Position numbers and translations under genes: made by a program
The notes under the pieces: model-generated
Seen by the model: the letters and a program-made list of their open reading frames with translations, nothing else
Database searches by the model: none
Told to the model about the DNA's origin: nothing
Assembly: GCA_003345545.1 (NCBI GenBank)
Contig: PRDH01000053.1
Span: 1 to 31,114 of the forward strand
Direction: 5' to 3'
Length of the DNA: 31,114 bases
Source of the DNA: Candidatus Thorarchaeota archaeon
GTDB taxonomy: Archaea; Asgardarchaeota; Thorarchaeia; Thorarchaeales; Thorarchaeaceae
Part shown: in pieces, positions 1 to 31,114 of the stretch
How positions within the stretch are numbered: the stretch's first letter is position 1
How the letters are laid out: every line of letters starts with the position of its first letter

Positions 1-276
1 TCGTGTCATTACTTGCAGGAAATTGCTTATGATTGCCATGATTCCGCAAAAAACCAGCATCATTGCTGGCCATCTATACGTGAGAAGGCCAAGGCTTCGC
101 TTCCGAAGTTGTTTTCGAAGTTCTTCTGCCTTTCTCTCTCTCTCAGACATTCTCTTAGATTCGATATGGCGTTCACGTATCGTGAGACCATCACTTGCTT
201 GGTCGATCTCTGCGTCCTCGTCGACTGCATCAACAAGCTCTTCAGCCAAATCCGGGGATTCCTCATCTTCGCGCAT
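1..276 (-). CDS. Membrane protein, runs off the window start (acidic N-terminus, charged helix, then TM segment)
   Basis: Hand-translated and not in the ORF track. ATG at 276 gives MREDEESPDLAEELVDAVDEDAEIDQASDGLTIRERHIESKRMSERERKAEELRKQLRKRSLGLLTYRWPAMMLVFCGIMAIISNFLQVMTR, open to the window edge. Confidence 0.8.
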   Translation of the reverse strand, partial: MREDEESPDLAEELVDAVDEDAEIDQASDGLTIRERHIESKRMSERERKAEELRKQLRKRSLGLLTYRWPAMMLVFCGIMAIISNFLQVMTR

Positions 277-336
277 TCTGTGTCCTGCTGAAACATTTCT
301 TTCTGTATTTAAGCATCAGTATCTAAGAAATATCAT

Positions 337-2214
337 CTACTTTATGCGCAAGCTCTTTTCCACATCCCGCACAACGGCAGACCTCATGATTTCCTCAATT
401 GAACGCACGACGTCATCACGCCGCAATTCACTGCAAATGACTTCCAAGTTCTCATTATGAAACTTATCCGTCAGGAGAATCCGTTCGAGGCAGTTCTGCA
501 GCTTCTCTCCATTGCCAAAGTACAAGTCATATACAAGTGCATTAGCCACATTTTCAAGAAGAACAACTGACCTTCGTTCTTTCTGACCCATATTTGCCCT
601 GTATGATTCTGAGATTACCTCGAATAACGCTGCAAACACGCTGGGATTTCTTGGTCTGACCAATGGTATGTCGTCAACAATCCCAGTGTTCAGACAGGTG
701 GTGAGTTGAGAATAGTTGGTCAGATATCTAACGCAAACGTGGCGAATCAGATTCGAATTCAAGATTAGGCCAATAGCTCTCTTATCAGCTCCCTCAAAGA
801 GAGGAATAATATTGACAATTCCCCCTCCATGAATCGTTCCAGCGGGCTTTATGACACACCTCGGATACCGATAGTTCTTCGTCGCCACAAGCAACTCATT
901 CTCAAATGAGCCTCTCAGTTTTTCGTCATTGCTGTAGCAATCGTCGACATAGACCTGATATTCAGGAACTATACGAAACCTCTGTACGCTTCTTCCGCTT
1001 GTGATGTATGGAAGTGTGAACTCCTTGGTTTTGGTAGTACTCACATGTTGCTTAGGAATGTCTCTACCCCTCGTGGCCATGAGCAGATTCCTCTCCCCTC
1101 GTTTTAGGATCTTCGCGAAAGTCGAGTCATAATAAATTGGAAACACTCTACTTGACTTCAGCACCATTCGTTCCACTTTGTTTGACTGCTCATACCCTGG
1201 TCTTCTCGATTCAATCTCAATGAGGTCACCGCGCTGGTCCTCAGCGTTATCACAGAGGATTGTTATCATCTCAAGAGTCACGTCATCAAACGGACTTCCT
1301 TCATCAATGATTTTCCACAGCCTCATCTCATCTAGGAGGAAACTCCTCGTCTTGCTGAATTGGCCCACTCTGAGAATGCTGTTCGGGACAAGGAATCCGA
1401 GTGTCCCTCCGACACTCAGAAGAGCTCTTGCACGCACGATGAAGTGAGCGGCACTATTCCATGTACCGCCCCGACTACCGCCGACCACGAATGGATAATT
1501 GCGTCTAATGAACAGCTTCTCAGACGGACCCAGAAGACAACCATACGGTGGATTGCCCAACACAACGTCAAAACCAGACTGAGGGGGCTTCATTATCTCT
1601 TCGAATTCAGAGCACCAATGAAATGCATCAACCTCAGAGAGCTCTTCTGTCAATCGTGAATCGACGCAATCCTGAGCGTTGGTGAATCCGGTCAGGCTAT
1701 TGCCTCTTCTTACATTCGTCATATCAGTCATCTCGAAGGATGCTGATTCATAGTCATCTTTCTTTGCCCATGCTTGAAGGCTATGCATGCAAGAATTCAC
1801 AGCATCATCTGATACATCTACTCCAAATAGCGAATTCAATACTATATGCGACCGTATCTCATGAGCTTCCAGTCCTTCTCCCAGCGATACTCTCGTCTTT
1901 AGCAGCCAATCTGCTGCAGCAAGAAGAAACGCCCCTGCACCGACCGCTGGGTCCAGAACCTTGATCTTTCTTATCCGATCAATGATGTGCCCTCTTTCCA
2001 TTGCGCTCATTTCATGAATACTCGTGAAATCGTCATGATTCCTTCCGTATCGGTTTCTGAGCCATGCGCTGAGGGCTTCTTCTGCTATGAAGTTGGCAAG
2101 ATACTGAGGTGTGTAGTATGAACCCAATCTCTTCCTTCTCATTCTTGATTGGACTGTGGCGTTTGATACCTTCCGAACTGTGCGTGAGTCTTCCATCTTT
2201 GCCGAATTCCTCAT
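337..2214 (-). CDS. N6-adenine DNA methyltransferase (gamma class, Eco57I/TaqI-like) with C-terminal target-recognition region
   Basis: Motifs GSYYTP, VLDPAVGAGAFL (SAM binding), LFGVD, FDVVLGNPPYG (catalytic) and GFLVPNS. Start is probably ATG 2214 or 2196, since the track start at 2337 spans the divergent promoter. Confidence 0.9.
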   Translation of the reverse strand: MRNSAKMEDSRTVRKVSNATVQSRMRRKRLGSYYTPQYLANFIAEEALSAWLRNRYGRNHDDFTSIHEMSAMERGHIIDRIRKIKVLDPAVGAGAFLLAAADWLLKTRVSLGEGLEAHEIRSHIVLNSLFGVDVSDDAVNSCMHSLQAWAKKDDYESASFEMTDMTNVRRGNSLTGFTNAQDCVDSRLTEELSEVDAFHWCSEFEEIMKPPQSGFDVVLGNPPYGCLLGPSEKLFIRRNYPFVVGGSRGGTWNSAAHFIVRARALLSVGGTLGFLVPNSILRVGQFSKTRSFLLDEMRLWKIIDEGSPFDDVTLEMITILCDNAEDQRGDLIEIESRRPGYEQSNKVERMVLKSSRVFPIYYDSTFAKILKRGERNLLMATRGRDIPKQHVSTTKTKEFTLPYITSGRSVQRFRIVPEYQVYVDDCYSNDEKLRGSFENELLVATKNYRYPRCVIKPAGTIHGGGIVNIIPLFEGADKRAIGLILNSNLIRHVCVRYLTNYSQLTTCLNTGIVDDIPLVRPRNPSVFAALFEVISESYRANMGQKERRSVVLLENVANALVYDLYFGNGEKLQNCLERILLTDKFHNENLEVICSELRRDDVVRSIEEIMRSAVVRDVEKSLRIK

Positions 2215-2335
2215 TGATGCTCGCTTCGACTCGACTTGGGCAGAACATTCCGTATAATGGACCTGGCTATATCTTAGATAGTATGGCAATTTATCTTTGC
2301 ACAAGCTTTTTTTATGTGAAAACTTTGACCAGCTC

Positions 2336-4219
2336 ATGAAGAAGCTGTGGCTCTATCCTGCCCTTTTGCTCATCATATTCTCAATTCCGCACAACATGAT
2401 GACTCCCATAGGAGTCAGTGATTCACAGCTCAGAGGATTAGTTCAACCTGCAAACGATATGCAGCGAATATATGGCGTAAACATAGCTCCAGCAATCTAT
2501 GAGCTGGTAGACGCCGCAGAATACCTATCATATGTTCAGAAACTCACTGAGAATGGTTCTCGTAGTATTTTCAGGTACACGGCAATCCCCGGAAGCAATA
2601 ATGAACTGGCCCGTAACTGGCTTGTAGAGAAGATGATGGAAGTCTCGAGCGGACGGATTGAAATCGAGCTCATTGGTGATTATATGAATATCGTCGGAAG
2701 GTTGCCAGGATACCTGCCAAGCAATGACAATCCTGTGTTTGTCGTGTCTGCACATTATGACACTGTTGAGATGTCTCCTGGTGCTAACGATGATGCGAGC
2801 GGAATAGCTGTGCTCCTCGAGTTATCACGTATAATGTCACTGTATGAGTGGCCTCTTGACATCTATTTCGTAGCGTTCAATGGTGCGCATGCATTACAGG
2901 AGATCGAGATTCCGGTGCCTGGCCGCCTTCAGGGAAGTCCTGAGGTAGCTGAAGCTTTTCAATCAGCTGGGATTGACATCCTTGCAATGTATGATGTCAA
3001 CACGATTCTACGACAGAATACGTATGCACCCGATAGTGAAGCACTGCTCCTAGCTTACAACAACCTTGGCGAGAATTACTATCACGTGAGTCAATATTGG
3101 GCTGAGCTTGGCAAGTCAATGGCAGCCATCTATGGATCAGATATTGTAAGTCCAATTCCGTCAGATACCTTTTCACACTGGACTAAATCAGACCATATTA
3201 AATTCATTCAGGCAGGATATAGTAGCGTCGTTCTAGCTTTCGAATCTGGTTTTCAATATGATAATGCGTATCACACTCCTCAGGATGTGTGGAGCTGGAG
3301 TCAATACGATTTCTTCCTCGGGAGTGAAACCACTGCGCTTATTGGAGCAAGCATGGCATATACTATGGGAAGAGCTTATGGGGAGGACACTCAGCTCTTC
3401 GATAGGGAAGAGGTAGATGGCAGCCGCGTTCTTCGATACTACTTTCCCATTAGCATTGCGACAACTATTAACATAACCTCACGATGGTATGGCGGCCCAG
3501 CTACCTTTGTTATGTACGCGCCAAACGGAGCAATACTTGGCACAGCCAACTACTCAACAAGCCATCCTTGGGAGTTCACGCAAGTCTTCTCGTCATATGT
3601 GATGCAGAAAGGCTTGTACCGACTTGATATCATCAATGCAGGCTCACACATGCTCGGCGTGGATACCTACGCCGGATTCCAGACCGATATGAATGGAAAC
3701 GGAATCACAGATCGGGACGAGTATTGGTTAGAGTCAGCTCTCTTTCAGAGTGACTCCGACTTTGACAACGTAAGCGATGCTTTGGAGATAATCTATGGAA
3801 CGGATAGGGAGAGTGCTGATTCGGATAATGACACATTGCCTGACGCCTGGGAGCTTGAGAGAGGTCTAGACCCGACTGACCCTACGGATGCAAATGACGA
3901 TTCTGATGGGGATTCCTTGACAAATGCGCAAGAATACTACTACGGTACTGACATCTTCGATACAGACTCAGACTCGGATGGAATGCCAGATTATTGGGAA
4001 GTGTCGCATGGTCTGAATCCGTTGTTTGATGATGCAAACGAGGATGCTGATAATGACCGTTACACTAACCTTCAGGAATACCAGCGAGGTTCTGATCCTA
4101 GTGAGGCTGAGGTCGAACCAATTCCACTCACTTGGGTAGCTATTCCTTCTGCAGCGGTCATCCTATTGGGGATTGGAGTCTATATCGTTCGGCGAGAATG
4201 GGTTTATCGACAGGAGTAG
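2336..4219 (+). CDS. Secreted, membrane-anchored M28-family metallopeptidase homologue with Asp-rich TSP3-like Ca-binding repeats
   Basis: Signal peptide MKKLWLYPALLLII. M28 motifs SAHYDT, GANDDASGIAVLLE, SDH and YHTPQD. Repeats of DSDxDxLxDxxExxxGxDP. C-terminal TM helix followed by RR. Confidence 0.88.
   Translation: MKKLWLYPALLLIIFSIPHNMMTPIGVSDSQLRGLVQPANDMQRIYGVNIAPAIYELVDAAEYLSYVQKLTENGSRSIFRYTAIPGSNNELARNWLVEKMMEVSSGRIEIELIGDYMNIVGRLPGYLPSNDNPVFVVSAHYDTVEMSPGANDDASGIAVLLELSRIMSLYEWPLDIYFVAFNGAHALQEIEIPVPGRLQGSPEVAEAFQSAGIDILAMYDVNTILRQNTYAPDSEALLLAYNNLGENYYHVSQYWAELGKSMAAIYGSDIVSPIPSDTFSHWTKSDHIKFIQAGYSSVVLAFESGFQYDNAYHTPQDVWSWSQYDFFLGSETTALIGASMAYTMGRAYGEDTQLFDREEVDGSRVLRYYFPISIATTINITSRWYGGPATFVMYAPNGAILGTANYSTSHPWEFTQVFSSYVMQKGLYRLDIINAGSHMLGVDTYAGFQTDMNGNGITDRDEYWLESALFQSDSDFDNVSDALEIIYGTDRESADSDNDTLPDAWELERGLDPTDPTDANDDSDGDSLTNAQEYYYGTDIFDTDSDSDGMPDYWEVSHGLNPLFDDANEDADNDRYTNLQEYQRGSDPSEAEVEPIPLTWVAIPSAAVILLGIGVYIVRREWVYRQE
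3686..4110 (+). repeat. Protein-level tandem Asp-rich repeats (DxDxDGxxDxxExxxGxDP), about 7 copies
   Basis: DMNGNGITD, DSDFDNVSDALE, DSDNDTLPDAWE, DSDGDSLTNAQE, DSDSDGMPDYWE and DADNDRYTNLQE in the translation. Confidence 0.85.
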
Positions 4220-4251
4220 GAGATTCGCTCAAGCCGGCTGGGCGACCATTG

Positions 4252-4948
4252 TTAGGCCTCTCCTTGCTGGAGTTCTCTTGGATTTGGGATATGTACTCCA
4301 TGAGGGAAGTTAGGCTAACTTGGCATTAAAGCAAACACTCCTTCTGAAATGGAGTATTTCTGACCCAAATACGCTATTCCGGCCAGAAGAAGAAAGAGTG
4401 CAATGACGAAAAACAGCGAGTTTGGCAGGAAAATGACAACTGCAAACAAGAACCCTAATAGCGGATGAACCCTGGGCCAGCTAGAGTACTCCTTGATTGC
4501 CCATGATAGACTCCTAGAGTCGTGACATTGAGGCCATCTGGGCGTTCGCATATTACTGTTCCAAGATAGAGTTCCCTGATTGTTAATGAATCGGGAGTAC
4601 TGTGGAATGCAGGCGAAAAAACGGGGGCCATGAGCAAGAACGTCAGCCGAGAAATGCCCGTCACAATTGACAAAATCGATTCGATGACGGCTAAGACAAG
4701 AATAATCAACAGAAACAGAACAAGGGGCCTTTCATTGACTGCAGCTCCTATACCGGATTTCCATTTTGTCGCATCCATGGGATTAGACAAAATCCCATAG
4801 GATATGCATTGTGTTGAATGCCCACGTCGCTCTTGCCTTCGATTCTCTTGCTCAGCCCTTCGGCTAGAACCATCAGGTCAATTTGGCGCTTTGCTTCATA
4901 GAATGTGATTCACCCTACTCCCAAAATCAGGAAATCAATGAACTCCAT
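4252..4948 (-). pseudogene. Probable degraded multi-pass membrane protein gene split over three frames
   Basis: ATG 4948 gives MEFIDFLILGVG*(TGA 4912-4910)ITFYEAKRQ. It is followed by overlapping hydrophobic ORFs 4790-4455 and 4551-4315 in the other two frames. Confidence 0.55.
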
Positions 4949-5019
4949 ACAATCTCCTGAAACCAACCTGTTCTGAGTTCAAATAAACCTAGTCACTTCT
5001 CAGTTTTCCAATTTGACCA

Positions 5020-5064
5020 GCTGAGAAGAAAAAGAATGGAAGCGGTTGGGAAGTATTCCCAACC
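5020..5064 (-). terminator. Hairpin + U-tract terminator after the SPFH gene
   Basis: 9-bp stem GGTTGGGAA-gta-TTCCCAACC (5044-5064), followed on the minus strand by TTCTTTTTCTTCT. Confidence 0.7.
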
Positions 5065-5073
5065 CTTCAGCGT

Positions 5074-5958
5074 CTATGCTACTTTCGTGCCACAATTGGG
5101 GCAGAACTTTGCGCCTTGGAGAGCTGTGCCGCAGTTCGGGCAGAACTTGGCTCCTGCTGGAGCTGCGCCGCCGCCTTGCTGCTGTCCTCCTGCACCCATC
5201 ATACCTGCAGCTGATCCCAAGAAGCCCATGCCCGCGCCAAAACCGGCACCAGGGCTCTTGCCTAGAGACTCAGCTGAAGACTTGACGGTCTCTGAACCCA
5301 GCATCTGCGCACCGCTCACTCCACCGGTCTTCATGAAGAAGAGTCGTTCACGATACTTCTCTGTAGTGTCAATGCCTTCAAACTTCAGGTCGACAAGTTC
5401 TAGACCGATTCTCTCGAAGTTCATGCGTACTTGGGTCTTGACCTTGAGTGAGGTTTCATCAAGTTGTGTAAAGACTGCCTGGAGGTCATAGTGTGCGAAC
5501 TCGTCGATGATTCGCTCATTCATGAATGACCGCAGGAAGTCATTGACCTTCTGTGTCGTGAATGCATTCTGATTCGAGACGACCTCAGTCACGAAGACCT
5601 TTGGCTCTTTGACTCGGAACCAGAAATTACCGTGAAACATGAGCGGGGCAAGATCGCTGGTCTGTCCCCTTCCACCGTATTTGCCTTGGAACTGTGAGCG
5701 TGAAATGAAGATACAGGTGGCCTCAAAGACGTCACCCTTGATCTTCTTCTGCAGCCAACCGACAAGGCCCGGCATACTACTGGTGGTCAGTTTGTGGCGG
5801 CCCGCAAGGAAAGTATCCAAAGCTTGACCATCTCTATAGAAGATAGCGGCCTGGTTTTCCAATACGATGAGTTGCGAGCCCCAATCGATTCTGTTGTCTG
5901 GATATTTCCAGACGATGTGATCAGGACTGGCATTAGTCCATTCAATTGCATCTGCCAT
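5074..5958 (-). CDS. SPFH/Band-7 domain protein (YdjI-like) with C-terminal double zinc ribbon
   Basis: IVWKYP, GSQLIVxENQxAIFYRDG and GRHxLxT. Gly-rich GAGFGAGMGF linker, then KFCPNCGT twice. Confidence 0.9.
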   Translation of the reverse strand: MADAIEWTNASPDHIVWKYPDNRIDWGSQLIVLENQAAIFYRDGQALDTFLAGRHKLTTSSMPGLVGWLQKKIKGDVFEATCIFISRSQFQGKYGGRGQTSDLAPLMFHGNFWFRVKEPKVFVTEVVSNQNAFTTQKVNDFLRSFMNERIIDEFAHYDLQAVFTQLDETSLKVKTQVRMNFERIGLELVDLKFEGIDTTEKYRERLFFMKTGGVSGAQMLGSETVKSSAESLGKSPGAGFGAGMGFLGSAAGMMGAGGQQQGGGAAPAGAKFCPNCGTALQGAKFCPNCGTKVA

Positions 5959-6179
5959 AAGAACACCCGTTGTTTTCGAGTTCTAATTCGATAGAGGTGT
6001 CATAGGTTTTAAACATTGACATGGTATGTTCAATCGGTTTCTATTCGGTCAGAACCGCCAATTGCACCGCAGGGCAGAATCATCATCATCGAATAAGGCC
6101 CGCAGTAGCAAGATCATTGCTTTTGCTCCTAGAGGTCAAGTTATTAGAGAACAGTCCTCGAGTGCGATTGTGCACTACT

Positions 6180-6629
6180 TTGATTGATGATGAGACCTCT
6201 GGACAACCTGCGGATGAGAAAGAGGCAGAGAGCGCTCGACCGCCCGTGAGAGCCTTCAATCCTCTGGCGAACTATCTCTTCTATGCAATCACCGTGCTCG
6301 CGGCATACGTGCTGTACTACTACTTCGGTTTCCCTGCAGTCATTGCAATGATGCTATTCTTTGTTATTCGACTGACACGTGACACTGCACATGTTGTCAA
6401 GACCTACGAGTACAAGTTTGCCCGACAGGCAGCAGTGGCAAATCTCGTATACTCCATGACCTTCTTCACGATACTCGTCGTTAATGGTCTGGCTATTTCG
6501 CAGATCGGAGTTCCTGTTATTCTTCCAGACTTCCAAGACTTGACATCATGGACTCCAATCTTGATTATGGGCGGCGTATTTGGAATGTCGAACATCAAGC
6601 GTATGTGGGGTCCACTTCCCTCTCTCTAG
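6180..6629 (+). CDS. Hypothetical membrane protein (~4 TM)
   Basis: Hydrophobic segments after an acidic N-terminus. Likely TTG start at 6180 (track start 6021). Confidence 0.7.
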   Translation: MIDDETSGQPADEKEAESARPPVRAFNPLANYLFYAITVLAAYVLYYYFGFPAVIAMMLFFVIRLTRDTAHVVKTYEYKFARQAAVANLVYSMTFFTILVVNGLAISQIGVPVILPDFQDLTSWTPILIMGGVFGMSNIKRMWGPLPSL

Positions 6630-7381
6630 ATATCAAATGACATCAAATCCTCAGCCAAACACACGTCTGTGCCATGACGTGATCCGACAATTTCCACGAC
6701 CTTCTGCCTACTCTTGACTACTTCTGGGGAGAGATGTGTCAGAACCACTCTTGACGGTACTATTTCCTCAACTATCAGAGCCAATTCACTGGGAGAAGTA
6801 TGTACTCCATGAGGATGTTGTCCGTCCAGCCAGTTACACTCATGAATCAGAATGTCAGTATTCTTCGCAAATCTACTCAATTCCTGAGATGGTGCGGTAT
6901 CTGAAGAAAAGACTACTGTTTCACCGTCTGCCCGTATTTTGAAGGCTCTTGTATCCATAGTGCCATGAATCGTGGAGTGATTTGAAACTGCAGTTTCTCC
7001 TAATTTGACAACCTCGTTCTCACTGAGTTGCGACGCTTGAATCTCCAACATATCTCTGAGGTAGGGAAATGCAGTATCTCGAATCCCTCTGAGCCAATCG
7101 CGAATAAAGGGTGGGCCATACACCTTGAGAGGTCTCTCTGATTTTGTCATCCATAGGCTCTGGCACAAGGTCAAGAAATCTGAGCAATGGTCAATGTGAA
7201 AGTGACTGATGAAGAGAGAGCTGATTTTTCGAAGATCGATCTCTAGTTGGGCAAGTCTATGTAGAACTCCTGAACCGATATCAAGCAGTATCTTTTCCTC
7301 CCCCGACTCAACAAATATGCCTGATTGCACTCTCTCCGGATCAGGGTATGAAGTGCCCGTACCCAGCATAGTAATCTTCAT
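6626..7381 (-). CDS. Metallo-beta-lactamase-fold hydrolase, RNase Z/ElaC-like
   Basis: MKITMLGTG, LLDIGSG, SHFHIDHCSD (HxHxDH), SSDT, LIHEC, HT and LTHL. Start at ATG 7381. Confidence 0.88.
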   Translation of the reverse strand: MKITMLGTGTSYPDPERVQSGIFVESGEEKILLDIGSGVLHRLAQLEIDLRKISSLFISHFHIDHCSDFLTLCQSLWMTKSERPLKVYGPPFIRDWLRGIRDTAFPYLRDMLEIQASQLSENEVVKLGETAVSNHSTIHGTMDTRAFKIRADGETVVFSSDTAPSQELSRFAKNTDILIHECNWLDGQHPHGVHTSPSELALIVEEIVPSRVVLTHLSPEVVKSRQKVVEIVGSRHGTDVCLAEDLMSFDI

Positions 7382-7516
7382 AGTTTTCACCTTTGTGATA
7401 CACGAGAACACTAGTTCGCGCTTTCATTTCACGAAAAGCAACACGCATTTATGCTAGTTTCAATCTGGTTCACTTTAACATTTCTAACCTTCAGGTTAAG
7501 AGTGGAGAGTGAAAGT

Positions 7517-8353
7517 TTGGTTAAAGAAGAATTCGACTGGAAAACGTTGATTCAATACATGTCAGCTATTGCATTGGCACTATTCTTTCTGATCTACCTG
7601 CCTTGGACATATCTGTCAGCGGCAGTGCTTGCTGATCCAGTACTGACATGGGTTTACTACTTTACTCTAGTAATCGGGCTATTATTCCCGATGTACTATG
7701 CCATCGGAAAAGAGAATATGGCCTGGTTCTGCCTGGGCCTAGCTCTAATCCTGGATTCAATACTGTGGATGGTGGTAGAAGCAGCACAGGCAGCTGCAGC
7801 GGCAATGTTCCTAATTGTGGGTGTGTTATTCTTTATTGCTCCGTTCCTCGAGAACAGAATGAAGAACTGGGACCTCATCAAGAACATCTTTCACTTCCTG
7901 AAAGGTCTGTTCATTGTGCTGGGTGTTGCCCTCTATGCGAACTTTGATTTGAATGCAATGATCGGAACAACAAGTGCCAACCATATCATGCCCCAGTTCA
8001 TCTACATGGGCGGCGGCATCATGGTGGTATTTGGAGTATGCCTTTTAGTGTACGGGCTTTTTAACATCTTCAAGATGTACCTGGGTGACAAAATAGGTGG
8101 CTTCTTTGGCGACCTGGCGAAGATCTTCTACATGCTAATGGTTCTGGTGTTCCTTCTGGGAATCACCTACAACATTGTCTACTACGCGCCATACGGAATC
8201 CTCCTCAACTATTGGACCTATGCAGGACCATCTGCATCCATAGACTTCTTCAGAAACATGTCGGTCCTCGGTACAACGAATCTCGGAGCCATACTTCTGA
8301 TCATACTATTCATCTATGGCATGGGCAAGATAGCCAAGAAATTCGAACAATAG
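7517..8353 (+). CDS. Polytopic membrane protein (~8-9 TM), unknown function
   Basis: Continuous hydrophobic helices. TTG 7517 is preceded by GGAG. Confidence 0.8.
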   Translation: MVKEEFDWKTLIQYMSAIALALFFLIYLPWTYLSAAVLADPVLTWVYYFTLVIGLLFPMYYAIGKENMAWFCLGLALILDSILWMVVEAAQAAAAAMFLIVGVLFFIAPFLENRMKNWDLIKNIFHFLKGLFIVLGVALYANFDLNAMIGTTSANHIMPQFIYMGGGIMVVFGVCLLVYGLFNIFKMYLGDKIGGFFGDLAKIFYMLMVLVFLLGITYNIVYYAPYGILLNYWTYAGPSASIDFFRNMSVLGTTNLGAILLIILFIYGMGKIAKKFEQ

Positions 8354-8368
8354 CCTTTGTCAATAACT

Positions 8369-8413
8369 GGGAAGGAGGGATTCCTCCTTTCCTTTCTCTT
8401 TCTTTTCAGTTTC
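8369..8413 (+). terminator. Hairpin + pyrimidine/U-tract terminator
   Basis: GGGAAGGAGG-gatt-CCTCCTTTCC followed by TTTCTCTTTCTTTTC, 15 nt after the stop. Confidence 0.75.
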
Positions 8414-8600
8414 AAGTCATTGACAAGACTGCTATAGTATGACATCGTTGTTTGGTTTCTACAATCATCCATTCGCACATCCGTTGTTTTGAGGAAGCTG
8501 CTAATATTGTGGATTTGCATCGTGATATTGGGTACTCATTCAGAGCGAACTACTTACATGTCCATGTAACAGGATAACTTGTGAGGCGAGCGAGTTGTCC

Positions 8601-9398
8601 ATGCGAAGTGCACGCAAGTTGGCCAGAGTTTTTCGGAATTATGATTTGGCCGTCAAGGAACTTCATGTGGGTTTTGGAGCCGCTTCTCCGGAGAAGCCAT
8701 CTGTCGTCATAGACCACACATCATATCCTGGCGTTGAAGCTCATCTTTTCACAATCGCCGATGCTGCCCTCTGGAATGCCCAGTTCACTTCAGACCGTGA
8801 TGTGCTTCTCAGTCAATCAGTAATCGACCTCGAGGCCAAGGACCAGGCAGAGCCCACTGATGCAAGCATTCAAGCATGGAGTAGGCTCACCTCTGTTCTA
8901 TCCTCTATCATGGATTGCATGAAGTTCCACAAGGAGAGTATTGCCCGCGGCCAGTATGGGACAGTGATATGGGGCCAGCACGCTACTGAATGGCATCGCG
9001 AATTGTGGGAATCAAGAATCCACGAACTTGTGCCACCAAGTGAGTTCATCGACTATGTCGACACTTCAATCCGGCCTCACATAACGGAGCTGAATGACCT
9101 CGGCTTTACAACGGTAGAGAGTTGCTCAGGAATGCTGATAGACCATCCTGACCGAGAGCCCTATAGACCCTATGTGATGTTCGATGAGAGGAGCTATCGT
9201 GGCGCTACTCCTCATTTCTTCGCACTTGGCGACATGGCCGGCTGGGAAACCATGTATGCACCTCATGGGTTTGATGTCTACATTCGTGTCTTCACTAGTG
9301 ATGACACCGAGGACGCTTGGGCGCGACTAGTCAGGAATGCAAGAATACTTGGTCCCTTGCTCGCTGCGCATAGGAGATCCAATGGTCGTGGTAGCTAG
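8601..9398 (+). CDS. Hypothetical protein with internal tandem duplication; C-terminal copy has a TYW3/Taw3-like signature
   Basis: YVDTSIRPHITELNDLGFTTVESCSG resembles the D-x2-I-x6-N...T-x2-SCSG motif of TYW3-fold proteins. The N- and C-halves align with each other. Confidence 0.75.
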   Translation: MRSARKLARVFRNYDLAVKELHVGFGAASPEKPSVVIDHTSYPGVEAHLFTIADAALWNAQFTSDRDVLLSQSVIDLEAKDQAEPTDASIQAWSRLTSVLSSIMDCMKFHKESIARGQYGTVIWGQHATEWHRELWESRIHELVPPSEFIDYVDTSIRPHITELNDLGFTTVESCSGMLIDHPDREPYRPYVMFDERSYRGATPHFFALGDMAGWETMYAPHGFDVYIRVFTSDDTEDAWARLVRNARILGPLLAAHRRSNGRGS

Positions 9399-9416
9399 TC
9401 ATAGCCAGAAAATGAG

Positions 9417-9493
9417 AGAATCTTCCGAGAATATTGCGGCAAGATTCTAAGGTTAAGTTGGCGTCTGCGAGCCTGATAGATGCCAGCAGACGC
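9417..9493. terminator. Two tandem hairpins between convergent genes (likely bidirectional terminator)
   Basis: AGAATCTT/AAGATTCT (9417-9448) and GCGTCTGC/GCAGACGC (9461-9493). Confidence 0.5.
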
Positions 9494-9518
9494 TCCAGCG
9501 AATGATGTTTCCTCCCGC

Positions 9519-9839
9519 CTAGCTATCCTGACTCTCATGATGTTCGGCTCGAGACTGATACAGTCTGAGCGTGTCCCCTATGACACCCAGGAAGAAGATG
9601 ATATCCAATGTCAAGAGCATCTTCACGAGAGGAAGTTCTTGCAGGGGAAACCTGGAGAGTGATAGCATGGCACTGATGACGAGGAGTGACGTGATGAATC
9701 CGATTAGTATCGTTATGTAGAACGAGATTGATGGTCTGTCATCTGCTGTTGAAAACTTCCTCAGTACTCCATATAGAAGATAACCAGCAAGTAAAATGAA
9801 TTCCGCACCGATTGTGACTTCAAGCAAGCTGACCTGCAT
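9519..9839 (-). CDS. Small 3-TM membrane protein
   Basis: 106 aa with three hydrophobic segments. GAGGTGA SD-like site upstream. Confidence 0.8.
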   Translation of the reverse strand: MQVSLLEVTIGAEFILLAGYLLYGVLRKFSTADDRPSISFYITILIGFITSLLVISAMLSLSRFPLQELPLVKMLLTLDIIFFLGVIGDTLRLYQSRAEHHESQDS

Positions 9840-10015
9840 AGGTTCTCACCTCAACTGATAGTATTCGTTTTGAATGAAATAGACTCTTTCGGTATAGGAG
9901 AATTCAGCAATTTCCACTTTCAACCAGTACCGGAATCGAAGTACGTCAGTCTAGCCGTATTGCTCAGTCTTATAGAACAATGATTCACGCTCCATGCAAG
10001 GAGTTGCTCATGTAG

Positions 10016-10288
10016 ATGAAGGACGATTGCAGCGAACTGATCAGGCCGCGTTCTGATGTCGGAGATTTAATCGTAAAAGAATCCTCACCTCGTTTCACTT
10101 CCATAACGCGCAGCTTCCTCTCTTCAACAACTAGCAAGGAATTGAAATGTCCTCGATGTGGGAGTCTATTGAATTTCGCTAATGGCGTCGAGTGGATTGG
10201 TCCTGACTCATTCACCTGCAAGTCCTGCGAACAGCTAATCAATATTGCACTCATTCAACGTGCTCTTCGAGAGCTTGGCGTCGATTAA
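10016..10288 (+). CDS. Small zinc-ribbon protein
   Basis: CPRC...CKSC pair. GGAG upstream. Confidence 0.7.
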   Translation: MKDDCSELIRPRSDVGDLIVKESSPRFTSITRSFLSSTTSKELKCPRCGSLLNFANGVEWIGPDSFTCKSCEQLINIALIQRALRELGVD

Positions 10289-10324
10289 GTTCTGTCACAT
10301 TTGTATGATCTACTGCATACTGAT

Positions 10325-10363
10325 TCTAGAAAAGAAGTGATACTCCGGGGGAAGCCCCCCGGA
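10325..10363 (-). terminator. Hairpin + U-tract terminator
   Basis: TCCGGGGG-aagc-CCCCCGGA (10344-10363), then CTTCTTTTCT on the minus strand. Confidence 0.7.
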
Positions 10364-10377
10364 ATAACAGAAGTCAA

Positions 10378-10938
10378 CTATTCTTGGTAACCCTTCATGT
10401 AGCCCTCTCGCTGATTCCACTTCTCTTCGAAGCGTTGCATGACGGTCCACATGCGATAGGTGTAATCCCATGCATCATCGAATTTTCCTTGATTCATCTG
10501 ATCTTGGAATTCTTCAGCTACTGTGTTGATATTTCCGACGTCCTCGAGCAGCGTCGCGTCGAACTCGTACAGCTTGTCGAGTTCTCCTTCGTTAATCTTT
10601 TCCTTAGAGCCCCATGCCGCATAGCCATAGTCAGCGTAACGGATTGAACTCTCCATCTTGTCAGTAAGATTGAGCATCCTATCGAATGTCTCCCAGGTCT
10701 TGCTGAGATTGTAGTCGACTACCATCATCTGCAGCTTCTCTAGCTTCTGTTTGACAAGACGGAGCTGGTCTGCGAGGAATTCACGGAGGACCTTGTCCGC
10801 GGCGCGCCTCTCGTTCTTTTCCTGATATCCGTGCCATCCAGGGATGTAGTGGGTTATCTTACCGATAAGCCCGCCCTTGATGTCCTTGCCGGCTTTCTTT
10901 CTGACTCGCTCGGCGATGGGATCTATTTTTTTGCCCAT
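10378..10938 (-). CDS. Conserved alpha-helical hypothetical protein (IPGxxGYxxKxxRRxxD family)
   Basis: IPGWHGYQEKNERRAADKVLR, IRYADYGY and LDKLYEFD. ATG 10938 with AGGAG upstream. Confidence 0.85.
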   Translation of the reverse strand: MGKKIDPIAERVRKKAGKDIKGGLIGKITHYIPGWHGYQEKNERRAADKVLREFLADQLRLVKQKLEKLQMMVVDYNLSKTWETFDRMLNLTDKMESSIRYADYGYAAWGSKEKINEGELDKLYEFDATLLEDVGNINTVAEEFQDQMNQGKFDDAWDYTYRMWTVMQRFEEKWNQREGYMKGYQE

Positions 10939-11110
10939 GCTATTGATTCTCCTAATGTATTCGCAACCCCTTTGGCATGACAATTGGGGTTGGCTTAGAT
11001 GGACACTATACTTGAGTCCTTAAAAAACATGTTACCGGAGAGTTCGCCTATTCTCTGCCCAAGATTGACGTTCTCCTGTGACTTGGTCGCCGACAGAGCG
11101 GCGCTTAAAT

Positions 11111-13117
11111 ATGCATGAATCTCCTCAGAGTGTCATGAATAAGGCAGGAATTATCCGCAAACTGGATTGGACTATCCAACCCGAGAAGATTCAGACCATT
11201 GCGGACAAAGCAATCGCGGGTGCAAAGCGGGCACTAAACAAAATCTCGAAGACCCCTCGCGATCAAGTAACTATCGCAACACTTCAAGCCTTTGAAGAAG
11301 TGATTGGCGTTCTCGGGGAAAAACTCGGACCTCTGACCTTTATGAAACACGTGTCGGTAGATAAGTCTCAACGAGATGTCGCTGATGATGTCGAAAAACA
11401 GGCACGAAAATTCAGGAATGAAGTCTGGGGCCGCAAGGATCTCTATGATGTCATAGTTTGCCTTGAACCGACCATGAAGACCTTTGGAATTGAGGAGCAG
11501 GCGCTGCTGAAACGAACACTCGACGAATTCAGGCACCGAGGAGCGGCATTGGATGATGATGCGCGCAAGGAGTTTCTCGAGATATCGAACAATATCAGTG
11601 TACTTGAGTCTGATTACAATCGAGTTCTCAATGAAGTAACAACCACGGTTCCCCTAACGAAGGAGGAGCTTGACGGCGTTCCCCCCGAAATCTATGAGAG
11701 CCTGGAGAGGCATGGGAGAACCTACAAAGTCCCCCTCGATTACCCGTTCTTCGTTCCTGTAAGAACCTATGCAAGGAATCCTGAAACAAGAAGGAAGATG
11801 ACGATAGCTTTCAATAATCGTGGTGGGAAGCAAAACAGTGAACGACTTGCTGATGCTCTTGCATTGAGAGACCGAAAAGCAAAACTAGCAGGTTTCTCGA
11901 ACTTCGCGGAGTATAGTGTCAGCATAAAGATGGCAAAGACTCCAACACGCGTATTCGAATTCATGAATGACCTCAAGGAAAAACTCACTCCACTAGGTCG
12001 CAAGGAGCTTGAAAACCTAAAGCGCCTCAAAGCAAAGGAGCTAGGTCTTTCCTCTGATACCACCACTCTTGAAGTATGGGATTTATTTTACTATCACGAG
12101 TCGCTGATGAAAGAGAGATTCTCTGTGGATCAAAACGAGGTCAAGAAGTACTTTCCCATGGAAAGAGTCGTGGCAGGAGTTCTGGAAATCTATCAGAGAG
12201 TTCTCAATCTTGAGTTTATCGAGTCTGCGACTCCGAATGGTTGGTGTGAGGATGTCCGCGAGTTCAAGGTCGTTGACAAATCAAATGGAGACACTAAGGG
12301 CGTATTCTACCTAGACCTCTTTCCTCGCGATGGCAAATACAAGCACTTTGCAGTGTTCGATTTCATGGATCGTCGCGTACGGGACGGCGGCGTTTTCCTA
12401 CCAGTGGCATCGATGGTTGCGAACTTCCAAAAGCCAACAAAGAGTCGGCCATCACTCTTGACGCATCCCGAGGTCGAGACCTTTTTCCACGAGTTCGGCC
12501 ATCTAATGCATGTCATGTCAAATAGCGCAAGCTATTCCAGCTTTGGCCTTGATGGTGTGTTGCCTGACTTCATCGAAACACCCTCGATGATGTTTGAGAA
12601 CTGGGTCTGGAAGGAGGAGATACTCTCGCTCCTTTCGGGTCACTTCGAAGATTCTCGCAAGAAGCTGCCCTCCGAGCTGCTAGAGAAACTCATCGATGCA
12701 AAACTGCTCGACATAGGCCTATTTCAGCTACGGCAGGTGTTCTATTCCCTCATAGACATGTTCTATCACACTGAAGTACCAGATGACCCTAGGACAGAGT
12801 GGTTCAAGAAGTACCAGGAAATTACGCTCTTCACGCACCCTACTGATACTGTACCAGAAGCATCATTTGGGCACCTCATGGGTGGCTACGAAGCAGGCTA
12901 CTACGGATACCTGTGGTCGAAAGTCTATGCAGAGGATATGTTCACAAAGTTCGAAGAAAACGGTATCATGAATGAGAAGACCGGCTATGAGTATCGAGTG
13001 AAAATCCTGGCTCCTGGAGGAAGCAGAGATCCGGATGAACTGGTGCGGGACTTTCTCGGTCGCGAATCAAATAGTGATGCATTCATGAAGTCACTTGGCA
13101 TAGCTGGCAAAAAATGA
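11111..13117 (+). CDS. M3A family oligopeptidase (thimet oligopeptidase/oligopeptidase A-like)
   Basis: FYLDLFPRDGKYKH, FFHEFGHLMH (HExxH), DFIETPS and GYEAGYYGYLWS. Start at ATG 11111 or 11135. Confidence 0.95.
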   Translation: MHESPQSVMNKAGIIRKLDWTIQPEKIQTIADKAIAGAKRALNKISKTPRDQVTIATLQAFEEVIGVLGEKLGPLTFMKHVSVDKSQRDVADDVEKQARKFRNEVWGRKDLYDVIVCLEPTMKTFGIEEQALLKRTLDEFRHRGAALDDDARKEFLEISNNISVLESDYNRVLNEVTTTVPLTKEELDGVPPEIYESLERHGRTYKVPLDYPFFVPVRTYARNPETRRKMTIAFNNRGGKQNSERLADALALRDRKAKLAGFSNFAEYSVSIKMAKTPTRVFEFMNDLKEKLTPLGRKELENLKRLKAKELGLSSDTTTLEVWDLFYYHESLMKERFSVDQNEVKKYFPMERVVAGVLEIYQRVLNLEFIESATPNGWCEDVREFKVVDKSNGDTKGVFYLDLFPRDGKYKHFAVFDFMDRRVRDGGVFLPVASMVANFQKPTKSRPSLLTHPEVETFFHEFGHLMHVMSNSASYSSFGLDGVLPDFIETPSMMFENWVWKEEILSLLSGHFEDSRKKLPSELLEKLIDAKLLDIGLFQLRQVFYSLIDMFYHTEVPDDPRTEWFKKYQEITLFTHPTDTVPEASFGHLMGGYEAGYYGYLWSKVYAEDMFTKFEENGIMNEKTGYEYRVKILAPGGSRDPDELVRDFLGRESNSDAFMKSLGIAGKK

Positions 13118-13158
13118 GAAAGTGTTGTAGGGCACTTCAGAATATGCCCTACACTTTC
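13118..13158. terminator. Long hairpin between the convergent peptidase and mat genes
   Basis: GAAAGTG..TAGGGCA pairs with TGCCCTA-CACTTTC. Confidence 0.6.
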
Positions 13159-13177
13159 CAGCATTCGCGCAAATCGT

Positions 13178-14380
13178 TTACCAGAGTTGGTACTGCCTCT
13201 TGACGAAACCTTCCCAGACATGTGGCAGCTTTGCAATCACTTCCTCAGTGATTGACTCAACAGATTTCGTTACTTTCTTAAGATTGCAGTCACCGAAAAT
13301 CTCCACATTGACTGCCTGCGGCTCAGTGATTGGGGCGCCAATCTTGCTCACGATGTAGCAGTAGACTTGCGCTAGATCGGGGTGTTCTTTGTATACTCTC
13401 TCCGTTATTTCCCTCGCTGTTACATTGTATGTCTTGCCAACATGTGACACAGGATTCTTCCCCGCAGCAGCCTCTAGGGTCATCGGCCTATATGGCGTAA
13501 TGAGACCATTCGCCCGATTACCTCGGCCTACCTGTCCATCATCACCATGTTCTGCTGAGGTACCAGTGACTGTGAGATAGAATAGATTGTCTTCCGGACT
13601 GTCAGCAGTATTGACACTGACTTCTACATCCATGTCGGTGATTTTGACAGCGAGGTCTGAAACAAGGTCACGTATGCCCTGCATGACGTTGGCATACTCG
13701 TTCCTGTCTTTGGTTTCACTGGATATTATCGCCGCTGCAACCTGGACATGTACCTTGTCTTCAATTCGCGTGCTCATGACCTTGATGTCCTCACCGATTT
13801 GAGGCCATTCTCTCTTCACCTTCTCGCTGTTTAGTAGCTGTTCTGTTTCCAGAGTGATCAACTCGGTTGGTGAGAATGGAGCAAAGCCAACACCAAAGCT
13901 TGTGTCGTTTGCTCGCGGCACTCCAGTTTCGAGATCGAAGTTGCCGACCAGGTCTGTAGAGCCAGCACGTATCTTGTAGTCAATGATGACATCCGAGTTC
14001 ACGTCCAGGTGCGGAAGGTCTTTGCTCAGCCACTCTCTGGTGTGCTCTACAGCGAATTTCCCTACGGGCACCTGTCGTGTGTAGTCTTTGCCCACGACAT
14101 CAACAGCTCGCCCGCTTAACAAGATGTATATTGGCTCAATAACGTCTCCTCCTCCGAACTTGGTGATAGATTGCCCTCCGACGAGTAGAACCTTGTCCAC
14201 GTTGTGATGCTGTACCTGACCAAATGTTTCCATGTAGTACTCACTGAGGCGTACTGAAAGCTCTTCGGCGGCTTTGTCGCAGAGTGTGTCAGGGTGTCCT
14301 TTTCCCTTACGTTCTACAATCTCGACCGGGAGCTTGTCAACACTAGGTCCGTATCCTGCTGTGACTCTCAAATTGCGCAT
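13178..14380 (-). CDS. mat: Archaeal-type S-adenosylmethionine synthetase
   Basis: VEIVERKGKGHPDTLCD, HHNVDK, ANDTSFGVG, GEDIKVM, GDDGQVGRGNR and AGKNPVSHVGK. Start at ATG 14380. Confidence 0.97.
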   Translation of the reverse strand: MRNLRVTAGYGPSVDKLPVEIVERKGKGHPDTLCDKAAEELSVRLSEYYMETFGQVQHHNVDKVLLVGGQSITKFGGGDVIEPIYILLSGRAVDVVGKDYTRQVPVGKFAVEHTREWLSKDLPHLDVNSDVIIDYKIRAGSTDLVGNFDLETGVPRANDTSFGVGFAPFSPTELITLETEQLLNSEKVKREWPQIGEDIKVMSTRIEDKVHVQVAAAIISSETKDRNEYANVMQGIRDLVSDLAVKITDMDVEVSVNTADSPEDNLFYLTVTGTSAEHGDDGQVGRGNRANGLITPYRPMTLEAAAGKNPVSHVGKTYNVTAREITERVYKEHPDLAQVYCYIVSKIGAPITEPQAVNVEIFGDCNLKKVTKSVESITEEVIAKLPHVWEGFVKRQYQLW

Positions 14381-14420
14381 GATAATCAACTCACTGTTCC
14401 GTGTGCCGCAGAACGAAAAG

Positions 14421-14432
14421 CATATAAAAATT
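14421..14432 (-). promoter_or_regulatory. Putative TATA box for mat
   Basis: Minus-strand AATTTTTATATG about 40 nt upstream of the mat ATG. Confidence 0.5.
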
Positions 14433-14495
14433 TTCATTCGTAATTCTCATAGGTAATACTGGATGTAATGTCAATTACTGACAGGAATATGAAGG

Positions 14496-15038
14496 ATGAT
14501 ACCAACTGCCGGCGAGCTCTCGAAGATGAGACGTGAATTGGGAATGACACAAGCGGATCTTGCAGAAGAAGTAGGAGTATCGCAATCATATATCGCTCGT
14601 CTTGAACGCGGTTCACTCGATCCAAAACTATCTATCGTCAGCAGGATTGTTGATGTACTTGTCAGCCGCCAAAGCAAGACCTGTGCAGATATCATGACGC
14701 CCGACCCCAAAACAGTTGATGCACGAGACCAAGCATCTCTGGCAGTGGGTCTTATGCAAGAATACAACTTCTCGCAGGTGCCAGTTCTCAGAGGCACTCA
14801 GCTTGTGGGACTTGTGACCGAACGTGACATCATACGGAATCTTCAGCACAACATGAACGAACTCTCAGTTCAGGCAGTAATGAGTCCAGAGAGCGTACCG
14901 ATTATTGACGAAAGTACCCCTGTGGACGTTATCACCCCGCTCTTTCAGACCTATCAAGCAATATTGATTCATAATCAGGGACGTATCCGCGGCATCATCA
15001 CTCGTTCTGACCTTCTTAAGCTCACACATAGGCCCTAG
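14496..15038 (+). CDS. Transcriptional regulator, XRE-type HTH + CBS pair
   Basis: LSKMRRELGMTQADLAEEVGVSQSYIARLERG (HTH). CBS motifs FSQVPV, VGLVTERD and GIITRSD. Confidence 0.95.
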   Translation: MIPTAGELSKMRRELGMTQADLAEEVGVSQSYIARLERGSLDPKLSIVSRIVDVLVSRQSKTCADIMTPDPKTVDARDQASLAVGLMQEYNFSQVPVLRGTQLVGLVTERDIIRNLQHNMNELSVQAVMSPESVPIIDESTPVDVITPLFQTYQAILIHNQGRIRGIITRSDLLKLTHRP

Positions 15039-15139
15039 TCAAGGCGTTGAAAAGTTTGCGAGTATCCTCTCATCATTTGTGCCCCCGCAGAATATCTTAT
15101 ATGCGATAGAGTGAAAATTCACTCGGAGTAGATAGCTAA

Positions 15140-15796
15140 GTGCCGAATTACCTGGACTCACTTGATGACCTCCGTGATGGACTTGATACATTCATCGAGA
15201 AATGGTCAAACATTCAGAGGAAATCTGTGAAGGCGATTCAGGCGGTCACGAACACAATCATGCAGATTGAGCACTTGGATGGACCGCTGGGCAAGCTTGA
15301 GGGCTTCCAAAACCTTAGAGAGAACTGCAAAGGAATTCTGCTGGTAACTCTATATGATAATCTGGTCCCCTCTTTTGAGACCTCGATAAGAGAGTTCACT
15401 AAACTCATGCACATGTTTGAGAACTTGAGGCACTCCTCATCTACGATTCAGACACTCACGGAGTCAATGCGCGGCGACATTGAGGACTCACCTGAACTTG
15501 ATGACCTTGTTGGATTCCTCGATCTCATAATGATCAGTATTCGGGATATCCTCAACATGTACGAGCAAGAGTTTCTTGTTAAATTGACCATCTTCAGAGA
15601 CTTCGAGGAAGGTGCTATCGACATCGGCATAGTGAGCAACTATCTCACAATCTGGCTTGTAGAGCCGAATATCGAACCCAGTGCTCGTGACAAGCTCCTC
15701 AAAGATCTCGATGAGCACGTTGAGTTATTGCGGGATGTCTTCATGGGGAAGACTGGAATCAGATTGCCGGATGCCTACAAGAAAGCCGAACTCTGA
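15140..15796 (+). CDS. CINP/C1orf109-like alpha-helical protein (candidate eukaryotic signature protein)
   Basis: C-terminal LNMYEQEFLVKLTI...YLTIWLVEPNIE matches my recollection of CINP LEMYRKELLLKRTV...YLSMWLHQPYVE. N-terminal FIEKW...N motif and similar length. Confidence 0.7.
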   Translation: MPNYLDSLDDLRDGLDTFIEKWSNIQRKSVKAIQAVTNTIMQIEHLDGPLGKLEGFQNLRENCKGILLVTLYDNLVPSFETSIREFTKLMHMFENLRHSSSTIQTLTESMRGDIEDSPELDDLVGFLDLIMISIRDILNMYEQEFLVKLTIFRDFEEGAIDIGIVSNYLTIWLVEPNIEPSARDKLLKDLDEHVELLRDVFMGKTGIRLPDAYKKAEL

Positions 15797-15982
15797 GACC
15801 ATTAGTGCTCTAGTATGCCGCGGCGAGAAGTGTCTGCACTCAATGTTTCTTACAGCAAGTGGAATTCAGGTTCTGCTATGAAAGTAGCTGCCCGAGAATG
15901 CCACCACCACGCTTAATTACGACGAGAGATTGTTCGACACACCTGGCTCTGTGTTAGCAGTACATCCAAGGAGACTGTCACA

Positions 15983-17131
15983 TTGAGTGATGAGAACGAC
16001 GAAATGGTAGTCACTCCCTATGAAGTCCGCGGAAAGCTCGACTACGACCGCCTCATTCAAATGTTCGGTACCCAGCGTATAGACAAGAAACTGAAAGAGA
16101 AGCTCTTCAAGGTAGCTGGCGAACGGCACTTTATGCTTGAGCGCGACTTATTCTTCTCACATAGGGACCTAGACTGGATTCTGGAAGAACATGTCAAAGG
16201 GAATCCCTTCACAATCTACACTGGAAGAGGGCCCAGTGGCGATACTCATATCGGTCATCTTGTTCCTTGGATATTCACCAAATGGCTGCAGGACAGAGTG
16301 AAGACACGACTCTACTTTCAGATGACAAACGACGAGAAGTACTTCTTCAACAGTAATCTTAGCCTTGATGATGTTAAACGGTACACACACGAGAACACTC
16401 TCGATCTCTTGGCGCTCGGATTCCAACCTGAGAACACGTATATCATTCAGGACATCGAACACATTGACATGTTGTATGAGATTGCTATTGAGGTCGCTCG
16501 AAAAGTGACCTTCTCGACTGTTAAGGCGACCTTCGGTTTTGATAATAGCACGAACATCGGATCCCTCTGGCATCCTGCGATACAGGCTGTTCCGGCCTTC
16601 CTGCACTCATGGATCTATGGCAAGAACACGCCCTGCCTCATTCCGTGTGCGATTGACCAAGATCCATTTTGGAGAGTGACTAGAGATATCGCCGAGAAGC
16701 TCGGATACTACAAGCCCGCGACCATCCAATGCATGTTCGTTCCAGGTCTCAAAGAGGGAGGCAAGATGTCTGCCTCCGACGAGATGTCCGTTATCTACAC
16801 GACTGACACGCCAAAAATGGCAAAGAGGAAGGTGATGGCTGCCTTCACAGGTGGGCGTGCAACGGTCGAAGAACAGCGCAGACTCGGAGCTAATCCTGAT
16901 ATCTGCAGCGTATTCAAGTGGTACAAGTTCATCTTCGTACCTGACGACGCGAAGCTTGCAGAAATCGAACGCACCTGCAAATCTGGTGAATTGCTCTGTG
17001 GTCCATGCAAGCAGTTTCTGGCTCCGTTGATGGTAGACTTTCTTGAGAAGCATCAAGCTGCACGAGAAGAGGTCAAAGACAGAGTAGATGAGTTCTCAGC
17101 TGCTAGACTTCGTGATGAGATTCGTAGATAG
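15983..17131 (+). CDS. trpS: Tryptophanyl-tRNA synthetase (archaeal/eukaryotic type)
   Basis: VVTPYEV, YTGRGPS, HIGH, IDQDPFWR, KMSAS and AFTGG. Confidence 0.97.
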   Translation: MSDENDEMVVTPYEVRGKLDYDRLIQMFGTQRIDKKLKEKLFKVAGERHFMLERDLFFSHRDLDWILEEHVKGNPFTIYTGRGPSGDTHIGHLVPWIFTKWLQDRVKTRLYFQMTNDEKYFFNSNLSLDDVKRYTHENTLDLLALGFQPENTYIIQDIEHIDMLYEIAIEVARKVTFSTVKATFGFDNSTNIGSLWHPAIQAVPAFLHSWIYGKNTPCLIPCAIDQDPFWRVTRDIAEKLGYYKPATIQCMFVPGLKEGGKMSASDEMSVIYTTDTPKMAKRKVMAAFTGGRATVEEQRRLGANPDICSVFKWYKFIFVPDDAKLAEIERTCKSGELLCGPCKQFLAPLMVDFLEKHQAAREEVKDRVDEFSAARLRDEIRR

Positions 17132-17287
17132 AATCTGCTGGATGGGCAGGAGAGTTGTTGATACCCCTACCCTGAATGCTTGTGAACTGTCAGAACACAG
17201 CAAATCAGTCTCGAGGGTTAACCACCATAATGCTAAATAGAATTCACCTCCATTGCTCTTCCATACACAGACTCGGAGAGTTTGATT

Positions 17288-18328
17288 ATGGGTTCTGAAG
17301 CACAAACAGCGGACATGTTCAAGTGTCCTGTCTGTAACGGCAACGTAAAAACGGGACCTGATGATGTTGTTATTACTTGTACCTATTGTGGAAATACGAG
17401 CACAATAGAGGGAAAGGCTATTGGCGACCACTTGATGGAGCCTGCCAAAGGCGCTGATGAGCGAATACAGGGCTTCCAAGGCTTTCTTGACAAGAATAAG
17501 GGCATGAACAAGTCCTTGGTCAAGAACGTACAAGTCGTCGAGAACCGATTGATCTATGTACCTGTATGGACTGCGAAGGTCAAAGCTGACTCCTACTACA
17601 AGGGTTACAAGACCGTTCAAGTTCCCGTTCAGAAGACTAGGACTGTTAGAGATTCTAACGGCCATACTAGAACTGAGACTTATACTGACTACGAAACAGG
17701 TTACGTACCTGTTCAGTCTGAACTTCACACAGATACTAATGAGCCAATGCTTGCAAGAAAAGGCGCTCGTTTCTACGGGCTCGAGGAGTTCTTGGGAACC
17801 ATTAAGATTGAGAATACAGTTCCCTATAACTTTGAGAAAATCAAGGATCTAGATCCCACGATTCTCAATGCAGAGATAGGTCAGGAAGAATTCGAGAAGG
17901 CGATTCATGGTCGGGTCGCTGATAATCATCGTTCTCAGGCAGGAAGTGGCCTGGCAGAGCTGTTTGATTGTCGCACTACCACTAGTGTAAGAGGAACTAC
18001 ATACCTGCAAGCTCCGTTCACCATGGTTCGCTACAAGTTCCAGGGCGATCTCTACAAAGCTGCTATCGATGGCAATTCCGGCAGGGTGCTTATGGGAGAA
18101 ATACCAATTGCACGAGGTCAACGGGCCATGTGGACAGTTCTTGGTCTGATTGGAATCATCTTTGCAGGTATAGGATCGCAGCTCCTGTATCAAAACATCG
18201 TTGTTCCTGCTGAGCCTGTCATGGATATGTGGACTGCTATCGGAGCTGTGCTGGCAATCCTCGGCATAGTAATGACTGCGCTTGGGTTCAGGGTGTTGAT
18301 TATGACCCAACGCACGAAGAAGGGGTGA
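17288..18328 (+). CDS. YdjG-like zinc-ribbon membrane protein
   Basis: N-terminal CPVC..CTYCG, YVPVW, PFTMVRYKFQGDLYKAAIDGNSGRVLMGEIP, and two C-terminal TMs. Confidence 0.8.
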   Translation: MGSEAQTADMFKCPVCNGNVKTGPDDVVITCTYCGNTSTIEGKAIGDHLMEPAKGADERIQGFQGFLDKNKGMNKSLVKNVQVVENRLIYVPVWTAKVKADSYYKGYKTVQVPVQKTRTVRDSNGHTRTETYTDYETGYVPVQSELHTDTNEPMLARKGARFYGLEEFLGTIKIENTVPYNFEKIKDLDPTILNAEIGQEEFEKAIHGRVADNHRSQAGSGLAELFDCRTTTSVRGTTYLQAPFTMVRYKFQGDLYKAAIDGNSGRVLMGEIPIARGQRAMWTVLGLIGIIFAGIGSQLLYQNIVVPAEPVMDMWTAIGAVLAILGIVMTALGFRVLIMTQRTKKG

Positions 18329-18333
18329 TCAAA

Positions 18334-19338
18334 ATGGCGAAGTGTGCTTTTTGCGATGCAAGTTTTGAAACTGGTCCTGGCGATGTGCTCCTCGTGTGCC
18401 CGTTTTGCGGAACAGCGCAGACAACCGAGGGAACCAAGTTCAAAGACCACTATATGATACGAGTCCATTTCAACCAGAACGATGCTCAAACAACCCTCTT
18501 GGATTGGGTTTCAAAGCAGCTCGGTGCTCCAGCCGATCTGCCCACAACCGCGAAGTTCGTAGACAACCAGCAGGTGTGGTATCCTTTCTGGATAAGCAGA
18601 GTAGATGCTCGCACGGACTATCAAGGTATGGGCCGTGATGCAACATTTCACGATGAATGGATGCAGCGACCAGGTGCCTATAAACGGATCAACTTCTTCT
18701 GGAAGCCAGAGTCCGGTCAGTTCACTCGAAGGCATGAGATCAATATTGCTGGAGTGAAAGACATCGATCCTGATGTTCGTGGCCATCCGATTCCGACTCG
18801 AGCAAAGGAGTACTTCAGCCATGCTCACGCGGAGGAATACGCTGGTAAAGTTCTTCACAGTAATATGACTGAAGACGATGCAAAGGCCGCAGCACGTCAG
18901 GAAGCAATGGACCGTCAGACGAGGTTGGTTCTACAAGAAGTAAGCAAGATCGAGTCTAGGAAGGATGATATTAATGTTGGCGAGACCTTCTTGATCCATG
19001 TTCCTGTTTGGGAATTGGCCTACAGGTATGGCAACAAGAAATACAAAGCCTCAGTGTCTGCCGCCACAGGGTATGTGATTGAAAGTCAATATCCACGGTC
19101 GATGAGTTACAGGGCAGGCGGCATCGGAGTCGGTCTGCTTATGCTCATAATAGGTGCGGGACTCATTGCGGTTGCATTGGGTCAGCTCCAAGTGTTATTA
19201 GATTTGCTTGAGCAGTTGCTTGGATTCGAACCGCAACTTCAAGGCGGCGGTCTAGTATCCGGCGGGATGTTGGCGGTCATCGGCCTTGTGTTGATGTACA
19301 AGGGAGCCTCCAGAAAACAGGCAAAAGAGAGTGTGTAG
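18334..19338 (+). CDS. YdjG-like zinc-ribbon membrane protein, tandem paralogue
   Basis: CAFC..CPFCG, WYPFW, VPVWELAYRYGNKKYKASVSAATG and C-terminal TMs. ATG 18334 with a GGGGTGA SD overlapping the upstream stop. Confidence 0.8.
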   Translation: MAKCAFCDASFETGPGDVLLVCPFCGTAQTTEGTKFKDHYMIRVHFNQNDAQTTLLDWVSKQLGAPADLPTTAKFVDNQQVWYPFWISRVDARTDYQGMGRDATFHDEWMQRPGAYKRINFFWKPESGQFTRRHEINIAGVKDIDPDVRGHPIPTRAKEYFSHAHAEEYAGKVLHSNMTEDDAKAAARQEAMDRQTRLVLQEVSKIESRKDDINVGETFLIHVPVWELAYRYGNKKYKASVSAATGYVIESQYPRSMSYRAGGIGVGLLMLIIGAGLIAVALGQLQVLLDLLEQLLGFEPQLQGGGLVSGGMLAVIGLVLMYKGASRKQAKESV

Positions 19339-19372
19339 GCTTCTCCTACACCTTCCCTCCTTTTTTATTTTT
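19333..19372 (+). terminator. Hairpin + U-tract terminator
   Basis: GTGTAGG-cttct-CCTACAC followed by CTTCCCTCCTTTTTTATTTTT. Confidence 0.7.
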
Positions 19373-20531
19373 CATATCTATTACGTGGGGAGCTATTCTC
19401 CACTATCTTGAATGCTCCTCCAAGGCTATCAATCAGCGAATTCTCGCTAGCCCACACTGAGAAGTCCGGAGCCAACAGCGACTTGAGGACGATGAGCGCA
19501 TTCTCTCTTGAATCGAGTTCGACCTGACTTGATTCAAGGGCAACCTTAACGCCTTCTCGTACGGGCCATGGACCAAGAATGCCATTACTGCTATTTCGGG
19601 CAAAATGGAATATGGTCAGATGTGCCTTTTCCTCTCTTTTGACCAAGCTCTGATAGGCTGAGAATCTTGCGTGGTCTGCAAACACCGCGGTCTTGGAGTC
19701 CACTGTGAGATTCTTCACGCCTTCAAGACTCGCACCCCGCTCGAATCTGTCCTGAGCTCGCTCAATTCTCAAATAGTCAACCTGAGGTTCTCCGGGCTGT
19801 TCAAGAATGGTGAAGTTCTCATTGAACAGTTCTGAAGAACTAAGCCTATAGGATGAAACGCCCGGCTTCTCTGCCAGTTCAGTAAGACATCTACTGACAA
19901 ATGCGTCTATGACTGCCTTGTACGCCCAGCGTGTGGGAACGAGTCTTCTACTATCCAACCTTCCAAGTAGTCCAACTGACATGAGGCGTGCCACCTGATC
20001 GAGTGAGTACTCGTAGTCAAATAGCTTCCATGCTGCCTCTGATGCCGGAGTGTCCTGTTCTGTTACTCTCTTGGCTACTCTACTGACCTCTGGCTCAGAT
20101 ATGATCTCAAGCGATTTCACGAATACTGCAGAGCCTGCAGGGAGTTGGCCTCCGAGTGGCTGTAGGCCTTTGGGGGGTAGAACTGTCGCCTTAGTGTCGA
20201 CTGCAACAGGACTGACTGAGAGAGCTATTGTCTGCAGAGTATCTACAGAACCTTTAGGTTCCATTGTCCTGGCATCAATAGGCATAGTGAATCGAAACAG
20301 TCGTTTTCTCATTGAAAGAATGGCATCCCTATCCAGGCCGCGCCAAGCCTCCGGATAGTCATAGATTGAGAGAAACTCTAAAGGTTCTGTGGCGGCAAGC
20401 ACACTTGCCAGTAGGATCGGGTATTTTGCAGCTTCAACATTCAGACCTGGCGGCGTGAATGCGGTGATATGCCTGTCTGACACTGTCTGTCCTAGTTGCA
20501 TTTGAGCCATCTGCGCCTGGCCGATTGTCAT
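19365..20531 (-). CDS. Divergent Nre-family (NreA-like) DNA repair protein
   Basis: MSVGLLGR..RRLVPTRWAYKAVID (Nre LVPTRWSITAVD-like), PEAW, LGPWPVREGVK. Confidence 0.8.
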   Translation of the reverse strand: MTIGQAQMAQMQLGQTVSDRHITAFTPPGLNVEAAKYPILLASVLAATEPLEFLSIYDYPEAWRGLDRDAILSMRKRLFRFTMPIDARTMEPKGSVDTLQTIALSVSPVAVDTKATVLPPKGLQPLGGQLPAGSAVFVKSLEIISEPEVSRVAKRVTEQDTPASEAAWKLFDYEYSLDQVARLMSVGLLGRLDSRRLVPTRWAYKAVIDAFVSRCLTELAEKPGVSSYRLSSSELFNENFTILEQPGEPQVDYLRIERAQDRFERGASLEGVKNLTVDSKTAVFADHARFSAYQSLVKREEKAHLTIFHFARNSSNGILGPWPVREGVKVALESSQVELDSRENALIVLKSLLAPDFSVWASENSLIDSLGGAFKIVENSSPRNRYEK

Positions 20532-20701
20532 GTTGCCTATACCCCTGGGTGAAGGTGGACCTGTTGAACAGAGGAGTTCTCAGGCTAAGTCGCTTCTCTC
20601 AGGCTGCATTGCATTTCAACGGACTTGAATGGCCCTGAGAGAGGTACCCGAAAGTATGCCTATCTGAGAAAACACATATAGCTGTCAGGTATCCGGAACA
20701 T

Positions 20702-22309
20702 GTGAGGTTGGTGGATACAATTAGCCAGACTGATTCAGACCAGTCAGTGGTTGTGGCCAAGGCCAATCTCCTTCTCAGGTTCATGAATCGACATCGGGAT
20801 GCAATTATCCTAGGAGTTGTCGCTCTTGTTTCTACAGTCCTCTCATGTATTCATTATTTGGCGACAATGTTGTCTATTGCATCTCCTGGCCTCACACTTG
20901 ATGATTCTTGGATTCATGTTCAATTCGCCAGGACGATTTATGAAGGTACACCGTGGGAATACTCTCCTGGGTATCCGTCGACTGGCTCCACTAGCCCACT
21001 TTGGTCGCTTATTCTATCATCCATCTTCTGGTTCACTACAGAACCATCTGGAGTTGTTTGGGGAGTATATCTGATTTCGATTGTTTTCTATGTAGGCTCC
21101 ACGTACCTTGCTGGACGTATTGTGGCAACATATCTGGAAAGCGTCAGTTGGGGCATAGTGACCTCTATCGCGTTTGTATTCGTGCCCAGAAACACCTGGC
21201 TCATGCTCTCAGGCATGGAAACCCCTCTCTTTGTCTTTGTCTTGCTTCTCTCAATCGTGATACTTGATAAAGAGGACATGAAATATGATCTTGCCCTTGG
21301 CATTCTTGCAGGGCTTGCATTTCTTTCAAGACCAGAAGGAGTCATCATAGTCTTCTGCATTCCTCTTCGACTATTGATCCTGTCGTTAAAGGGCAAAGTC
21401 ACCCGAATTCGGCTTGGGCTATTCCTTCTCTCGGGTGTCATTGCCTTGGCAGTAGCATCACCGTGGATACTTCATTGTCTAAGTGTGACTGGTTATCCAT
21501 TGCCCGATACATTCTACGCCAAAGTTCATGCTCCTACTGCCTCCGAGATCGAAGCTTGGGACATCTTCTGGACGTTCTTTGTGCAGGAGTTGCCTTTTCT
21601 GCCGGTCGCCGCTTTTCTTGGAATCATCCTGATTCCAAAGGGTCGACCATTCGCTTGGCTACTGCCCGTTTCATTGACTGTAATCTACAGGCTTTCAACA
21701 CCCTATGCAGCACTCATCAACAATAATCGCTACCTATTGCCAGTGTTTGACCTTTTCCTCATTGCAGCGGTTGCTGCCGTGGCCATACTCCTCAAAATAG
21801 TCTTTGTCGCTATCCTGGAGATTCGCGATACAGTATCACTCAACCATCTCTGCGTCTTCGTTGTTGCTGTGCTGATCATAGTGCCAATGATTCCCAGCTA
21901 TTCTTTCCAAGCCACATTCTATGGCAAGGCTGCAGGTAACATCAATGACATGCAGGTCGCGATCGGTCTATGGCTTGACGAGAACACTCCGCCTGATGCC
22001 GTGTTCGCGACACATGACGCTGGTGCCTTGCGGTACTTCTCCAACAGAACCATGATTGACCACGCGGGATTGGTGAGTCCGGACATCGTACACGGTAACA
22101 TGACTGATTTCGAGAAAATTCAGTACCTACATGACCAGGGATGCAACTACGTTGTCTTCTTTCCTGACTTGTTTTGGTATTACTTCCGGTATTTGCCGGA
22201 CGGCTCATACGAGATTGAATTCACTGTCCATCTGGAAGAGAATGTCATATGCGGTCGCGACACAATGTTGGTCTATCGGATATACTGGGAAGGCACCATC
22301 TTCGACTAG
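20702..22309 (+). CDS. GT-C fold membrane glycosyltransferase
   Basis: LDDSWIH..FAR, GSTSPLW, SGMETPL, RPEG, PLPDTFYAK, RYLLP and DAGALRYFS, with many TMs. Start uncertain (20702-20783). Confidence 0.85.
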   Translation: MRLVDTISQTDSDQSVVVAKANLLLRFMNRHRDAIILGVVALVSTVLSCIHYLATMLSIASPGLTLDDSWIHVQFARTIYEGTPWEYSPGYPSTGSTSPLWSLILSSIFWFTTEPSGVVWGVYLISIVFYVGSTYLAGRIVATYLESVSWGIVTSIAFVFVPRNTWLMLSGMETPLFVFVLLLSIVILDKEDMKYDLALGILAGLAFLSRPEGVIIVFCIPLRLLILSLKGKVTRIRLGLFLLSGVIALAVASPWILHCLSVTGYPLPDTFYAKVHAPTASEIEAWDIFWTFFVQELPFLPVAAFLGIILIPKGRPFAWLLPVSLTVIYRLSTPYAALINNNRYLLPVFDLFLIAAVAAVAILLKIVFVAILEIRDTVSLNHLCVFVVAVLIIVPMIPSYSFQATFYGKAAGNINDMQVAIGLWLDENTPPDAVFATHDAGALRYFSNRTMIDHAGLVSPDIVHGNMTDFEKIQYLHDQGCNYVVFFPDLFWYYFRYLPDGSYEIEFTVHLEENVICGRDTMLVYRIYWEGTIFD

Positions 22310-22365
22310 AATCATTGGCGCAAGTCTGTCGCGGACCGTTTTCGGGAACTCAAATTGAGTCGATT

Positions 22366-23574
22366 TCATATGCCGCTAATTCTCTTTCTGACTTTCTCGA
22401 CCAGTTGTTGATATAGGTCTAGAGCATTCTTGACGTCAGCGAATCCACCCGTGAAAGATTCTTTGCTTCCTCCGCCATGACCTCCTAGTTCTAGGACTGG
22501 CTCCTGAATGTAGTAGGACGCATCCTTGGGCATGCTCTTGGTCCATAGGATGAAACTGGATTTGGGACCCGGAGCAAATAGGAGAGTCGTAGAGCGTTCA
22601 ATCTCGGGTAGCTGTTTCATAACACTCCGCATACTGCCGGCATCCATCCCCGGCAGATACTCATACCAGAATCGAATTGACCCCATCTGCTCCTTATGAG
22701 GACCGTCAGTCATCAGCTGGATGATCTTTTGCAGCGACTCCTCATGTGCCGTCTGTAGGCTTTTCGCTTTGTCCAAGACTGCTCCAAGTTGTTCCAATTC
22801 GAATGGGTAAGAGTACTTCCTGAGCAGTGCTGCATTATACACACAGCATAAAGATTCGACAGCTCTTGAACCTGATAGGAACTCTATGTGTGTGTCCTTG
22901 TCTCTGCTCTTGAAATCGACCACCTTGAAGACACAAATCTCGCGGGTATTAGTGACATGTATACCAGCACATGCCGAGCTATCAAGATCTCCAACCCTGA
23001 CGATTCGGATTATATCATGTTTGGAGGTGACTCCCTCTCTGGTTCTCACGGATTCATCGATATCGCGTGCAGAAGTGACTTCTGTTTTCACTGGAATCGC
23101 CTGTTCAATGTGCTTCTGTACCTGCGATTCGGCCTCGAGAACTTCCTCAATGGTCAGCGAACGTCCTTCAAGCTCTACAGCACCACGGTTTCCATCAATC
23201 CAGATTCTACCAAGCTCGATGTCTGGATGTTTCTTCTTCACAGTCCCAACAAACAGGTGTTCTGAAGTGTGGTTGCTCATCATGGCTCCTCGCCACACCA
23301 TGTCTATTGCAAGGACTGCATTCCCCCTGATTGGAGGAGTGTCTTTCATCTGAAGCATGGGGACGTTATCCAGTAGCACCGTATCCATGAACTCGTAAGC
23401 TGTTCCGTCAATCTCAATACGGCCTCTATCGCCAGCTTGCCCTCCGCCAGAGGGCTTAACTACATTCTCAAGTATCTTGACGTAGGTGTAGCCGTTTGCC
23501 TCGATGATTGAATCAATTGTGATATCAAAGCGTTCTTTGAGCGGGTCATCCCAGTAGTACGGATGTTCTCTCAT
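22366..23574 (-). CDS. Alanyl-tRNA editing protein, long AlaX type with C-terminal DHHA1-like domain
   Basis: PSGGGQAGDRG, NHTSEHL (HxxxH), ACAGIHV (CxxxH) and GGHGGGSK. Start probably ATG 23574. Confidence 0.88.
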   Translation of the reverse strand: MREHPYYWDDPLKERFDITIDSIIEANGYTYVKILENVVKPSGGGQAGDRGRIEIDGTAYEFMDTVLLDNVPMLQMKDTPPIRGNAVLAIDMVWRGAMMSNHTSEHLFVGTVKKKHPDIELGRIWIDGNRGAVELEGRSLTIEEVLEAESQVQKHIEQAIPVKTEVTSARDIDESVRTREGVTSKHDIIRIVRVGDLDSSACAGIHVTNTREICVFKVVDFKSRDKDTHIEFLSGSRAVESLCCVYNAALLRKYSYPFELEQLGAVLDKAKSLQTAHEESLQKIIQLMTDGPHKEQMGSIRFWYEYLPGMDAGSMRSVMKQLPEIERSTTLLFAPGPKSSFILWTKSMPKDASYYIQEPVLELGGHGGGSKESFTGGFADVKNALDLYQQLVEKVRKRISGI

Positions 23575-23716
23575 ATTCTCCGTCACCAGAGTTGCACTAT
23601 AACGAGATACTCTTTTGAATTTGGTCACACCTGAAAAGGATTAGTCCTTGAGCCGAAAGCGATATAGCGGAAGTTCTCCCTCGTTTCGGTGCTTAGAGAA
23701 AGTGAGGCTTGGATAG

Positions 23717-24967
23717 ATGTTCAAGTTCCTGAAGTCTGACCCTACAAAGAAAGCCAAGAAATACGTCGAGAAGGCTCTGTTTGAGATAGAGGAGGGTTTC
23801 CCCCAGTATGCCAGTGTGGAGTTCGAGAAGGCAGCAAGACTGTTTCTCGAAAAAGACGAGATTGATTTTGCCGTGAAGTACTTCCGCGAAGCGTCGTATA
23901 CTGCCCTTGAGTCTAACGACCACACTAGATGTGCTGAGATGAAAGCGCTCGCAGCCGAATGCCTCATCATGGAAGGTCGATACGATGAAGGCGGCGGACT
24001 ATATTCTGAGTCCTCTGACCATCTATACCGTGAAAAGAAACTGCGTGCATCCAACCGATCGATTGGCATGGCTGTCATAGGCTATCTTGGTGCTAGAAAT
24101 TACGATACTGCAACAAACCTGTTGAAGAAGGCCGAGAAGAGAGTTGGTGAATTGTCGGGGAAGACTGATCCCATATATGACCTAGCAGAGTTGTGCGTGG
24201 AAATCCTCTGCGAGGGAGCTGATGTTTCCAAGGAGAGTTTCGAGAAAGTCGCACGAACCGCAAAAACAACGGCACCTGAACACTCACTCGTGGAGTTCGT
24301 CGTTGGTTCAGTTAGGCTTGCACTTGATACAGAAGTGACTCTCAGCTGGGCAGGTCAGGAAATGAATGAGGTCCCCGTGAAGACTCCAATCGAATTGGAA
24401 TTGCAGTTCAAATGCCCCACTCAAGTAAGAATCATTGATCATCGAGTATCTCTCTCTAATAGTGTCATCATAAAGAGAGAACCAGAGTTTTCATCAAGCC
24501 CTTCAAAGAACGAGTCTTGGCTGATTGAGTTCATTCCAGTTCTGAGCGGCTCGGGAACTATCGGTCCCTATACAGTCACTTTGGAGGGTGATAAGGTCCT
24601 TCTCCACAAGCACAGCAATAAGGTCGAGTTCATGATTGCACGAGCACCATCCGACTTGGACTTGAAAGTATCACCAGAGAGAGTATCCTGCTCTCTCGGA
24701 GACGAGGCCATCATTGAAGTGAATCTGAAGAATGTGGGTGACGGCCCAGCGGATAGCATCGTAATCACTACGAATTTGTCAGAGGGCCTTGAGATCTCCT
24801 TAGGTAACAAAGAGAAGGCAATCCACTTTCTTGGTAGTGGAGAGACCATGCACTTTCAAATCTTCGTGAGAGCCATCAAGCAAGGTGAGGAGCTAGTTAC
24901 TGTCCAAGCAGTGGATGGCAGAATTGGCCAAGAAGTTGCAAAAACGGCTCTTGTACGAGTCGGGTAG
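23717..24967 (+). CDS. SNAP/TPR-like alpha-solenoid fused to two C-terminal Ig-like beta-sandwich domains
   Basis: Helical repeats (ASVEFEKAARLF, AVKYFREA, AMAVIGYLGARNYDTA-type), then beta-rich segments (VNLKNVGDGPA, LGSGETMHFQIFV). No signal peptide or TM. Confidence 0.75.
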   Translation: MFKFLKSDPTKKAKKYVEKALFEIEEGFPQYASVEFEKAARLFLEKDEIDFAVKYFREASYTALESNDHTRCAEMKALAAECLIMEGRYDEGGGLYSESSDHLYREKKLRASNRSIGMAVIGYLGARNYDTATNLLKKAEKRVGELSGKTDPIYDLAELCVEILCEGADVSKESFEKVARTAKTTAPEHSLVEFVVGSVRLALDTEVTLSWAGQEMNEVPVKTPIELELQFKCPTQVRIIDHRVSLSNSVIIKREPEFSSSPSKNESWLIEFIPVLSGSGTIGPYTVTLEGDKVLLHKHSNKVEFMIARAPSDLDLKVSPERVSCSLGDEAIIEVNLKNVGDGPADSIVITTNLSEGLEISLGNKEKAIHFLGSGETMHFQIFVRAIKQGEELVTVQAVDGRIGQEVAKTALVRVG

Positions 24968-24971
24968 GACG

Positions 24972-25706
24972 CTACGGTTGACGACGCTTTCTCTGTATTT
25001 CTTCCCTGATACTGAGACAGGCGCCCATAACCTCTTGGATGGCCTCTTCCTCCTTGAAGATCTTAAGAAGATCGCCTGCTTCCTCTAGCCTATTCTGGGC
25101 AAGATTCTCACTGAAGTCCAGGAGCGTTTCTAGCCAGTCCCAAGTTGTTCTTCCAATGATTTTCTTTGCCTTCTCGATTCTCTCTTTGGCCTTGTCCATC
25201 CTCTCGATGGTGGCAAAGCCCATGGCAGCAAGTGAGAGATCTATTACAGCACGTTCTGCATTTCCATTGTCGATGGCTTTCTCAGCCGCCTTGTCATAGA
25301 GATTGCCCATATTCTGGGCGCATGTTAAGAAGTACTCGCGGTTTCCTATCCTGTGACACGAAAAGGCTGCCCAGAGATAGGCCTGTGCGGCTGTCTCTGT
25401 CATCCTTTCAAGTAGCGCTTCTTTTGCGGCATTCTCATACAATGTCAGAGCAGTGGCAAAGTCACTCGCTTGCCTATACTGAGTGGCTGCCTCAAGGTAG
25501 GCCGTCGCGGCAGCCTTGTGATCATCGTTCTCAACACGGTCTTCAGCATACATATGGTAATACTCTGCAGCCTTCTTGGTCATCTCAAGTGCACGATCGA
25601 GATAACAACCTGCAGCCTGTTTGAACTGGTTTGCTGCCTGGTAGTAGTTGTTGTTCTCCAAGAATTCATTGGCGAGGCGTTCCCATTGTGTGCAATCGTC
25701 TTCCAT
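24972..25706 (-). CDS. Alpha-SNAP/Sec17-like helical-repeat protein
   Basis: YYQAANQFKQAAGCY, DDHKAAATAYLEAATQYRQ and AAQAYLWAA show SNAP-type A-A-x2-[YF]-x2-A-[AG] periodicity. Confidence 0.7.
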   Translation of the reverse strand: MEDDCTQWERLANEFLENNNYYQAANQFKQAAGCYLDRALEMTKKAAEYYHMYAEDRVENDDHKAAATAYLEAATQYRQASDFATALTLYENAAKEALLERMTETAAQAYLWAAFSCHRIGNREYFLTCAQNMGNLYDKAAEKAIDNGNAERAVIDLSLAAMGFATIERMDKAKERIEKAKKIIGRTTWDWLETLLDFSENLAQNRLEEAGDLLKIFKEEEAIQEVMGACLSIREEIQRKRRQP

Positions 25707-25996
25707 ATATCTCGACCTCGAAACACTAGAATCTCATATAGACCATGCTGGACTGGTCGTAAATAGGTAATTGTGCTGCACAAATATGTTTCTAGGGCGA
25801 ACGGCAGTCTAGATGGGGACCGTATTTCCCGGCAAGGGCCCAGAAAGAAGAATGACGGAGCTGCTGTCAATGGCTGAATACAGATCGAAATTCAGTGCAA
25901 CAGGCTGACTCTGGAATTGAATCTGTTTCTGACCGCTTCAGGAGAAGAAGCAAACTGAAAGACTCCATGACTAGAGTAGATACTACATTATTCTAC

Positions 25997-26902
25997 TTAG
26001 GAGCCTCTGGGAAAACGATCGGAGCTGGCCGCGGTTCCCGGTATCGAGTACCAGCCAATGCCAGAGTAGTCATCCCAGATATTTCCGATACTGACTCCGT
26101 CGTCCCACTGATTCATACTTCCATCATCCTTGGCATTGCCATCCATGTTGCGCGCGAATCCACTCGAGTGGATTACCCAGCTCTGGCAACCAACATCAAT
26201 GTGTACTCCAAGTTTGTTATCGGTCACATTGCAGCGTGTGAGAGTGCAGTTATAGGAGAATTGGGACCAGAGTCCTAGTTCATTGTAGAACATCCTGTTG
26301 CTCTCAATGGTCGTTCTATTGGAGCATACGACACTAATGCCGTAAGTGGTGTTAAAGACTGTATTTCCTCTTATGGTGGTGCGTTGAGAAATGCTTGAGT
26401 TAATCCCCGCGCAAGTAGTGCTCACAAAACAATCCTGTACTACTACTTCACTGCAACCAAGGAACTCGATTCCTGAAATTCCTCCTTCAGTCCTGCATCT
26501 TTCTATGGTCGCACTATGGCAATTCCTCAGATAGATTGCCATCCCCCAGTAATATGCAGTTGCCTTGAGTTCGCAATCTCGAATAATGAATGGCGCTTCA
26601 ACATTTCTGATATCAATGCAAATGCCTTCTTCTACAATGCTCAGATTCTGAATGACATATGGATTGTCTATAGTCCCATTACCTGGCACTGAATACTCCA
26701 CAGTATAGTTCTGGAACTCACCGTCACCATCAATACGTATCGCATCATCGATATCGAGAATTGGAGATGTAGGGCCATCACCTGAATCAATGGGATTCTC
26801 AGTGTTTGTCATTAAGACATAGGAAAAGCCAGCAGCAGATGCCAGCACGACTACAAGAATAAGCCCTACCATCTTGTTTGTACCCCCCGGTGCACTGGCC
26901 AT
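25997..26902 (-). CDS. Membrane-anchored right-handed beta-helix protein (NosD/pectin-lyase-like)
   Basis: N-terminal TM, GNGTIDNPYVIQN, repeats of GI..S..xTIxxN, and GNIWDDY..D.FP at the C-terminus. Confidence 0.88.
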   Translation of the reverse strand: MASAPGGTNKMVGLILVVVLASAAGFSYVLMTNTENPIDSGDGPTSPILDIDDAIRIDGDGEFQNYTVEYSVPGNGTIDNPYVIQNLSIVEEGICIDIRNVEAPFIIRDCELKATAYYWGMAIYLRNCHSATIERCRTEGGISGIEFLGCSEVVVQDCFVSTTCAGINSSISQRTTIRGNTVFNTTYGISVVCSNRTTIESNRMFYNELGLWSQFSYNCTLTRCNVTDNKLGVHIDVGCQSWVIHSSGFARNMDGNAKDDGSMNQWDDGVSIGNIWDDYSGIGWYSIPGTAASSDRFPRGS

Positions 26903-27037
26903 GATTAACCACCTTCTCCAATGGCTCATACAGATGCAGCACTCTTACATTAATCTACTTCTAGACGCCGATACACATTGAATTCAAAGAAGAAGAGAAA
27001 GAGAATCCGTGGAATCCATCTCCGAAGCCAGCATTCT

Positions 27038-28300
27038 CTACTTACTTACCTCATCAAGTATCTCTTTTGCTCTCTCAACTTTCACATTCCTTTCTTCGAC
27101 GAGCCTCTTGGCAATGATGTCAACCTGCTCTCCACGGGCTCCTGCCGTCGCCGCCACATTGCGTGCGTGAAGCGCCATATGTCCCTTCTGAATGCCCTCA
27201 GAAGCCAATGCACGGAGTGCAGCCAGGTTCTGTGCGAGTCCGACACTAGCAATGACATGTCCCAACTCGAGTGCTGTCTTCACACCTAGTATTTTCACGC
27301 ATGCCCGTGCAACAGGATGAACCTTTGTCGCACCACCGACAAGACCCACTGCCATAGGGATCTCAATCGAGCCCACTAGGTTTCCATCTATGTCCTTCTC
27401 ATATTTTGTGAGGGACTTGTATCCATCGACTGCTGCGTAGCTGTGGGCTCCTGCTTCAATCGCGCGGAAGTCGTTGCCTGTGGCAATCACCACTGCATCA
27501 ATTCCGTTCATGATGCCCTTGTTGTGTGTCGCACATCTGTAGGGATCTGCCTCCGCAAAAGCCCACGCAGCAATGATATCGTTGACGACATCATCTCCGC
27601 CAAGCATTTCCTTATCGAAGGTTGCCCTGGCGCGGACAAGCCTATACTCAGCTAAATTCGAGAGTATCCTGAGGATCACTCTCCCATCTGTCAACTTCTC
27701 TATTCGTGGAGCCAGTGCCTCGGCCATTGTATTGACTGCATTCGCGCCCATCGCGTCTCGCGTGTCGATGATCAGCTCTGTGATGAGCATCACACCCGCG
27801 GACGTGTCAATGATGCGGACTCTAAGATCTCTTGCTCCTCCTCCAAAGCGCACTAATATGGGATCCTGCTCATTCGCCAGTCGCAGCAACTCATCTTTCG
27901 CTTCAATGACTCTGTTCTTCGCAGCATAGGGCGTGGGTACTTCGACAACCTGAATCTGGGCAATCATCAGTGGCCCTGTATCTGTTGCTGTGAATCCCCC
28001 GAGGTTTCTTGCCATTCTTGCCGCATTGCTCGCGGCTGCTACAACAGATGGTTCTTCGAGAGCCATGGGTATCACGTAGTCTTTTCCGTCGATCTTGAAG
28101 TTAGTCGCTATTCCGAGAGGTAGGGTCATGGCTCCCACCACATTCTCAATCATGTGGTCAAGAATCTCTAGGTCTACTTTCCCAGGATCAATCAGCGGTC
28201 CAAGATCATCTTCGCCAAGCCCGGTGACCTTCATGAGCATCTTCACGCGTTCCTTACGTGACAGTTTATAGAATCCTGACATCTTCGAATCTTCGACCAT
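27038..28300 (-). CDS. mvaA: Class II (bacterial-type) HMG-CoA reductase
   Basis: SGFYKLS, MIENVVG, EEPSVVAA, DAMGAN, THNKGIMNGI and EGIQKGHMALH. Start at ATG 28300. Confidence 0.95.
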   Translation of the reverse strand: MVEDSKMSGFYKLSRKERVKMLMKVTGLGEDDLGPLIDPGKVDLEILDHMIENVVGAMTLPLGIATNFKIDGKDYVIPMALEEPSVVAAASNAARMARNLGGFTATDTGPLMIAQIQVVEVPTPYAAKNRVIEAKDELLRLANEQDPILVRFGGGARDLRVRIIDTSAGVMLITELIIDTRDAMGANAVNTMAEALAPRIEKLTDGRVILRILSNLAEYRLVRARATFDKEMLGGDDVVNDIIAAWAFAEADPYRCATHNKGIMNGIDAVVIATGNDFRAIEAGAHSYAAVDGYKSLTKYEKDIDGNLVGSIEIPMAVGLVGGATKVHPVARACVKILGVKTALELGHVIASVGLAQNLAALRALASEGIQKGHMALHARNVAATAGARGEQVDIIAKRLVEERNVKVERAKEILDEVSK

Positions 28301-28442
28301 TATAAGACCTCGGCAGCTTTGACACCCATCATCGACTTTTCCATAAAAGACTGTTCCTATTATGATAAAAAGCAGTAAGCCAGAGTAATCAACCATAGGG
28401 TTTATTTCACAACCATTGAACGTTGCTACTTGGATGAATAGC

Positions 28443-29960
28443 ATGAGTTCAGAGCGTGATTTCGGTGAAACTATCACTGGCTTAGCCAAGAAACGGGGAT
28501 TCTTCTGGGGCCCCTCTCCAGAGATCTACGGAGGCAGCTCTGGATTCTATGACTTGGGTCCTCTTGGCAAACTATTGAAGAACCGTCTTGAGAGCATTAT
28601 TCGCTCGTCATTCGTAAGGGCGAATTTCTGGGAGGTCGAATGTCCTACAGTTTCTCAGGCTGCGGTGTGGAAAGCTTCTGGACATCTAGATGGATTCGTC
28701 GATCCCGTCACCCAATGCATAAAGTGTGGACAGATCTATCGTGCTGACAACCTAATTGAGGAACAATCTCCTGGTGCAAGGATTGCAGGGCAGTCACTGG
28801 ATGAGCTCACTGAGAGCATCAAGAAACTTGGCGTAGTCTGCCCATCATGCCGGAGTCCTTTAGGTAAAGTGGAACCGTTCAATCTCATGATGAAGACAAG
28901 ACTGGGCCTCGACCAAGATGCGTACTTGAGACCAGAGACCGCCACAACGACCTACTTGCTTTTCCGACGCTTCTTGACCTTCTTCCGGGACAAACTTCCA
29001 ATGTCAGTCTTTCAAATCGGTAAGGCGTACCGGAATGAGATCTCTCCCCGGCAGGGCATGCTACGCCTGCGTGAGTTTACCCAAACGGAGGGTCAGATCT
29101 TCATACTCGAAGAGGATGAGAAATCTTGGCCGCAGTTTGACGAGATAAAGGACAACGTGCTTCCGCTCCTCCCTTACGCCACTCAGCAGAAGGGCGATAG
29201 TGCACCCCTCAAGATGAAGTTGTCCGAGGCAATCAAGAAGAATCATTTCCGAAATGCCGGATATGCATGGTGTGTCAATCTTGCCTACACCATCTTTCGA
29301 AGCATGGGCTTTGCAGAGGAAAAGATGCGTCTCAGACAGCACTCTCCTGCCGAGCGTGCTCACTATGCGAAGGATGCGTGGGACGTAGAGGTACTCACAA
29401 AGAGCTTTGGCTGGGTGGAGTGTTGCGGTATCCACGACCGAGGCAATTACGATCTCACCAGACATCAGGAGTTCTCCAAGGAGAAGCTGAGTGTCACAGT
29501 TGACAAGCAGCTTGTTGTCCCTAATGTGCTTGAGATTGCCTTCGGTATCGAGAGGCCCCTCTTCTGCCTAATTGACAATTCATTCCAACCTGAGAGTGAG
29601 GCTCGCGACACGGATTGGCTGAGATTTCCTCCAGAAGTGGCTCCCATTCAGGTTGCTGTGTTTCCTCTGATGGGCAAGGATGAACTTGTTGGACCAGCTA
29701 GCGAGATCTATGATGCACTGATGGACTTGGGATTAATTGTGCAGTTCGACGTTGGCGGTTCGATAGGTAAGAGGTACAGACGTCAGGATGAGGTAGGTAC
29801 TCCCTTCTGTGTCACTATTGATTATACAACAATCGAGGATGGCACGGTCACCATTAGAGAACGTGACTCAATGGAGCAGGTCAGAGTGCACAAGGACGAG
29901 CTCCCACAAGTGCTAAGAAAACTCGTTCGTGGACTGATGCTCTTCAGTTCATTGAAGTAG
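28443..29960 (+). CDS. glyS: Glycyl-tRNA synthetase (homodimeric archaeal/eukaryotic type)
   Basis: AKKRGFF, EIYGG, ASGH, LRPETA, RNEISPRQG, REFTQ, AHYA and SIGKRYRRQDEVGTP, plus a CxxC..CxxC insert. Confidence 0.97.
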   Translation: MSSERDFGETITGLAKKRGFFWGPSPEIYGGSSGFYDLGPLGKLLKNRLESIIRSSFVRANFWEVECPTVSQAAVWKASGHLDGFVDPVTQCIKCGQIYRADNLIEEQSPGARIAGQSLDELTESIKKLGVVCPSCRSPLGKVEPFNLMMKTRLGLDQDAYLRPETATTTYLLFRRFLTFFRDKLPMSVFQIGKAYRNEISPRQGMLRLREFTQTEGQIFILEEDEKSWPQFDEIKDNVLPLLPYATQQKGDSAPLKMKLSEAIKKNHFRNAGYAWCVNLAYTIFRSMGFAEEKMRLRQHSPAERAHYAKDAWDVEVLTKSFGWVECCGIHDRGNYDLTRHQEFSKEKLSVTVDKQLVVPNVLEIAFGIERPLFCLIDNSFQPESEARDTDWLRFPPEVAPIQVAVFPLMGKDELVGPASEIYDALMDLGLIVQFDVGGSIGKRYRRQDEVGTPFCVTIDYTTIEDGTVTIRERDSMEQVRVHKDELPQVLRKLVRGLMLFSSLK

Positions 29961-30057
29961 ACTCGATGATATGAAATACTATAAGTCTACAAGACAACTT
30001 GTCTTCGAAATGCTCCGTAGCTGTCTGTTGCTCTAGAGGATTGAGGAAGCCATCAAA

Positions 30058-30507
30058 ATGCAGTATCTAACTGATGATTTGGTCATCTTCTATTTGTCGA
30101 TGAATGCCATCCTTGCTAGTGCATTTCTTAGCGATTTCCTCTTCTCACGATGGCTTATCAAGAGGGAAGTGACTCCTGCTGCTGATGCGAAAAGAGAGAT
30201 GGATCTAGCTCCAGCTGGCCTGTCGGCATTCGGGGTGCTCATTGCTGTGTGTGTCCTTGGACTATTGATGTTCTCCTTCCCTGAATCATTCATTCTGATT
30301 CTCGAAAGCAACTCTCTTTTTCCTCTACTGCTAGTTGCGGCCATTCTCTCGGCGTCCTACTGCGGTGGAAGACTAGCCTATGCTACAATGAGACCTAGCA
30401 CGAATGAAAACCCGTTTGTTCTGGATGATTCTAGAAACGAACAATCTGAACATAAGTGGAGTATTTTGAAAAGTATTCGCCTATTCATCTCAATATCAAA
30501 ATGGTGA
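30058..30507 (+). CDS. Hypothetical 3-TM membrane protein
   Basis: Hydrophobic segments. GAGGA upstream. Confidence 0.65.
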   Translation: MQYLTDDLVIFYLSMNAILASAFLSDFLFSRWLIKREVTPAADAKREMDLAPAGLSAFGVLIAVCVLGLLMFSFPESFILILESNSLFPLLLVAAILSASYCGGRLAYATMRPSTNENPFVLDDSRNEQSEHKWSILKSIRLFISISKW

Positions 30508-30531
30508 GGTAGAGCTGCAATCATTTACCGC

Positions 30532-30891
30532 TCAGAAGATGAGTTCCTTCTTCATCATGACTTTTCCCTTTGCGGTAGGTACTCCTTCTTCCTCGCAATT
30601 CCTACGTCTTCCAGCAGCTGCAGCGGCATCTCCACCAAAACTGCCATCTTCTTTCACAACACGGTGACAGGCAACGACAGGAAAGAGCGGATTCCTGTGC
30701 AGTGAGTGAGCCACAGCACGATATGCCTTGGGTTTTCCAATCATCCTGGCGACTCTACCATAGGTACTGACCCTTCCTCTCGGGATCCTGAATGTCGCCG
30801 CATACACCATACTGTCGAACACAGTATAGCCTGGTATCTCGAGTGTTGCTCTTTTTACGTCATCTTCTGTTCTAATCTTACTGAGGTCCAT
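30532..30891 (-). CDS. Single-domain MGMT-family (O6-alkylguanine alkyltransferase-like) protein
   Basis: IPRGRVSTYG, YRAVA, NP...ACHRVV and EEGV. Start at 30891 or 30933. Confidence 0.9.
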   Translation of the reverse strand: MDLSKIRTEDDVKRATLEIPGYTVFDSMVYAATFRIPRGRVSTYGRVARMIGKPKAYRAVAHSLHRNPLFPVVACHRVVKEDGSFGGDAAAAAGRRRNCEEEGVPTAKGKVMMKKELIF

Positions 30892-31051
30892 CCTTCTGCT
30901 CTCCAAGTAGTTGATTGGAAACCCCTCGAGCATGATGAATATGGCTGTTTCACTCAGCGCAACCGAGTAAGCCAGTTGTTGGAAAAACTGCGATTCTTGA
31001 GAAAGAGAGATAAGGCTGAAGGTCTATCAGAGCAGCAAAAGAGGGTGTTAG

Positions 31052-31114
31052 ATGAGCGAGAGCAACGAACCCATCACAATAAAGAGCATCCTTGTGGCCG
31101 TGGACGGATCCGCG
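31052..31114 (+). CDS. Universal stress protein (UspA family), 5' part only
   Basis: Hand-translated MSESNEPITIKSILVAVDGSA, containing the USP strand-1 motif ILVAVDGS. GAGGGTG SD upstream. Confidence 0.8.
   Translation, partial: MSESNEPITIKSILVAVDGSA

Follow-up and report, generated by a model that had tools for sequence, protein, structure and literature searches.

A human AAA+ unfoldase that acts in ribosome maturation and replisome proteostasis, and is mutated in neurodevelopmental disease, contains CINP and C1orf109 as essential subunits. Their membership of this complex, 55LCC (SPATA5-SPATA5L1-CINP-C1orf109), has been established biochemically (PMC11055677, PMC12019325, PMC9004343). Each of the two proteins consists of five helices and is a monomer when alone. 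Together they form a T-shaped, asymmetric 1:1 heterodimer through the loop between helices 1 and 2 of C1orf109, and the N-domains of SPATA5 dock at the T-junction, where R84 contacts E147 of CINP and D199 of C1orf109 (PMC11055677, PMC12019325). In 55LCC, the helix 1-2 loop of C1orf109 forms the plug by which CINP is bound, and CINP anchors the assembly to pre-60S particles via the GTPBP4 tail (residues 452-474) and ES27A, RLP24 being extracted (PMC12019325). CINP was first described as a replication and checkpoint factor, and it itself binds ribosomal components (PMC12962969, PMC12019325). Yeast Drg1 works without such an adaptor, and a 2025 preprint called CINP and C1orf109 eumetazoan-specific (bioRxiv 10.1101/2025.11.07.687187).

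Homologues of CINP in Asgard archaea, named CINPL, were described by Köstlbacher et al. (Nat Microbiol 2026; PMC12962969). They are full-length and, among prokaryotes, limited to five major Asgard clades; Hodarchaeales are the group with which eukaryotic CINP branches. Outside the scope of that study were C1orf109, gene context, copy number, expression and a partner ATPase, which are examined here for a gene from Candidatus Thorarchaeota archaeon (contig PRDH01000053.1; the 31,114 nucleotides analyzed are called the window below). The initial annotation of this gene had stated that CINP-like proteins have been reported in Asgard archaea and are functionally uncharacterized, in agreement with the published study (PMC12962969). 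Our main conclusion, which we hold at a probability of about 90%, is that the open reading frame is a real, constrained, single-copy Thorarchaeal member of the CINPL family, a homologue of CINP within the PF15011 superfamily.

The CINPL gene occupies positions 15140..15796 on the + strand, stop codon included, and encodes a predicted five-helix bundle of 218 aa from a GTG start. The boundaries given in the initial annotation were exact, and the all-helical character and the quoted motifs were found as it described them. In the orthologue alignment, the start position is identical, with M in the orthologues. A promoter-like TTATAT (15097-15102, + strand) is situated about 40 nt 5' of the GTG, and a GGAG (15125-15128, + strand) is found 11 nt before it. 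Both elements were read from the sequence, and their presence suggests that the CINPL gene is a separate transcription unit. Six RNA-library contigs of 151 nt each, obtained in three metatranscriptome studies (wetlands and sediments), show 100% identity to the open reading frame between 15172 and 15762. Such contigs cover the interior of the open reading frame and parts of the adjacent TrpRS gene; the CBS-HTH gene and the intergenic DNA are without such contigs, and gaps and transcript ends in the contigs carry no meaning. The matches are consistent with transcription of the CINPL gene, DNA carry-over in such libraries being possible.

The gene is under strong constraint. Comparison with a same-genus orthologue gave a dN/dS of 0.014 (dN 0.004, dS 0.28). 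Together with the 144 conserved homologues described below, this places the gene well outside what chance would give. Within its own family, CINPL identity is 65-71%, as compared with 68-74% for the adjacent TrpRS and 47-57% for the CBS-HTH regulator, so that CINPL is about as conserved as the former and more conserved than the latter.

Conserved residues are spread over the length of the protein. In helix 1, alignments, HMMER and hhalign locate the motif IEKW (residues 19-22; 15194..15205, + strand), of which W22 is nearly invariant in the Asgard homologues; its counterpart in vertebrate CINP is W37 (LILKW). Invariant columns mark the helix 1-helix 2 loop and the start of helix 2, HLDGPLGKLEGFQNLRE (residues 45-61; 15272..15322, + strand), which ends with LEGFQNLRE (residues 53-61); according to the orthologue alignment, H45, G48, G51 and L53 are invariant in Thorarchaeota. 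Further downstream, MYEQEFLVKLTI (residues 140-151; 15557..15592, + strand) is common to the CINP segment MYRKELLLKRTV, and YLTIWLVEPNIE at the helix 4-5 junction (residues 168-179; 15641..15676, + strand) is common to the CINP segment YLSMWLHQPYVE. M140 in the first of these segments and W172, E175 and P176 in the second are nearly invariant across the whole family. The near-invariant Asgard residues W22, M140, W172, E175 and P176 align with the invariant W37, M155, Y156, W186 and P190 of vertebrate CINPs, and the complete CINP/CINPL motif set (W in helix 1; MYxxE..K; YLxxW..(E/Q)P) is present in the Thor protein.

An AlphaFold2 model built with 22 orthologues (pLDDT 80.5, pTM 0.75) is all-helical, with predicted helices at residues 2-47, 57-111, 118-157, 162-174 and 180-201. 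In its size of about 200 aa and its bundle of five helices, the prediction agrees with the CINP/CINPL family. In a Foldseek comparison with the PDB, the best matches were CINP and C1orf109 chains only (TM 0.5-0.68 over about 200 columns), and the class after them followed at TM ~0.3. The C1orf109/AIRIM structures compared were 9gwj_A, 8rhn_A/B and 9lgo_G/H. The fold resembles CINP and C1orf109 to the same degree, one that a designed helical bundle also reaches. The modelled likeness to C1orf109 is present, but it is not specific. The structure comparison suggested in the initial annotation singled out CINP and C1orf109 chains as best matches, but did not set them apart from a designed bundle.

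Homology to CINP is well supported by sequence profiles. With the window protein alone, phmmer found human CINP chains in the PDB with an E-value of 5e-3 over the C-terminal 110 residues, and a Thor-only profile reached CINP at E=7.6e-4. With a broad Asgard profile (A2), the match to human CINP became full-length and reached E=5e-15 (positions 5-182 of 208 versus 4-181 of 196). An Asgard profile from which Thorarchaeota and every sequence of possibly eukaryotic origin had been left out (A3) also matched CINP, at E=3.4e-9. When A3 was aligned with 12 vertebrate CINPs using hhalign, the probability was 95.6% (E=1.3e-8, 151 columns), and the aligned span began at the W motif of helix 1 and ran as far as the (E/Q)PY motif; the Thor-only alignment gave 72% (E=3.4e-5) against vertebrate CINPs. 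HMMER aligned MYRKELLLKRTV...YLSMWLHQPYVE of the PDB CINP chains to the C-terminal region of the Thor protein, and LILKWETL of CINP was aligned to its N-terminal W motif. The human CINP strings that the initial annotation had cited were correct, and the homology that it proposed is borne out by the A2 and hhalign scores and by the collinear motifs. The match also goes beyond that of a generic helical bundle, as it is significant and full-length, and was obtained from the eukaryote-free profile too.

The relationship with C1orf109 is more distant. The Pfam family PF15011 ('Ribosome biogenesis protein C1orf109-like'; 'CA109-like') has a gathering threshold of 27 bits, and the window protein scores 19.7 bits (E=8e-4), below the cut-off. 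At E<=0.01, PF15011 matches 20 of the 22 Thor members (best 1.2e-6), and for other Asgard members the scores rise above the cut-off, up to 54.5 bits (E=1.6e-14). Full-length vertebrate CINPs are matched weakly in 9 of 12 cases (best E 3.7e-6); neither half of human CINP matched PF15011 in a Pfam scan, and tetrapod CINPs are without a precomputed Pfam domain. Human C1orf109 itself was seen by A2 at E=0.045-0.11, among coiled-coil noise, and was not found by A3 at E<=1. A sub-profile for the middle region (A5) found neither human CINP nor C1orf109 at E<=10, and the resemblance that the initial annotation had noted between LEGFQNLRE and a segment of C1orf109 is without statistical support. Its suggestion that the protein combines features of both paralogues holds in that Asgard members match both PF15011 and CINP, but not at the level of human C1orf109, which gave either scores within the noise or no match.

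In the ESM Atlas, used as a lead only, the window protein had as feature neighbours PF15011 clusters of eukaryotes, namely oomycetes, plants and arthropods (scores 0.93-0.94); one neighbour cluster, likewise a lead only, was named 'C1orf109 homolog'. Judging from the profile comparisons, we assign CINP, the PF15011 family and the Asgard proteins to one superfamily, in which the Asgard proteins appear clearly closest to CINP. The link from the Thor protein to C1orf109 is an indirect one.

A word-indexed search identified 144 homologues at 63-100% identity, all annotated as 'hypothetical protein'; the named members among them are Thorarchaeota. More remote members were found by an HMM search of 1.84 billion representative proteins with the Thor profile, which returned 28 clusters, all named ones being Asgard. 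In this search, other Asgard members were reached at 1e-8 to 1e-29, and the distant full-length members carried Asgardarchaeia, Hodarchaeota and Promethearchaeota labels. Within the phylum, CINPL is carried by 129 of 400 genomes, patchily and family by family. It is present as a single copy in 79 of 85 genomes of the family of the source genome, and in 21/22, 17/19, 5/5 and 2/2 genomes of four other Asgard families; it was not found in other families of the scan (0/135 and 0/31 genomes). The handful of positive families agrees with the five major Asgard clades reported previously (PMC12962969). In the source genome (2.69 Mb, 93% complete), no second CINPL paralogue was found at E<=1.

Among prokaryotes, the family appears to be confined to certain Asgard lineages, as judged from these searches. 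The Asgard homologues contradict the animal-specific origin given in the preprint (bioRxiv 10.1101/2025.11.07.687187). Taken together with the PF15011 clusters of the Atlas, which are dominated by oomycetes and plants, they indicate a distribution that is probably far wider and older than animals. The searches also brought up an orphan CINP-like protein of 233 aa (P0145, on ENA contigs of 18.7 and 401 kb), whose LWLHQPYLD motif is of the eukaryotic type and whose N-terminal extension is rich in Ser, Pro and Lys. Close relatives of P0145 were not found in the 90% cluster index, where the search returned P0145 alone.

We then consider the genomic context. Directly upstream of CINPL, on the same strand, is a gene for a regulator with HTH_3 and CBS domains (14496..15038, + strand), which was identified by Pfam and synteny. 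It holds this position in every Thorarchaeia locus that was examined; in other Asgard families it does not. Downstream of CINPL, Pfam and synteny place a class I W/Y-type aminoacyl-tRNA synthetase, TrpRS-like (15983..17131, + strand). Only Thorarchaeia keep CINPL and TrpRS linked, and in some cases other genes lie between the two. An archaeal SAM synthetase (MAT; 13178-14437, - strand) is divergent from the regulator gene, and the whole block of MAT, CBS-HTH, CINPL and TrpRS is conserved within Thorarchaeia only. The six non-Thor families have unrelated neighbours and no common neighbour cluster: an ArcTGT-like protein, HypF with RtcA, phosphoglucomutases, MetRS with TrmB, or PolB. Genes for translation or RNA metabolism recur among these neighbours, but differ between lineages and are not conserved (TrpRS in Thorarchaeia; MetRS, an ArcTGT-like PUA protein and RtcA in families f3, f11 and f30, respectively). 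In none of seven Asgard families was an AAA+ gene found near CINPL. With a block that holds in Thorarchaeia only and unrelated neighbours elsewhere, synteny was dropped as a functional clue.

Several features of these neighbourhoods deserve mention in their own right. The pair of SAM synthetase and divergent HTH_3/CBS regulator is kept across all Thorarchaeia. As adenosyl compounds are common ligands of CBS domains, the regulator may sense SAM or adenosine and act on the SAM synthetase gene. Downstream of TrpRS, two paralogous open reading frames (17282-18328 and 18229-19338, + strand; 348 and 369 aa) encode proteins with an N-terminal CxxC...CxxC zinc ribbon and hydrophobic C-terminal segments, neither with a Pfam match. 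The pair is kept at this place in several Thorarchaeal genera (cluster c6). The longest-ORF calls share about 100 nt, which makes a later start of the second frame probable. Near the left end of the window, a 666-aa protein with an Eco57I/MmeI-type N6-adenine methylase domain (337-2337, - strand) is a candidate type IIG/IIL restriction-modification enzyme. In family f14 (L045-L047), the CINP-like gene is placed between three paralogous phosphoglucomutase/phosphomannomutase genes, a block kept within the family. In family f11 (L041-L044), it is flanked by conserved proteins of about 714 and 470-505 aa without a Pfam match, which are adjoined by the ArcTGT-like DUF5591/PUA protein.

The source genome has exactly two double-ring Cdc48 paralogues with a CDC48_N domain, which are 55% identical. 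According to PDB bit scores, both are nearest to VAT (about 820) and p97 (665 and 708), and neither is distinctly Afg2/SPATA5-like (614 and 590 for SPATA5). Typing of the paralogues by such scores was dropped, paralogue A leaning towards Afg2 only marginally. Co-distribution was examined with the N-domain of paralogue A, which was detected in 383 of the 400 genomes. It is also present in the CINPL-negative families (130/135 and 28/31 genomes), and in one CINPL-positive family a single Cdc48 passes the threshold applied; there is therefore no co-distribution signal. A complex prediction with two CINPL copies and the Cdc48-A N-domain scored 0.00 ('no answer') and counts neither way.

Contacts known from 55LCC are poorly represented. 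E147 of CINP, the contact of SPATA5 R84, is not kept and aligns with the hydrophobic I132 of the Thor protein. Likewise, the GTPBP4-contacting residues K22, L122 and Y125 of CINP are not conserved; of the GTPBP4 contacts, only the basic residue before the W is loosely kept. With respect to pathway components, the source genome has one eL24 gene, and no Rlp24-type eL24 paralogue was found in it. A second L24e-like match was rejected as an Rlp24 analogue, because it belongs to a wHTH regulator that carries a TRASH-type zinc ribbon at its C-terminus. This 292-aa protein (G000:C76; L075, 1480-2358, - strand) has a winged-helix-like N-terminus, matches Ribosomal_L24e weakly (21 bits) and is not a paralogue of a ribosomal protein. 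The Nog1-type GTPase open reading frame, of 357 aa, is too short for the tail that CINP binds in GTPBP4 (452-474), and a long-tailed Nog1 was not found in the genome.

Together, the four tests of context, co-distribution, interface and pathway components lend no support to an adaptor role. The homo-oligomeric adaptor for a Cdc48/Afg2-type ATPase envisaged in the initial annotation has drawn no signal from gene context, from co-distribution or from interface conservation. A Cdc48 partnership of other geometry is compatible with the outcome of all four.

How far the CINPL reading itself might be mistaken can be judged from the data above. If the open reading frame were spurious or decaying, without a functional gene, the GTG start and the uniform database annotation as 'hypothetical protein' would be accounted for, but neither the dN/dS of 0.014 nor the conservation as a single-copy gene across 129 genomes. 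The start position common to the orthologues, the matching RNA-library contigs and the confident fold prediction also speak against this explanation, which is refuted by the conservation data. The resemblance to CINP and C1orf109 might be convergent, reflecting a generic long helical bundle with chance motif matches. We consider this very improbable in view of the full-length, collinear profile match (5e-15; 95.6% with hhalign), its persistence at 3.4e-9 with a eukaryote-free profile, the location of the common motifs on near-invariant columns of both the Asgard and the vertebrate alignments, and the agreement with an independent published analysis (PMC12962969).

For a genuine CINP-family protein, it is conceivable, though at somewhat less than even odds, that the function in archaea is Cdc48-independent, CINPL being a stand-alone scaffold in ribosome, translation or RNA-related processes or in replication, with recruitment to an AFG2-type ATPase as a later eukaryotic innovation. 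Such a scaffold would fit the missing AAA+ linkage and co-distribution and the lack of conservation at the known SPATA5 contact residue. It would also fit the frequent translation and RNA metabolism genes among the neighbours, though these are not conserved between lineages and may be there by chance in housekeeping regions. The history of CINP as a replication and checkpoint factor and its own ribosomal binding point in the same direction (PMC12962969, PMC12019325), as does the fact that yeast Drg1 needs no such adaptor (bioRxiv 10.1101/2025.11.07.687187). However, the contacts that CINP makes with the GTPBP4 tail and ES27A are without an archaeal counterpart (PMC12019325), and for both eukaryotic relatives the only biochemically established role is that of constitutive subunits of an AAA+ complex. 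It is this biochemistry, in combination with the two Cdc48-type ATPases of the genome, that suggests an adaptor role. A helical adaptor on Cdc48-type N-domains, acting alone or as a homo-oligomer, is the role that we favour by this analogy, at the same somewhat less than even odds as the scaffold.

If CINPL is such an adaptor, its docking site would be the N-domains of a double-ring AAA+ unfoldase of the Cdc48 type, and once docked it might shape or gate the substrate entrance. It would then be expected to act as a homo-oligomer or in single copies, and not as a heterodimer of the CINP-C1orf109 type, because only one paralogue is present. Homo-oligomerization is not implied, since human CINP and C1orf109 are monomeric when alone and their T-shaped dimer is asymmetric. 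Candidate interfaces would be the invariant helix 1-2 loop, by analogy with the loop of C1orf109, and the conserved C-terminal head (MYExE, YLxxW..EP). Eukaryote-specific docking, through the Nog1/GTPBP4 tail, ES27A or the Rlp24 placeholder, would not be expected to apply.

A single ancestor of both 55LCC adaptors, as the initial annotation had proposed, is compatible with the data and unproven. In its strongest form, CINPL would represent the state before the CINP/C1orf109 duplication, already capping an archaeal Cdc48-type unfoldase as a homo-oligomer, which we regard as unlikely. If it were true, the adaptor-capped architecture of AFG2/55LCC would predate eukaryotes, instead of being a metazoan addition.

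The homology of Asgard proteins to CINP is already published (PMC12962969), and the Thor protein is an ordinary member of the family. A strongly constrained, single-copy Asgard homologue shows the adaptor lineage to be far older than animals, as already noted for CINP (PMC12962969). Added here are the Pfam bridge from CINP to C1orf109-like proteins, the single-copy status across the phylum, the missing operon or co-distribution link to Cdc48, and the lack of conservation of the SPATA5, GTPBP4 and Rlp24 contacts. Asgard CINPL may also offer a simpler, one-subunit system for asking what a helical cap does on a Cdc48-type motor.

In comparison with 55LCC, the source genome also has a homologue of an adaptor subunit and double-ring ATPases with CDC48_N domains. 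It differs from 55LCC in having one adaptor paralogue, not the two that make a heterodimer, and ATPase paralogues that appear VAT/p97-like rather than AFG2A/AFG2B-like, judging by PDB bit scores. The Rlp24 placeholder, the Nog1 C-terminal tail and the rRNA expansion segment are lacking, and the genomic adaptor-ATPase link was not found in the Asgard loci. In comparison with CINP, identity is only 16-18%, the Thor protein has a short, invariant helix 1-2 loop where that of CINP is long and Ser/Glu-rich, and the source genome is without a C1orf109-type partner paralogue (E<=1). The closest correspondence is with the published CINPL (PMC12962969), which is the same family of helical proteins of about 200-240 aa, found among prokaryotes in some Asgard clades only. 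Nothing essential differs, and the Thor protein is one more orthologue.

Follow-up and report, generated by a model that had tools for sequence, protein, structure and literature searches.

Do two neighbouring genes of a Thorarchaeota archaeon encode archaeal relatives of the SNAP/Sec17 adaptors, and do they work as a pair? A sequence-only reading of the window (the whole stretch of 31,114 nucleotides analysed here) had proposed as much, describing a tail-to-tail pair of alpha-SNAP-like proteins that would form a proto-membrane-trafficking module. SNAP/Sec17 has been treated as a membrane-fusion part that only eukaryotes possess and whose origin is unknown, and no report of SNAP relatives in Asgard or other archaea was found among the papers searched.

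Two convergent genes and the architecture of their products

The first gene lies on the forward strand (positions 23717..24967) and encodes a protein of 416 aa, P0001, and the second lies on the reverse strand (24972..25706) and encodes one of 244 aa, P0002. The proposed convergent layout with a gap of 4 nt is confirmed by the open reading frames and by the positions of the stop codons, TAG at 24965-24967 for P0001 and CTA (in plus-strand letters) at 24972-24974 for P0002, between which the spacer GACG (24968..24971) can be read directly in the sequence. With a spacer this short, the two transcripts must either meet or overlap at their 3' ends, and since the genes are convergent they are not co-transcribed; in most genomes of the family the spacer is ~7-70 nt, as measured between matched stretches. 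Judged by sequence conservation both are real genes, because their full-length orthologue clusters number well above 100 for each (51-98% identity; 51-94% for P0001 and 63-98% for P0002) and the start positions are conserved. They are not paralogues, an idea that we rejected when hhalign of the P0002 family alignment (A1) against the P0001 family alignment (A2) gave only 26%. A prediction of the P0001-P0002 complex returned a score of 0.00 and a mark of 0.32, values that count neither way on binding.

Both proteins are soluble and acidic, P0001 (pI 5.3) being without a transmembrane or signal segment and P0002 (pI 4.9) without a transmembrane segment. The Ala-rich helical hairpins described earlier in both are confirmed, for P0001 in its N-terminal half; its C-terminal half is modelled as beta-sandwiches. 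P0002 is all-helical, with 12 helices and 16.8% Ala (AF2 pLDDT 95.9), and its Cys5, Cys34 and Cys117 are invariant. In the AF2 model of P0001 (pLDDT 92.7), DSSP assigns 10 helices to the N-terminal half (11.2% Ala) and two beta-sandwiches to the C-terminal half. The 10 helices make up a SNAP-fold domain at residues ~5-205 (23729..24331, forward strand; from VIA, profile searches and hhalign), followed by a first Ig-like beta-sandwich at residues ~206-309 (24332..24643, forward strand; from DSSP strands) and a second, of DUF11/CARDB/MG/TRAP-beta type, at residues ~313-416 (24653..24964, forward strand; from VIA).

The Ig tandem resembles the C-terminal barrels of transglutaminase and protein 4.2 as well as DUF11/CARDB arrays. 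For the second sandwich, VIA found lacto-N-biosidase Ig, a C3 MG domain, TRAP-beta and fusexin domain III (Z 11.7-12.8, rmsd 2.2-2.7, ~100 aa), and the C-terminal half of P0001 matches the fold of DUF11/CARDB arrays in the Atlas (TM 0.43-0.48), with a weak match to Pfam DUF11 (E 0.036). The models thus predict Ig-like domains of the DUF11/CARDB (DUF11/CARDB/NPCBM_assoc) type. An alpha-solenoid followed by Ig-like domains is also the plan of the large TRAPP subunits (TRAPPC8-11/Trs120-130), of which P0001 could be a miniature relative, acting as a tether or GEF scaffold with the TRAPP-core-like proteins of Thorarchaeota. The Foldseek top match of the whole P0001 model is indeed a yeast TRAPPII chain of 1106 residues (7u06_A, E 4e-11), and protein-language features put TRAPPC11 and TRAPPC8 clusters at 0.79-0.80, below the lead threshold of 0.9. 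As the closest structure to P0001, however, TRAPPII failed the VIA second look: 7u06_A reaches a TM of only 0.31/0.14 with an rmsd of 21.6 Å, and no TRAPP chain appears in the second-look top 50 of the Foldseek matches (Z < 11.2), where SNAPs score 16-18.5. The prokaryotic type of the Ig domains argues in the same direction, as do the whole-length look-alikes of P0001 in the Atlas, of which there are only two, archaeal clusters labelled Thorarchaeota and Promethearchaeota. We regard a TRAPP kinship of P0001 as highly improbable.

SNAP kinship versus generic TPR likeness

In P0002, the peptide DDHKAAATAYLEAATQYRQASDFATALTLYENA (residues 61-93) had been singled out as resembling a segment of alpha-SNAP. 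That segment does exist in alpha-SNAP, but HMMER pairs it, without significance, with P0002 residues ~43-73; the significant HMMER alignment joins P0002 14-119 to alpha-SNAP residues 124-228 (chain 6ip1_E), past that segment. By hhalign and hmmsearch, the core of P0002 (residues 10-119; 25350..25679, reverse strand) aligns with the central SNAP hairpins (positions ~97-205), and hhalign of A1 against a SNAP alignment (A3) gave 97.1% (E 6.7e-11, 108 columns). A search of 1.84 billion proteins with the A1 profile returned 23 matches beyond its own family: 10 bona fide SNAPs (E 6.5e-9 to 1e-3), whose own PF14938 scores are 171-354 bits and one of which is a named chytrid SNAP, 10 archaeal SNAP-type TPR arrays and 3 generic TPR_10/12 arrays. 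In a profile search of the PDB, SNAPs were the only natural matches of A1.

Structure comparison likewise favours SNAP for P0002, with a narrow lead. Foldseek ranks SNAP/Sec17 first, and the VIA second look gives Z 15.2-16.0 with Sec17 chains (rmsd ~4.2 over 208-216 aa, the match spanning Sec17 47-290), Z 14.8 with HAP40 and Z 14.7 with LGN, so that the Sec17 lead over LGN is only ~1.2 Z. When representative chains are searched with VIA, P0002 is level with LGN/Pins and NASP (Z 12.6-14.0). Sequence and structure disagree on the register relative to SNAP (offsets of ~87 and ~46, respectively), an ambiguity that stems from the TPR-like repeats.

For P0001, SNAP was the sole match under E 0.1 when the family profile A2 was searched against the PDB, and hhalign of A2 against SNAPs gave 79.7%. 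A profile of the N-terminal domain (A4) reached 96.8% in the same comparison, and its top match in the PDB was gamma-SNAP (E 1.4e-8). In VIA, the SNAP family and HAP40 take up all of the top ten rows for this domain (Z 13.8-18.5), including Sec17 9nly_H at Z 18.5 (rmsd 3.8 over 197 residues), gamma-SNAP 2ifu at Z 17.7-17.8 (rmsd 2.7 Å over 187 residues) and HAP40 at Z 16.1; the best non-SNAP match is Pins, at Z 14.9. The domain corresponds structurally to Sec17 residues 89-292 and gamma-SNAP 86-275, which means that the first two SNAP hairpins are missing. By these profiles, homology to bona fide SNAPs is stronger than to other TPR families, and the models predict, both for the N-terminal domain of P0001 and for P0002, a twisted hairpin sheet with a C-terminal globular helical bundle.

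The PF14938 bit score was rejected as a test of SNAP kinship, because at E<=1 this model fires in most of the control genomes (10 of 14), E. coli among them, and because generic TPR proteins of the same genome outscore both genes. P0002 scores 22.9 bits (E 7e-5) and P0001 15.2 bits, both below the gathering threshold of 25; as many orthologues of both genes carry a precomputed PF14938 match, the family is borderline for this model. Our negative control, a generic TPR protein of 295 aa from the same genome, scores higher than either (42.6 bits), reaches 82 bits with TPR_12 and matches consensus TPR, TONSOKU and LGN; its 60 best PDB matches include no SNAP. Conversely, the canonical TPR Pfam models (TPR_1/2/8/12) have no significant match to P0001 or P0002: P0002 matches none, and the matches of P0001 to TPR_12 (E 0.025) and TPR_19 (E 0.012) fall far short of the cut-offs.

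These results bear on the simplest alternative, that P0001 and P0002 are ordinary TPR scaffolds whose likeness to SNAP is a shared Ala/aromatic repeat motif, a product of convergence or common TPR ancestry without specific meaning. PF14938 is a member of the TPR clan with cross-matches to many TPR proteins, the registers are ambiguous, the wide VIA search left P0002 level with LGN and NASP, and the Atlas reports, as a lead only, TPR clusters with a SNAP annotation from archaea outside the Asgard group, all of which would fit. Yet true SNAPs, a minute share of all TPR proteins, still account for 10 of the 23 remote matches, the generic TPR control finds no SNAP, neither protein reaches a canonical TPR model, and the superposition of the P0001 N-terminal domain on gamma-SNAP includes the non-repeat C-terminal bundle and stands ~3 Z above other families. 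We therefore consider this alternative unlikely. Both proteins favour SNAP, and the preference over generic TPRs that the earlier reading expected is borne out by sequence profiles and predicted fold: the helical parts of P0001 and P0002 are real but stripped-down relatives of SNAP/Sec17.

Missing SNAP parts, gene order and distribution

If the two proteins formed a module, they would jointly bring a Cdc48/NSF-like AAA+ ATPase to coiled coils of SNARE-like type and load it there, as an archaeal forerunner of the 20S disassembly machine. SNAP as the closest known family of both proteins would suit such a role, as would the two Cdc48-type ATPases in the genome, the adjacency of the genes in most genomes of the family and the remote SNAP-type array relatives that carry KaiC-like ATPase domains or adjoin a MoxR AAA+ gene. 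The parts with which a SNAP does its work argue against it. Neither protein has the 14-helix length of SNAP with its N-terminal hairpin (12 helices in P0002, 10 in P0001), and the first 45-90 residues of SNAP are missing (~45 in P0002, ~85 in P0001). The hydrophobic membrane loop that these residues contain was not found in the sequences or models of either protein; in P0002 the first loop has the sequence ENNNY, compared to FFGG, GWF or GGFF in the true SNAPs retrieved. The acidic C-terminal tail of SNAP, with its penultimate hydrophobic residue, engages NSF. A free acidic tail is absent from both proteins: P0002 ends in IQRKRRQP, which is basic and variable across orthologues, whereas the true SNAPs retrieved end in acidic tails, and the SNAP domain of P0001 is capped at its C-terminus, where it continues directly into the Ig domains. 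P0002 is itself acidic, and at the positions aligned to the SNARE-binding lysines of alpha-SNAP it carries Asn, Ala or Glu. Above the cut-off, no SNARE domain (PF05739) was detected in the genome, which is 93% complete, and the sub-threshold noise equals that of control genomes. The two Cdc48-type genes are both on other contigs (C46 and C24), and no ATPase gene was found near the pair. Elsewhere in the window, 15140-15796 encodes a CINP-like protein.

Gene order and distribution also separate the two genes. The P0001 family (single copy, 415-445 aa) is present in 186 of 301 Asgard genomes and in 11 of 30 sampled Asgard families. The P0002 family, likewise single copy, occurs in 70 of 76 genomes of its own family and in the one genome of the sister family; the other 224 Asgard genomes sampled yielded no match past E 1e-6, so that P0002 is found in one order only, the window's own (Thorarchaeota). 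Conservation of the pair, on which the proposed module partly depended, stands within the family, where the genes are adjacent in ~68 of 70 genomes, but is broken in the sister family, where 6.7 kb separates them and each gene keeps its other neighbour. The adjacency sits within a broader syntenic block of housekeeping genes. At six loci from four other Asgard families, relatives of P0001 have no P0002-like neighbour, and no functional partner recurs around the more distant P0001-like genes, where the neighbours are peptidase M24, ferredoxin-like, aldo-keto reductase, SAM synthetase and PAS kinase genes. The 301 Asgard genomes contain no full-length SNAP, the best partial matches (49-58 bits) being mostly in long repeat proteins. 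One full-length SNAP on a dense contig, P0251, was set aside as probably derived from a eukaryote with introns, since the adjoining AMP-binding and PrpD genes are split.

A functional pair, let alone a proto-membrane-trafficking module, thus finds no support: the genes are convergent, non-paralogous and split in the sister family, no SNARE and no nearby ATPase accompany them, and the SNAP loop and tail are absent. We judge the joint loading of an ATPase onto coiled coils very unlikely. We infer that P0001 and P0002 are not working SNAPs, and because the parts with which SNAP handles membranes, SNAREs and NSF are absent, they are most likely general protein-binding scaffolds. Our preferred reading, which we hold to be probable, is that two independently transcribed single-copy genes encode cytosolic SNAP-fold scaffold proteins and that their tail-to-tail position reflects inherited gene order; nothing points to a joint function. 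Of this reading, the analysis shows the fold, the profile kinship to SNAP, the solubility, the distribution and the gene order; how such scaffolds could work we infer from the fold. P0001 is a SNAP domain shortened at its N-terminus, in which the later hairpins and the closing helical bundle of Sec17/gamma-SNAP are retained, and two Ig-like domains of prokaryotic (DUF11/CARDB) type are fused to it. P0002 is a free-standing 12-helix SNAP-like solenoid. In both, the grooved face of the twisted hairpin sheet may hold a helical or extended partner, by analogy with SNAP on SNARE bundles and HAP40 on huntingtin, and the Ig-like domains of P0001 may provide a second binding platform.

As to origins, both proteins probably descend from SNAP-type TPR proteins of archaea, a stock that may later have given rise to the eukaryotic adaptor. 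The P0001 family, which is single copy, well conserved in many Asgard lineages and closest to SNAP in profile and fold, is a concrete candidate for this stock, and it shows that the SNAP fold was present in archaea in which neither SNAREs nor NSF can be detected. A bolder version, in which the two families are survivors of the archaeal lineage behind SNAP/Sec17 and serve as substrate adaptors, passing helical or coiled-coil clients to Cdc48-type unfoldases in a pre-SNARE form of the SNAP-NSF relationship, seems to us quite unlikely. SNAP-likeness by itself should be treated with caution, as it is no evidence for vesicle trafficking in Asgard archaea.

Comparison with known systems

The SNAP family (alpha/beta/gamma-SNAP and Sec17; PF14938; 2ifu, 1qqe, 9nly, 9nlu, 6ip1) is the best profile and structural match of both proteins. 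Like SNAPs, P0001 and P0002 are soluble and acidic, and their Ala/aromatic helical hairpins are arranged in a twisted sheet with a helical bundle at its end. Unlike SNAPs, they are shorter, fall below the Pfam threshold and are without the hydrophobic membrane loop and the acidic/hydrophobic NSF-binding tail; P0001 has two Ig-like domains, which no SNAP carries, and the genome has no detected SNARE. The TPR domains of LGN/Pins (4a1s, 5a7d), a generic TPR superhelix, are the best non-SNAP structural match (Z 14-14.9), but neither family has a profile match to them, and they are without the SNAP C-terminal bundle that P0001 matches.

Huntingtin-associated protein 40 (HAP40; 6x9o, 8vlx) has been described as SNAP-derived (PMC7725122). 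In it the SNAP fold is reused for binding alone, with neither NSF nor SNAREs involved, and it scores Z 16.1 with the P0001 N-terminal domain and 14.8 with P0002; being eukaryote-restricted, huntingtin-bound and without a sequence-level match here, it is a functional analogy and no more.

Archaeal multi-domain SNAP-type TPR proteins (P0247, P0248, P0252, P0254, P0261, P0265 and others) are the best non-family matches of the P0002 profile (E 4e-15 to 5.5e-4). They differ from P0001 and P0002 in size (750-1800 aa) and in their long TPR arrays, and about half of them (P0247, P0252, P0254, P0261, P0262, P0265) have a KaiC-like DUF7504 or DUF835 domain as their last part. A MoxR AAA+ gene follows P0248. 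The order of their parts is that of P0001, a SNAP-type TPR region and then Ig domains of DUF11/BatD/TRAP-beta type.

Two convergent genes and their distribution

P0001 (416 aa; 23717-24967, plus strand) and P0002 (244 aa; 24972-25706, minus strand) are convergent open reading frames whose stop codons lie four bases apart (GACG), which confirms the arrangement described in the sequence-only reading. Judged by their orthologues, which form well over 100 same-length clusters per gene with conserved N-termini and are 63-98% identical to P0002 or 51-94% identical to P0001, both are clearly real genes. Neither of the two acidic products contains a hydrophobic segment, which places both in the cytosol. 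P0002 is all-helical, and each of 49 orthologues keeps Cys5, Cys34 and Cys117, with Cys230 kept in nearly all; Cys5 and Cys34 occupy facing ends of the first hairpin, and the conserved cysteines might bind a metal or serve in redox chemistry. Near-identical homologues with Thorarchaeota source names, together with archaeal marker genes in the window such as those for SAM synthetase and Nre, indicate a Thorarchaeota (Asgard) genome.

To map the distribution of both families, 301 Asgard genomes from 30 families were surveyed. Members of the P0002 family turned up in 70 of the 76 genomes of the window's own Thorarchaeota family and in the only sister-family genome, while the remaining 224 genomes yielded just two marginal partial matches (E 2e-6 and 8e-6). 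With a broad profile, one full-length copy of the P0001 family was recovered from each of 186/301 genomes, in 11/30 families, with source names that include Lokiarchaeota, Hodarchaeota and Hermodarchaeota labels; families in which the search found no member include f5 (0/28), f14 (0/11) and f27 (0/11).

Affinity to SNAPs in sequence and predicted structure

The Pfam SNAP model (PF14938) scores P0002 (22.9 bits) and P0001 (15.2 bits) below its threshold (25) and is promiscuous, giving matches at E<=1 in 10 of 14 control genomes, so that this score alone proves nothing; other TPR proteins of the source genome outscore both. Searching 1.84 billion representative proteins with the P0002 profile (E<=1e-3) returned 28 matches: five from its own family, ten bona fide SNAPs that are full-length or nearly so (PF14938 171-354 bits; a named chytrid SNAP among them), ten long proteins with SNAP-type TPR arrays and three generic TPR_10/12 arrays. 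Because generic TPR proteins are far more numerous in nature than SNAPs, this outcome points to a strong preference of the P0002 family for SNAPs. Aligned by hhalign to the matched SNAPs, the P0002 family reached 97.1% probability (E 6.7e-11; P0002 10-119 on SNAP 97-205), in a sequence register about one hairpin apart from the structural one, as is common with repeats. The P0001 alignment broadened with other Asgard families reached 96.8%, and its best PDB match was gamma-SNAP (E 1.4e-8). A canonical 295-aa TPR protein from the same genome (TPR_12 82 bits, PF14938 42.6 bits), used as a control, matched consensus TPRs, TONSOKU and LGN, with no SNAP among its best 60 PDB matches, which supports the SNAP preference of P0001 and P0002. 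The control gene itself (contig C44, L001:1141-2849, minus strand) lies directly downstream, on the same strand, of a gene for a Ras/Arf-like small GTPase (233 aa), and the two may form an operon.

AlphaFold2 models built with family alignments were confident and gave 12 helices for P0002 (pLDDT 95.9). The P0001 model (pLDDT 92.7) has 10 helices within residues 9-203 and then two beta-sandwiches (206-308, 314-415), a tandem of Ig-like domains of the prokaryotic DUF11/CARDB/MG/TRAP-beta type. When the P0001 N-domain was given a second structure comparison (VIA), the top 10 rows contained only the SNAP family or huntingtin-associated protein 40 (HAP40). Z reached 18.5 for Sec17 (its residues 89-292, 197 aa superposed at rmsd 3.8 Å), 17.8 for gamma-SNAP (residues 86-275, 187 aa at 2.7 Å) and 16.1 for HAP40. 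A Foldseek-independent search placed gamma-SNAP (Z 17.7) about 3 units over the best other family, Pins (14.9). The match covers the non-repeat C-terminal bundle of SNAP, whose first two hairpins are missing from P0001. For P0002, Foldseek ranked alpha-SNAP/Sec17 first (E 5e-5), a search of representative chains left SNAPs level with LGN/Pins and NASP (Z 12.6-14.0), and the second comparison put Sec17 chains first (Z 15.2-16.0 over 208-216 aa, reaching Sec17 residue 290) ahead of HAP40 (14.8) and LGN (14.7), a slim margin over LGN for the model. The proposed likeness to SNAPs over generic TPR proteins is thus borne out by sequence profiles and by predicted fold.

Gene order around P0001 and P0002

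About 68 of 70 genomes of the window's family have P0001 and P0002 as convergent neighbours (G063 has a 1.2-kb gap and G149 carries them on separate contigs), within a syntenic block of prolyl-tRNA synthetase, HMG-CoA reductase, P0002, P0001 and an AlaX-like gene. In the sister family, 6.7 kb with five unrelated genes separate the two, P0002 still beside HMG-CoA reductase and P0001 still beside the AlaX-like gene, and six loci with P0001 relatives in four other Asgard families had neither a P0002-like nor a recurring functional neighbour. Conservation of the pair thus holds in its own family and fails in the sister family and at these six loci. Since the neighbourhood is syntenic, the pair is split in the sister family, relatives lack a P0002-like neighbour and convergent genes are unable to share a transcript, we conclude that the adjacency is inherited gene order, with at most 3'-end transcript overlap, and not evidence of a module. 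The suggested proto-trafficking module is likewise not upheld: the genes are convergent and show no detectable paralogy (26%, hhalign), no SNARE domain rose above noise in the source genome (93% complete), and its two Cdc48-type ATPases are both on contigs other than the window's.

Between HMG-CoA reductase and P0002, the window has a gene (25997-26929, minus strand) for a NosD-like beta-helix protein that begins with a hydrophobic segment. A more distantly related Thorarchaeota genome lacks the gene at this site, which makes it a lineage-specific insertion into the block. Just upstream of the sister-family P0002 orthologue lies a 121-aa gene (L011:7371-7736) with a weak match to the KxDL-motif Pfam family, a BORC/BLOC-1 subunit family in eukaryotes.

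We also compared window regions 13178-15796 and 23717-24967 with loci from f22 (L015, L019) and f21 (L017). Of the 12 f22 genomes with both a CINP/C1orf109-like and a P0001-like gene, 10 have the two about 3 kb (2.6-4.6) apart, with one unknown 714-725-aa gene in between; in the window's own family the distance is mostly 8-20 kb. Archaeal SAM synthetase (MAT) directly follows the P0001-like gene in f21 and stands two genes upstream of the CINP-like gene in the window. From gene order, the three look like the remnant of an old Asgard block, with phyletic patterns that overlap only partly.

Departures from SNAPs and a proposed adaptor role

In the true SNAPs matched here, the N-terminal part has a hydrophobic loop (FFGG, GWF) and an acidic tail comes after an LDxWKTxLL motif, whereas P0002 lacks the N-terminal hairpin bearing that loop and has a basic, variable tail, and in P0001 Ig domains cap the end of the SNAP domain. 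A conserved P0002 segment at 187-198, TWDWLETLLDF (T187 and W191 invariant; L192, L195 and F198 at least 90%), may echo the SNAP C-terminal motif, a placement that hangs on the uncertain register. P0002 positions aligned to the SNARE-binding lysines of alpha-SNAP are non-basic in the PDB profile alignment, and no full-length SNAP was found in the 301 sampled Asgard genomes. We conclude that P0001 and P0002 are not working SNAPs.

One full-length SNAP (L010:7001-7894, PF14938 246 bits) is encoded on a 15.6-kb contig of a sequencing run that is densely packed with genes. Next to it, an AMP-binding gene and a PrpD gene both fall into two pieces, indicative of introns, which suggests a eukaryotic origin and not a prokaryotic SNAP.

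Database labels call these proteins hypothetical or TPR repeat proteins, and no paper reporting SNAP relatives in Asgard archaea turned up in the literature searched. Remote relatives of 850-1800 aa (P0247, P0248, P0252, P0254, P0261, P0262 and P0265; locus L013:6001-9554), some traced to archaeal-looking contigs, share with P0001 the order of SNAP-type TPR array, then Ig domains, here of DUF11/BatD/TRAP-beta type. Most have a C-terminal KaiC-like DUF7504 or DUF835 domain, and the P0248 gene is followed by genes for a MoxR-type AAA+ protein and an FG-GAP beta-propeller, a layout reminiscent of Bat/MoxR operons. Given the terminal KaiC-like domains and the MoxR gene found with these relatives, a link of P0001 and P0002 to some ATPase is conceivable, though nothing near the two genes supports it. 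Given their fold, solubility, strong conservation and single-copy status, they are most likely protein-binding scaffolds or adaptors, in which the groove of the hairpin sheet would grip a helical or extended partner and the Ig-like domains of P0001 would offer a second interaction surface. SNAP holds SNARE bundles in this groove; huntingtin is gripped in the same way by HAP40, a protein that has been described as SNAP-derived (PMC7725122).
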